Below are positions 1 to 51,313 of a DNA stretch of 51,313 nucleotides, in pieces; positions within the stretch are counted from its first letter, which is position 1; each line of letters opens with the position of its first letter. Made by a program: the position numbers and the translations under genes. The notes beneath the pieces were generated by a model, which searched no databases, was not told the DNA's origin, and was given only the letters and a program-made list of their open reading frames with translations. This DNA comes from Clostridia bacterium (lineage in GTDB: Bacteria; Bacillota; Clostridia; UMGS1883; UMGS1540): NCBI GenBank assembly GCA_045592225.1, contig JAZNUH010000007.1, forward strand, positions 1 through 51,313, in the 5' to 3' direction.

Positions 1-57
1 AAATAAGTGTGCAAATTTGTCTTGACAAAAGTGCACAAAAGAAAGCGAGGAAACAAA

Positions 58-3000
58 ATGATTAAAAAGTTAGTGGCAGTTTTAGCGGCTTGCATAATGC
101 TGTTTGGCACAGTAACAGTTATGGCTGCTAAAACAGGAGACGTTGTTTTTAACGGCGACTTCGAACTTGGCAGTCTTAGTTGGTCTATGCCTCCCGAAGC
201 ATGTATCGTTTCTGACCAGCATGCATATGATGGCAATTCAATCAGAATAAGATCAACAGGTAATGCATTTGCACACCAGTATATTGACCTTATTGAAGGT
301 GAAGAGTATGAGGTTGTGCTTATGGCAAAAGCATTCGATAATGGCGGTGCTATTGTTAAATTTGAAATGTACCAGGGAAATAACTGGGCAGCAGCTGACG
401 GTACAAACTGGGAAATTACTTCTCAGTGGGGAGAGTACAGCTATAAGTTCACTGTTCCCGCCGGTATTAACAGAGCACAGATGCTTATAAGACTTATCGG
501 CGGTGGTACAGTATATTACGATAATGTAAGAGTTATCGGTGCACTGTCATCCAGACTTGAAAGCGGCACACGCGACAGAGATGCTGAAGCCAATGAAGTG
601 TTCAAGGATGAAAGAGCAAAGTATGCTAAAGCAGAAGATGCTTACGGCAAAAACTTTGTTTATAACGGCGGATTTGAACTGGTTGACACAAACAGCAATC
701 CCGAAGCTATAGAATTTTCCGGCGAATGGGGTGGAAGCGTATCTAAACTGACAGAAAAGCCCCACGGCGGAAACATAGCTCTTCAGCTTACAAGTAATTC
801 CAATGCTCCTGTAAGTGCAACACTGCATTCTGATAAGATTGTTGGTGGCTTCCCTTATCAGCTTAATTTCTTCTATAAGGGTGAAAACACATCCAAGGAT
901 CTTCCCTTCGGATTTGTATTTGAAGGATATACCACAGATAATGCAGATGAGGCAGCAAAACTGTTTACAGCACACACATATGATCTTCCTGCTGTAAGTG
1001 CGTGGACACATGTTACATATAACTTTAATGTTCCCGCAACATGCAGATACATCACATTTTCTCCAGTTGTATATGCTAAAAATGCAACAATGCATGTTGA
1101 TGACATTTCCTTCTATATGACACAGGCACCTGAACTGTTCGAATATGACACAGATCAGATATTCTATTACAGCCATCTTAAGACAGGTATGGCAAAGGTT
1201 ATACTTAAGGATGTATTTGACAACAAAGGCTATACAGCAGACTTTAATCTTTATGACGGAGATAAAGTTATTGTAAGCGCAAAGAATGTAGCTGTCAATG
1301 AAGATAAAGAAGCTAACTGGCTGTTTGACTTAGGTTGGCTTTCTGAAAAAGAAAAAGCATACGTTCTCAAAATGGAAGCAAAGAATGAAAAGGGTGAAGT
1401 TATCAGCAGCTATAGCCAGAACGTTTATAAGTATGACAAACCTGAAGCTATGACAGATAACGGTACATTTGTAGTTGACGGTAAGCCCTACTATCCTGCA
1501 ATTATATACCATGTAGATACAGCTGATAAAATGGAAACAGCTCCCCAGATAGGACTGAACCTTGTACAGGCGGTATATAACGGTTCTGACGGAATTCCCG
1601 GATGGATTCAGATGCTTGATGATTATCACGCAAGAGGATTCAAGTGTGCGATTGTATGTTATTGGGGCATGAAGCACGCAGGTGACCCTGTAAACGTAAA
1701 ACGTGTTTCTGAATTTATCGAGGCAATCAAAGACCATCCTGCAGTATTCTGTTATATGACAATGGACGAACCTATGGGACATTATCCTGATAATGAAGAC
1801 ACTAAAAAGATAATGGAAACAGCTTACACAATGATAAGAAGCATTGACCCCGTTCATCCTATTTATTCATGTGAATCTTCAATCGACCATTATAAAATGG
1901 CATTCAAGTATAATGACGTAGTAGGTATTGACCCCTATCCCGGTTCAGGTAAACCCTTCGAAACACACGTTGCAGATGCAACTGTTATTGCTGAAAATCA
2001 TTCTGACAAGTTTGATAAGGGTATAATCCAGATTCTGCAGACATTCACATATGGTAAGAGACCTTCCGAAACAAATCTGCATTCTATGATGTACCAGTCA
2101 CTCATGGGTGGTGCTGATGCAAATGGTATCTATCCCTGGGTAATGGATAATGCAGAACTTGACGGATATGCACTTCCCGATACAGTATGGTATGGCGTAT
2201 TCGAAGACTTTATGGCAAACGAATATGACGTTACTTGGAAGCACTACGGCAAGACAGGTCAGACAGAATGGTTCTACACAACCAAAGAAAATGACTACTG
2301 GATTGATATGTGGGTTGACGGTAAGGACGTTTACGCAGCAGTTCTCAACCGCCTTGCAGAAGACCAGGTAATAAGCGTTCCCACAACAAGCCAGAACGGA
2401 CTTGTTACACTTGAAAATTATGAAGTAACACCTGCAGACAGCGCACTGACAGCTCCCATTGAAAAGAAAGAAAACAGCATTGATATTACAATGCCTGCAA
2501 GTGCAGCACTTCTCTTTAAGATTACATCCGGCACTGACCTTAGCAAAGTAAGCGAATTCGGTGACCTTGCAACATATGACTGGGCAGCAGAAGCAATTAA
2601 TGCAATGTTCGGCGCAGGCATCGCTAACGACAAGGGTGAATATGTATACGAACCCGGCACACCCATTACAAGAGGCGACTTTGCTATGTACCTTGTAAAT
2701 GCTCTTGGAATTGACGAAAAGGTTGTATTTACCGACAACTTCAAGGATGTTCCTGCTACAGCTGAATACGCAGCAGCAATTGCAGCAGGTAAGAAGGCAG
2801 GTATCTTAAACGGCGTTGGCAACAACTACTACAGCCCTGAACTGCCTATTACAAGACAGGATCTGCTTGTAATCTGTGCACGTGGTATGAGATATATAAA
2901 GAACCTTGCAGAGGCTGACGCAAGCGTTCTGGAATCCTTCTCGGATAAGGCTCTCCTTGCTGACTATGCAGCAGCTGATGTTGCGGCAATGGTTAATGCA

Positions 3001-3105
3001 GGTATTGTTAAGGGTAACGCTGACGGTACAGTTAATCCCCTTGGAAACACAACAAGAGCAGAAGCAGCAATCATTATGAGCAGAATAGTTGAATGGAGTA
3101 AATAA
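58..3105 (+). CDS. Secreted, SLH-anchored glycoside-hydrolase-like surface protein (signal peptide, two CBM-like modules, clan GH-A-like TIM-barrel region, three C-terminal SLH repeats)
   Basis: ORF 7..3105. The ATG at 58 follows a GAGGAAA RBS and opens a signal-like segment, MIKKLVAVLAACIMLFGTVTVMA. Two NGDFE/NGGFE...YYDNV-type beta-sandwich modules are present, plus a MTMDEP acid/base-like motif. The last ~190 aa hold three SLH-like repeats (FGDLATYDWAAEAINAM.., FKDVPATAEYAAAI.., FSDKALLADYAAADVAAMV..). Confidence 0.75.
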   Translation: MIKKLVAVLAACIMLFGTVTVMAAKTGDVVFNGDFELGSLSWSMPPEACIVSDQHAYDGNSIRIRSTGNAFAHQYIDLIEGEEYEVVLMAKAFDNGGAIVKFEMYQGNNWAAADGTNWEITSQWGEYSYKFTVPAGINRAQMLIRLIGGGTVYYDNVRVIGALSSRLESGTRDRDAEANEVFKDERAKYAKAEDAYGKNFVYNGGFELVDTNSNPEAIEFSGEWGGSVSKLTEKPHGGNIALQLTSNSNAPVSATLHSDKIVGGFPYQLNFFYKGENTSKDLPFGFVFEGYTTDNADEAAKLFTAHTYDLPAVSAWTHVTYNFNVPATCRYITFSPVVYAKNATMHVDDISFYMTQAPELFEYDTDQIFYYSHLKTGMAKVILKDVFDNKGYTADFNLYDGDKVIVSAKNVAVNEDKEANWLFDLGWLSEKEKAYVLKMEAKNEKGEVISSYSQNVYKYDKPEAMTDNGTFVVDGKPYYPAIIYHVDTADKMETAPQIGLNLVQAVYNGSDGIPGWIQMLDDYHARGFKCAIVCYWGMKHAGDPVNVKRVSEFIEAIKDHPAVFCYMTMDEPMGHYPDNEDTKKIMETAYTMIRSIDPVHPIYSCESSIDHYKMAFKYNDVVGIDPYPGSGKPFETHVADATVIAENHSDKFDKGIIQILQTFTYGKRPSETNLHSMMYQSLMGGADANGIYPWVMDNAELDGYALPDTVWYGVFEDFMANEYDVTWKHYGKTGQTEWFYTTKENDYWIDMWVDGKDVYAAVLNRLAEDQVISVPTTSQNGLVTLENYEVTPADSALTAPIEKKENSIDITMPASAALLFKITSGTDLSKVSEFGDLATYDWAAEAINAMFGAGIANDKGEYVYEPGTPITRGDFAMYLVNALGIDEKVVFTDNFKDVPATAEYAAAIAAGKKAGILNGVGNNYYSPELPITRQDLLVICARGMRYIKNLAEADASVLESFSDKALLADYAAADVAAMVNAGIVKGNADGTVNPLGNTTRAEAAIIMSRIVEWSK

Positions 3106-3117
3106 TTCTGTTTTTAC

Positions 3118-3155
3118 AGACCCCCGACAGTATTTGTGGGGGATCTACTTTTTTT
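3118..3155 (+). terminator. Intrinsic terminator after the SLH glycosidase-like gene
   Basis: CCCCC (3121-3125) pairs with GGGGG (3138-3142), followed by a T-run at 3149-3155. Confidence 0.6.
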
Positions 3156-3175
3156 GATATAAAACAACAAATAAA

Positions 3176-3204
3176 TTGACATCCTTTTTGTCTGGTGTTA
3201 TACT
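3176..3204 (+). promoter_or_regulatory. Sigma-A-type promoter for iorAB
   Basis: TTGACA (3176-3181), 17-nt spacer, TATACT (3199-3204). Confidence 0.55.
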
Positions 3205-3261
3205 TATATAGTTAGGATACTGACTTTAAATTATATATAAAAGATAAGGGTGAGTTTATTT

Positions 3262-4992
3262 ATGAAAAAATTAATGCTGGGTAACGAAGCAGTTGCCCGC
3301 GGCGCCTTTGAAGCAGGTGTAAAGGTTTTTGCATCCTATCCCGGTACCCCCAGTACCGAGATTACAGAGTTTGCCGCAAAATACGAAGAAATGTATGCTG
3401 AATGGGCTCCTAATGAAAAGGTGGCACTCGAGGTTGCAATCGGCTCAAGTATTGAGGGCGCAAGAAGTGTTTCGTGTATGAAGCATGTAGGTCTTAACGT
3501 TGCAGCTGACCCGCTTTATACTGTGTCATACACAGGCGTAAACGGCGGACTTGTAATATGTGTAGCCGATGACCCCGGTATGCACAGTTCGCAGAACGAG
3601 CAGGACAGTCGCCATCACGCAATGGCATCCAAAACAGTTATGCTCGAACCTGCTGACAGCGCAGAATGCAAGGAGTTTACAAAACGTGCCTTTGAACTCA
3701 GCGAAAAGTACGACACTCCTGTTATTTTAAGACTTACAACCAGAGTTGCTCATTCACAGAGTATGGTTGAACTTTGCGACAGAGTTGAAATCCCAAATAA
3801 GGAATATAAAAAGGACGCAATGAAATACGTTATGATGCCTGCAATGGCAAGGGGAAGACACGTTTTCGTTGAGGACAGAATAAACAAGCTTGTAGAGCTT
3901 GCTGAAACAGATGAATTCAATAAGATTGAATATGGCGACAAGAGTATTGGTATTATTACATCGGGTATTTCATATCAGTACGCAAAGGAAGCAATGCCCG
4001 AAGTAAGCTTTTTAAAGCTGGGTATGGTTTATCCTCTGCCCATAGAAAAAATAAAAGAATTTGCCAAAAATGTTGACAAGCTCTATGTTGTTGAAGAACT
4101 TGACCCCATCTTTGAAACACATATAAAATCACTTGGTATTGAAGTTATCGGTAAAGATGTTTTGCCTATGGTTGGCGAATATTCATCCGATATAGTTGCG
4201 CAGAAGGTAGGGGGCAAGGCACACAAGGAAATAATTACTGCTGATGAACCTATTTCAGGCAGACCTCCTGTGCTTTGTGCAGGCTGTCCTCACCGTGGAA
4301 TGCACTATGTTCTTAAAAAACTCGGTCTTCGCGTTTCAGGTGACATAGGCTGTTATACTCTCGGTGCTCTTGCACCTCTGCAGAGCATTGACGCCTGTGT
4401 ATGTATGGGCGCAAGCGTAAGTATGGCTCACGGTATGGAAATGGCAGGCGGAAGAGATGTTGCAGGTAAAACAGTTGCAATCATTGGTGACTCCACATTT
4501 ATGCATTCCGGTATGACAGGTCTTGTTGACATTGTATATAATAAGGGTACATCCACCGTTATTATACTTGATAACTCGATTACAGGTATGACAGGACATC
4601 AGGATAACCCCACAACAGGTAAGACTCTCAAGGGTGAAGCAACGCGTCAGGTTGACCTTGTTGCCCTTTGTAAGGCACTTGGTGTTGAACGCGTAACTGT
4701 TGCCGACCCATTTGATGTAGATAACTTTGAAAAGGTAGTTAAAACTGAAATTGCAACAGACGAACCCTCTGTTATAATTGCACAGAGACCTTGTGCACTC
4801 TTAAAGACTGTTAAATACACAGGCAAAATTAAGATAAACGAGGACAAGTGCAAAAAGTGTAAAATGTGTATGAAGATAGGATGCCCCGCTCTAAGCTTTA
4901 AGGACGGCGTTATTGTTGACACAACACAGTGTAACGGATGCGGACTTTGCATGAACGTATGTAAATTTGGTGCTATGGAGAAGGAGGAGTAA
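3262..4992 (+). CDS. iorA: Indolepyruvate:ferredoxin oxidoreductase, alpha subunit
   Basis: The N-terminus MKKLMLGNEAVARGAFEAGV..SYPGTPSTEI is typical of IorA. A TPP-binding region (GDSTFMHSG) and two C-terminal 4Fe-4S Cys clusters (CKKCKMCMKIGCP, CNGCGLCMNVC) are present. The ATG at 3262 has an AAGGGTGA RBS; the GTG at 3250 lies inside that RBS. Confidence 0.9.
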   Translation: MKKLMLGNEAVARGAFEAGVKVFASYPGTPSTEITEFAAKYEEMYAEWAPNEKVALEVAIGSSIEGARSVSCMKHVGLNVAADPLYTVSYTGVNGGLVICVADDPGMHSSQNEQDSRHHAMASKTVMLEPADSAECKEFTKRAFELSEKYDTPVILRLTTRVAHSQSMVELCDRVEIPNKEYKKDAMKYVMMPAMARGRHVFVEDRINKLVELAETDEFNKIEYGDKSIGIITSGISYQYAKEAMPEVSFLKLGMVYPLPIEKIKEFAKNVDKLYVVEELDPIFETHIKSLGIEVIGKDVLPMVGEYSSDIVAQKVGGKAHKEIITADEPISGRPPVLCAGCPHRGMHYVLKKLGLRVSGDIGCYTLGALAPLQSIDACVCMGASVSMAHGMEMAGGRDVAGKTVAIIGDSTFMHSGMTGLVDIVYNKGTSTVIILDNSITGMTGHQDNPTTGKTLKGEATRQVDLVALCKALGVERVTVADPFDVDNFEKVVKTEIATDEPSVIIAQRPCALLKTVKYTGKIKINEDKCKKCKMCMKIGCPALSFKDGVIVDTTQCNGCGLCMNVCKFGAMEKEE

Positions 4993-4994
4993 AA

Positions 4995-5567
4995 ATGACT
5001 ACTAATATTTTAATTGCAGGTGTAGGCGGTCAGGGAACACTCCTTGCCAGCAGAATTATAGGTAACGTTGCAACTGATTTAGGCTATGAAGTAAAGGTTT
5101 CGGAAGTACACGGTATGTCACAGCGCGGAGGTAGCGTTGTAACATACGTTAAGTACGGTGATAAGGTTCATTCTCCGATAATAGGGGAGGGTGATGCGGA
5201 TATTATCCTTGCATTTGAAGAACTCGAAGCCTACAGATACCTGCCTTACCTTAAAAAAGGCGGAAAGCTTTTGGTTAATACACAGAAAATGGATCCCTTA
5301 CCTGTTATTCTGGGTAATGCAACCTACCCTGAAAACATTGTAGAAAAGATTAAGGATAAGGGTGTTGATATAATTGCTATAGACGCACTTTCTCTTGCAC
5401 AGCAGGCAGGAAATGACAGAGCAGTAAATGTTGTTCTTCTGGGTGTTTTAGCAGCTAACACAGATATCAAAAAAGAGGTATTTGTAAACAGCGTTCACAA
5501 TACTGTACCTGCAAAGTTCCTGGATGTTAATCTTAAGGCATTTGACCTTGGTTATTCAGCGGTGTAA
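4995..5567 (+). CDS. iorB: Indolepyruvate:ferredoxin oxidoreductase, beta subunit
   Basis: 190 aa with GVGGQGTLLASRI and HGMSQRGGSV motifs of the 2-oxoacid:ferredoxin oxidoreductase gamma-type domain. It starts 3 nt after iorA, with a GGAGG RBS. Confidence 0.9.
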   Translation: MTTNILIAGVGGQGTLLASRIIGNVATDLGYEVKVSEVHGMSQRGGSVVTYVKYGDKVHSPIIGEGDADIILAFEELEAYRYLPYLKKGGKLLVNTQKMDPLPVILGNATYPENIVEKIKDKGVDIIAIDALSLAQQAGNDRAVNVVLLGVLAANTDIKKEVFVNSVHNTVPAKFLDVNLKAFDLGYSAV

Positions 5568-5579
5568 GGCGGTACGGAA

Positions 5580-6779
5580 ATGGAAAACATATTACAAAAG
5601 CAGTTTGAAATTATAGACGGTATTGCTCTTAAAAATCAGGAAAAGGTATTGAATGCCTTTCGTGAATTTAAGGTAAGCGAGGCGCATTTTGCACCCACAT
5701 CGGGATATGGATATGATGATTTGGGAAGAGATACTCTGGATAAGATTTACGCGTCTGTATTTGGCAGTGAAGCCGCTCTTGTAAGGCACAACTTTGTGTC
5801 GGGTACACACGCGCTTACTGTAATGCTTTTCTCGGTTTTAAGACCGGGGGATACCCTGCTTGCAGCAACAGGCAAGCCTTATGACACTCTTGAAAATGTT
5901 ATAGGCATAAACAAAAAAAGCGGAACAACCCTTGCTGATTTCGGGGTATCTTATGCACAGGCAGACCTTAAAGAGGGCAGACCTGATTATGACGAGATAA
6001 AAAAACAGCTGAACAGTAAAAATGTAAAGGCTGTGCTTATACAGAGGTCCAAAGGCTATGATTGGCGTCCATCACTTTGTATGGAGGATATGGAAAAGCT
6101 TATTTCTTTCATAAAGAGTGAGAAACCCGATACCATTGTGCTTGTTGACAACTGCTACGGAGAATTTGTAGAGGAGATAGAGCCTACTGCCGTAGGTGCT
6201 GATCTTATGGCGGGTTCACTTATAAAAAATCCGGGAGGCGGTCTGGCACAGACAGGCGGTTATATAGCGGGAAAGGAAGAATATGTGCGCCTTGCGGCAG
6301 ATTTTCTTACTGCACCGGGAATAGGTCTTGAATGTGGCGCAAATCTCGGCACAGTAAAGGCTATGTATCAGGGCTTTTTTATGGCACCCCATACTGTAGC
6401 CTGTGCAGTTAAAACAGCGGTATTCTGTGCTGCAGAGATGCAAAAGCTCGGCTATGAGGTTTCGCCTTTACCTGAAGATAAAAGGACAGACATAATTCAG
6501 GCGGTAAAGCTTGGAAATGCCGATAAGGTTATTAAATTCTGTCAGGGGATACAGGCGGCATCGCCGGTTGATTCCTTTGTAACTCCAACACCATGGGATA
6601 TGCCGGGATACACCTCGCAGGTTATTATGGCAGCAGGTACATTTACTTCAGGCGCATCAATAGAAATAAGTGCAGATGCTCCCATTCGCGAACCCTATGT
6701 AGTATATCTGCAGGGTGGACTTACTTATGAAGCAGGAAAGCTCGCGGTAATGTCTGCAATAAAAAGCATTGAAAAATAA
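5580..6779 (+). CDS. Methionine gamma-lyase family / aluminium-resistance (YnbB-like) PLP-dependent protein
   Basis: 399 aa with the conserved family N-terminus (..AFREFKVSEAHFAPTSGYGYDDLGRDTLDKIYA..) and SLIKNPGGG motif. It starts 12 nt after iorB. Confidence 0.75.
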   Translation: MENILQKQFEIIDGIALKNQEKVLNAFREFKVSEAHFAPTSGYGYDDLGRDTLDKIYASVFGSEAALVRHNFVSGTHALTVMLFSVLRPGDTLLAATGKPYDTLENVIGINKKSGTTLADFGVSYAQADLKEGRPDYDEIKKQLNSKNVKAVLIQRSKGYDWRPSLCMEDMEKLISFIKSEKPDTIVLVDNCYGEFVEEIEPTAVGADLMAGSLIKNPGGGLAQTGGYIAGKEEYVRLAADFLTAPGIGLECGANLGTVKAMYQGFFMAPHTVACAVKTAVFCAAEMQKLGYEVSPLPEDKRTDIIQAVKLGNADKVIKFCQGIQAASPVDSFVTPTPWDMPGYTSQVIMAAGTFTSGASIEISADAPIREPYVVYLQGGLTYEAGKLAVMSAIKSIEK

Positions 6780-6795
6780 GTTATGTAAATTAAAA

Positions 6796-6825
6796 AGAGT
6801 AGCCTGTGAATGGCTGCTCTTTTTG
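6796..6825 (+). terminator. Intrinsic terminator ending the iorAB-ynbB-like operon
   Basis: AGAGTAGCC / GGCTGCTCT stem (one G-T wobble) followed by TTTTT. Confidence 0.65.
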
Positions 6826-6860
6826 TAAATAAAAAGTAATATAATTTTGGGAAAAATATA

Positions 6861-6889
6861 TTGACATTAGGGATAGAAGGTGCTATAAT
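6861..6889 (+). promoter_or_regulatory. Perfect-consensus sigma-A promoter with no downstream CDS
   Basis: TTGACA (6861-6866), 17-nt spacer, TATAAT (6884-6889). Confidence 0.65.
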
Positions 6890-6895
6890 CTGCCT

Positions 6896-7062
6896 GTACA
6901 ATTAAGTGGTCAGACTGATTAATTGTACACGGAGTAGCATCCCCTACCTAAAAAAAACACGGCGACAGTTGTTATCATGTTGCTGCTCCACGTAAAACAC
7001 CTTTTGCAACTGTCGCTTGGTTTGAAAATTTTAATCCACAGTGTTTACTGTGGATTTTTTTG
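6896..7062 (+). ncRNA. Candidate orphan small RNA (~165 nt), family unknown
   Basis: The unit is bounded by the consensus promoter and a strong terminator: AATCCACAGT-GTTT-ACTGTGGATT at 7033-7056 plus a T-run. It has an 11-bp 5' hairpin (TGTACAATTAA 6895-6905 / TTAATTGTACA 6919-6929) and a 10-bp stem (GCGACAGTTG 6962-6971 / CAACTGTCGC 7007-7016). No ORF preceded by an RBS fits inside the unit. Confidence 0.45.
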
Positions 7063-7097
7063 TTTATCAAAAAGATGGTGGTACCTTAATTAGTTGC

Positions 7098-7121
7098 AAA
7101 AAAAGAACGCAATTTGCGTTC
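7098..7121 (-). terminator. Intrinsic terminator (minus strand) at the distal end of the tRNA-Lys-adjacent GC-rich segment
   Basis: On the minus strand: GAACGCA-AAT-TGCGTTC followed by TTTTTTT (plus-strand A-run at 7098-7104). Confidence 0.6.
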
Positions 7122-7286
7122 ATGCACCATCGGGGACGACGCATATGCTCCGCATCTGCCTTGCTCGTCGACCCAAATGCTTTGCATTTCGGTACCCGAC
7201 TCACACCGCTCGCCTAAAAACAATTATTAATCGTCTTATTAACGGCTCGCGCCCTCTCAGGGTTCGAGTCCCCTTGAATAAACAAT
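7122..7286 (-). other. GC-rich non-coding segment bounded by tRNA-Lys-derived fragments (integration scar or unclassified structured RNA)
   Basis: 7123-7137 (TGCACCATCGGGGAC) is a 14/15 direct repeat of tRNA-Lys gene positions 7325-7339. 7260-7273 (GGGTTCGAGTCCCC) is a perfect inverted copy of 7334-7347. Every frame has stop codons or lacks an RBS. The segment is visibly more GC-rich than the flanking intergenic DNA. Confidence 0.3.
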
Positions 7287-7319
7287 AAAAAAACGAAACC
7301 ACAAAAATGCGATTTCGTT
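7287..7319 (-). terminator. Weak terminator-like hairpin just downstream of tRNA-Lys
   Basis: On the minus strand: AACGAAA, 14-nt loop, TTTCGTT, followed by a T-run. The stem is short and the loop large, so read-through is likely. Confidence 0.35.
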
Positions 7320-7321
7320 AT

Positions 7322-7397
7322 TGGTGCGCCATCGGGGACTCGAACCCAGGACCCACTGATTAAGAGTCAGTTGCTCTACCAACTGAGCTAATGGCGC
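7322..7397 (-). tRNA. tRNA-Lys (anticodon CUU)
   Basis: The reverse complement is GCGCCATTAGCTCAGTTGGTAGAGCAACTGACTCTTAATCAGTGGGTCCTGGGTTCGAGTCCCCGATGGCGCACCA. It folds as a cloverleaf with a 7-bp acceptor stem, anticodon loop CTCTTAA and encoded CCA. The T-stem has one U-C mismatch. Confidence 0.9.
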
Positions 7398-7417
7398 GTG
7401 TTTTCCTCACTTGCAAT

Positions 7418-7446
7418 ATGATAACACAAAAGGCCTTTAATGTCAA
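7418..7446 (-). promoter_or_regulatory. Sigma-A promoter for tRNA-Lys
   Basis: On the minus strand: TTGACA (7446-7441), 17-nt spacer, TATCAT (7423-7418), roughly 20 nt upstream of the tRNA 5' end. Confidence 0.6.
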
Positions 7447-7572
7447 GGATTTTTTGAAAATAATTTTAAAATTTTTCTCTTTTTTTAGTACATAACATAT
7501 TTTTTTATAATTTGTCCTTCTTTTGTAATTTTTGCTGACAAGCCTCCGTATATTAAAAAAGAGGTGATAGTT

Positions 7573-7839
7573 ATGGAAACTGTTCAGAGTGTAGCAATTT
7601 ACGTTTCAGGCTTGCTGCTGATACTTTTTATTGCACGTGTTTTGTCAAAACCACTGAAGGTAATGCTTCGGCTTGCAGTTAATACTCTTGTTGGCGGTAT
7701 AATACTTATACTGATGAACACATTAGGTGCATCGTGGGGTGTTTTAATGGGTGTTAATCCTGTAACCGCTGCAATAACAGGGATACTGGGTGTGCCGGGG
7801 TTAATACTTTTATTTGTATTAAAGCTTATTTTCTGCTGA
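7573..7839 (+). CDS. bofA: Pro-sigma-K processing inhibitor BofA family membrane protein
   Basis: About 88 aa with two hydrophobic segments and a Gly-rich C-terminal half (LAVNTLVGGIILILMNTLG..GVNPVTAAITGILGVPG) typical of BofA. The ATG at 7573 follows an AGAGGTG RBS. Confidence 0.7.
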   Translation: METVQSVAIYVSGLLLILFIARVLSKPLKVMLRLAVNTLVGGIILILMNTLGASWGVLMGVNPVTAAITGILGVPGLILLFVLKLIFC

Positions 7840-9363
7840 TAAAGCGCAAATAACCGACTTAATACCGTCAACTGCAGAAGAAACTATTCCGCCTGCATAT
7901 CCGCTTCCTTCGCCTATCGGGTATAAACCGTGTACGGATGACTGCATATTTTGGTCACGTACAATACGAACAGGGGAGGATGAGCGTGTTTCAGGTGCGG
8001 TAAGCAGAGCATCTTTGTCGGCAAAACCGGGCATTTGCCTGTCAATCATAAGAATACCTTCACGAAGTGCCTGTACAACAAATGCGGGCAGACATTGTGC
8101 AACGTCGCCTAAAACAACACCACGGGGATAGGTGGGTAAAACTTTGCCAAAATCCACAGAAGGTTTATTCTGTAAAAAATCACCAACCTTCTGGCAGGGC
8201 GCTTTGTAATCGCCACCGGAAAGGTTAAATGCACTTTGCTCTATCTGCTTTTGAAAATCAATACCACAGAGAGGCGAGTCACCCGTTGGATTTACTCCGA
8301 CTAAAAGCGCACTGTTTGCATTTTGACCGTCACGGGCAAGGTTACTGTAACCATTGGTGACTACGCCGCCCTTCTCGGATGCAGATGCTGAAACAAATCC
8401 GCCCGGGCACATACAGAAGGTATATACACCGTATCCGCTTTTGAGGTGAACGGCATGCTTGTAGTCAGCTGCAGGGAGAAGAGAAGCAAATTTTCCGTAC
8501 TGTGCAAGGTTAATATCCTCCTGCAGATGTTCAATTCGCACTCCTACTGAAAAAGGCTTGGGAGCCAGATTAACTCCTTTTTTATAAAGCAGTTCAAATA
8601 TATCTCTCGAACTGTGACCTGTTGCAAGGAAAACATGTTCTGTTTCTATTTCTGCAAGGGGAGTAACAACGCCGTATATTTTATTATTTTTTATAATTAA
8701 GTCGGTCAGGGACGTGTTAAATAACACTTCACCGCCCAGAGAGATTATAAGCTTACGCAAATTGGGTATAACAACGGCAAGTCTGTCACTTCCGATGTGC
8801 GGACGAGCCATATAAAGTATTTCTTCGGGGGCACCACATTCATAAAATGTTTTTAAAACCTCACGAATATACGGACTTTTAATGCCTGTGTTCAGCTTAC
8901 CGTCGGAAAATGTTCCTGCCCCGCCTTCACCAAACTGCACATTGGAGGTTGGATCAAGAATACCTGTTTTATAAAATTGGTCAATGTCGGTAGAACGCTC
9001 TTTTACAGGCTTTCCCTGTTCAATTAAAACAGGACGCTGACCTGCTTTTGCAAGCATAAGTGCTGCAAACATACCCGCAGGTCCGCAACCAACAACTACA
9101 GGACGATGGTTTAGTTTCCTGTCGGGAATGTAAATGGGCACAGGTGGAGTGTATTCTGTTATATCAGCAGATGATTTGTATTTTTTGCAAACATCAGCTG
9201 CAACGGTATAAACATAATACACGTTGTCGCGCTTTCGTGCATCTACAGATTTACGAAGTATTTTTAAATTTTTTATATCTTTTTCCGCAACCCCGAGTTT
9301 GTCGGCAAGTGCGGACAGTATATCTCCTGTAAGAGACACCTTGAGATTTGAGATTTTAAGCAT
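7819..9363 (-). CDS. FAD-dependent protein (COG2509-type NAD(FAD)-utilising dehydrogenase)
   Basis: VVGCGPAGMFAAL dinucleotide-binding motif and COG2509-like N-terminus MLKISNLKVSL. The start was re-set to the ATG at 9363, 12 nt after the upstream gene's stop. Confidence 0.8.
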   Translation of the reverse strand: MLKISNLKVSLTGDILSALADKLGVAEKDIKNLKILRKSVDARKRDNVYYVYTVAADVCKKYKSSADITEYTPPVPIYIPDRKLNHRPVVVGCGPAGMFAALMLAKAGQRPVLIEQGKPVKERSTDIDQFYKTGILDPTSNVQFGEGGAGTFSDGKLNTGIKSPYIREVLKTFYECGAPEEILYMARPHIGSDRLAVVIPNLRKLIISLGGEVLFNTSLTDLIIKNNKIYGVVTPLAEIETEHVFLATGHSSRDIFELLYKKGVNLAPKPFSVGVRIEHLQEDINLAQYGKFASLLPAADYKHAVHLKSGYGVYTFCMCPGGFVSASASEKGGVVTNGYSNLARDGQNANSALLVGVNPTGDSPLCGIDFQKQIEQSAFNLSGGDYKAPCQKVGDFLQNKPSVDFGKVLPTYPRGVVLGDVAQCLPAFVVQALREGILMIDRQMPGFADKDALLTAPETRSSSPVRIVRDQNMQSSVHGLYPIGEGSGYAGGIVSSAVDGIKSVICALSAENKL

Positions 9364-9374
9364 ATTACTCACTT

Positions 9375-10556
9375 TCAGTTTAGTGACAGGGCAGCATTTT
9401 CTCCTGCAAAATAGCCGGAACTCCATGCCCATTGCAGATTGTATCCGCCGCAGTCACCGTCAATATCCATTATTTCGCCGGCAAAGTAAACCCCGGGTAC
9501 GATTTTTGACTCCATGGTTTTTGGATTAATGTCTGACACATTTATACCACCGGCAGTAACCTGTGCATTTGCCCAGGGCATAGTGCCGGTAATTTTGAAT
9601 TTAAAGTTATGTATAAGCCGCGCAATGTGTTCCGGCTTGTCTGCCATTTTGCATACTTCAAAGCCCAGACGCTTGTTTAAAATGCCGTTTAAAAAATCTT
9701 CTTTTGAAAGATGCGGAAGCCTTGATTTGCGGGCTGTAAGTTCTTCTTCAAGTCGGTCATTATAAGGTAAAAGGTCAAGGGAAACATATACATCTTTTTT
9801 GCTGTAAATACCTTCAGCTGCAAGTCGTGACAAATCAAATATAGGCGGACCTGATAAACCGTATTCTGTAAACAGAACTTCACCGTATACGCTCTTGCGG
9901 TTTTTCTCACATATAACTGTTGCAGTACACATATGCTTTATACCCTTGAGTGAACGAATGGGTGATTCGGTTTTAAGCTGGACCAGCGATGGGAAAGGAG
10001 ATACAAGCTTATGACCCAGCTGTACCGCAAGCTTGTAGCCGTTGCCGTCACTTCCGAATGCGGGTGCGGCTTTTCCGCCGGTTGCGATAATAACTTTTTT
10101 TGCCTGTATTTTATCACCCTTATCCGAAATAAGGGTAAAAGGATTAAGCTTTATATCGTTTACAAAAAAGTCGGTAAGCTCTGTGATGCCAAGTCGATGA
10201 CATTCTATGCGCAGCATATCAAGTACCGAGGATGCCTGCAGACTTTGAGGATATATTTTACCGTTTTCCGCGTTTGTAAATGGTATGCCAATTTCGTCAA
10301 AGAAATCGGTTGTTTTATAAAGGTCAAAGCGGCTTAACGCACTGCGTGCAAAATCGGGATTTTTCCCGTGGTAATGGGATATATCGAGGTCGTTGTTGGT
10401 TATGTTGCATCTGCCGTTTCCCGTGGAAAGAATTTTTTTGCCTACACGGGGAAGGCGCTCGACAATAATTACAGAGGCACCCTGACGCGCCGCCGCAATT
10501 GCAGACATAAGTCCCGCGGCACCACCGCCGATAATACATATATCAGTATGGGTCAT
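9375..10556 (-). CDS. HI0933/BaiN-family flavoprotein (aminoacetone-oxidase-family FAD-binding enzyme)
   Basis: MTHTDICIIGGGAAGLMSA..KILSTGNGRCNITN and a C-terminal GEIMDIDGDCGGYNLQWAWSSG motif. GGAGG RBS. Confidence 0.85.
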   Translation of the reverse strand: MTHTDICIIGGGAAGLMSAIAAARQGASVIIVERLPRVGKKILSTGNGRCNITNNDLDISHYHGKNPDFARSALSRFDLYKTTDFFDEIGIPFTNAENGKIYPQSLQASSVLDMLRIECHRLGITELTDFFVNDIKLNPFTLISDKGDKIQAKKVIIATGGKAAPAFGSDGNGYKLAVQLGHKLVSPFPSLVQLKTESPIRSLKGIKHMCTATVICEKNRKSVYGEVLFTEYGLSGPPIFDLSRLAAEGIYSKKDVYVSLDLLPYNDRLEEELTARKSRLPHLSKEDFLNGILNKRLGFEVCKMADKPEHIARLIHNFKFKITGTMPWANAQVTAGGINVSDINPKTMESKIVPGVYFAGEIMDIDGDCGGYNLQWAWSSGYFAGENAALSLN

Positions 10557-11398
10557 GCAATATTACCTCCTTCACGTCTGTGGTAGAAAAGATACTGCTG
10601 TGCTATTCCTGCAAGGTCGCCAAAAAGTGTTTCACCGTGAATTGTTGCCTTGTCAGGGGTACAACCGTAAAGCTCGTTCATAACTCGTTTTACCCATACA
10701 TCGGTGGGGAACACTTCGAATCTGCCAAAGGAGAAAAGTAAAATACAATCGGCAACCTTTGGACCAACACCCTTTACAGTTCTTAAAATACGTCGTGCAT
10801 CAGTTATTGGAGCATTTTGAATTTCCTCTCTGTCAAGAGAAGAAAAGCTGCGTACAGCTTCAGCAATATATGGAGCACGATAGCCCATTTTAAAGGGAGC
10901 AAGGTCCTGCGACTCTATACCGTACAGAGCCTTGTGGGTGGGGAATGCATAATATTCCTTTTGGTCAAACATTATTTTTTCACCATATGTCCGCGACATC
11001 GCATCTATAATACCGCGTATCCTGGGAATATTGTTATTTGCAGAAATAATAAAAGAAAGCAGTGTTTCAAAAAAGTCCTGTTTCAGAATGTGTATACCCC
11101 AGCCGTATGAAATGGCGGATTTTAAGAATTTGTCTTTGGCCGAGAGTAAATCCTTTATCTTTATGTAATCTCTCTTAAAATCAAAATAATCAAGCCAAAT
11201 TTCATTATATTCATCAGTATCAGTTCCGGTAAGGGTGATTTCGTCCCTGTCTGCCGATACGTTTAAAACTCTGCCCTTTGCAACACCTGTAAAACTACCG
11301 TCAGGCATTTCATCCCAACGGAAACACTGCCCACACAAAAATGTATGGGCAGGGCAGAAATCGGTTGAATTTTTTATTGTTATTTTATTGGTTGTCAT
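10553..11398 (-). CDS. ogg: 8-oxoguanine DNA glycosylase / HhH-GPD family N-glycosylase-DNA lyase
   Basis: HhH-GPD core LRTVKGVGPKVADCILLFSFGRFEVFPTDVWVKRVM, about 280 aa, like clostridial Ogg. The ATG at 11398 has an AAGGTGA RBS. The stop overlaps the next start (ATGA). Confidence 0.75.
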   Translation of the reverse strand: MTTNKITIKNSTDFCPAHTFLCGQCFRWDEMPDGSFTGVAKGRVLNVSADRDEITLTGTDTDEYNEIWLDYFDFKRDYIKIKDLLSAKDKFLKSAISYGWGIHILKQDFFETLLSFIISANNNIPRIRGIIDAMSRTYGEKIMFDQKEYYAFPTHKALYGIESQDLAPFKMGYRAPYIAEAVRSFSSLDREEIQNAPITDARRILRTVKGVGPKVADCILLFSFGRFEVFPTDVWVKRVMNELYGCTPDKATIHGETLFGDLAGIAQQYLFYHRREGGNIA

Positions 11399-12359
11399 TT
11401 TCTTCACCTTGAGTTTCTTCGCCGGCAATTGTAAATTCTACGTTATATACAGCTTCCGGATTGGTGGGAAGAACATCATCGGGAAATACAAGTGTCAACG
11501 GAAGTGTAATGGGTGATTCTGCCGCCTGTAAGGTAACCGGCAGAGTGTCAATCTGTTCAATTTCGTTTATTACCGAGGGTTTACCCTTGATTTCAACAGT
11601 TTCAGGAACGGCTTTGGTTGACTCTATCTGCATACCTGTCGGGTTGTACACAGCCGGGACAACAGGCACATTTTTTGTAAGTAAAATAGGAACGGTTACA
11701 TCAACACCTGAATTATATAATGTAATATTGTTTCCCTGATATGTTTTGCCGTTGGTGTCAACAAGTGAAACGGCAACTGTGCTTGTAAAATCCTCGTCAG
11801 CACCGCTTAAATCTACTGTTGCAACTGCGGATGCTATTCGGTTGACAACCGATGCAGGACCTGATATTCGAACAATTGCAGGGGTAATAACCGCTTCGCC
11901 CGGGGAATGGTTTTCAACCGGAGTTCCCTGATAGCTTACAGTTACATTTTTTGTGGTTTCAATGGTGCGGTCTACGGTAACAGAAATTGTATAGGGTTTT
12001 TTATCGGTTATCTCCAGTCCGTCGATGGGAAAACGTATGTTTACGGGAAGTGAATATGTCCCTTCTGAAAATACGTCTCCAAGGTCAACGGTAGCAGAAA
12101 TGTTGGATGCCGAAATAAGTGATACATCACGTCTGCGTCCTTTAACCTTAACCGAAATGGTAGGTTGTTCACCGTTATCGCTTATAACAACGAGAGAATT
12201 TTCTAAAAGACCGTCAGTATTGATAAATGAAACGGGTATATTTCGCACCCAGAACTCTGCCTGAGGATTTTCAGCATATACCACATAAAACCAAAGAGCA
12301 ATTGCTGCGAGCAGAGATATAAGTTTTATAAATTTATCCGAATGAATTATTTTTTCCAT
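11385..12359 (-). CDS. cdaR: YbbR-domain protein, CdaA regulator
   Basis: N-terminal TM segment followed by repeated YbbR-like beta modules. It lies immediately downstream of cdaA and overlaps it. Confidence 0.8.
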   Translation of the reverse strand: MEKIIHSDKFIKLISLLAAIALWFYVVYAENPQAEFWVRNIPVSFINTDGLLENSLVVISDNGEQPTISVKVKGRRRDVSLISASNISATVDLGDVFSEGTYSLPVNIRFPIDGLEITDKKPYTISVTVDRTIETTKNVTVSYQGTPVENHSPGEAVITPAIVRISGPASVVNRIASAVATVDLSGADEDFTSTVAVSLVDTNGKTYQGNNITLYNSGVDVTVPILLTKNVPVVPAVYNPTGMQIESTKAVPETVEIKGKPSVINEIEQIDTLPVTLQAAESPITLPLTLVFPDDVLPTNPEAVYNVEFTIAGEETQGEENDNQ

Positions 12360-13192
12360 TTAAGACGCTCCTTCCAGGTAACATCTTTTTTGCTGTTTTC
12401 GGCATAAAGAGCATTATCTAAAAATTTTTGCAGTGAATCTGCGGTTAAGTTTCGTGTCATACTTCCGTCGCATGCAAATGAAATTTTACCTGTTTCTTCA
12501 GAAACAACAACTACTGCAGCGTCGGACATTTCGGAAACGCCGAGTGCTGCACGATGACGTGTTCCAAGTTCGCGACTTAATGAGTCGTTTTGAGTAAGGG
12601 GCAAAATACAAGCAGCAGCCGCAATTTTACCGTCGCGTATAATTACTGCACCGTCATGGAGAGGTGTGTTGGGAACAAACAGGTTTATAAGCAAGTCCGA
12701 GCTTACAATAGCATCAAGTTCACGACCTGTTTTGATGATTTCACCAAGCTTTGTGTTTTTCTCAACAACAATAAGTGCGCCTGTGCGCTGTGCCGAAAGG
12801 GTTACAGCGGTCTTAACAATTTCAGCGGTAAGTAAATTCTCACCGTCATCATTGGAAGAAGGGAAGAACATTCTGAAAATCTGACTTCTGCCCATCTTTT
12901 CAAGTGCACGACGAAGCTCTGGCTGGAAAACAACAAGCAAAGCCAGAGCACCAAACTGTAAGGTGTTCTTCAGTATGTAATTTATTGTGTTTAAATGAAG
13001 CCATTCACTTGCAACAGTGACAAGCAGTAAAACAAGTATACCCTTGATTAGCTGTTGTGCACGTGTTTCATAAACAAGTTTAATAAGCTTGTATATAATA
13101 AAAGCAACAAGTGCAATATCAACAAAGTCACTGATGCGGACAAGGCTTATGAAATTCAGAATAGAATCGCAGATTTGTGTCCAGATACTCAC
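12347..13192 (-). CDS. cdaA: Diadenylate cyclase CdaA (DisA_N domain, three N-terminal TM helices)
   Basis: Motifs TPLHDGAVIIR and GTRHRAALGVSEMSDAAVVVVSEETG. The start was re-set to the GTG at 13192, which has an AAGGAGA RBS 8 nt upstream. The ORF-track ATG at 13273 adds 27 residues that I consider unlikely to be translated. Confidence 0.85.
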   Translation of the reverse strand: MSIWTQICDSILNFISLVRISDFVDIALVAFIIYKLIKLVYETRAQQLIKGILVLLLVTVASEWLHLNTINYILKNTLQFGALALLVVFQPELRRALEKMGRSQIFRMFFPSSNDDGENLLTAEIVKTAVTLSAQRTGALIVVEKNTKLGEIIKTGRELDAIVSSDLLINLFVPNTPLHDGAVIIRDGKIAAAACILPLTQNDSLSRELGTRHRAALGVSEMSDAAVVVVSEETGKISFACDGSMTRNLTADSLQKFLDNALYAENSKKDVTWKERLKWKK

Positions 13193-13304
13193 GAAAAATT
13201 TCTCCTTAAAGTATTTTCTTATATTATACAACATTAAGCAAGCAAATGTAACCCCTTTTATAAAAAAAATCAAAAAAAATTATAGGATTTTAATATAAGT
13301 GGAA

Positions 13305-13336
13305 TAAAAAAGAACCTGTAAATTATACAGGTTCTT
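13305..13336 (-). terminator. Intrinsic terminator after the 1044-aa glycosidase-like gene (also hairpin-competent on the plus strand)
   Basis: AGAACCTGTA / TACAGGTTCT 10-bp stem; on the minus strand it is followed by TTTTTT. Confidence 0.7.
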
Positions 13337-13354
13337 AAATCTTCTGTCAGTAGG

Positions 13355-16300
13355 CTATTTAATTACGGTAATTACCGGCGTATCAAGCAGACCTACCGTC
13401 TTGGCGCTTACCTCTTCGCGGTATTCAGCAAAGCCTTGACCGCAAAGAACAATTTCTTCAAGCACCATAGTAGGCTCGAGTGTGGTTGTTATGCGAATCT
13501 GCAGTTGATTTTCACCTTTTTTGCAAAGTGATGTTATATCTGCATCATAAGGCTTCCAGCAATATGTACCGGCACTTTTGCTGTTTACAATAACCTCGGC
13601 AACCTCGTTGGTTTTAAGTAAAACGCCAACATAAGCAGGGGCATCAACATCGAGATTAAAGCCTGTTGAATACAAAACATCACCGCCAAAGTAGCGCCAG
13701 CCCTGTGTTGTGTAGAGCTTTTTGGGGTCAATATCACATGTTGGAGCGGCAATAATATCGCCTTCATCAAGAGTAAAGTTACCGCGCAGGCACACCCAGG
13801 GCATTTTGTGGGGACCCTTCCAGCTATGAATACGGTTTATCATAATAACTGTGTTAAGACCTTCTTTTATAAGAGGAGTAACGTCTGTAACAGAATCGTG
13901 AGGGCCGAATTCAATAACCTTTTTAAATCCTGTTACAAGCTTGCCGTTAAGCCATATTTCACCATCGCCATCAACCTCGGAAAACATTTCTACATTTTCG
14001 GGAAGGTCTTTAACAGTAAAGCGGGCAAATGCAGCATATCCGCTGCCAAAATCAACGCCGTTAATAGAAGGATATTCAAAGCAGGCATAAGGAACTTCTG
14101 CCGTTTCTGCAAGTCTTATAAGCTCGGGGTTTATAGTTTTGTCAGGCTCTTTGGGCATAAGATATTTTATACGCAGTGGCAGTACATTTGCCTTTGCTGT
14201 TTCAAATGTCCATTTGCCGTCAAGCACAATATTTTCTTTTGTTCCGTCGGGAATAACCGTGATGTTTGCTTTTTCAATTCCGTCAAGAGCCACACCGTCT
14301 GCGGTGAGAATGAGAACAGGCATATCATAGGGGGCAACGTCAAAGGATATAACCCCGTTTTTGATTTCGCAGTCGTAGAGAAGGTCATCTCTTAAAAGCG
14401 ATGCAGACCAGTTGCCGCTGATATTAAGACTAACGGTATGTGTTTCTGTGCTGTCATTATATACAAAGCAGGAATAGATTCCGTCTGCCTGGCGGCGAGT
14501 GATAACAACACCTTCGGGAAGGGAGGGTGCATCAACAATTTCAGCCTGTTTGCCTGCGTTTATAAAACCTGTAAGGTCTGTACAGAAGGTATCAAGAGGC
14601 ATAACTTCATGGTTGCCTGTGTTTATGAGCATCACATTGCCTTCTTTGAGCACTCCGTATCCATTTGTATTTGCAAAGAAGTTACGCGCTTTGTCGGAGA
14701 GCTTGCAAATTTCAGCAAAATCAAAGTTTTTACATGTGTCAATGGCTTTGCTTGGGAACTTGTTGATAAATACAAGCTTACCGCCCTGTGATGCAAATTT
14801 ACTTATCATTTCAAGAGTTATTTCGTCGGAACATCCTGTATGAGGAATGACAAGGGTATTGTACTTAAAGCCACGGATATCAATTATACCGTCTTCAACC
14901 TTTGTGTCAGGAGTAAGCGGTTCATAGAAGTAGTCATAGTCAATACTTCCGTTGTACATGGCATAAGAGCAGTTGTGCCATGTGATATTCATGGTTTTGC
15001 TCCATACGCTTTCCGGAACGTGAGCCCAGGCATCAACCTGAGGAGTAAATACGAGCGTACTGCCCACAGGGGTTGTCTGTGACATTATGGATGCACGCAC
15101 GGCAGAATAGTCACTGAGCACATTGTAATGCTTAAACAGAGGATTCTGGAAACTGTGGCTGGGGGGATAAGCGCAGGGGAAATCCTTGCGGTCACCTTCA
15201 TTCATAGAATAGAAAGCACCCATATACATAATGTGGGAAATACCCTGCATCATAAGTCTGTTGATGATGTGTTTTGCATCTTCAAGTGTAAGGTCCCAAC
15301 CACTGCCTGTAAATGTTTCGCAGAAGGTTTTCTTTTTATCTGCGAACTTTGCAACAGAAGCAACCTGCTTGTATGCGGTCCAGTTGGGATTTTGCAGCTT
15401 TGCTTTGCTTAAGATGTGGTCCATTCCGGGGATATCAAATCTTGAAAGTGCTTCATAAAAATCACCCATCTGCATTGTCTGGTAATAAAGTATACCACCG
15501 CCACTCATATGCCCTGTAAGCAGAAGGTTGTTCTTGTGACACCAATCTGCATACTGATCAAGATAAGCTGTGCAGAACAGTCTCGTAAGTGTTTTGTGGT
15601 AATCGTGACGTACCTTTAAATCCTCATCGGTTTCAAATGCGCCTGTGATAGCGATATAGTTATCACTTAAAGCATAGCCGTGTTCCTTTTGAAATTCTTC
15701 CTCTAAAACACTTGAGTAGGGACGGCGTGTTTCCGACCCGAAATCACCGAGAGAGGTTTCGTCGGTAAAAATATGCTTTATGGACTTTCCAAATTTGTCA
15801 CCAACAGTTTTTTTATAAACCTCGTGATTAAGCTCAAAGAATTTACGTACAGCGGCAGGATTCATTGTATCGGTAAACCCCGGCTGGTTGGTTGCATAAG
15901 GACTCCACTGACTTGTGGGGCTGATGCCTTCAAGAGGACACTGACAGAAAACCCATATCTTTGTGGAAACAAGCTTGTCGTTGTTCCACAAAACGCGACC
16001 ATAGTTACTGCCCTCGAAATATTCTATTTTTACTTTGTCGGTAATGTCCTCGCGTCTGCACTGCTTGTCGGCATACTGAACCTGAACGGCTAAAACCTTG
16101 CCCTTAAAAAGAATATCAACAGGTTCTGCAACCATTGCATTCTTAAAGAACCAGTGAAGCATGGTCATGCGGTATTCGGGGTATTCTGCGGGAACTCTGC
16201 CTGCACACGAGCCGGATGCCCACGCAAATTCATCATATATAGAATAGCGGATGCCGAGACGCTCTGCGGTGTCGGAAGCAAGGCGAATGTATTCGTTATA

Positions 16301-16489
16301 CTTGTCTGAAAGATAGCGTGTGCCCATATCACCATGTCCCGGGTGAATGTAAAACTCGTCTATACCTGCTTCTTTGAATTTTTCAATCTGAAAAACAATG
16401 TCTTCAGGTGTAAGAAGATCACCCCAGAACCACATAAGTGAAGGACGTTCAGCATCTCCGTGCTTATCAATAAAAAAGCTTTTATTCAT
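13355..16489 (-). CDS. Large cytoplasmic glycoside-hydrolase-like protein (TIM-barrel-like N-terminus plus C-terminal jelly-roll/galactose-binding-like domain); family uncertain, possibly GH106-like
   Basis: 1044 aa with no signal peptide. The N-terminus ..FWGDLLTPEDIVFQIEKFKEAGIDEFYIHPGHGD.. resembles glycosyl-hydrolase-like proteins. The C-terminal WLNGKLV..GPHDSVTDVTPLIKEGLNTVIM resembles sugar-binding jelly rolls. AAGGAGTGA RBS. Confidence 0.6.
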   Translation of the reverse strand: MNKSFFIDKHGDAERPSLMWFWGDLLTPEDIVFQIEKFKEAGIDEFYIHPGHGDMGTRYLSDKYNEYIRLASDTAERLGIRYSIYDEFAWASGSCAGRVPAEYPEYRMTMLHWFFKNAMVAEPVDILFKGKVLAVQVQYADKQCRREDITDKVKIEYFEGSNYGRVLWNNDKLVSTKIWVFCQCPLEGISPTSQWSPYATNQPGFTDTMNPAAVRKFFELNHEVYKKTVGDKFGKSIKHIFTDETSLGDFGSETRRPYSSVLEEEFQKEHGYALSDNYIAITGAFETDEDLKVRHDYHKTLTRLFCTAYLDQYADWCHKNNLLLTGHMSGGGILYYQTMQMGDFYEALSRFDIPGMDHILSKAKLQNPNWTAYKQVASVAKFADKKKTFCETFTGSGWDLTLEDAKHIINRLMMQGISHIMYMGAFYSMNEGDRKDFPCAYPPSHSFQNPLFKHYNVLSDYSAVRASIMSQTTPVGSTLVFTPQVDAWAHVPESVWSKTMNITWHNCSYAMYNGSIDYDYFYEPLTPDTKVEDGIIDIRGFKYNTLVIPHTGCSDEITLEMISKFASQGGKLVFINKFPSKAIDTCKNFDFAEICKLSDKARNFFANTNGYGVLKEGNVMLINTGNHEVMPLDTFCTDLTGFINAGKQAEIVDAPSLPEGVVITRRQADGIYSCFVYNDSTETHTVSLNISGNWSASLLRDDLLYDCEIKNGVISFDVAPYDMPVLILTADGVALDGIEKANITVIPDGTKENIVLDGKWTFETAKANVLPLRIKYLMPKEPDKTINPELIRLAETAEVPYACFEYPSINGVDFGSGYAAFARFTVKDLPENVEMFSEVDGDGEIWLNGKLVTGFKKVIEFGPHDSVTDVTPLIKEGLNTVIMINRIHSWKGPHKMPWVCLRGNFTLDEGDIIAAPTCDIDPKKLYTTQGWRYFGGDVLYSTGFNLDVDAPAYVGVLLKTNEVAEVIVNSKSAGTYCWKPYDADITSLCKKGENQLQIRITTTLEPTMVLEEIVLCGQGFAEYREEVSAKTVGLLDTPVITVIK

Positions 16490-16659
16490 ATTAAGTCACT
16501 CCTTGCCTTGTTAGAGTTTTGGTTTATGCTATTATATAACCATTTTCAAAAAAGTTCAATATAAAACACTTTTTTACACCAAAAACTTTTGTACACCTTT
16601 TCAAATTTAATATCCATGTAATAATTTAATGTTATAATGAGAAAAAGGAGGAGAGTAAT

Positions 16660-18201
16660 ATGAAGAAAATTTGTATACTGATGGTTATATGCATTTCTGT
16701 AAGTATGCTTGCAGGGATGAACGTACTTGCATATAATACACATAATCTTACACGCAGAGAATGTATTTCAAGCCTGTTTTCTGACTTTGAAATTGATTAC
16801 GAAAATGCGGATATATCAGTGCTGGAAAATTTTTCGGATTACGACAGTGAAGACTGGGCAAAAGAGCAGGTTGCGGCTGCGGTAGAGTATGGTATAATCA
16901 ACGGATATGAGGACAACACACTTCGCCTTGACAATGAGGTAACAAGAGCAGAGTTTTGTTGTATGATATACAGGGCAAGAAATTACTTTGACGAAAGAGA
17001 AAAACTTACAGAATATAACGGAGCATACACTGACATTGCTGACTGGCACAGAGCAGAAACAATATATTGTGTAGAACGCGGATTTATGTTGGGTTATGGT
17101 GACAGGTTCGGCTCTGCAGACCCCATTACCAACAAGCAGGAGGATATTATTGCCGAAAGACTTAAGTATGGACTTAGTACAAGAGACAGATATATGCACC
17201 TGTTTATAAGCGGAGCGGATACAATTGATATGAATACAGTTCTTGCTTCTGCATATTATGACGAGATAAATGCCTATGTACCGGGTAACTTTGATGAAAA
17301 CTCGCCGGGAATGCAAAAAGAAAATTATATACATTCATATTACGATGCCAATCAGCACGGATTTGTGAGCGTGGACGACCCTTCTTATGTAAAAGGTCAA
17401 GCGGCGCAGATGTTTTATAAAAAGCTTGATTTAATCGGTAATATGGATGTAAATAAGCTTGCTGATGAAGAATATAAGCAGATGGTTACTGATAACTTCT
17501 ATTCGTCAGGCTTTCAGGGAACCCCTCTTGCATGGGATATTAATACAGAAGGGAACAAAACCAACATTGACAATATAATAGCCGATGCAAAGCAAAACGG
17601 AACGGTACGAGAAAGTATACATGTTTTTGCACCCGAGAATACTTACTGTACAGTATTTCCGACTGCATTCAGTCAGGATTATACCTGTGGATATGAGTAC
17701 TTCAGATACACGGCGGGACAAAATTTACCTGAAGGCATAGAGGTTAACAAATGGTACAGACGAAAGGCAACGGCAACGCACATTGAGCAGGTTGTAAGGG
17801 CTTATTACTATCCTCTTGAGCTTATATGTGTATACGGCGAGCCGGAGCAGGTATTCGTAAACGAAGATATACTCAAATTAACTGACAGCAAAGGTGAAAC
17901 AATCATCACAAACAACAGTATCGTTTCGGCTGAATATTTAAAGGATGAAAACAGACAAGAGTGGGTTGTTATGTTGACACTTACTGATCAAGGCAGGGAA
18001 AAGTTCAGCCGGGCAACAAAGGGGATTTCAGCTTATGCTGATGGTGAAAATTATATTGCTATTTATTTAAAAGATGTGCTTATTTCTGCTCCGCGTGTAA
18101 GTGATGAGATTGTAACAAGTACAGTACTTATAACAGGTGATTTTACCGAAGAATCTGCAAAAAGCTTTGTGGATGAACTGAATAAAGCGATAAAACAATA
18201 A
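16660..18201 (+). CDS. Secreted SLH-repeat protein with a SecD/SecF P1-head-like C-terminal domain
   Basis: Signal peptide MKKICILMVICISVSMLAGMNVLA and two SLH-like repeats (FSDYDSEDWAKEQVAAAVEYGIINGY.., YTDIADWHRAETIYCVERGFMLGY..). The C-terminus VMLTLTDQGREKFSRATK..YIAIYLKDVLISAPRVSDEI..ITGDFTEESAKSFVDELN matches the SecD P1-head pattern. Confidence 0.7.
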   Translation: MKKICILMVICISVSMLAGMNVLAYNTHNLTRRECISSLFSDFEIDYENADISVLENFSDYDSEDWAKEQVAAAVEYGIINGYEDNTLRLDNEVTRAEFCCMIYRARNYFDEREKLTEYNGAYTDIADWHRAETIYCVERGFMLGYGDRFGSADPITNKQEDIIAERLKYGLSTRDRYMHLFISGADTIDMNTVLASAYYDEINAYVPGNFDENSPGMQKENYIHSYYDANQHGFVSVDDPSYVKGQAAQMFYKKLDLIGNMDVNKLADEEYKQMVTDNFYSSGFQGTPLAWDINTEGNKTNIDNIIADAKQNGTVRESIHVFAPENTYCTVFPTAFSQDYTCGYEYFRYTAGQNLPEGIEVNKWYRRKATATHIEQVVRAYYYPLELICVYGEPEQVFVNEDILKLTDSKGETIITNNSIVSAEYLKDENRQEWVVMLTLTDQGREKFSRATKGISAYADGENYIAIYLKDVLISAPRVSDEIVTSTVLITGDFTEESAKSFVDELNKAIKQ

Positions 18202-18233
18202 ATATCCCCCCGTTATACGGGGGGATATTTATT
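18202..18233 (+). terminator. Strong bidirectional intrinsic terminator
   Basis: ATATCCCCCCG-TTATA-CGGGGGGATAT 11-bp stem, flanked by A-rich sequence on the left and T-rich sequence on the right. Confidence 0.8.
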
Positions 18234-18261
18234 GTTGGCTTTCGGCTACAAAATAGATGCA

Positions 18262-18443
18262 AGGGGTTTTAGTGAAATATCAACTTCGTTGATGTGAAAT
18301 AATTTACTTCGTAAATTGTGAAATATAAAGCTTCGTTTTCTGTGAAATGAAATAAATCCACATTCGCGTAGCGAATATTTCATACACCGAAAATGTATTT
18401 CACGTGCGAAGCACATTTCACAAATCCGCAAGGATTTATTTCG
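18262..18443. repeat. Symmetric GTGAAAT / short-hairpin repeat array (4 direct and 3 inverted copies around a central palindrome)
   Basis: GTGAAAT occurs at 18272, 18294, 18318 and 18342. ATTTCA(C/T) occurs at 18376, 18397 and 18415. Hairpins lie at 18279-18293, 18301-18317, 18327-18339, 18362-18376, 18382-18398, 18404-18414 and 18422-18437. See findings. Confidence 0.8.
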
Positions 18444-18445
18444 TT

Positions 18446-18485
18446 GAAAAAGCGACAGAAATCTGTTGATCGCTGTCGCTTTTTC
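18446..18485 (-). terminator. Intrinsic terminator downstream of tRNA-Arg (bidirectional geometry)
   Basis: AGCGACAG (18451-18458) pairs with CTGTCGCT (18473-18480), flanked by an A-run on the left and a T-run on the right. Confidence 0.65.
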
Positions 18486-18562
18486 TGGCGTCCCTGACAG
18501 GAATCGAACCTGTGGCGTTCCGCTTAGGAGGCGGACCCTCTATCCTACTGAGGTACAGAGAC
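18486..18562 (-). tRNA. tRNA-Arg (anticodon CCU)
   Basis: The reverse complement is GTCTCTGTACCTCAGTAGGATAGAGGGTCCGCCTCCTAAGCGGAACGCCACAGGTTCGATTCCTGTCAGGGACGCCA. It forms a full cloverleaf with anticodon loop CTCCTAA and encoded CCA. Confidence 0.9.
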
Positions 18563-18591
18563 AAGTGCGCCGCAAAATGCGGCGGGATTTA

Positions 18592-19221
18592 TTATTTTCC
18601 GTATCTTCCGAGAAGTTCTTCGTAAATATCTTCAAGGCACATTCCCTGATTTACCAGCATAACAATGATGTGGTAGAAAAGGTCGGCAACTTCATACTGA
18701 ACCTCGTCCTTGGAATTGTTTTTAGCTGCAATAATAACCTCGGCGTTTTCTTCGCCCACCTTTTTGAGTATTTTGTCAATACCCTTGTCAAAGAGGTAGT
18801 TTGTATAACTGCCTTCTTTGGGATTGTTTTTACGGTCTGTAACTGTTTCGAATACTGCATTTAAAATTGATGCGTTAGGCTTTAAAGGTGCTTCAACAAT
18901 TTTGCCGTCTTCAATCTTGCGATAGAAGCAGCTTCTGTTACCTGTATGACATGCAGGACCTTCGGGGAGAGCAATTACCTGCAGGCTGTCAGCGTCACAG
19001 TCAACGCGGATTTCACACAGGTTTAAAAAATTGCCCGATGTTTCGCCCTTTGTCCACAGAGCCTGTCTGCTGCGGCTCCAGAATGTAACCTTTCCTGTTT
19101 CGATAGTCTTTTCCAAAGACTCTTTATTCATGTATGCCTGCATTAAAACTTCACCGGTTCTTTTATCGGTAACTATTGCAGGAATAAGACCGTTTTGGTC
19201 AAATTTAAGTTCATTATACAT
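18592..19221 (-). CDS. hisI: Bifunctional phosphoribosyl-AMP cyclohydrolase / phosphoribosyl-ATP pyrophosphatase
   Basis: The N-terminal HisI part is ..[57 protein letters not shown]. The C-terminal HisE part is ..[37 protein letters not shown]. Confidence 0.9.
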
Positions 19222-19313
19222 TATGTATTTCTCCTTTCGGATTGTTTTTGCTATTTATGTAGTATACCACAAAAAGAGGGTAGATGCAATATAAAAATAA
19301 GAGTTTTTTGATA

Positions 19314-19343
19314 AAACAAAAATCCCATCAAAAGATAGGATTT
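19314..19343 (-). terminator. Terminator-like hairpin downstream of tRNA-Thr
   Basis: AATCCCATC / GATAGGATT stem (one mismatch) with a T-rich tail on the minus strand. Confidence 0.5.
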
Positions 19344-19348
19344 TTATA

Positions 19349-19424
19349 TGGAGCTGTCTAGCAGATTCGAACTGCCGACCTCTTCCTTACCAAGGAAGTG
19401 CTCTGCCTGCTGAGCTAAGACAGC
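19349..19424 (-). tRNA. tRNA-Thr (anticodon GGU)
   Basis: The reverse complement is GCTGTCTTAGCTCAGCAGGCAGAGCACTTCCTTGGTAAGGAAGAGGTCGGCAGTTCGAATCTGCTAGACAGCTCCA. It folds as a cloverleaf with anticodon loop TTGGTAA and encoded CCA. Confidence 0.9.
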
Positions 19425-19448
19425 AAAGTGCCTGCGCGACACCTAAAT

Positions 19449-19477
19449 ATTATACTTGTAACCATTGGTTTTGTCAA
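19449..19477 (-). promoter_or_regulatory. Consensus sigma-A promoter for tRNA-Thr
   Basis: On the minus strand: TTGACA (19477-19472), 17-nt spacer, TATAAT (19454-19449). Confidence 0.65.
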
Positions 19478-19485
19478 TACCTTTT

Positions 19486-20376
19486 TTAAATAAATGGGTT
19501 TTTTATTTCAAAGCTTTTGCCTTTGAGATAATTAAGATGGCCGGCATCTCCTTTGAAGTCAAATGTTGTTTTATAAGAGCATAAAAGCTGACCGCTGCCA
19601 CTGTCGCCATATTTTGAATCACCAATTATGGGGCAGCCTATCGAACTTAAATGAACACGAATCTGGTGTGAACGTCCGGTGATAATTTCAACCTCTATTA
19701 TACAGCCATCTTTATCTGCCGAAAGAACACGGTAATGAGTTTCTGCGTATTTACCACCCTCGTCAACAACACGGCTTATATTGTCAGCATCTTTTTGCAT
19801 TTGACCCTTTATAATCCCGCATTTGTCCGGTGGAGCATTTTTGGTTTTGCATACATAAAACTTGCGTATTTCGTGATTGCGCAGTTTTTCGTTCACAAGG
19901 CGGAGTGTAGGCATATTTTTAGCCGCAATCACAAGGCCGGAGGTGTTAAAATCTATTCTGTTGCAAAGAGCAGGGGAGAAGGTGTTCTCTGCTTCGGGAA
20001 CATACTCTTTTTTTTCATACAGATAGCTTTTGACAAAATCTGCCAGAGTACCGTTTTTTCGTATATTGTCAGGCTGACAGGCTACCCCTGCAGACTTGTT
20101 GATTATAATAAGGTTATCGTCCTCGTAAACAATATCGAGAGAGTATTTGCATGGCGTAAATGATTTTGTTTCGAATAAACTGTCATCGCCAAAAATCCGC
20201 ACCTCATCACCTGTACAAAGCCGGGTATTTTCCTTTGGCTTTTTGCGGTTTATTTTGACTTTATTAGTGCGAATGTATTTATATATAAGACTTGTTGAGG
20301 CGGAGGGCATAAGTTTTCTTAAAAAAGCATCTATGCGCTTGCCGTCATCATTAGGGGTAATTGTAAACTCTTTCAT
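19486..20376 (-). CDS. RluA-family 23S rRNA/tRNA pseudouridine synthase with N-terminal S4-like domain
   Basis: Catalytic-region motifs NRIDFNTSG and GRSHQIRVHL. The start was re-set to the ATG at 20376 (MKEFTITPNDDGKRIDAFL..), which has an AGGA RBS. Confidence 0.8.
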   Translation of the reverse strand: MKEFTITPNDDGKRIDAFLRKLMPSASTSLIYKYIRTNKVKINRKKPKENTRLCTGDEVRIFGDDSLFETKSFTPCKYSLDIVYEDDNLIIINKSAGVACQPDNIRKNGTLADFVKSYLYEKKEYVPEAENTFSPALCNRIDFNTSGLVIAAKNMPTLRLVNEKLRNHEIRKFYVCKTKNAPPDKCGIIKGQMQKDADNISRVVDEGGKYAETHYRVLSADKDGCIIEVEIITGRSHQIRVHLSSIGCPIIGDSKYGDSGSGQLLCSYKTTFDFKGDAGHLNYLKGKSFEIKNPFI

Positions 20377-20429
20377 AATTATATCCTGTAATTTATTTAA
20401 TGCCGCAGTTAAAATCTGCGGCATTATTT

Positions 20430-21746
20430 TTAAAGCGCTGCAAAGGCTTTTTCTATATCCTCAAGGTTTTGCTTTTTCATATAGAATAAGCATTTGCCGT
20501 TTTCTGAAACTGCATAATTTAAGTTGTCATACTCGTGTATTCCTACAGTAAGGTTTCTGCCGTCACTATAGTGGAATACAATTTTGGCAACAGATTTTGA
20601 AGTATCAGCATCAGAGGTTGTTCCGTCAACGTACATTGCAACAATTGTCTGGTATGTTTCGCGGAATTTTTGTGTTTCTATGGACTTGCCGTTAATTGTA
20701 TAACTTTCATCGTCGCCGTTTCTCTGCACCTTCATAGAGTATTTTCCGGAGGGGAGAGTTACATCGGCACCGTCAATATCATCAAGATAAACAAGGTAAG
20801 CGTATCTTTCAAGTATGTCAAAAGCGGTTACATCTGCAAAAGCAAAAGTGCCTGTGTTTACTGTATACACGGTAGGAAGACCTGAAATACGCGCATAGGT
20901 ATTTGCTTCGCCGACACCACCGCTGTATGTGTATTTACTGTCACCCGACCAGACTGTTACTGTAATACCAAGATTGTACTTTGAATAATCTGTCGGAGTG
21001 TCTTCAGCTATGCCCGAAGCAATAATGCTTGCCGCCGGAAGGAGAAGCTTGTTTGTTACGCTTTCAGCATCGGCGGTTTTGTTCATATATGAGGGAATTA
21101 CCCAGGTATATGCCTCGTTTTCCTCGTCAATAATTTTTTCAACAACAAGCTTATTTGAGCCGTTTGTAATTTCAAGCTTGGTGATTGTCTCGGTAGATGT
21201 GGATATAATGGTCATATTGCGGAAGGCATCAACACCCGAGGTAAGCAGCTTGCCCATTGATGTGGAAAGAACATAAATTTCGTCCGAATCAGCCATTTTG
21301 AAAAAATATCCGTTATTACCCGAAAGCTTGTCACCTATATAAAACACATCTGAACCAGACTCTGTTTTAATTGTAACTGTTGCCCCCGGAGCATCAAGCC
21401 CGTATACAGACAATGCTTCGGCGTTTTCAAGTGCAGGAACGGTTGACACAATGTTCTTGCAAAATGAAAAGACAGATGAAATTGTTGTCTGGTCAAGTAC
21501 GGTATAATTATTTTCGTCCAGAAAGTAACCTGTATCTCCTGCAATAAAGGTAATGGTACCAAAAGAATTTTTAACCTGTACCCATTGAATATCTTCCTCA
21601 ACAGTGTGTACTGCATGGTTGGATGAAACTTCAGGTAAATCGTTGTTGTCAACAGATGGGGAATACATAGTAATCCAGATATATACTGCCAAAAGAAATG
21701 CAAATGCACCAACAACCCAAAGCAGAACTTTTTTGTTTTTCTTCAT
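20430..21746 (-). CDS. DUF4340-like membrane-anchored protein (partner of GldG-type ABC auxiliary proteins)
   Basis: N-terminal TM anchor MKKNKKVLLWVVGAFAFLLAVYIW followed by a beta-rich extracellular region. The start forms a TAATG overlap with the upstream GldG-like gene. Confidence 0.6.
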   Translation of the reverse strand: MKKNKKVLLWVVGAFAFLLAVYIWITMYSPSVDNNDLPEVSSNHAVHTVEEDIQWVQVKNSFGTITFIAGDTGYFLDENNYTVLDQTTISSVFSFCKNIVSTVPALENAEALSVYGLDAPGATVTIKTESGSDVFYIGDKLSGNNGYFFKMADSDEIYVLSTSMGKLLTSGVDAFRNMTIISTSTETITKLEITNGSNKLVVEKIIDEENEAYTWVIPSYMNKTADAESVTNKLLLPAASIIASGIAEDTPTDYSKYNLGITVTVWSGDSKYTYSGGVGEANTYARISGLPTVYTVNTGTFAFADVTAFDILERYAYLVYLDDIDGADVTLPSGKYSMKVQRNGDDESYTINGKSIETQKFRETYQTIVAMYVDGTTSDADTSKSVAKIVFHYSDGRNLTVGIHEYDNLNYAVSENGKCLFYMKKQNLEDIEKAFAAL

Positions 21747-23116
21747 TATAAATGCCTCCTGCGAATCCATACAATAAGACCTGTCAGTAATATGATAAGC
21801 GACGGCAGTACAGAGAAGAGAACAATGTATACTGTTACAAGTGTGTCACTTATTGCAAGGGATGTAACCATAAGGCTTTTGGGTGCAATGGTTAATGCAC
21901 CGCCCTCATCGCGGTTTAAGTATTTAACTACGGAGTAAAGAAAATCTCTGTTGCCGAGAGCAGGTTGATTTAACATTTCTGCGGAGAATACCGTGTGTGA
22001 GCCTGAAGCAAACATTCTTGAACGTGTACCGTCGGAATTGGTTTTTTCAAGCGCAGCAGAGAGGGGAACATTACCCTCTGCAAGAACTTCTCCGCTCGGA
22101 AGCATAGACAAGCCGGTCTCTGTTGTTTTGGAAAGTATGCCGGAAACAACGCCGTAACTGTATTCTGTGCTTATGCTCTGCGAGTTGGACCACAAAACTG
22201 CCGATGAAACAGCAGATGTAATATCGTGTTCCTCCGCCATTGCATAGAATACAAAGGGTGTGCCCACTGTGTTTGAGGGCGATTGTTCGGCGATAATATC
22301 ATTGTTAAAATAAACACCCCAGTACTGTGTCAGGTACTGCTCGAGTAAAGGCAAGTCAGTTGCCTTGAAGTCAGCACATACTGCAACACTGCCACCGCGT
22401 GAAACAAAGTCAAAAAGCTTTGTTACCTCGTCAGCAGAAAAATCATTTGCAGGACCCATAATAAACAGGGTAAGGCAATCTGTAGCTATATCCTGTGTCC
22501 TGAGATTTATTTTTTCAGCAGTTATATTTTCGTTTGTAAGTATTGCGGAAAGAGTGTCGTAGGACTGCTCACCATGTCCTGTGGTAAACGCTACTTTCAA
22601 ATTCTTGTCACCCGAAACATAGCTTATAGCTGTGGTGAGATGCTGTTCAACTGTGAGCGAGGATGCATAGGTTGAACCTGTACTCTGGTCTTCCTTTACC
22701 TCGTACATTTTATCAGAAGAAATAAGGCGCATTCTGTTGCCGCATTCAACAATAATATCATTTTGAGAAGGCTCAAAACCCTTTGCCTGAATTTTCTTTA
22801 AGAACATGGGGTCATTTACAGGGTCGTGCACCTCGGTGTTTATATGTCCACTGTGCATTTTGTACATGTCAAGCACCTGTAAAATGCCATCTGCAGGCTG
22901 AGAAACAATATAGTAGATGTTTACATCCTGCTGAAGCTCCGAAAGTACAGCAAGTGTTTCTTCTGAAAGCGAGTAAAGCTTGTTGCTTGAAAAGTCAAAT
23001 TTTACAGGAAATTTAGCCAACACTGATGATGCAACCACGTTGAAGAAAACTACCAGGGCAATTATAATTACAACAAAAAGTGTTGAACTTAAATTATATT
23101 TCAGTTTTTTCTTCAT
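21746..23116 (-). CDS. GldG-family ABC-transporter auxiliary protein
   Basis: N- and C-terminal TM anchors flank a large extracytoplasmic domain. It sits after the ABC-2 permease and ATPase, the usual GldA/F/G-like arrangement. GGGAGGG RBS. Confidence 0.65.
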   Translation of the reverse strand: MKKKLKYNLSSTLFVVIIIALVVFFNVVASSVLAKFPVKFDFSSNKLYSLSEETLAVLSELQQDVNIYYIVSQPADGILQVLDMYKMHSGHINTEVHDPVNDPMFLKKIQAKGFEPSQNDIIVECGNRMRLISSDKMYEVKEDQSTGSTYASSLTVEQHLTTAISYVSGDKNLKVAFTTGHGEQSYDTLSAILTNENITAEKINLRTQDIATDCLTLFIMGPANDFSADEVTKLFDFVSRGGSVAVCADFKATDLPLLEQYLTQYWGVYFNNDIIAEQSPSNTVGTPFVFYAMAEEHDITSAVSSAVLWSNSQSISTEYSYGVVSGILSKTTETGLSMLPSGEVLAEGNVPLSAALEKTNSDGTRSRMFASGSHTVFSAEMLNQPALGNRDFLYSVVKYLNRDEGGALTIAPKSLMVTSLAISDTLVTVYIVLFSVLPSLIILLTGLIVWIRRRHL

Positions 23117-23129
23117 AATTATGCCCTCC

Positions 23130-23834
23130 CTAATTCCAACGTCTGCGTTCTACCGAACTTACGGTAAGGAACAGGAAGACGAAAACAAAGCTTAAGTAGT
23201 ATATAACAGGTGAGAGATTAAGTACGCCAAGCTCAAAGTCGGTATATCTTGATGTTATGCTGAACCATTCTACAATCTTTACAAGCCAGGGCATGTTGGT
23301 GAGTGTTGTAAGCCAGTCCATAAGATAGAGAACAAGGAGAATAACAAATGTTGTAACAGCAGAAACTGCCTGGTTTTCGGTAAGGGATGAAATGAAAATA
23401 CCCACCGAAATAAAACACATGCCCAAAAGTGCAAACCCAACATAACTGCACAGGATAGACGCATAAGCAGGCTTTCCGTGAATGCCGATAACAATTAGGT
23501 AAATAAGTGTAAGTGCGAGTGTGATAAGGTACACACAAACAGCGGCAAAATATTTGCCTAATACAATTTCCCATACAGAAACCGGAGAGGTTAAAAGAAT
23601 CTGGTCGGTTTTCATATTGCGTTCTTCGCTTAAAAGACGCATTGTAAGAATGGGAATGAGAAACATGAATATAGGAATGAGATTTGTAAGTATAGCATCA
23701 AGACGGGGTGAACGGTTTAAAAGGTTTACATAAGCAAACATAAAGCCGGATGCTACAAGGAACATTCCTATAAAAATATATCCAATGGGGGTGGTAAAAT
23801 ACGCCCTCATTTCACGGGAAAAAATGGCTTTCAC
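23130..23834 (-). CDS. ABC-2 type transporter permease
   Basis: 234 aa with about six hydrophobic helices. The GTG start overlaps the ATPase stop by 4 nt. Confidence 0.75.
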   Translation of the reverse strand: MKAIFSREMRAYFTTPIGYIFIGMFLVASGFMFAYVNLLNRSPRLDAILTNLIPIFMFLIPILTMRLLSEERNMKTDQILLTSPVSVWEIVLGKYFAAVCVYLITLALTLIYLIVIGIHGKPAYASILCSYVGFALLGMCFISVGIFISSLTENQAVSAVTTFVILLVLYLMDWLTTLTNMPWLVKIVEWFSITSRYTDFELGVLNLSPVIYYLSFVFVFLFLTVSSVERRRWN

Positions 23835-24748
23835 TTTGTATCCTCCTTTGAAACAAGATTAATAAAGATGTCTTCAAGAGATACGGAGGCATCCTTTAGC
23901 ATAAGTATGGGCTTATTTGCAGCAGAAAGTGCGGCAAATAAAGCGTTACGTACATCGACAGAACTGTCAATTCTGTAAACACCGTCATTTTGTGTTACAG
24001 ATTTAACTCCGTCAATGGCCTTTATTATGGGGAGGATTTCCTCGGGTGTGCCTTCTGCTGAAAGAAGAAGAGCATTGGTGCCCAGCATATTCTTTTCAAG
24101 GTCAGCGGCACTGCCTTCGGCAATTATCTTGCCCTCGTTTATTATAATTACGCGTTCGCACACAGCACTGATTTCAGGCAGAATGTGTGAACTTAAGATA
24201 ACTGTACGTTCTTTTCCCAGGTCAGAGATAAGTGAACGCATTTCAACCATCTGGACAGGGTCAAGACCAACTGTAGGCTCGTCAAGTATCAAAATTTCGG
24301 GGTCGCCGATAAGCGCCTGTGCAAGACCTACTCTCTGGCGGTAACCCTTTGAAAGATTACGGATAAGTCTGCCCTTGACGTGTGAAATGCGGGCAAGCTC
24401 TAAAACAGCATTTAAGTGCTTGCGGCGCGGCAGAGTAACCTTCTTTAAATCGTATACAAAAAGAAGATATTCTTCAACTGTCATATTTACATAAAGCGGA
24501 GGCTGTTCTGGCAGATAACCAATACATTTCTTAGCTTCAAGGGGTTCTTCCAGAATATCGTGACCGTTTATAAGAATTTGACCCGATGTTGAGGAAGTGT
24601 AACCGGTAAGCATATTCATTGTGGTGGTTTTTCCGGCACCGTTAGGTCCCAAAAATCCAACAACCTCGCCTTTTCTCAGGGTAAAGCTTATATCGTTAAC
24701 AGCTTTTTTATCCCCGAAATGCTTTGATAAGTGCGAAACCTTAATCAT
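23831..24748 (-). CDS. ABC transporter ATP-binding protein
   Basis: Walker A GPNGAGKTT, signature LSKGYRQR, Walker B ILILDEP. The start was re-set to the ATG at 24748 (MIKVSHLSKHFG), 1 nt from the aspS stop. Confidence 0.9.
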   Translation of the reverse strand: MIKVSHLSKHFGDKKAVNDISFTLRKGEVVGFLGPNGAGKTTTMNMLTGYTSSTSGQILINGHDILEEPLEAKKCIGYLPEQPPLYVNMTVEEYLLFVYDLKKVTLPRRKHLNAVLELARISHVKGRLIRNLSKGYRQRVGLAQALIGDPEILILDEPTVGLDPVQMVEMRSLISDLGKERTVILSSHILPEISAVCERVIIINEGKIIAEGSAADLEKNMLGTNALLLSAEGTPEEILPIIKAIDGVKSVTQNDGVYRIDSSVDVRNALFAALSAANKPILMLKDASVSLEDIFINLVSKEDTK

Positions 24749-24749
24749 A

Positions 24750-26543
24750 TTATTCCTGCTCCTCTTGTGTCTTAACAATAGCTATACCAAGTTCGTCAAG
24801 CTGCTTCTGGTCAACATCACCGGGGGAAGCAACCATAAGCTCGGATGCGTTCTGCACTTTGGGGAAGGCAATTACGTCACGGATGGACGGGCAGCCGCAA
24901 AGAAGCATTGCCAGCCTGTCAAGACCGTATGCCATTCCGCCGTGGGGGGGAGTACCGTATTTGAAGGCTTCCATAAGGAATCCGAAACGTGACCATGCTT
25001 CTTCCTGACTCATACCGATAGCCTTGAACATTTTTTCCTGAAGCTCGCTGTTGTGAATTCTTATACTACCGCCACCTACTTCAACACCGTTTAATACGAT
25101 ATCGTAAGCCTTTGCAAGTACCTTTTCAGGTGCGGTTTCAAGAATATCCATATCCTCGTCACGGGGTGATGTGAAGGGATGATGCTTTGCTACATAGCGG
25201 TTTTCCTCCTCATCATATTCAAGAAGTGGGAAGTCTGTAACCCAAAGCAGGTTGAACTTTTCTTCATCAATCATATCAAGCTTTTTGGCAACATGAAGTC
25301 TTAAATTGCCAAGTGCATCATATACAACGTTATCCTTGTCGGCAACTATAAGCATAATATCGCCAACCTGAGCGTCAGCCTTTTTAAGGATTGCAGAAAT
25401 TTCTTCTTCACTGAAGAATTTTGCAATAGGACTTTTAAGCTCGTTTTCCAAAACGGAAATCCAGGCAAGACCCTTTGCTCTGTATGTTTTAACAAAATCG
25501 GTAAGTGCATCAAGTTCACGACGTGCAAACTTGTCAGCACCACCCTTTACGGTAATACAACGAACGCTGCCGCCATTTGCAACTGCATCGGCAAATACTT
25601 TAAAGCCGCAACCTGCAACAACCTTGGAGAGGTCGCAAAGCTCCATTTCAAAACGTGTATCAGGCTTGTCCGAACCGTAACGGTCCATAGCCTCGCTGTA
25701 GGGAAGGCGGGGAAGAGGTAATTCAATATCTATACCCTTTATTTCCTTAAATACCTTCTGGATGAATTTTTCGTTAACTTCTATAACATCATCAATGTCA
25801 ACAAAGGACATTTCAAGGTCAATCTGTGTAAATTCAGGCTGTCTGTCAGCACGAAGGTCCTCGTCGCGGAAGCATTTTGCTATCTGGAAGTATCTGTCAA
25901 AGCCGGAGAGCATAAGTGTCTGCTTATAAAGCTGAGGGGACTGGGGAAGAGCATAAAAGCTTCCGTTGTGCACACGGCTGGGAACAAGATAGTCACGCGC
26001 ACCCTCGGGTGTGCTCTTTGTAAGCATAGGAGTTTCGATTTCCAAAAATCCGTTCTGGTCATAATAGTCACGTGCAAGCTTTGCTATGCGGTGACGTGTA
26101 ATAAGATTCTGCTGAAGAGAAGGACGGCGAAGATCAAGATATCTGTACTTTAAGCGGATTTCTTCGCGTACATTAATGTCATCTGTAACCATAAAGGGAG
26201 GAGTTTCAGACTTGGAAAGAATGCGAAGCTCTGTAAGAGCAATTTCAAGTTCGCCTGTCTTTACCTTGTTGTTTATAGCTTCAGGCGCTCTTTTTACAAC
26301 CCTACCTACAGCGGCAACAACATATTCCTGACGGAGCTTTTCAGCCTCTTCGTATATTGCCTTGTTTTCTTCGTTTACAACAATCTGTACAACGCCGCTT
26401 CTGTCACGGATGTAAGCAAATATAACTCCGCCCAGGTTACGTACGCGCTGTACCCAGCCCATAATGGTAACCTGAGTATCAATATCCTTCATTGAAATTT
26501 CTTCACACATGTGAGTTCTCTTAAGTCCTTTTAAGCTTGCCAT
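24750..26543 (-). CDS. aspS: Aspartate--tRNA ligase
   Basis: The OB-fold N-terminus, class II motifs (FRDEDLRADRQPEFTQID, GGGSIRIH, GLDR) and a length of ~597 aa all fit AspS. The start was re-set to the ATG at 26543, next to the hisS stop. Confidence 0.92.
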   Translation of the reverse strand: MASLKGLKRTHMCEEISMKDIDTQVTIMGWVQRVRNLGGVIFAYIRDRSGVVQIVVNEENKAIYEEAEKLRQEYVVAAVGRVVKRAPEAINNKVKTGELEIALTELRILSKSETPPFMVTDDINVREEIRLKYRYLDLRRPSLQQNLITRHRIAKLARDYYDQNGFLEIETPMLTKSTPEGARDYLVPSRVHNGSFYALPQSPQLYKQTLMLSGFDRYFQIAKCFRDEDLRADRQPEFTQIDLEMSFVDIDDVIEVNEKFIQKVFKEIKGIDIELPLPRLPYSEAMDRYGSDKPDTRFEMELCDLSKVVAGCGFKVFADAVANGGSVRCITVKGGADKFARRELDALTDFVKTYRAKGLAWISVLENELKSPIAKFFSEEEISAILKKADAQVGDIMLIVADKDNVVYDALGNLRLHVAKKLDMIDEEKFNLLWVTDFPLLEYDEEENRYVAKHHPFTSPRDEDMDILETAPEKVLAKAYDIVLNGVEVGGGSIRIHNSELQEKMFKAIGMSQEEAWSRFGFLMEAFKYGTPPHGGMAYGLDRLAMLLCGCPSIRDVIAFPKVQNASELMVASPGDVDQKQLDELGIAIVKTQEEQE

Positions 26544-26544
26544 T

Positions 26545-27813
26545 TTATTTGTCCTCATTTCCTGTTAATATATTTTTTATTTCTTCAATATTGTTTATGT
26601 TTACAGGTGTCTGCACCTTGTCGCTCATATTTTTAAGCTGTGCATTGCCGGAGTTTACTTCGTCCTCGCCAAGCACTACTACATAACGTGCATTCATTCT
26701 GTCGGCGTTTTTCATCTGTGCTTTAAGTGAGCGGGAAAGATGGTCGCACTCTGCATATATACCGGCTTTCCTTAACTTATAAGCAAGGTTCAGCGCCGCT
26801 TCAGTCTGTCCTATTGATGCAACATATATATCGGGCGGAGCCGCCTGTGCAGCCTGTGTACCCTGTGCGTCAAGAACAAGAAGTAAACGTTCAAGACCTG
26901 TTGCAAAACCCATACCGGGGGTGGAGGGGCCACCTAAAATTTCCATAAGTCCGTCGTAACGTCCGCCACCGCAAACAGTACCCTGTGCACCAATCTGTGT
27001 GGAAACAAATTCAAATACTGTTCTTGTGTAATAGTCAAGACCGCGGACAATGGAGGGGTCAACCTCATATTTTATTCCCATCTTATCAAGATAGCCTTTT
27101 ACAGCATCAAAATGGTCGGAGCATTCGTCACAAAGATAATCAAGAATAGAGGGAGCACCTGCGGCAACTTCTTTACATATGGGTGACTTACAGTCAATTA
27201 TTCTCATAGGATTTTGTGTAAGTCTGCGGTTGCAGGTTTCGCAAAGTGTTTCCTTGTGTGCTGTGAGGTATTCTGTCAGCGCTTTGTTATATTCCTTGCG
27301 GCAGGCGGGACAACCAATACTGTTAATGTTGAGAGAAAGTCCTGTAATGCCAATGTTTTCGAAGATAGTGTTTGCAAGGGCGATTATTTCTGCATCAACA
27401 CTGGGCTCGGCACTGCCAAAAATTTCAACACCAAACTGGTGGAATTCACGCAGTCTGCCTGCCTGAGGCTTTTCGTATCTGTAACATGCTATGTCATAGA
27501 AAAGCTTTGTGGGCTGGGGCTGTGCATAAAGCGAATGTTCAATATATGCACGTGCGGCAGAAGCTGTGCCTTCGGGACGCAATGTAATAGAACGTTCCGC
27601 CTTGTCAAGGAATGTGTACATTTCCTTTTGCACAACATCTGTTGTATCGCCCATGCCGTGTTCAAACAGTTCTGTGTGTTCGAACACAGGAGTGCGTATT
27701 TCTGAAAAGCCGAATGTCCGGGCAGTTTCAGCAGCTATACTTTGTATTCTTTTCCAGGCGGGGACAGCCTCGGGCAAAATGTCCGCCGTGCCTCTGGGAG
27801 CTTTAATATTCAT
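26545..27813 (-). CDS. hisS: Histidine--tRNA ligase
   Basis: MNIKAPRGTADILP.., class II motifs (LRPEGTA, FHQFGVE, GGGRYDGL). The ATG at 27813 has an AAAGGA RBS. Confidence 0.92.
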   Translation of the reverse strand: MNIKAPRGTADILPEAVPAWKRIQSIAAETARTFGFSEIRTPVFEHTELFEHGMGDTTDVVQKEMYTFLDKAERSITLRPEGTASAARAYIEHSLYAQPQPTKLFYDIACYRYEKPQAGRLREFHQFGVEIFGSAEPSVDAEIIALANTIFENIGITGLSLNINSIGCPACRKEYNKALTEYLTAHKETLCETCNRRLTQNPMRIIDCKSPICKEVAAGAPSILDYLCDECSDHFDAVKGYLDKMGIKYEVDPSIVRGLDYYTRTVFEFVSTQIGAQGTVCGGGRYDGLMEILGGPSTPGMGFATGLERLLLVLDAQGTQAAQAAPPDIYVASIGQTEAALNLAYKLRKAGIYAECDHLSRSLKAQMKNADRMNARYVVVLGEDEVNSGNAQLKNMSDKVQTPVNINNIEEIKNILTGNEDK

Positions 27814-27854
27814 TTCGTTTTTCCTTTCAAAAGTCAAATTTCGTCTTTCATATC

Positions 27855-27883
27855 ATTTTATACAAAGTATGCCCGAATGTCAA
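27855..27883 (-). promoter_or_regulatory. Sigma-A promoter of the hisS-aspS operon (short leader, no T-box)
   Basis: On the minus strand: TTGACA (27883-27878), 17-nt spacer, TAAAAT (27860-27855). That leaves only ~35 nt to the hisS ATG. Confidence 0.55.
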
Positions 27884-27951
27884 GATTTTTTACCTTATAA
27901 ACCTCTTTTTTGCTATAAATAATATATAAGAAGAAAAAACCGACAAAAGGC

Positions 27952-27981
27952 ATTGACATTCCGGTATATGTTTTGGTATAA
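27952..27981 (+). promoter_or_regulatory. Sigma-A promoter (extended -10) for the PFOR gene
   Basis: TTGACA (27952-27957), 18-nt spacer ending in TGG, TATAAT (27976-27981). Confidence 0.6.
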
Positions 27982-28037
27982 TACTATGGTATAATTTTAT
28001 ATAGTGGCAAATTAATATAAAACAGGAGGTAACACAC

Positions 28038-31000
28038 ATGGCAAGAAAAATGAAAACCATGGACGGTAACAACGCCGCCGCATGGGCGTCCTATGCTTTT
28101 ACTGATGTTGCGGCTATCTACCCGATAACACCCTCTTCAGTTATGGCAGAGGTTACAGACGAATGGGCAGTTGACAAGAAAGAAAATATTTTTGGTCAGC
28201 CCGTAAAGGTTGTGGAAATGCAGTCCGAAGCCGGTGCAGCAGGTGCTGTTCACGGTTCACTGGCAGCTGGTGCTCTTACAACCACATATACAGCTTCACA
28301 GGGTCTGCTTCTTATGATTCCCAATATGTATAAAATGGCGGGTGAACTGCTTCCCTCGGTTATACACGTAAGTGCACGTTGTGTAGCATCACACGCTCTT
28401 AACATTTTTGGCGATCATTCCGACGTTATGGCATGTCGTCAGACAGGTTATGCAATGCTCTGCTCCAACAGCCCTCAGGAAGTTATGGATTTAGGTGCAG
28501 TTGCACATCTGGCAGCTATTAAGGGCAAGGTTCCCTTCCTTCATTTCTTTGACGGCTTCAGAACATCTCACGAAATCGATAAAATCGAAACATGGGATTA
28601 TGCTGATCTTAAAGAAATGGTTGATATGGATGCAGTTCGCGAATTCCGTAACAACGCACTCAATCCCGAACGTCCCGTTCTCCGCGGCAGCGCGCAGAAC
28701 CCTGACATCTTCTTCCAGAACAGAGAAGCATGTAACACATACTACAATAATGTTCCTGCAATTGTTGAGGAATATATGAACAAGGTTAACGCTAAGATCG
28801 GCACAAACTACGGTCTTGTTAATTACTACGGCGCTCCCGATGCTGAAAAGATTATCGTTGCAATGGGTTCCGTTTGTGAAACTATTGAAGAAACAATTGA
28901 TTACCTTACAGCTAAAGGTGAAAAGGTTGGTCTTATCAAGGTTCACCTTTACAGACCTTTCCCCAAGGACGCATTCCTCAAGGCTGTTCCTGCAACATGT
29001 AAGAAGATTGCAGTTTTAGACAGAACAAAAGAACCCGGTTCCCTTGGCGAACCTCTTTATCTTGATGTTTGCGCTTGCTACACAGGTAACGCATCTGCAC
29101 CCATGATCATTGGTGGTAGATACGGTCTTGGTTCCAAAGACACAATTCCTGCTGATATCATTGCAACATACAGAAATCTTGATGCGGCTGCACCTGTTCA
29201 GGGCTTCACACTCTCCATCGAAGATGACGTTACAAATCTTTCACTTGCAAGAGTAGAAAATCCCGACACATCTGCAGAAGGCAACACAGCTTGTAAGTTC
29301 TGGGGTCTTGGTTCCGACGGTACAGTTGGTGCTAACAAGAACTCCATTAAGATTATAGGTGACCATACAGACCTTTTTGCACAGGCATATTTCGCATATG
29401 ACTCCAAAAAGTCCGGTGGTATCACAGTTTCTCACTTAAGATTTGGTAAGAAACCTATTAAATCAACATACCTCATCAATAAGGCTAACTTCGTAGCATG
29501 TCATAACCCCTCCTATGTGGACAAGTATGACATGGTTCAGGACCTTGTTCCCGGCGGTAAGTTCCTCTTGAACTGCGCATGGGATGAAAAGGAACTGGGC
29601 GAAAGACTGCCTGCAAAGATGAAGAGATACATTGCAGAAAACAACATTTCCCTCTACACTATCGATGCTATCGGTATTGCAAAGGAACTGGGTCTCGGCA
29701 ACAAGACCTCCATCGTTTTACAGTCTGCATTCTTCAAGCTTGCAAACGTTATTCCCTTTGAAGATGCTGTTGAATATATGAGAGCAGCAGTTGTTAAATC
29801 CTTCGGCGCAAAGGGTGAAAAGATAGTTAACATGAACCATGCAGCTATCGTTGAAGGTGAAAAGAATATTAAGGAAGTTTCTGTTCCTGCTGACTGGGCA
29901 AATGCACAGGATGTTGCAGAAGTTGAAAAGGATCTTCCTCCTTATATCAAAAACGTACTCATTCCCTGCAACAAGCAGGAGGGTGATAAGATTGCCGTTT
30001 CCACATTTATGGATATGGTTGACGGTCATCTGCCTCAGGGTGCAGCTGCATACGAAAAGAGAGGTATTGCAGTAGATGTTCCTGAATGGATTCCCGAAAA
30101 TTGTATTCAGTGTAACCAGTGTGCAATGGTTTGTCCTCACGCTGTAATCCGTCCCTTCGCTTTAAATGCTGAAGAAGTTGCTGCAGCTCCTGCATCACTC
30201 AAGGCTAAGAAGATGAACGGTAAGGGCATGGAAAACTATCAGTTCACAATGGCTGTTTCACCTCTTGATTGTAGCGGTTGCGGCAACTGTGCAAAGGTTT
30301 GTCCTGCTAAGGAAAAAGCCCTTGTTATGAAGCCCATCGATACACAGAGAGAGCAGCAGGCAGCATTCGACTACGCTGTTAAGACTTCTGTTAAGGAAGA
30401 TGTTCTGGCAGGTGCTACAACTGTTAAAAACGTACAGTTCCACCAGCCCCTCCTTGAATTCTCCGGCGCATGTGCAGGTTGTGGTGAAACACCTTATGCA
30501 AAACTCGTTACACAGATTTGCGGTGACAGAGCATACATCTCCAATGCAACAGGTTGTTCTTCAATCTGGGGCGGAAGTGCTCCCTCAACACCTTACACAA
30601 CAAACTACAAGGGACATGGTCCTGCATGGGCTAACTCTCTGTTTGAAGATAATGCTGAACACGGTCTGGGTATGGCTGTTGCAGCAAAACAGATAAGAGA
30701 AAGACTTGCAAATCAGGTTGCAGCACTTCCCTGTGAAGGCGTTAAAGCAGCGGCTGCAAAATGGATGGACAGCTACAATGATGGTGCGGCTAACCAGAAG
30801 GATACAGAAGAACTTATCGCTGCTCTTGAAGCTTGCGGTTCTGACGAAGCTAAAGAAATTCTTAACTTCAAAGAATACCTCTCCAAGAAGGCTGTTTGGA
30901 TCTTCGGCGGTGACGGTTGGGCATACGATATCGGTTTTGGCGGTCTTGACCATGTTCTCGCATCCGGTGAAGATGTAAACATTATGGTATTTGATACAGA

Positions 31001-31541
31001 AGTTTACTCCAACACAGGCGGACAGGCTTCCAAGTCCACACCTACAGGTGCTGTTGCTCAGTTTGCAGCAGGCGGTAAGCCCATCAAGAAAAAGAACCTT
31101 GCAGAAATCGCAATGTCCTACGGTTATGTATACGTAGCACAGGTTGCTATGGGTTATGATATGGCACAGACAGTTAAGGCTATTAAAGAAGCTGAAAGCT
31201 ACAACGGTCCTTCCATCATAATTGGTTATGCTCCCTGTATCAACCACGGTATCAAGGGCGGTATGACAGATACACAGAGAGTTATTAAGAATGCAGTTCT
31301 GGCAGGTTACTGGCATACATTCAGATTTGACCCCAGAAACGTTGAAGCAGGTAAGAACCCCTTCACAATGGATTCCAAGGCTCCCGATGCATCCTACAGA
31401 GACTTTATAATGAACGAAGTTCGTTACAGCTCACTTGCTCGTAAATTCCCCGATAAGGCTGAAGAACTGTTCACAGTTGCTGAACAGCAGGCTAAGGAGA
31501 AGTATGAACATTGGATGAAATACAGTAAACTGTTTGAATAA
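28038..31541 (+). CDS. nifJ: Pyruvate:ferredoxin (flavodoxin) oxidoreductase
   Basis: 1167 aa, single-chain PFOR. It has the N-terminus MDGNNAAAWASYAFTDVAAIYPITPSS, two ferredoxin-type clusters (CIQCNQCAMVCPH, CSGCGNCAKVCP) and a TPP motif GGDGWAYDIGFGGLDH. Confidence 0.95.
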   Translation: MARKMKTMDGNNAAAWASYAFTDVAAIYPITPSSVMAEVTDEWAVDKKENIFGQPVKVVEMQSEAGAAGAVHGSLAAGALTTTYTASQGLLLMIPNMYKMAGELLPSVIHVSARCVASHALNIFGDHSDVMACRQTGYAMLCSNSPQEVMDLGAVAHLAAIKGKVPFLHFFDGFRTSHEIDKIETWDYADLKEMVDMDAVREFRNNALNPERPVLRGSAQNPDIFFQNREACNTYYNNVPAIVEEYMNKVNAKIGTNYGLVNYYGAPDAEKIIVAMGSVCETIEETIDYLTAKGEKVGLIKVHLYRPFPKDAFLKAVPATCKKIAVLDRTKEPGSLGEPLYLDVCACYTGNASAPMIIGGRYGLGSKDTIPADIIATYRNLDAAAPVQGFTLSIEDDVTNLSLARVENPDTSAEGNTACKFWGLGSDGTVGANKNSIKIIGDHTDLFAQAYFAYDSKKSGGITVSHLRFGKKPIKSTYLINKANFVACHNPSYVDKYDMVQDLVPGGKFLLNCAWDEKELGERLPAKMKRYIAENNISLYTIDAIGIAKELGLGNKTSIVLQSAFFKLANVIPFEDAVEYMRAAVVKSFGAKGEKIVNMNHAAIVEGEKNIKEVSVPADWANAQDVAEVEKDLPPYIKNVLIPCNKQEGDKIAVSTFMDMVDGHLPQGAAAYEKRGIAVDVPEWIPENCIQCNQCAMVCPHAVIRPFALNAEEVAAAPASLKAKKMNGKGMENYQFTMAVSPLDCSGCGNCAKVCPAKEKALVMKPIDTQREQQAAFDYAVKTSVKEDVLAGATTVKNVQFHQPLLEFSGACAGCGETPYAKLVTQICGDRAYISNATGCSSIWGGSAPSTPYTTNYKGHGPAWANSLFEDNAEHGLGMAVAAKQIRERLANQVAALPCEGVKAAAAKWMDSYNDGAANQKDTEELIAALEACGSDEAKEILNFKEYLSKKAVWIFGGDGWAYDIGFGGLDHVLASGEDVNIMVFDTEVYSNTGGQASKSTPTGAVAQFAAGGKPIKKKNLAEIAMSYGYVYVAQVAMGYDMAQTVKAIKEAESYNGPSIIIGYAPCINHGIKGGMTDTQRVIKNAVLAGYWHTFRFDPRNVEAGKNPFTMDSKAPDASYRDFIMNEVRYSSLARKFPDKAEELFTVAEQQAKEKYEHWMKYSKLFE

Positions 31542-31550
31542 TCAGTAACT

Positions 31551-31585
31551 AAAAAGGCGCACACTCAGAAGAGTGTGCGCCTTTA
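31551..31585 (+). terminator. Intrinsic terminator after the PFOR gene
   Basis: GGCGCACACTC-AGAA-GAGTGTGCGCC 11-bp stem followed by TTT. Confidence 0.75.
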
Positions 31586-31848
31586 AAATGCTTCAATTAA
31601 AGAGTATGGCAACGAGCAAGAACCTGTTCGGCTTCCTGTCTGTCGCTTACAGCCATTTTATAATTTATTCCGGTTCTGTATTTTTTAAAGTCAAGAGAAT
31701 CGAAATCCTTTTTTGTAAAAGTATTTACTTTGAAGTGGATTTATGTTATAAAAATTATAGTACAATCAGGGCTTTATTTCAATGTTTCGTAGTAAACCGC
31801 ATAATAATATGCAAAATAAAACAAAAAAGTACAAAAATGGAGTAAAAT

Positions 31849-32253
31849 ATGAGTAAATTTCCCTACGAGGATATAATTAATTTATCCCGACCAAAATCAA
31901 ACAGAGAAAAAATGTCCATGTCAGACCGTGCGGCACAGTTTTCACCGTTTGCCGCAGTTGTCGGACACGATGCTGCTGTAGAAGAAACTGCACGTGTAAC
32001 CGACAGAAAAATTGAGCTGGATGAGTATGCAAAGGAATCGGTAAATGCTAAACTGCAAAGCATTTTTGAGCGTATAAGCGACAAACCTGAGGCAACAATA
32101 ACCTATTTTGTGCCTGATATAAAAAAAGCCGGAGGAAGCTACCAGACAGTTACACGGCGCATTAAAAAGATTAACGAAATCAAGCGAGTGCTTGTACTTG
32201 AAGATAATGAAGATATACCTATTGATGATATTTTTGAAATAGAGATAATATAA
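31849..32253 (+). CDS. YolD-like family protein
   Basis: 134 aa. The pattern ..RPKSNREKMSMSDRAAQFSPFAAVVGHDAAVEETARVTD.. and the C-terminal ..IPIDDIFEIEI match what I recall of clostridial YolD-like proteins. TGGAG RBS. Confidence 0.55.
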   Translation: MSKFPYEDIINLSRPKSNREKMSMSDRAAQFSPFAAVVGHDAAVEETARVTDRKIELDEYAKESVNAKLQSIFERISDKPEATITYFVPDIKKAGGSYQTVTRRIKKINEIKRVLVLEDNEDIPIDDIFEIEII

Positions 32254-32282
32254 AAACGGATGCAACCAGCATCCGTTTTTTA

Positions 32283-33014
32283 TTACGCTTTTCTTCGTCC
32301 GCCTTTTATGATGTATAAGCCCGACCATAACAGCAGTAAGGCTATAACTGCAAAAACAATGTCGCTGTAAGGGAATGAAATGTTAAATCTGTATATAAGT
32401 GCATTAGCTGTATTAAATAAAATATGAATTGCTATGGGCATATAAATGTTCCCTGAACGCCTGTAGGAAATTCCAAGGCAAAGACCGACTATAAATGTGT
32501 AAATACCCTGAATAATATTCCCGTGTACAACAGCGAAAAGCAAAGCCTGAATTATATTAGCAATGTGAAAAGGCATAACAGGTGTCATTTCGCCTAAAAT
32601 TATTCCGCGGAACATTATTTCTTCAAAGGCAGGAGCAATTATACAAACGGTTACAAGTGCCAGAGTAAAGCTACCGTCAAATATTCCCGAAACGGCATCA
32701 CGGTAGCTTTGTGCATACTGTGAAAGCAGTTGAGTGTGGGTAACAGCAAAAGCGGCAAGCCATAAACCGGTGGTAACTAAAAACACAGCGGCAATATTAA
32801 CGGGATGAAAATGATTTATGTAAAATCCTTTGCCTATATTAAGGTTTTGTTTATCCGTAATAAGAAAAATCCACAGTATAATCAGCGCATAAACAACAAT
32901 AGGGTAGAGGTCAGAGCTTACCCACGTCCATGTGCTGTCAGGCACAAAGTGGTGTGCATTATAAAATATAAGCAGATAAACAAAAACAAAAGCAAGACTT
33001 CTTAAAACTCTCAT
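32283..33014 (-). CDS. CPBP-family intramembrane glutamic endopeptidase (CAAX protease-like)
   Basis: A polytopic membrane protein with motifs EEIMFRG, FAVVHG and HILFN. Confidence 0.8.
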   Translation of the reverse strand: MRVLRSLAFVFVYLLIFYNAHHFVPDSTWTWVSSDLYPIVVYALIILWIFLITDKQNLNIGKGFYINHFHPVNIAAVFLVTTGLWLAAFAVTHTQLLSQYAQSYRDAVSGIFDGSFTLALVTVCIIAPAFEEIMFRGIILGEMTPVMPFHIANIIQALLFAVVHGNIIQGIYTFIVGLCLGISYRRSGNIYMPIAIHILFNTANALIYRFNISFPYSDIVFAVIALLLLWSGLYIIKGGRRKA

Positions 33015-33024
33015 ACTTTACTCC

Positions 33025-33816
33025 TTATGAAATCACAATACATTTCTGTGGACATTTTTCCGCACATTCGCCGCAGGAGGTACATTTCTTGTAATCTATA
33101 ACTGCAATACCGTCTGTAACGTGTATAGCATCATATTTACAGGTCTTTTCGCAAAGCTTACAGCTTATGCATCCTACCTGACAGTTCTTACGTACAATAG
33201 CACCCTTGTCCTTTGAAGAACACGCAACTGCAACGACAGCAGTGGCAGGTATAAGAGAAATGACGTTTCGGGGGCAAGCGGTCACGCAGGCACCACAACC
33301 GCCGCAAAGCTCGGGGTTAATTAATGCAACACCATTCTGTATGGAAATTGCATTGTTAACGCACTTTGATACACAAGAGCCAAAGCCAAGACAGGAGGTG
33401 GCACAACCTTTGTATCCGCCGCTTACAAGTGCTGCAGCATGACATTCTTTAATTCCTTTGTATTCAAATTTAATTCGTACATTGTCGCAGCTGCCCTGAC
33501 AGTGAACAAACGCCTTGCGAGGCTCGGCAGCTGTTGCTTCAACGCCCATTATCTGTGCAATTTTTGCACAGGCAGATGCCCCGCCGGGAGCACAAAGATT
33601 GACCTTGGCACCCTTTTCAACAATGGCGGAGGCGTAATCAGAGCAACCTGCAAAACCGCATCCGCCGCAGTTTGCACCGGGCAGAGCTTCGGTGATTTCA
33701 GGAATACGTTCATCCTTTTCTACTTTGAATATAATTGATGCTACAGCAAGACAGGCGCCAAGCACAAAGGCTATAACTGCCAGACTTACTGTAGGAAGAA
33801 TAATTGCTTCAAACAT
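33025..33816 (-). CDS. rnfB: Rnf electron-transport complex subunit B (polyferredoxin)
   Basis: N-terminal TM anchor, a CGGCGFAGC motif and several CxxCxxCxxxCP clusters. It is the last gene of the rnfCDGEAB cluster. Confidence 0.9.
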   Translation of the reverse strand: MFEAIILPTVSLAVIAFVLGACLAVASIIFKVEKDERIPEITEALPGANCGGCGFAGCSDYASAIVEKGAKVNLCAPGGASACAKIAQIMGVEATAAEPRKAFVHCQGSCDNVRIKFEYKGIKECHAAALVSGGYKGCATSCLGFGSCVSKCVNNAISIQNGVALINPELCGGCGACVTACPRNVISLIPATAVVAVACSSKDKGAIVRKNCQVGCISCKLCEKTCKYDAIHVTDGIAVIDYKKCTSCGECAEKCPQKCIVIS

Positions 33817-33831
33817 TTTTGTGTATCCTTT

Positions 33832-34416
33832 CTAAAACTTAAGTCCCTGAAAACCTAAAAATGCAAGGGAAAGAAGAGCGGCTGAAATAAGTGCTATGGG
33901 GAATCCCTGCAAAGGCTTGGGAATATCTGCAGTTTCAAGACGTTCACGAACACCTGCAAAAAGTAAAATTGCAACAGTAAAGCCGATGCCTGCAGAAGTA
34001 CCAAACACTACAGATTCAAGCATGTTGTATCCGTTTGCGGGATCAACAATTATAAGGGCAGAGCCTAAAACTGCACAGTTTGTTGTAATAAGGGGAAGAT
34101 AAATACCCAGAGCAGAGTAGAGCGAGGGACTTACCTTTTGCAAAAACATTTCGACAAACTGAACAAGCGCCGCAATAATAAGAATAAATGCAACTGTCTG
34201 CAGATATTCCATGTTAAAAGGAGCAAGCAGATAGGTTTGTACAATATATGTAAGGGCAGAAGAAATTGCCATTACAAATGTAACTGCCATACCCATGCCT
34301 ATAGCAGTATCTACTTTTTTGGAAACACCAAGAAAGGGACAAATACCTAAAAATCTTACAAGCACAAAATTATATATAAATATTGCACCTATGGAGATGG
34401 AAATAATATTACCCAT
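33832..34416 (-). CDS. rnfA: Rnf complex subunit A
   Basis: 194-aa polytopic membrane protein of the RnfA/NqrE type. Its start forms a TAATG overlap with rnfE. Confidence 0.9.
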   Translation of the reverse strand: MGNIISISIGAIFIYNFVLVRFLGICPFLGVSKKVDTAIGMGMAVTFVMAISSALTYIVQTYLLAPFNMEYLQTVAFILIIAALVQFVEMFLQKVSPSLYSALGIYLPLITTNCAVLGSALIIVDPANGYNMLESVVFGTSAGIGFTVAILLFAGVRERLETADIPKPLQGFPIALISAALLSLAFLGFQGLKF

Positions 34417-35003
34417 TATTTAGTCTCCTTTCTTTTGAGTTTAATAAAATTTATAATTCCAAGCAAAATACCAAGAGTTAAAAATCCGCCGGGAGCAAGT
34501 GTAATCATAAGGGCAGGATTGTCAAACAAATGATAACCTAAAATACTTCCGTTACCAAGTATTTCCCTGACCGATGAAATAAGAGAGAGGGAAAGCGTAA
34601 ACCCAAGCCCCATTCCAAGTCCGTCCATAGCCGATTTCATAACTCCGTTTTTGGAAGCAAAGGCTTCGGCGCGGGCGAGTATGATACAGTTTACAACAAT
34701 AAGCGGAATAAAAATGCCTAAAGTTTTTGAAAGCTCGGGCAAATATGCTTTGAGCAGCATTTCAATTGCCGACACAAAGCCCGCGATAATAACAATATAT
34801 GCCGCTATTCGTATTTTGGAGGGGATAAGCTTGCGAAGCAGCGATATAACAATGTTTGAGGCTACAAGTACAGCTGTTGCCGAAAGCCCCATACCAATGC
34901 CGTTTTCAAGTGAGGTTGTAACGGCAAGAGTAGGACACATACCAAGCAGAAGTACAAATGTGGGGTTTTCGGTTAAAAGACCGTTTTTGAATGTTTTAAA
35001 CAA
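34416..35003 (-). CDS. rnfE: Rnf complex subunit E
   Basis: 195 aa, RnfE/NqrD type (..NPTFVLLLGMCPTLAVT..). TTG start with an AAGGGGG RBS. Confidence 0.88.
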   Translation of the reverse strand: MFKTFKNGLLTENPTFVLLLGMCPTLAVTTSLENGIGMGLSATAVLVASNIVISLLRKLIPSKIRIAAYIVIIAGFVSAIEMLLKAYLPELSKTLGIFIPLIVVNCIILARAEAFASKNGVMKSAMDGLGMGLGFTLSLSLISSVREILGNGSILGYHLFDNPALMITLAPGGFLTLGILLGIINFIKLKRKETK

Positions 35004-35534
35004 TTATATAACCCCCTTTTCTTCTAATATTTCAAGTGCGGAGTTAACGCCGTTTACAACCGCGTTGCTTGTAATGGTAGCGCCGCTTATTGCAGAAATC
35101 TGACTGCTGTTTTCGGGTGTGGATTTTGTTACCGTTAAAGGCAACTGACCGCCGACGAAACCATCTGTAAAAGCAGGCTCGGCAGCTTTTGCACCAAGGC
35201 CAGCAGTTTCAGCGTGTGAAATAATGCGTATGCCGGCAACTGTTTTATCTGTGTTTATTCCGACAATCATATTTATTGCACCACCAAATCCGGAGGATTC
35301 AACAGATACGCAATAGCCAACCGTATCAGCACCTTTTTTGGCTGCGTAAATTCCGTCCCCCATATCCTCAAAAGAGTCAGCAGGGATTATTTCAGCACGT
35401 GCCTCATTTTCTGCACGCATGGTATTTTGTGCAATTATATCCTTTGTGAGAAGGTTTACTCCTGACAGCATAAGAGTTACAATCAGTGTAATTATACAAA
35501 GTATACCGCCAAGACGAAGAATTTCTTTAGCCAC
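35004..35534 (-). CDS. rnfG: Rnf complex subunit G (FMN-binding)
   Basis: 176 aa with an N-terminal anchor and the FMN-attachment motif ISGATITS. The GTG start overlaps the rnfD end. Confidence 0.88.
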   Translation of the reverse strand: MAKEILRLGGILCIITLIVTLMLSGVNLLTKDIIAQNTMRAENEARAEIIPADSFEDMGDGIYAAKKGADTVGYCVSVESSGFGGAINMIVGINTDKTVAGIRIISHAETAGLGAKAAEPAFTDGFVGGQLPLTVTKSTPENSSQISAISGATITSNAVVNGVNSALEILEEKGVI

Positions 35535-36468
35535 GCTTTGACACCTCCCCGTATTTTCTGGGTTTTATGAATCTGTCAATAAGAGGTGTTGCAATGTTCA
35601 TAAGGAGAATTGAATAGGACACACCCTCGGCATAACCGCCGTAAAGTCTTATTATTGAGGTTATAAGTCCGCAACCTATTGCGAATATAATCTGTCCTGT
35701 TGCGGTAACAGGTGAGGTTACATAATCGGTTGCCATGAATATAGCACCTAAAATCAATCCGCCGCCTAAAATATGTGTAAGTGCATATGTAACATCAAAT
35801 GACGATGTGATGAGCATAAAAACAAATACTGTTGCTACATAGAAAAGGGGAATTCGAACTGAAATCACCTTTCTTATAACAAGGTAAATGCCGCCGATAA
35901 TAAGTGCAGCTGCACAGGTTTCACCAATACATCCGCTCATATTTCCAAGGAACATATCAGTTAATGAAACAGTGTTTGCAGCACCGTTTTTAAGATTTTG
36001 CAAAACAGTTGCCGAACTTACTGCATCAGGAGTAAAGGGAGGAACAAAGTTTGTCATTGCCGCGGGCCATGAAGCCATTAAAAAGGCACGTGCTGCCAAT
36101 GCGGGATTTATAAAGTTATGTCCTATCCCGCCAAACAACTGTTTGACAATGATTATAGCGAAAACACCGCCCAGAGCCACTTGCCACAAGGGCATAGAGG
36201 AGGGGAGGTTAAATGCCAGAAGAATACCTGTGACAACGGCACTTAAATCACATACCGTTATTTTTTTATTGCATATTTTTTGCCATATTCCTTCAGAAAG
36301 CACACAGCTTATAACAGAAACCCCCGTGATGAGAGCAACTCTGTAACCAAAGTAATATATACCCGCCAAAAGGGCAGGAATGAGTGCAATTATAACATCA
36401 AGCATAATTGTGCTTGTAGTGGTCTTGCTTCTTATATGTGGTGAAGAAGAAACCAAAAGCTTTTCCAA
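35527..36468 (-). CDS. rnfD: Rnf complex subunit D
   Basis: 313-aa polytopic protein of the RnfD/NqrB type (..SSSPHIRS.., ..ATDYVTSP..). TTG start with a GGAGGG RBS. Confidence 0.9.
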   Translation of the reverse strand: MEKLLVSSSPHIRSKTTTSTIMLDVIIALIPALLAGIYYFGYRVALITGVSVISCVLSEGIWQKICNKKITVCDLSAVVTGILLAFNLPSSMPLWQVALGGVFAIIIVKQLFGGIGHNFINPALAARAFLMASWPAAMTNFVPPFTPDAVSSATVLQNLKNGAANTVSLTDMFLGNMSGCIGETCAAALIIGGIYLVIRKVISVRIPLFYVATVFVFMLITSSFDVTYALTHILGGGLILGAIFMATDYVTSPVTATGQIIFAIGCGLITSIIRLYGGYAEGVSYSILLMNIATPLIDRFIKPRKYGEVSKRG

Positions 36469-36481
36469 GATAAAACCCTCC

Positions 36482-37786
36482 TTATTTTCTGGCTTTCTTA
36501 GCTCGTATTTTTTGCTTGGCGAGTCTTATAGACTGAACAAGATGCCTGTTTGCGGGACAGGAATAAGTACACGAGCCACATTCAATACAATCCATTACGC
36601 CGTTCTTTTCGCACTTATCAAAGTCTCCCATATCGGAGTAAGCAAAAAGATTTAAGGGGAGCAGATGTATAGGACAGCCTGCTGCACATCTTCCGCAACG
36701 GATACAGTTTGTAGGTTCAGGAACAAGCGCAGTTTTTTCGTCAAACGCCAGAAGTGCACCTGTACCTTTTACAACCGGAATGTCAAGTGAACTGAGTGAA
36801 AGACCCATCATGGGACCACCCATAAGTATTTTTGCGGCAGGTTCTGTTAATCCGCCTGCTGCATCAATCAAATCTTGCATGGGCATTCCAAGACGCACCG
36901 AGAAGTTGCGCGGGGATTTTACAATGGGACCGGAAACGGTCACAATACGACGCACAAGTGGCATACCGCTTTCGTATGCACGGGCGATGGCTGTACAGGT
37001 GTCAACGTTTACAACAATAACACCAACATCCAGCGGCAGACCGCCGGAGGGAACCTGAAGACCTGTGATGGCATTAATCAACTGCTTTTCAGAGCCCTGG
37101 GGATATTTTGTTTTTAATACTTTTACCCTGATAGCTGTTCCAGTAGCGGCATTTTTGATGTTATTTATAGCCTCGGGTTTGTTTTCTTCAATAGCTATAA
37201 CGCATTTTTCTGCCTTAAGAGATGACATTATCTTTAAAAGACCGGAAACAACCTCGGCTGGTGTTTCGATCATAACCCTGTGGTCGCTTGTGAGATATGG
37301 TTCACATTCGGCACCGTTAACAATAATGTATTTTACCTTTTTGTCAGGCGGGGGTGAGAGCTTTATGTGAGTGGGAAAGCCTGCACCACCCATGCCGACA
37401 ATACCCGCTTTGCGAACAATGTCACACAAAGGCGCATCCTGCGCGGGGGGAGATACAGTTTCACAAATTTCGTCTTTATAGTCGTTTTTTATTACAACAC
37501 AGGTAACCATACTTCCGTTAGGTGTAAGGCGGGGTTCAATTGCAATAACTTCACCCGAAACCGAGGAATGGATGGGGCTCGACATAAAAGCATCGGAGTC
37601 GCCGATTTTTTGCCACATCTTGACCCGGTCACCTTTTTTAACAAGGGGTTCACAGGGGGCACCCAAGTGTTGCTGCATAGGAAAAACCATTATTTCCGCA
37701 GGCGGCAGAATACTTATTGGTATATCTCGTGTCTGTTCTTTGTGGTCGTGGGGATGAATGCCGCCACGAAATGTATATTTTTTCAA
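36482..37786 (-). CDS. rnfC: Rnf complex subunit C (NADH-binding, 2x4Fe-4S)
   Basis: 434 aa with FRGGIHP, GMGGAGFPTH, and CIRCGRCAAGCP and CIECGSCTYSCP clusters. TTG start with a GAGGTGA RBS. Confidence 0.92.
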   Translation of the reverse strand: MKKYTFRGGIHPHDHKEQTRDIPISILPPAEIMVFPMQQHLGAPCEPLVKKGDRVKMWQKIGDSDAFMSSPIHSSVSGEVIAIEPRLTPNGSMVTCVVIKNDYKDEICETVSPPAQDAPLCDIVRKAGIVGMGGAGFPTHIKLSPPPDKKVKYIIVNGAECEPYLTSDHRVMIETPAEVVSGLLKIMSSLKAEKCVIAIEENKPEAINNIKNAATGTAIRVKVLKTKYPQGSEKQLINAITGLQVPSGGLPLDVGVIVVNVDTCTAIARAYESGMPLVRRIVTVSGPIVKSPRNFSVRLGMPMQDLIDAAGGLTEPAAKILMGGPMMGLSLSSLDIPVVKGTGALLAFDEKTALVPEPTNCIRCGRCAAGCPIHLLPLNLFAYSDMGDFDKCEKNGVMDCIECGSCTYSCPANRHLVQSIRLAKQKIRAKKARK

Positions 37787-37814
37787 AGTTAAATCACCTC
37801 TTTGTCAACACTAT

Positions 37815-37843
37815 ATTATAAGATATTTATAAAAATTTTGCAA
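37815..37843 (-). promoter_or_regulatory. Sigma-A promoter for the rnf operon
   Basis: On the minus strand: TTGCAA (37843-37838), 17-nt spacer, TATAAT (37820-37815). Confidence 0.55.
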
Positions 37844-37964
37844 TGAATTTTAATAAATTAGTATACTTTTTGACAGATAAATGTGTAAATTAAGGTATAT
37901 TGACAAATGGTATTGAAAAAAGGGCGGAAATGTAGTATTATATACATGGCAAGGAGCTGATATT

Positions 37965-39242
37965 ATGAAAAGGATTATTTCGCTTGTACTTTCGTTTTTA
38001 TTGCTTTTTCCCTGTGTGGTAATTGCAGATACAAGTGGAGCAGGATATATAAAAATAGGACTGTTTTTCGGAAGTAGCGCAAAAAACAGTATTAAACTTA
38101 CGTCAGATGGCGGATTTGTTATAGGTCAGGGAGAGGATACATATTATTCGGCGGATATTACTCTTGACACAACAGAAATTACAGTTTCCAAATCTGCAGA
38201 CGGTGGTTTTGATGTAAACGGACAGGTTTATGCTCAAAAGGAAATAAGTATAAAGCCGATAGGCGAAAAAATTTCTGTCGATGGTGTATGGTACAGAGGG
38301 TTTATATATTTAAAAAGGCTTGACAACAGTGATATGACCGTTATAAACGTGGTTGACCTTGAAGAATATTTATATTCGGTAATTGGTCAGGAAATGTCAC
38401 CTTCATGGAATATTGAAGCACTCAAGGCGCAGGCAGTGTGTGCCAGAACATATGCTCTGAGAAACCTTGATACCTATAAATCATACGGTTTTAATTTGTG
38501 TACTACACAGAGAACGCAGGTTTATCTCGGTATAAAAAGTGAAACAGAGAGAACTATACGCGCAGTTGAAGAAACACGCGGTAAAACAGTGCGTTATAAT
38601 GGTGCACTCGCGGAAGTGTTTTATTTCTCATCAAGCGGCGGCAGAACCGCAAGCTCGAAGGATGTGTGGTTTGCAGATTTACCATACCTTAAAAGCGTAA
38701 ACGATATTTACGAAAACCCTTCGGAAGCCACAAGCTCAAGCTGGAGCGTTACTCTTTCGGCGGCTGACATCAAATCAAAGCTTTCGGCAAGAGGTGTGGA
38801 TATTGGAGATGTCACTTCGGTTAAAGTTACCGGTTACGGTGACGGCGGAATTGTAACAGAAACAACAGTTTATGGTACGCAGGGTGAGTACAAGGTTAAA
38901 AAAGACAGTAACCGCAGCTTTTTTGGTGCAAAAAGTCAGGACTTTGTAATTACCGGTATGTCAGGCGGACTTACAGATGTATACGGAAGCAGTGTATCAT
39001 CGGGCAGAAGAGTATTGTCGCATCTGGGTGAAAGTGAACTGGATGTGAATAATGTATCAATTCTTACAGAGAACGGAGTTATTACCCCTTCGATGATTTC
39101 GGGCGACAGCATAACTCTTACAGGTCATGGATGGGGACACAAGGTCGGTATGAGTCAATGGGGTGCCAAGGCTATGGCAGACCAGGGCTTTGGTTTTGAA
39201 GATATACTCAAGTTTTATTTTACAGGAGTGGATATAGGATAA
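37965..39242 (+). CDS. SpoIID/LytB-domain protein (sporulation lytic transglycosylase / amidase enhancer family)
   Basis: Signal peptide and SpoIID motifs: ..[32 protein letters not shown].., ..[12 protein letters not shown].., ..[15 protein letters not shown]... Confidence 0.85.
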
Positions 39243-39243
39243 T

Positions 39244-41402
<2,159 letters not shown>

Positions 41403-41404
<2 letters not shown>

Positions 41405-41436
41405 AAAATGGGTGTAATTTTACACCCATTTTTTTA
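41403..41436. terminator. Bidirectional terminator shared by the convergent tgt and lexA genes
   Basis: AATGGGTGTA-ATTT-TACACCCATT stem, flanked by an A-run and a T-run. Confidence 0.75.
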
Positions 41437-42054
41437 TAACATTCTGTAAACGCCAATTACTTTTCCTAAAATAACCGCTTCGGTTGTGATAATTGGTTCC
41501 ATATAATCGTTTTCAGGCTGAAGACGTATATGTGTTTTTTCGTTGTAAAAGGTTTTGACAGTAGCCTCACCATCTATCATAGCCACTGCAATTTCACCAT
41601 TTGATACTGAAGGCTGTTTACTTACAATTACATAGTCGCCGTTGAGTATTCCTGCGTTTATCATGCTTTCACCACGTACCTTAAGCATAAATACATCCTT
41701 GTTATGTGCAAAATCCATAGGCAGGGGGAAGGTGCGCTGAACATTTTCCTCTGCGAGAATTGGTGTTCCTGCGGCAACATTACCTATAACCGGCACTTCC
41801 ATAAAGTTGTCAGAGGCTTCTGCCTTCTTTTTTGGGGAAGCTACGGTAACCGAACGGTTTTTGTGTGGGGCAGACTTAAGAATGCCCATGGCCTTCATCC
41901 TTGTAATGTAACCGTGCACGGTGGATGGGGAACTAAGACCTACTGCTTCACATATTTCTCTTACCGAGGGGTTGTAGCCCTGTTCCTCGGTGGTTTTTGT
42001 AATATAATCAAGTATTTCCTGTTGTTTCGGGGTAAGATTAGCTTTATCTGACAT
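41434..42054 (-). CDS. lexA: LexA repressor
   Basis: Winged-helix N-terminus (LTPKQQEILDYI..), an Ala-Gly cleavage region (VAAGTPI) and an S24 peptidase with VRGESM and ..KTF. GAGGTGA RBS. Confidence 0.93.
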   Translation of the reverse strand: MSDKANLTPKQQEILDYITKTTEEQGYNPSVREICEAVGLSSPSTVHGYITRMKAMGILKSAPHKNRSVTVASPKKKAEASDNFMEVPVIGNVAAGTPILAEENVQRTFPLPMDFAHNKDVFMLKVRGESMINAGILNGDYVIVSKQPSVSNGEIAVAMIDGEATVKTFYNEKTHIRLQPENDYMEPIITTEAVILGKVIGVYRML

Positions 42055-42073
42055 TTAAATCACCTCTGGAGGT

Positions 42074-42102
42074 ATTATATCATAAATAAAAGCATAATGC
42101 AA
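42074..42102 (-). promoter_or_regulatory. lexA promoter
   Basis: On the minus strand: TTGCAT (42102-42097), 17-nt spacer, TATAAT (42079-42074). Confidence 0.55.
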
Positions 42103-42113
42103 ACATTTGTTCG
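42100..42113. promoter_or_regulatory. LexA (Cheo/SOS) box overlapping the lexA -35
   Basis: CAAACATTTGTTCG compared with the Gram-positive consensus CGAAC-N4-GTTCG has one mismatch. The box abuts and overlaps the -35 hexamer. Confidence 0.6.
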
Positions 42114-42163
42114 GTAATTTTTAAAAAAAATTAAAAAAGGCATCATTTTTTTGAATTTAATAG

Positions 42164-42192
42164 TTGTTTTTACTTGCATTTTCCTGTATAAT
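42164..42192 (+). promoter_or_regulatory. Putative promoter for cysE-cysS-mrnC
   Basis: TTGTTT (42164-42169), 17-nt spacer, TATAAT (42187-42192). The leader to the ATG at 42225 is about 30 nt. Confidence 0.45.
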
Positions 42193-42224
42193 CGTATAGA
42201 ATATTAAAATTGAGGAGATATGCT

Positions 42225-42860
42225 ATGTTTAAAAACCTCAGATATGATATTAAAGCAATAATGGACAGAGACCCTGCCGCAACAAGTGCCGCACAGGTTT
42301 TTTTCCTGTATCCGGGACTATGGGCGGTTATATGGCATCGTCTGGCTCATTTTCTTTACAGGCATAAACGTTACTTTCTTGCACGTTGGGTTTCGCAAAC
42401 TGTAAGGCAGTTTACGGGAATTGAAATTCACCCCGGCGCAACAATAGGCAGAGGCTTGCTAATTGATCATGGTATGGGTGTTGTCATTGGTGAAACAGCC
42501 GAGGTAGGAGATAACGTAACAATTTATCAGGGAGTTACCTTGGGTGGTACCGGTAAGGATACGGGCAAACGTCATCCGACAATTGGTGACAACGTAATCA
42601 TCGGTGCCGGTGCAAAGGTTCTCGGACCCTTTACCGTTGGAGAAAATTCCAAAATTGCAGCTAATGCAGTGGTTTTAAACGAGGTGCTTCCCGGTTCAAC
42701 CTGCGTGGGTGTACCTGCAAGAATGGTTAAACGCAACAATGAGAGAATAAGCAGTCTGGACCATATTCATATGCCTGACCCTGTTTCGCAGGAGCTGTGC
42801 AGAATGCTTATAAGAATAGAAAAGCTTGAAAAGGAGATTCACAAAAATGAAGCTTTATAA
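42225..42860 (+). CDS. cysE: Serine O-acetyltransferase
   Basis: [19 protein letters not shown].., and hexapeptide repeats ..[44 protein letters not shown]... The ATG at 42225 follows a GAGGAG RBS. Confidence 0.9.
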
Positions 42861-44208
42861 TACGCTTACAAGAAGTAAACAGGAATTTGTGCCGGTAAAA
42901 CCGGGTGAGGTTTCAATGTACTCCTGCGGACCTACCGTTTATAATTTCTTTCATATAGGTAACGCACGCCCTTTTATAGTATTCGATACTCTGCGCAGAT
43001 ATTTTGAATACAAGGGTTATAAGGTTAACTTTGTACAGAATTTTACTGATGTTGACGATAAACTTATAAAACGCGCAGCAGAGGAAGAAATTACAGTGCC
43101 CGAGGTTGCTGAAAAGTATATTAAAGAGTATTTTACAGATGCTGAAGGTCTTGGTATTTGCAAAGCAACACACCATCCCAGAGCAACAGAGAACATTGAT
43201 GCAATTATTGAACTTGTAAAAACCCTGGTTGACAAAGGCTATGCTTATGAAGCAGACGGTGACGTTTATTTTGAAACAAAGCGTTTTGCTGATTACGGTA
43301 AACTCAGCCACCAGCCTTTAGATGAGCTTGAAGCAGGTGCAAGAATAGAGGTTGACGAAAGAAAACGTCATCCCATGGACTTTGCACTGTGGAAGAAGAA
43401 AAAAGAAGGTGAAATTGCCTGGGACAGCCCCTGGGGGGAAGGCAGACCCGGTTGGCATATTGAATGTTCTGCAATGGCAAACCGCTTCCTTGGTAAAACA
43501 ATAGATATCCACAGCGGTGGTAAAGACCTTATTTTCCCTCACCACGAAAACGAAATTGCACAGAGTGAGGCGGCAAACGGCGTACCCTTTGCTAACTTCT
43601 GGCTGCATAACGGTTATATAAATATAAATAACGAAAAGATGTCCAAATCCAAGGGCAACTTCTTCACAGTAAGAGATATAGCACAAAACTACGAGTATGA
43701 GGTTATAAGATTCTTTATGCTTTCTGCTCATTACAGAAGTCCCATTAACTTCAGTGACGAGCTTATGCAGGCTGCAAAAACAGGTCTTAAGCGCCTTTAT
43801 ACCTGCCGCGAAGCACTTGAAGGCTGCGGTGAGGGTGAAGTACCTGCAGAGGTTATTGCATTTAAGGATAAGTTTATTGCAGCTATGGACGACGACCTCA
43901 ACACCGCTGATGCTATTGCGGCAATGTTTGAGCTTACAAGATTTTTAAACAGCATGTCACCCGAAGACAAAAAGGCTTGTGGTGGCTCCTGTCTTAAAAT
44001 ATTTGACGAGCTTGCAGGTGTTCTGGGAATACTGCAGAACAAGGAAGAAGATGTGCTTGATGCGGAAATTGAAGACCTTATAGCACAAAGACAGCAGGCA
44101 CGACGTGATAAAGACTTTAAAAAGGCTGACGAAATCCGTGACCTTTTAAAATCAAAGGGTATAATTCTTGAAGATACCCGAGAGGGAGTTAAATGGAAAC
44201 GCGAGTAG
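42847..44208 (+). CDS. cysS: Cysteine--tRNA ligase
   Basis: MKLYNTLTR.., HIGNARP (HIGH-type motif), KMSKS, and Zn-binding CGPT / HIEC. It overlaps the cysE end by 14 nt. Confidence 0.93.
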
Positions 44209-44594
44209 ATATAAAAACATATTCACCGCTTGTACTTGCATACATAGGTGATGCGGTTCATGAACTGTATGTAAGAGGAAGACTTGTGGCGGAAGCCAAT
44301 ATGCCGGTAAACCGTCTGCATACGGCTGCAACGGGGTATGTAAGCGCAAATGCACAATTTGAGGCATTTCATATAATTGAGGATGTACTTACAGAGGAAG
44401 AAATGGCAGTTTTCAAAAGGGGCAGAAATGCAAAAAGCCAGTCTGTTCCCAAAAATGCCGAGCTTTCCCACTACCGTATAGCAACAGGCTTTGAGGCGTT
44501 GCTTGGATATCTGCACATAAGCGGACAAGCCGACAGACTTGAGTTTATTCTCAAAGAAACCTTCGATAAAATGAAGGAACAAAAAGGATTATAA
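44193..44594 (+). CDS. mrnC: Mini-ribonuclease 3
   Basis: 133 aa, ..[18 protein letters not shown].. with a single RNase III catalytic domain. It sits in the classic position after cysS and overlaps it by 16 nt. Confidence 0.88.
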
Positions 44595-44673
44595 TGTGCA
44601 GTCTTTATGGCTGACATATAATAAATTTAAAGGTTTTAATACTAATCATATAATAAGAAAGGGCTGAATTTTT

Positions 44674-45501
44674 ATGGAAAATTCCAAAAAGGAAATGCTT
44701 GCGAAAGTTGCTAACGAAATTCGCAAAGACATTGTCACAGAAGTACATGCAGCCGGCGCAGGACATCCCGGTGGTTCACTGGGTATTGCTGATATTCTGG
44801 CATATCTGTACTTTGAAGAAATGAACATCGATCCCAAGGATCCCAAAAAGGCTGACAGAGACAGATTTGTACTGTCCAAGGGTCATTGTGCACCCGCACT
44901 TTACGGCGCACTTGCTGAACGTGGCTACTTCCCCAAGGAAGACCTGCCCCTGTTCAGAAATGCTGACAGCTATCTCGAAGGTCACCCCGATATGAAGAAA
45001 ATCCCCGGTGTTGATATGTCCAGCGGTTCTCTTGGTCAGGGTATCTCTGCTGCATGCGGTATGGCTATGGCAGCAAAGGTTGACGGCAAGGATTACAGAG
45101 TTTACACAGTACTTGGTGACGGCGAACTTCAGGAAGGTCAGGTTTGGGAAGCTGCTATGTTCGCACCCCACTATAAGCTTGACAATTTAACAGCATTTGT
45201 TGACTTTAACGGTCTGCAGATTGACGGTGACATAACAAAGGTTATGAACCCCACACCCATTGACGAAAAGTTCAAGGCTTTCGGCTGGAACGTAATTATT
45301 ATTGATGCACATAACTTTGACGAAATTGAAGCTGCAGTTAATGCTGCTAAGGCAACAAAGGGTCAGCCCACAGTTGTTATTGCAAAGAGTATCAAGGGTA
45401 AGGGCGTTTCCTATATGGAAGGACAGGCTGGCTGGCACGGAACAGCACCTAACGACGAGCAGTATGCTCAGGCTATGAAGGAACTTGAGGAGGTTAAATA
45501 G
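44674..45501 (+). CDS. Transketolase, N-terminal (TPP-binding) subunit
   Basis: ..AGAGHPGGSLGIADIL.., ..GSLGQGIS.., ..GDGELQEGQVWEA... 275 aa, split-type transketolase. Confidence 0.9.
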   Translation: MENSKKEMLAKVANEIRKDIVTEVHAAGAGHPGGSLGIADILAYLYFEEMNIDPKDPKKADRDRFVLSKGHCAPALYGALAERGYFPKEDLPLFRNADSYLEGHPDMKKIPGVDMSSGSLGQGISAACGMAMAAKVDGKDYRVYTVLGDGELQEGQVWEAAMFAPHYKLDNLTAFVDFNGLQIDGDITKVMNPTPIDEKFKAFGWNVIIIDAHNFDEIEAAVNAAKATKGQPTVVIAKSIKGKGVSYMEGQAGWHGTAPNDEQYAQAMKELEEVK

Positions 45502-45502
45502 A

Positions 45503-46441
45503 ATGAGTGAGAAAAAAGCAACAAGAGAAGCTTACGGTGAAGCTTTAGCAGAGTTTGGTGCAAAATATGACTTTTTAGTACTGGACGCTGACTTATCAAA
45601 ATCCACAAAAACAGCTACATTTAAGAAAGAATTCCCTGAAAGATTTATAAATATGGGTATCGCAGAAGCTAACATGATGAGCGTTGCTGCAGGTATGGCT
45701 GCAAGCGGAAAAACAGTTTTCGCAAGCTCCTTTGCAATGTTTGCTTCAGGCAGAGCTTTTGAACAGATTAGAAACTCTATTGCATATCCCCATCTTAACG
45801 TTAAAATCGGCGCAACTCATGCAGGTATTTCTGTAGGTGAAGACGGTGCAACTCACCAGTGCCTCGAAGATATCGGTATCATGAGAACCCTGCCCGGTAT
45901 GACAATCATTAACCCTGCAGATGCTGTAGAAAGCCGCGCAGCTGTACAGGCAGCTATCGAGCATGACGGTCCTGTTTATATGAGATTTGGTCGTCTGGCA
46001 GTTCCCACAATCTTTGATAAGGAAACATATAAGTTTGAAATCGGTAAGGGTATCGTTCTCTCCGAAGGTACAGATGTTTCCATCATCGCTACAGGACTTT
46101 TAGTTCCCGAAGCTATCAAAGCTGGCGAAATGCTTAAAGAAAAGGGTATCAGCGCAGAAGTTATCAACATCCACACAATCAAGCCTATCGATGTTGAACT
46201 CATCACAAAGACAGCTAAAAAGACAGGTGCAGTTGTTACAGCAGAAGAACACAATATTATTGGCGGTCTCGGCAGTGCTGTTGCAGAAGTGCTTGTTGAA
46301 AATGCTCCTGTTCCTATGGAAAGAATAGGTACAAGAGACGTATTCGGTAAGAGCGGTAAGCCCGCACCCCTTCTCAAGAAGTTTGGTCTTACAGCTGAAG
46401 ATATTGTTGAAAAGGCACTTAGTGTAATAAAGAAAAAGTAG
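45503..46441 (+). CDS. Transketolase, C-terminal (pyrimidine-binding) subunit
   Basis: ..ATREAYGEAL..DADLSKST..GIAEANM..GATHQCLEDI... The ATG at 45503 lies 1 nt after the upstream stop, with a GGAGG RBS. Confidence 0.9.
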   Translation: MSEKKATREAYGEALAEFGAKYDFLVLDADLSKSTKTATFKKEFPERFINMGIAEANMMSVAAGMAASGKTVFASSFAMFASGRAFEQIRNSIAYPHLNVKIGATHAGISVGEDGATHQCLEDIGIMRTLPGMTIINPADAVESRAAVQAAIEHDGPVYMRFGRLAVPTIFDKETYKFEIGKGIVLSEGTDVSIIATGLLVPEAIKAGEMLKEKGISAEVINIHTIKPIDVELITKTAKKTGAVVTAEEHNIIGGLGSAVAEVLVENAPVPMERIGTRDVFGKSGKPAPLLKKFGLTAEDIVEKALSVIKKK

Positions 46442-46449
46442 GTTAAAAA

Positions 46450-48663
46450 GTGAGCGAGATTTTAACACAGTTAAATAAAGAGCAGGCCTCGGCGGTTTCC
46501 ACCGCTGAAGGCCCGCTTCTCGTTCTTGCCGGAGCGGGAAGCGGAAAAACAAGAGTACTCACATATCGTATTGCATACCTTGTAAACGAAAAGGGTGTAG
46601 CACCATGGAGTATTCTTGCAATAACATTTACCAACAAAGCCGCCGCAGAAATGCGTGAGAGGCTTTTTAATCTTATTGGGGAAAGTGCCGAGGATATGTG
46701 GATAAGAACATTCCATTCGGCTTGTGTTCGTATACTCCGTAAGGATATTGAACGTATAGGTTATGATAAAAGCTTTGTTATCTATGATTCGGATGACCAG
46801 AAAAAGCTTATAAAAGACTGTATGAAGCAGCTTAATATAAGTGATAAAGAGTATAATGTAAACTCGGTTATATCCTATATCAGCAGCGCCAAGGATGAGT
46901 ATATGTCACCCGCTGAGTATACGGATTTTTACAAAAGCAATTTCCGTATGCTTAAAGTGGGAGAAATATATTCTCTTTACCAGAAGCGTCTTAAAGACTA
47001 TAATGCGGTAGACTTTGATGACCTTCTTATGTTGACAGTACGTCTGTTTGAAGAATGTCCCGATGTACTTGAGTATTACCGCAGAAAGTTCAAGTACATT
47101 CACGTTGATGAGTATCAGGACACAAACAATCTCCAGTACCGTTTAATCCATTTGCTTGCCAAGCAACACAGAAATCTTTGTGTTGTTGGTGACGATGACC
47201 AGAGTATTTATAAGTTCCGCGGAGCCAACATACGGAATATACTGGAATTTGAGGCACAGTTTTCCGATGCCAAAACAGTAAAGCTTGAACAAAACTACCG
47301 CAGTACCAAAACAATACTCGAGGCGGCAAACGGAGTGATTTCGAAAAATATCGGCAGAAAGGGTAAAACACTCTGGACAGATAACGATAAAGGTGATGAT
47401 ATTACACTTTATACATCGTCCAATGAACGTGACGAAGCAAACTTTATTGCCGAGGAAATATACAGACTTCATCATAGCGAAGGCGTTAAGTTTTCGGACA
47501 TAGCCGTTTTGTACAGAATGAATGCACAGGCGCGTATGATAGAAGAAAGTCTTATGCGTACAGCCGTGCCCTACAAAATCATGGCAGGTCACAGATTTTA
47601 TGACCGTAAGGAAATAAGAGATACTATTGCATATCTTAAGGTGTTAAATAACCCCGCTGATAACGTAAGCCTTGTAAGAATTATCAACGAGCCAAAACGA
47701 AAAATCGGTGCAACATCTGTCGAAAAAATAACTCAGCTTGCCGATGAAGCGGGAGAGAGCATTTTTTCATACATAAGCAATCCCAAAAACTTTGATAATC
47801 TCGGTAGTGCAAGAGTAGCGGTAACAGAGTTTGCTAAAATGATGAACGGACTTCGTGAAAAAGCGGCTACAATGAAGGCGTCTGAATTTATTAGTCTTGT
47901 TCTTCAGCAGTCGGGTTATCTTGCACAGTTTACTGCAGATATGTCAAACCCAGAGAATGCATCAAGAATAGAAAATATCAAGGAACTTATTTCGGGTGCC
48001 ATTATCTTTGAACAGGAAAACGAGGGTGCGGTGCTTGGTGATTTTCTTGATAATGTTTCACTTGTGTCTGATATTGATAAGTACGATGAAGAGGTTGATG
48101 CATCGGTTCTTATGACACTGCACACAGCAAAAGGACTTGAATTCCCTGTTGTTTTCCTTTGCGGAATGGAGGAAGGTATATTCCCATCAATGCGTTCAAT
48201 GGAAAGCAACGACGAAATAGAGGAGGAGAGAAGACTTTGCTATGTAGGTATAACAAGAGCAAGGAAAAAGCTTTATCTTACCAATGCAAAGCAGCGAACC
48301 TTCCAGGGCTCAACTATGTATGCAAAGCTTTCGCGTTTTGCAAGGGAAATACCCGGTCATCTTATTGATGAACAGGAAAGCAAGAACATTTATAAGGCAA
48401 GTGCAAGCGATTTCTCAGACAATTACACGCAGAAAAAACCTGTTGAGTTTAAATCAGCATTCACAAGTTCTACAGCTTCTGCACCAAAGGCTTCAAACTG
48501 TGACCTTCGTCCCGGTGACAGAGTTTCTCATAAGAAGTTCGGTCAGGGCACAGTTATATCTGCTGTACCTGTAGGAAATGACACAAAGCTTGAAATCGCC
48601 TTTGACAGTGTAGGTACAAAAACAATGCTTGCGGTATATGCAAATCTTACCAAACTGTCATAA
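46450..48663 (+). CDS. pcrA: ATP-dependent DNA helicase PcrA (UvrD/Rep superfamily 1)
   Basis: LNKEQASAV.., Walker A AGAGSGKT, ..HVDEYQDTN.., ..LEQNYRST.., ..MTLHTAKGLEFPVVF.., ..YVGITRA... GTG start. Confidence 0.92.
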   Translation: MSEILTQLNKEQASAVSTAEGPLLVLAGAGSGKTRVLTYRIAYLVNEKGVAPWSILAITFTNKAAAEMRERLFNLIGESAEDMWIRTFHSACVRILRKDIERIGYDKSFVIYDSDDQKKLIKDCMKQLNISDKEYNVNSVISYISSAKDEYMSPAEYTDFYKSNFRMLKVGEIYSLYQKRLKDYNAVDFDDLLMLTVRLFEECPDVLEYYRRKFKYIHVDEYQDTNNLQYRLIHLLAKQHRNLCVVGDDDQSIYKFRGANIRNILEFEAQFSDAKTVKLEQNYRSTKTILEAANGVISKNIGRKGKTLWTDNDKGDDITLYTSSNERDEANFIAEEIYRLHHSEGVKFSDIAVLYRMNAQARMIEESLMRTAVPYKIMAGHRFYDRKEIRDTIAYLKVLNNPADNVSLVRIINEPKRKIGATSVEKITQLADEAGESIFSYISNPKNFDNLGSARVAVTEFAKMMNGLREKAATMKASEFISLVLQQSGYLAQFTADMSNPENASRIENIKELISGAIIFEQENEGAVLGDFLDNVSLVSDIDKYDEEVDASVLMTLHTAKGLEFPVVFLCGMEEGIFPSMRSMESNDEIEEERRLCYVGITRARKKLYLTNAKQRTFQGSTMYAKLSRFAREIPGHLIDEQESKNIYKASASDFSDNYTQKKPVEFKSAFTSSTASAPKASNCDLRPGDRVSHKKFGQGTVISAVPVGNDTKLEIAFDSVGTKTMLAVYANLTKLS

Positions 48664-48741
48664 AAATAAGAAAACCGAAGAAAAATTAAGAAAAGCAGAG
48701 ATAAATAGGGCGTAATCCCAAAAAACGGGTATAAACAAAAC

Positions 48742-48770
48742 TTGATAAAGATACAATAAATTAGTAATAT
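48742..48770 (+). promoter_or_regulatory. groESL promoter
   Basis: TTGATA (48742-48747), 17-nt spacer, TAATAT (48765-48770), immediately upstream of CIRCE. Confidence 0.55.
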
Positions 48771-48778
48771 AATACTTG

Positions 48779-48805
48779 TTAGCACTCGCAGGTGTTGAGT
48801 GCTAA
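48779..48805. promoter_or_regulatory. CIRCE operator (HrcA binding site)
   Basis: TTAGCACTC-N9-GAGTGCTAA is a perfect match to the CIRCE consensus, 28 nt upstream of groES. Confidence 0.92.
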
Positions 48806-49117
<312 letters not shown>

Positions 49118-49122
49118 TTTAA

Positions 49123-50769
<1,647 letters not shown>

Positions 50770-50780
50770 TAAATAATATT

Positions 50781-50818
50781 AAAACCTCCTGCCGGAATAT
50801 CCGGTAGGAGGTTTTTTT
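50781..50818. terminator. Bidirectional terminator between groEL and the convergent partial gene
   Basis: AAACCTCCTGCCGG-AATAT-CCGGTAGGAGGTTT stem (one G-T wobble), flanked by an A-run and a T-run. Confidence 0.8.
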
Positions 50819-50842
50819 GTGTTTTGCTTAAAAGGTAGAGGA

Positions 50843-51313
50843 TTAACTATTCTGATTTGCTTTTTTCTCTGTAAGTTCTATTGCAAGATTGTTGAAATTC
50901 ACTTGTGATTCGAGGGCGTTCATAAGTTTAACCATTTTTTCATCGCCATCCTGTGCCGCTAATTTCGACCATTCAAAGGCTTTCTCGTAATACCCGGCAA
51001 ATATTTTAAAGGAATCGTTGCCCTTACCATGGTATTTTTTATGCATTTCGGCAATGCGTACATAATCATCTGTAATACTTTTTGCAGCTGCGGGGACAGG
51101 AATACATTCGTATGACTTTTCCCATTCTTTAATGGCTTTGAGTAACTGTTCTATGTATCTGTCACCCTGTAGCTCATTTGCTTTTTGTTCGAGCGCCGTT
51201 GCTCTGTCAAAGTGGTACAAGCATTTTACTACCGGAGAATTATCAAATTTTTTCTGAAAGTCTGTGCCTATAACCTCATCAATACATTTAACCTTTTCTA
51301 TCCATTTTTTTGC
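50843..51313 (-). CDS. Hypothetical helical protein (weakly Sel1/TPR-like), 5'-truncated by the window edge
   Basis: The reading frame stays open from the stop at 50843 to position 51313 (AKKWIEKVKCIDEV...). The ORF-track 'M' at 51220 is an internal TTG. No confident family assignment. Confidence 0.5.
   Translation of the reverse strand, partial: AKKWIEKVKCIDEVIGTDFQKKFDNSPVVKCLYHFDRATALEQKANELQGDRYIEQLLKAIKEWEKSYECIPVPAAAKSITDDYVRIAEMHKKYHGKGNDSFKIFAGYYEKAFEWSKLAAQDGDEKMVKLMNALESQVNFNNLAIELTEKKANQNS

Follow-up and report, generated by a model that had tools for sequence, protein, structure and literature searches.

A Gut-1 (RF01706) array beside a tRNA-Arg gene in a Clostridia bacterium and the composite repeat to which it belongs

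Between a protein-coding gene and the tRNA-Arg gene of the contig studied here lie 182 bp in which a seven-letter word, GTGAAAT, occurs again and again, with a short hairpin directly after each occurrence. An earlier note on this DNA, made from the letters alone, regarded the stretch as a possibly novel structured element and offered several readings of it. Here we ask what the array is, where else it occurs, and in what form it may act. The window, as the word is used below, is the whole stretch of DNA analyzed, 51,313 nucleotides long.

The array in the window

The 182 bp contain six exact copies of GTGAAAT versus 0.04 expected (Poisson P ~6e-12), while the 51-kb window as a whole contains 15 copies versus 11.4 expected. 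This probability, together with the shuffle controls on the hairpins given below, rules out a chance or low-complexity cluster, and the array seen in the earlier note is real. All hairpins listed there were found in place by sequence and inverted-repeat search, and its heptamer positions hold for the four plus-strand starts and for 18397 and 18415, whereas the one assigned to 18376 begins one base later, at 18377. The flanking bidirectional terminator hairpins (18194-18236 and 18446-18485) and the tRNA-Arg gene were likewise borne out by ARAGORN, inverted repeats and a terminator scan. A 61-aa open reading frame (18246..18431) is only a mechanical one; as its frame runs straight through the repeat, it is treated as spurious and should probably not be called as a gene. 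A coding-sequence reading of the array was rejected as well, the repeat being conserved as nucleic-acid structure.

The cmscan search assigned one half of the region (18372-18446, minus strand) to the Rfam family RF01706, “Gut-1 RNA”, by a full-length match to the model (72.8 bits, E 5.6e-14); the other half (18270-18353, plus strand) scored 46.7 bits (E 2.3e-7), just below the gathering cut-off of 50 bits. That the region is one copy of the Gut-1 family is well supported: three hairpins, with conserved (G)UGAAAU linkers between them and stems that vary in a compensatory way, are the trait of RF01706 and are found here. The novelty that the earlier note attached to the array, and was ready to give up for a clean match to a described family, is thereby lost. 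Gut-1 is a catalogued motif of uncultured gut bacteria, 77 nt long as published, to which no function was assigned (Weinberg et al., 2010, PMC2864571), and which Rfam files as “Gene; sRNA”. Our literature search on Gut-1 found nothing beyond that paper. The parts of the element and its flanks in the window are as follows, all coordinates being those of the plus strand.

18194..18236: bidirectional terminator of the convergent SLH/SecDF_P1_head gene (16660-18201), a perfect 20-nt inverted repeat (terminator scan, Pfam)
18270..18353, plus strand: arm B, an inverted, weaker Gut-1-like array (cmscan RF01706, below cut-off)
18272, 18294, 18318 and 18342, plus strand: starts of the arm B heptamers, exact GTGAAAT copies (motif scan)
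18279-18293, 18301-18317 and 18325-18341, plus strand: arm B hairpins
18301..18348: strain-specific block of 48 bp, exactly two heptamer-plus-hairpin units (alignment of the window with loci L320 and L321)
18349..18361, minus strand: centre, GAAATAAATCCAC on the plus strand and GTGGATTTATTTC on the element strand
18362..18376, minus strand: HP4, ATTCGC-GTA-GCGAAT, the last hairpin of arm A (from sequence; homologous hairpin in 37/37 aligned elements)
18372..18446, minus strand: arm A, the Rfam Gut-1 match (cmscan RF01706)
18377-18383, minus strand: degenerate arm A heptamer ATGAAAT (ATTTCAT on the plus strand; read from sequence), followed by the start of HP4
18384-18396, minus strand: HP3
18397-18403, minus strand: exact GTGAAAT (motif scan)
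18404-18414, minus strand: HP2
18415-18421, minus strand: exact GTGAAAT (motif scan)
18422-18437, minus strand: HP1
18438-18443, minus strand: hept0, degenerate heptamer CGAAAT (ATTTCG on the plus strand; read from sequence)
18446..18485, minus strand: HP0, a long, bidirectional-terminator-like hairpin that has both an A tract and a T tract (inverted repeat arms 18446-18463 and 18468-18485)
18486..18562, minus strand: tRNA-Arg(CCT) (ARAGORN; Rfam tRNA, 64 bits)

The element has a defined polarity, which in the window is that of the minus strand. The 3' CCA end of the tRNA directly abuts it (...GCCA followed by GAAAAAGC...). HP0 lies immediately 5' of the element and is copied along with it in other genomes, within-genome copies sharing both; outside tRNA contexts it lacks the T tract. 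On the other side the element is bounded by the terminator at 18194..18236, which is not part of the repeat, so that it starts immediately after a terminator on either side. The centre GTGGATTTATTTC is complementary to the 5' end of the element (hept0 + X, 18432-18442), giving a long-range helix, P1; the inverted repeat behind it (arms 18346-18359 and 18432-18445) is 93% complementary. P1 and HP1 are mutually exclusive. On the element strand arm B reads as ATTTCAC followed by hairpins with C-GAA-G loops. The two arms of the array are not equivalent (family-wide, arm A stems are of 4-5 bp and arm B stems of 6-7 bp), and the supposed central palindrome ATTCGC-GTA-GCGAAT is not central, being HP4 of arm A.

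Architecture and covariation of the family

About 100 related loci were compared. A pattern search yielded a convergent array pair in 43/119 genome loci; 47 full elements were recovered, and at least 14 of 17 other loci had Rfam Gut-1 matches on opposite strands. Gut-1 is shown here to be only arm A of a composite repeat of ~230 bp from uncultured gut Clostridia, in the order HP0, arm A, centre, arm B. Arm A is an alternation of 4-5-bp hairpins and (G)TGAWAT heptamers, of which there are three or four; arm B, usually of four ATWTCAC heptamers alternating with 6-7-bp hairpins, is an opposite-orientation copy of the arm A unit; and the centre repeats the 5' end of the element as its reverse complement. 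An imperfect terminal inverted repeat, TTTT(T)CAGTKATAT ... ATATCACTAAAA, frames the element, as in MITEs. Heptamers are spaced by 18 to 25 bp, depending on hairpin length, and their flavor (GTGAAAT or GTGATAT) is uniform within the element in 33 of 37 cases. The inverted second arm, the long-range helix, the upstream hairpin and the linkage to tRNA, rRNA and PF05635 genes described below are absent from the text of the 2010 paper (PMC2864571) and from the Rfam description; the inverted array is already visible in the flanks of the original Weinberg alignment. The family is not confined to the human gut, as ruminant, horse and other gut MAGs carry elements.

The spacers between heptamers were strongly self-complementary. 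Among 37 non-redundant members, their perfect Watson-Crick stems averaged 4.85 bp versus 1.92 bp in shuffled spacers, and stems of at least 4 bp were found in 74% of the spacers versus 6% of the shuffled ones. In the alignment of 37 elements, 92.8% of the cells were paired versus 62.8% in shuffles, none of the 500 shuffles reaching the observed value, and compensatory changes were seen in 29 of 34 pairs. Helix P1 was paired in 98.5% of the cells, with changes on both sides in seven of its nine pairs. The earlier note's idea of a conserved single-stranded linker next to stems that vary in sequence and stay paired is backed by these figures.

The loops also follow a pattern. Read outward from the centre, about 150 loops included 51 of the form GNA, 23 GNRA and 20 other GNNA, and triloops closed by a C:G pair were the commonest type (79 of about 150). 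An anchor-based parse of the hairpins gave 855 Watson-Crick, 14 G:T and 9 A:C pairs, with little strand asymmetry. A hand tally from the pair table of the MAFFT alignment, the cells of which are not phylogenetically independent, gave ~37 G:U versus ~16 A:C on the element strand; such an excess of G:U suggests some strand-specific selection. The two counts of wobble pairs, by parse and by alignment, disagree.

Two further features were considered and rejected. First, RNAfold predicted for the window a “ladder” fold in which arm A heptamers pair with arm B heptamers; this fold is not conserved in the family, given that the arms do not have equal numbers of units and that degenerate heptamers of arm A are uncompensated in arm B. 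Second, an internal promoter was considered, as TATAAT occurs in the centre of GTGATAT-flavor elements, but without a matching -35 box, and has no counterpart in the GTGAAAT flavor. No promoter was found within the element, in the window or in the family, in agreement with the earlier note.

Placement, copies and the PF05635 gene

The repeat always points the same way and comes right behind the end of a tRNA gene, an rRNA operon or another gene. Of the 47 elements, at least 17 directly follow tRNA genes or rRNA operons, all with the same orientation. A co-oriented tRNA gene ends 6-59 nt upstream of arm A in 17/47 elements, all 17 tRNAs being on the arm A side; one element was found where an rRNA operon ends. 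On the element strand, arm B is often followed by a terminator. We rejected the retained “CCAG” as a sign of an element-borne tRNA end, since it is largely explained by separate mobile elements with serine recombinases, which insert between the CCA end of the tRNA and HP0.

The element occurs in several copies per genome, and direct copies within a genome are near-identical. The number of units varies between strains: two metagenome assemblies of the same species (L320 and L321) lack the 48-bp two-unit block of the window, and a second two-unit difference separates L379/L380 from L374. At orthologous loci (L046, L115 and L062) the elements are of different heptamer flavors; the element can be replaced wholesale at an orthologous site. 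A metagenome scan with HisIE for an empty orthologous site gave only relatives of 50-59% identity, all without the element, and no target-site duplication was apparent by eye at the boundaries of duplicated copies. Integron-like cassette insertion was rejected, as only ordinary genes, and no integrase, lie between the direct copies of L047, L113 and L094; so was a phage-borne element, only 3-4 of 120 viral-contig pattern matches being true elements versus 43/119 in genomes.

Some of the elements are linked to a gene of the PF05635 family (23S-rRNA-IVS or Avd-like four-helix-bundle proteins), which lies directly after arm B in all ten loci that have one. Sampling from the protein side, over two abundant PF05635 subfamilies, placed the element just upstream of the promoter of the gene in 64/64 places, derived from only about six distinct loci. 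In gene-linked copies the last arm B heptamer directly abuts the -35 box of this promoter; lying upstream of it, the element is not part of the PF05635 mRNA. At L105, L021 and L086 arm B stands too close to the PF05635 start codon for a promoter to fit in between, and must there be transcribed as part of the leader of the PF05635 mRNA. The subtype of the protein co-varies with heptamer flavor (6/6 and 3/3). An identical 1020-bp module of element and gene was found after tRNA-Pro and after tRNA-Arg, and the element, the PF05635 gene and a MazG-like gene move together as a 1-kb module. Roughly 80% of the elements have no adjacent PF05635 gene. None adjoins the window copy, which we therefore call a solo copy, and none was found in the 51-kb window.

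Possible modes of action and likeness to known systems

To our mind the likeliest mode of action is that of folded DNA to which a trans-acting protein binds, a reading of the sequence patterns that we hold with about even confidence. Each unit would be a short palindrome extruding as a hairpin with a C-GNA-G or C-GNNA-G loop beside a 7-nt recognition word, and the protein would read the array of oriented units on both arms. The PF05635 protein would be the best candidate for this reader, by association only, and its binding to the array is purely our conjecture. The nucleoprotein complex could regulate the promoter next to it, bring about the copying or conversion of the element, or do both; solo copies like that of the window would then serve as binding or recombination sites without autonomy of their own, in the manner of REP/BIME or MITE derivatives. 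Four observations point to the DNA level. First, the two arms carry one and the same oriented unit (heptamer, stem, and C:G-closed G..A loop), each on a different strand. Second, the stems are almost purely Watson-Crick, with little strand asymmetry in the anchor-based parse. Third, the element comes right after terminators and has no promoter that we could find. Fourth, it lies upstream of the -35 box in gene-linked copies.

The main rival, though less likely, is that the element works as RNA instead. Transcription of the tRNA-Arg operon would read through HP0 and carry the element strand, here the minus strand, as a 3' trailer, to be set free by tRNA 3' processing; the RNA would form P1 or HP1 and seven hairpins, with GUGAAAU and AUUUCAC linkers between them, and could bind or titrate a protein, possibly that of PF05635, or stabilize or insulate neighboring transcripts. 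Besides the Rfam classification, the covariation agrees with this, including that of P1, which closes arm A, as do the co-orientation of all 17 upstream tRNAs, the element that ends an rRNA operon, and a left boundary exactly at the tRNA end (CCA, then G). HP0 often has a short or weak T tract or none, a terminator often stands 3' of arm B on the element strand, arm B is in the mRNA leader at the three loci named above, its loops are GNRA or GNA on the element strand, and G:U exceeds A:C there in the hand tally. However, the element has no promoter and begins right after terminator hairpins, and in most gene-linked copies the PF05635 promoter is downstream of it. On one strand, moreover, the arms would look like motifs without kinship, GUGAAAU and UUC-type triloops in one and AUUUCAC and GAA-type loops in the other, and an RNA would leave their exact mirror relation unexplained; pairing between the arms is not conserved, degenerate arm A heptamers having no compensation in arm B, and wobble pairs are very scarce in the strict count. 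The prevalence of C:G-closed triloops also speaks against RNA, as these are typical of stable DNA mini-hairpins and unusual for RNA. A multi-hairpin sponge sRNA, one of the ideas first offered for the array, keeps Rfam's own label on its side and stays a live rival, but the conserved word is in the linkers and not in the loops, which are of the UUC/GAA type, the unit occurs in both orientations and no promoter was found, unlike in sponges of the Csr/Rsm type.

An improbable alternative is a duplex-DNA array, operator- or centromere-like, for a helix-turn-helix protein of the ParB/VirB type, in which the heptamers would be double-stranded half-sites and the palindromic spacers either incidental or meant for a second factor. 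The P1 ParB Box A / VirB consensus, (A/G)(A/T)G(G)AAAT, is that of duplex plasmid sites in direct and inverted arrangements (PMC6410309), and GTGAAAT and ATGAAAT fit it. The use of one flavor per element (33/37), the array's abutment on the -35 box of the PF05635 promoter, and the inverted repeat TTTCAC-GAA-GTGAAA that often forms one spacer of GTGATAT-flavor elements are also in its favor. Yet the spacing of 18 to 25 bp puts duplex sites on different faces of the helix, the GTGATAT flavor is outside the consensus, and the spacers are strongly selected for self-complementarity while their sequence varies, which duplex binding does not need. 

A cargo-less miniature transposon, its arms being multi-site Tn7/Mu-like transposase-binding ends, as the earlier note suggested, or IS200/IS605-type hairpin ends for a Y1 transposase, is very improbable: the imperfect terminal inverted repeat, the near-identical copies within genomes and the identical module at two loci would suit it, but the few annotated genes beside duplicated copies are ordinary and include no transposase or integrase, no target-site duplication is apparent by eye at the copy boundaries, nearby serine recombinases belong to the separate mobile elements at the tRNA end, the hairpin stems are not conserved, unlike those of IS200/IS605 ends or REPs, the 18 to 25 bp spacing does not favor Tn7/Mu-like ends, and true elements are rare among viral matches (3-4/120).

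Returning to folded DNA, one may go further and suppose, though rather doubtfully and by analogy, that Gut-1 is not an sRNA gene but a cis-acting DNA module of an unrecognized family of small cassettes, whose homing sites would be the 3' ends of stable-RNA genes and which would encode a PF05635 protein recognizing folded “heptamer + GNA-loop hairpin” arrays, in the way in which DGR machinery needs a cruciform with a GRNA loop; solo arrays would be their MITE-like non-autonomous derivatives. We know of no function for PF05635 proteins outside DGR systems, and if this reading is true, the arrays would be the first nucleic-acid partner, outside DGRs, of the PF05635 / 23S-rRNA-IVS proteins, a large orphan family. 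In the annotation of the window, the “orphan” intergenic array becomes an element of the Gut-1 family. The feature is not a new kind; the composite structure, the placement and copy number, and the gene association are additions to Rfam and to the 2010 paper. Gut-1 has been an orphan motif since then, and the inverted arrays, the position at tRNA and rRNA ends, the PF05635 link and the 1-kb module make its role and that of PF05635 testable: do PF05635 proteins bind the arrays, as DNA or as RNA, and does promoter control or mobility result?

Among known systems, the REP/BIME elements of Enterobacteria and Pseudomonas are short extragenic palindromes in inverted clusters, found between convergent genes and 3' of transcription units, in multiple copies that are homogenized per genome and vary in unit number. 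Their stems are conserved within a genome, and the palindrome has a 5' GTAG and is recognized by a RAYT (Y1) transposase. The Gut-1 element is likewise extragenic, after gene 3' ends, with inverted units and multiple copies; but the conserved word is the GTGAWAT linker and not GTAG, the stems differ between units and copies, and both a fixed polarity and a unique centre set the element apart. The REP/BIME-like reading proposed at the outset is thus the closest in spirit, by intergenic position after terminators, inverted pairs and copy number, and falls short in the absence of GTAG and of conserved stem sequences.

In 23S rRNA intervening sequences, a PF05635 ORF is found by stable-RNA genes and flanked by an extended hairpin-forming sequence. 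The Gut-1 element resembles them (cf. PMC10053308) in having a PF05635 gene beside stable-RNA genes together with hairpin-forming sequence, whereas its gene is 3' of tRNA genes or rRNA operons, not inside the 23S rRNA, and its hairpin array is modular. Avd of the DGR systems is homologous to PF05635 (PMC10053308), and the DGR target contains a DNA hairpin or cruciform with a variable stem that must pair and a GRNA loop (PMC3240598). A free stem and a G..A loop are shared, the loops here being C-GNA-G and C-GNNA-G outward from the centre; this is an analogy, not membership, as DGR targets have a single GC-rich hairpin of 7-10 bp by the variable repeat and need a reverse transcriptase and a template repeat (PMC3240598), in contrast to seven short hairpins with heptamer linkers in the window. 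As for P1 ParB Box A and Shigella VirB sites (PMC6410309), the word (A/G)(A/T)GAAAT is identical to GTGAAAT and ATGAAAT, but the palindromic spacers are conserved in Gut-1 elements and the GTGATAT flavor misfits the consensus. Finally, the published Gut-1 motif (PMC2864571) has the same grammar (CAaUGAAAU, hairpin, GUGAAAU, hairpin, GUGAAAU, hairpin, UGAAAU) and the same hosts, uncultured gut bacteria; it was described as a free-standing sRNA gene, whereas it proves here to be one of the two arms of a ~230-bp composite element.

The window array is a member of the Gut-1 family

The array of heptamers (GTGAAAT-type 7-nt words) and hairpins reported in the earlier note at 18262-18443 was confirmed: GTGAAAT is not in excess across the whole window (15 copies vs 11.4 expected), the 182 bp of the array contain 6 copies vs 0.04 expected (P ~6e-12), and every inter-heptamer spacer is filled by a short palindrome. 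Its setting between two terminator-type hairpins beside tRNA-Arg also stands, and no promoter was found within it. The features are as follows.

18194-18236: bidirectional terminator of the SLH/SecDF-P1-head gene, bracketing the array on one side
18272, 18294, 18318, 18342 (+): GTGAAAT heptamers
18377 (ATTTCAT), 18438 (ATTTCG): degenerate heptamer copies
18397, 18415 (-): GTGAAAT complement
18446-18485: A-tract/T-tract hairpin directly after tRNA-Arg(CCT), bracketing the array on the other side

In the vicinity (18592-19477), hisIE (PRA-CH and PRA-PH domains; minus strand) lies between tRNA-Thr(GGT) and tRNA-Arg(CCT), and a perfect promoter, TTGACA-17-TATAAT, is found upstream of tRNA-Thr (19477-19449).

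The supposed novelty of the array did not survive comparison with Rfam. In a cmscan search, the minus-strand half (18372-18446) was a clean, full-length match to Gut-1 RNA, RF01706 (72.8 bits, E 5.6e-14; gathering cut-off 50 bits), and the plus-strand half (18270-18353) scored 46.7 bits (E 2.3e-7), below the cut-off. The RF01706 consensus (UGAAAU, hairpin, GUGAAAU, hairpin, GUGAAAU, hairpin, UGAAAU) is the same heptamer-hairpin grammar that had been noted from sequence. Gut-1 was first described from 43 human-gut metagenome sequences as a probable non-coding RNA, not cis-regulatory, with no function assigned (Weinberg et al., 2010; PMC2864571). The window feature is thus a new representative of a family that is already catalogued but has no assigned function, and it is not novel in kind. 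Our search found no later literature on Gut-1; as far as could be found, the family-level reinterpretation given below is undescribed, and it is experimentally tractable.

Composite architecture and conserved structure

The Gut-1 element is a composite of two convergent arms, wider than the Rfam model. Flanks in the original Gut-1 Stockholm file already contain an inverted array downstream of the motif, with a tRNA upstream in one case. A pattern scan of GTDB genomes yielded at least 119 loci, a convergent pair of arrays being present in 43 among the 119 listed; in a further Rfam scan, Gut-1 matches formed convergent pairs in at least 14 of 17 loci, and 47 full elements were retrieved by their centre signature. 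True matches come nearly all from MAGs of uncultured gut Clostridia (Oscillospiraceae, Acutalibacteraceae, Ruminococcaceae, Christensenellaceae) of ruminants, humans and other animals. Read on the element strand, i.e., the strand of the Rfam match (minus in the window), the anatomy is constant across the family.

HP0, at the 5' side: long GC-rich hairpin, often with terminator-like A and T tracts
CA followed by hept0 (degenerate first heptamer, cGAAAT or GTTATAT)
HP1: arm X paired with arm X'
HP2, HP3 and HP4, each preceded by a heptamer
Centre (X' + hept0'): reverse complement of the element 5' end
Arm B: four ATWTCAC heptamers separated by HP5, HP6 and HP7
T(A)AAA: element end

The main heptamer flavours are GTGAAAT and GTGATAT, ATGAAAT being rarer, and a single flavour is used throughout in 33 of 37 elements. 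At four GTGATAT-flavour loci (L031, L037, L056, L068) the spacer of the second arm-B hairpin, TTTCAC-GAA-GTGAAA, is the heptamer of the other flavour as an inverted repeat.

The stem covariation anticipated in the earlier note is borne out, and the elements are under selection on structure. In an alignment of 37 non-redundant elements, including the window copy, RNAalifold predicted 34 pairs, 29 of them with changes on both sides; 92.8% of cells were paired vs 62.8% in column shuffles (observed value reached in 0 of 500) and 35-44% in slid controls, and the covariation score was 0.73 vs 0.21 in shuffles. The best-supported helix is P1, a long-range pairing of 5' hept0+X with the centre (98.5% paired, 7 of 9 pairs compensatory), formed in the window by 18432-18442 with 18349-18359. 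P1 and HP1 are mutually exclusive.

Genomic placement and the adjacent PF05635 gene

Association with tRNA genes, raised in the earlier note, was found with fixed polarity: according to ARAGORN, 17 of the 47 elements have a tRNA whose end lies 6-59 nt upstream of arm A, always co-oriented (17/17) and with 13 different anticodons between them, and none lies on the arm-B side in these 47. One element ends an rRNA operon (23S, tRNA, tRNA, 5S, tRNA, Gut-1; L089 2046-2853).

The element is multi-copy and varies in unit number. Within a genome, copies are near-identical over HP0 and both arms and divergent beyond, with ordinary genes as neighbours. In two other metagenomes (L320, L321), the locus of the window species differs only by a gap of exactly 48 bp in arm B (18301-18348), i.e., two heptamer-hairpin units; a second, independent two-unit difference in arm B separates strains L379 and L380 from L374-L378. 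At an orthologous site (tRNA-Gln upstream, common downstream flank) the flavour is GTGATAT in L046 and L115 and GTGAAAT in L062, therefore the whole element has been replaced or converted there. Carriage of the element by phages was rejected on scans of viral contigs vs genomes.

In ten loci (L018, L021, L039, L057, L058, L080, L086, L088, L105, L004) arm B is followed, on the same strand and after 10-170 nt, by the start of a gene of ~115 aa. It belongs to PF05635 (23S_rRNA_IVP, "four helix bundle protein"; Pfam), a family homologous to Avd, the accessory protein of diversity-generating retroelements (DGRs) (PMC10053308). The converse search covered two PF05635 subfamilies of >7,000 clusters each, through the contexts of eight representative proteins: a full element preceded the gene in 64 of 64 places with enough upstream DNA (L322-L385), representing about six distinct loci. 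These follow tRNA-Pro, tRNA-Arg, another tRNA, rplL and a surface-protein gene. Usually the PF05635 promoter has its -35 box immediately next to the last arm-B heptamer (ATATCAC-TTGAAA-N17-TATAAT). Protein subtype tracks heptamer flavour (6/6 loci for one subtype, 3/3 for the other), a pattern that co-evolution or plain common descent could explain. No PF05635 gene was found beside the window copy or elsewhere in the 51-kb window.

In an Akkermansia MAG (L004, ~5740-6170), a PF05635 gene is preceded at ~170 nt by a GC-rich array whose heptamers read ATATAAC and whose hairpins carry GCA or GGCA loops; as this MAG is verrucomicrobial, the association may extend beyond Clostridia.

An identical 1,020-bp module of HP0, element, promoter, PF05635 and a 110-aa MazG-like gene (L323 1228-2247) follows tRNA-Pro in one context and tRNA-Arg(ACG) in another (L323 vs L329, L340, L341). 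Its left edge falls exactly between CCA and GAAAAG, and downstream of the copy after tRNA-Arg(ACG) lie a resident HP0' and element' that differ from those of the module (ATGAAAT flavour). The HP0' loop (~2270) is inverted between strains, CTACCGG in L329 vs CCGGTAG in L340 and L341, with the same stem in all three; the spacer enclosed by the inverted repeats has been flipped, an event at the DNA level. Mobile elements with large serine recombinases lie between the tRNA-Pro CCA end and HP0 (L322, L334, L342, L345, L346), and further ones sit at the MazG-like gene's 3' end (L352-L361). With insertions on both sides, the PF05635 locus is an integration hot spot, and the serine-recombinase insertions largely explain the "CCAG" remnants at elements not next to a tRNA.

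DNA and RNA readings of the element

We give roughly even odds to the element working at the DNA level. Several features were counted for this reading. First, the oriented heptamer-hairpin unit is common to both arms, on opposite strands. Second, outward from the centre, the loops read as triloops (C-GNA-G) or tetraloops (C-GNNA-G), with nearly invariable C:G closure; C:G-closed GNA-type loops are the classic stable DNA mini-hairpin, e.g., d(GCGAAGC), which occurs exactly in HP2 of the window copy. Third, an anchor-based parse of the stems gave 855 Watson-Crick, 14 G:T and 9 A:C pairs. Finally, no promoter was found in the element, which starts right after terminator hairpins.

Function as RNA is possible, if somewhat doubtful. 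It would fit the strict polarity relative to upstream transcription, the closure of arm A by P1 like an RNA domain, the lack of a T tract in some HP0 hairpins, and the necessary presence of arm B in the mRNA leader at three loci; a hand tally on a MAFFT alignment, whose cells are not phylogenetically independent, also gave ~37 G:U vs ~16 A:C on the element strand. Weaker is the reading of the heptamers as duplex-DNA binding sites of the ParB/VirB type, which draws on the heptamer being identical to the Box A word of ParB and VirB sites (PMC6410309).

Under the DNA-level reading, the units would be extruded as DNA hairpins presenting the 7-nt word to a trans-acting protein, for which the PF05635 protein is the best candidate. 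Their interaction might control the adjacent promoter, mediate copying or conversion, or both, and solo copies without the gene, the window's included, would be non-autonomous derivatives. A suggestive precedent for Gut-1 units as folded DNA is the hairpin/cruciform of DGR targets, in which the stem may have any sequence, the loop is of GRNA type and the action is at the DNA level (PMC3240598).
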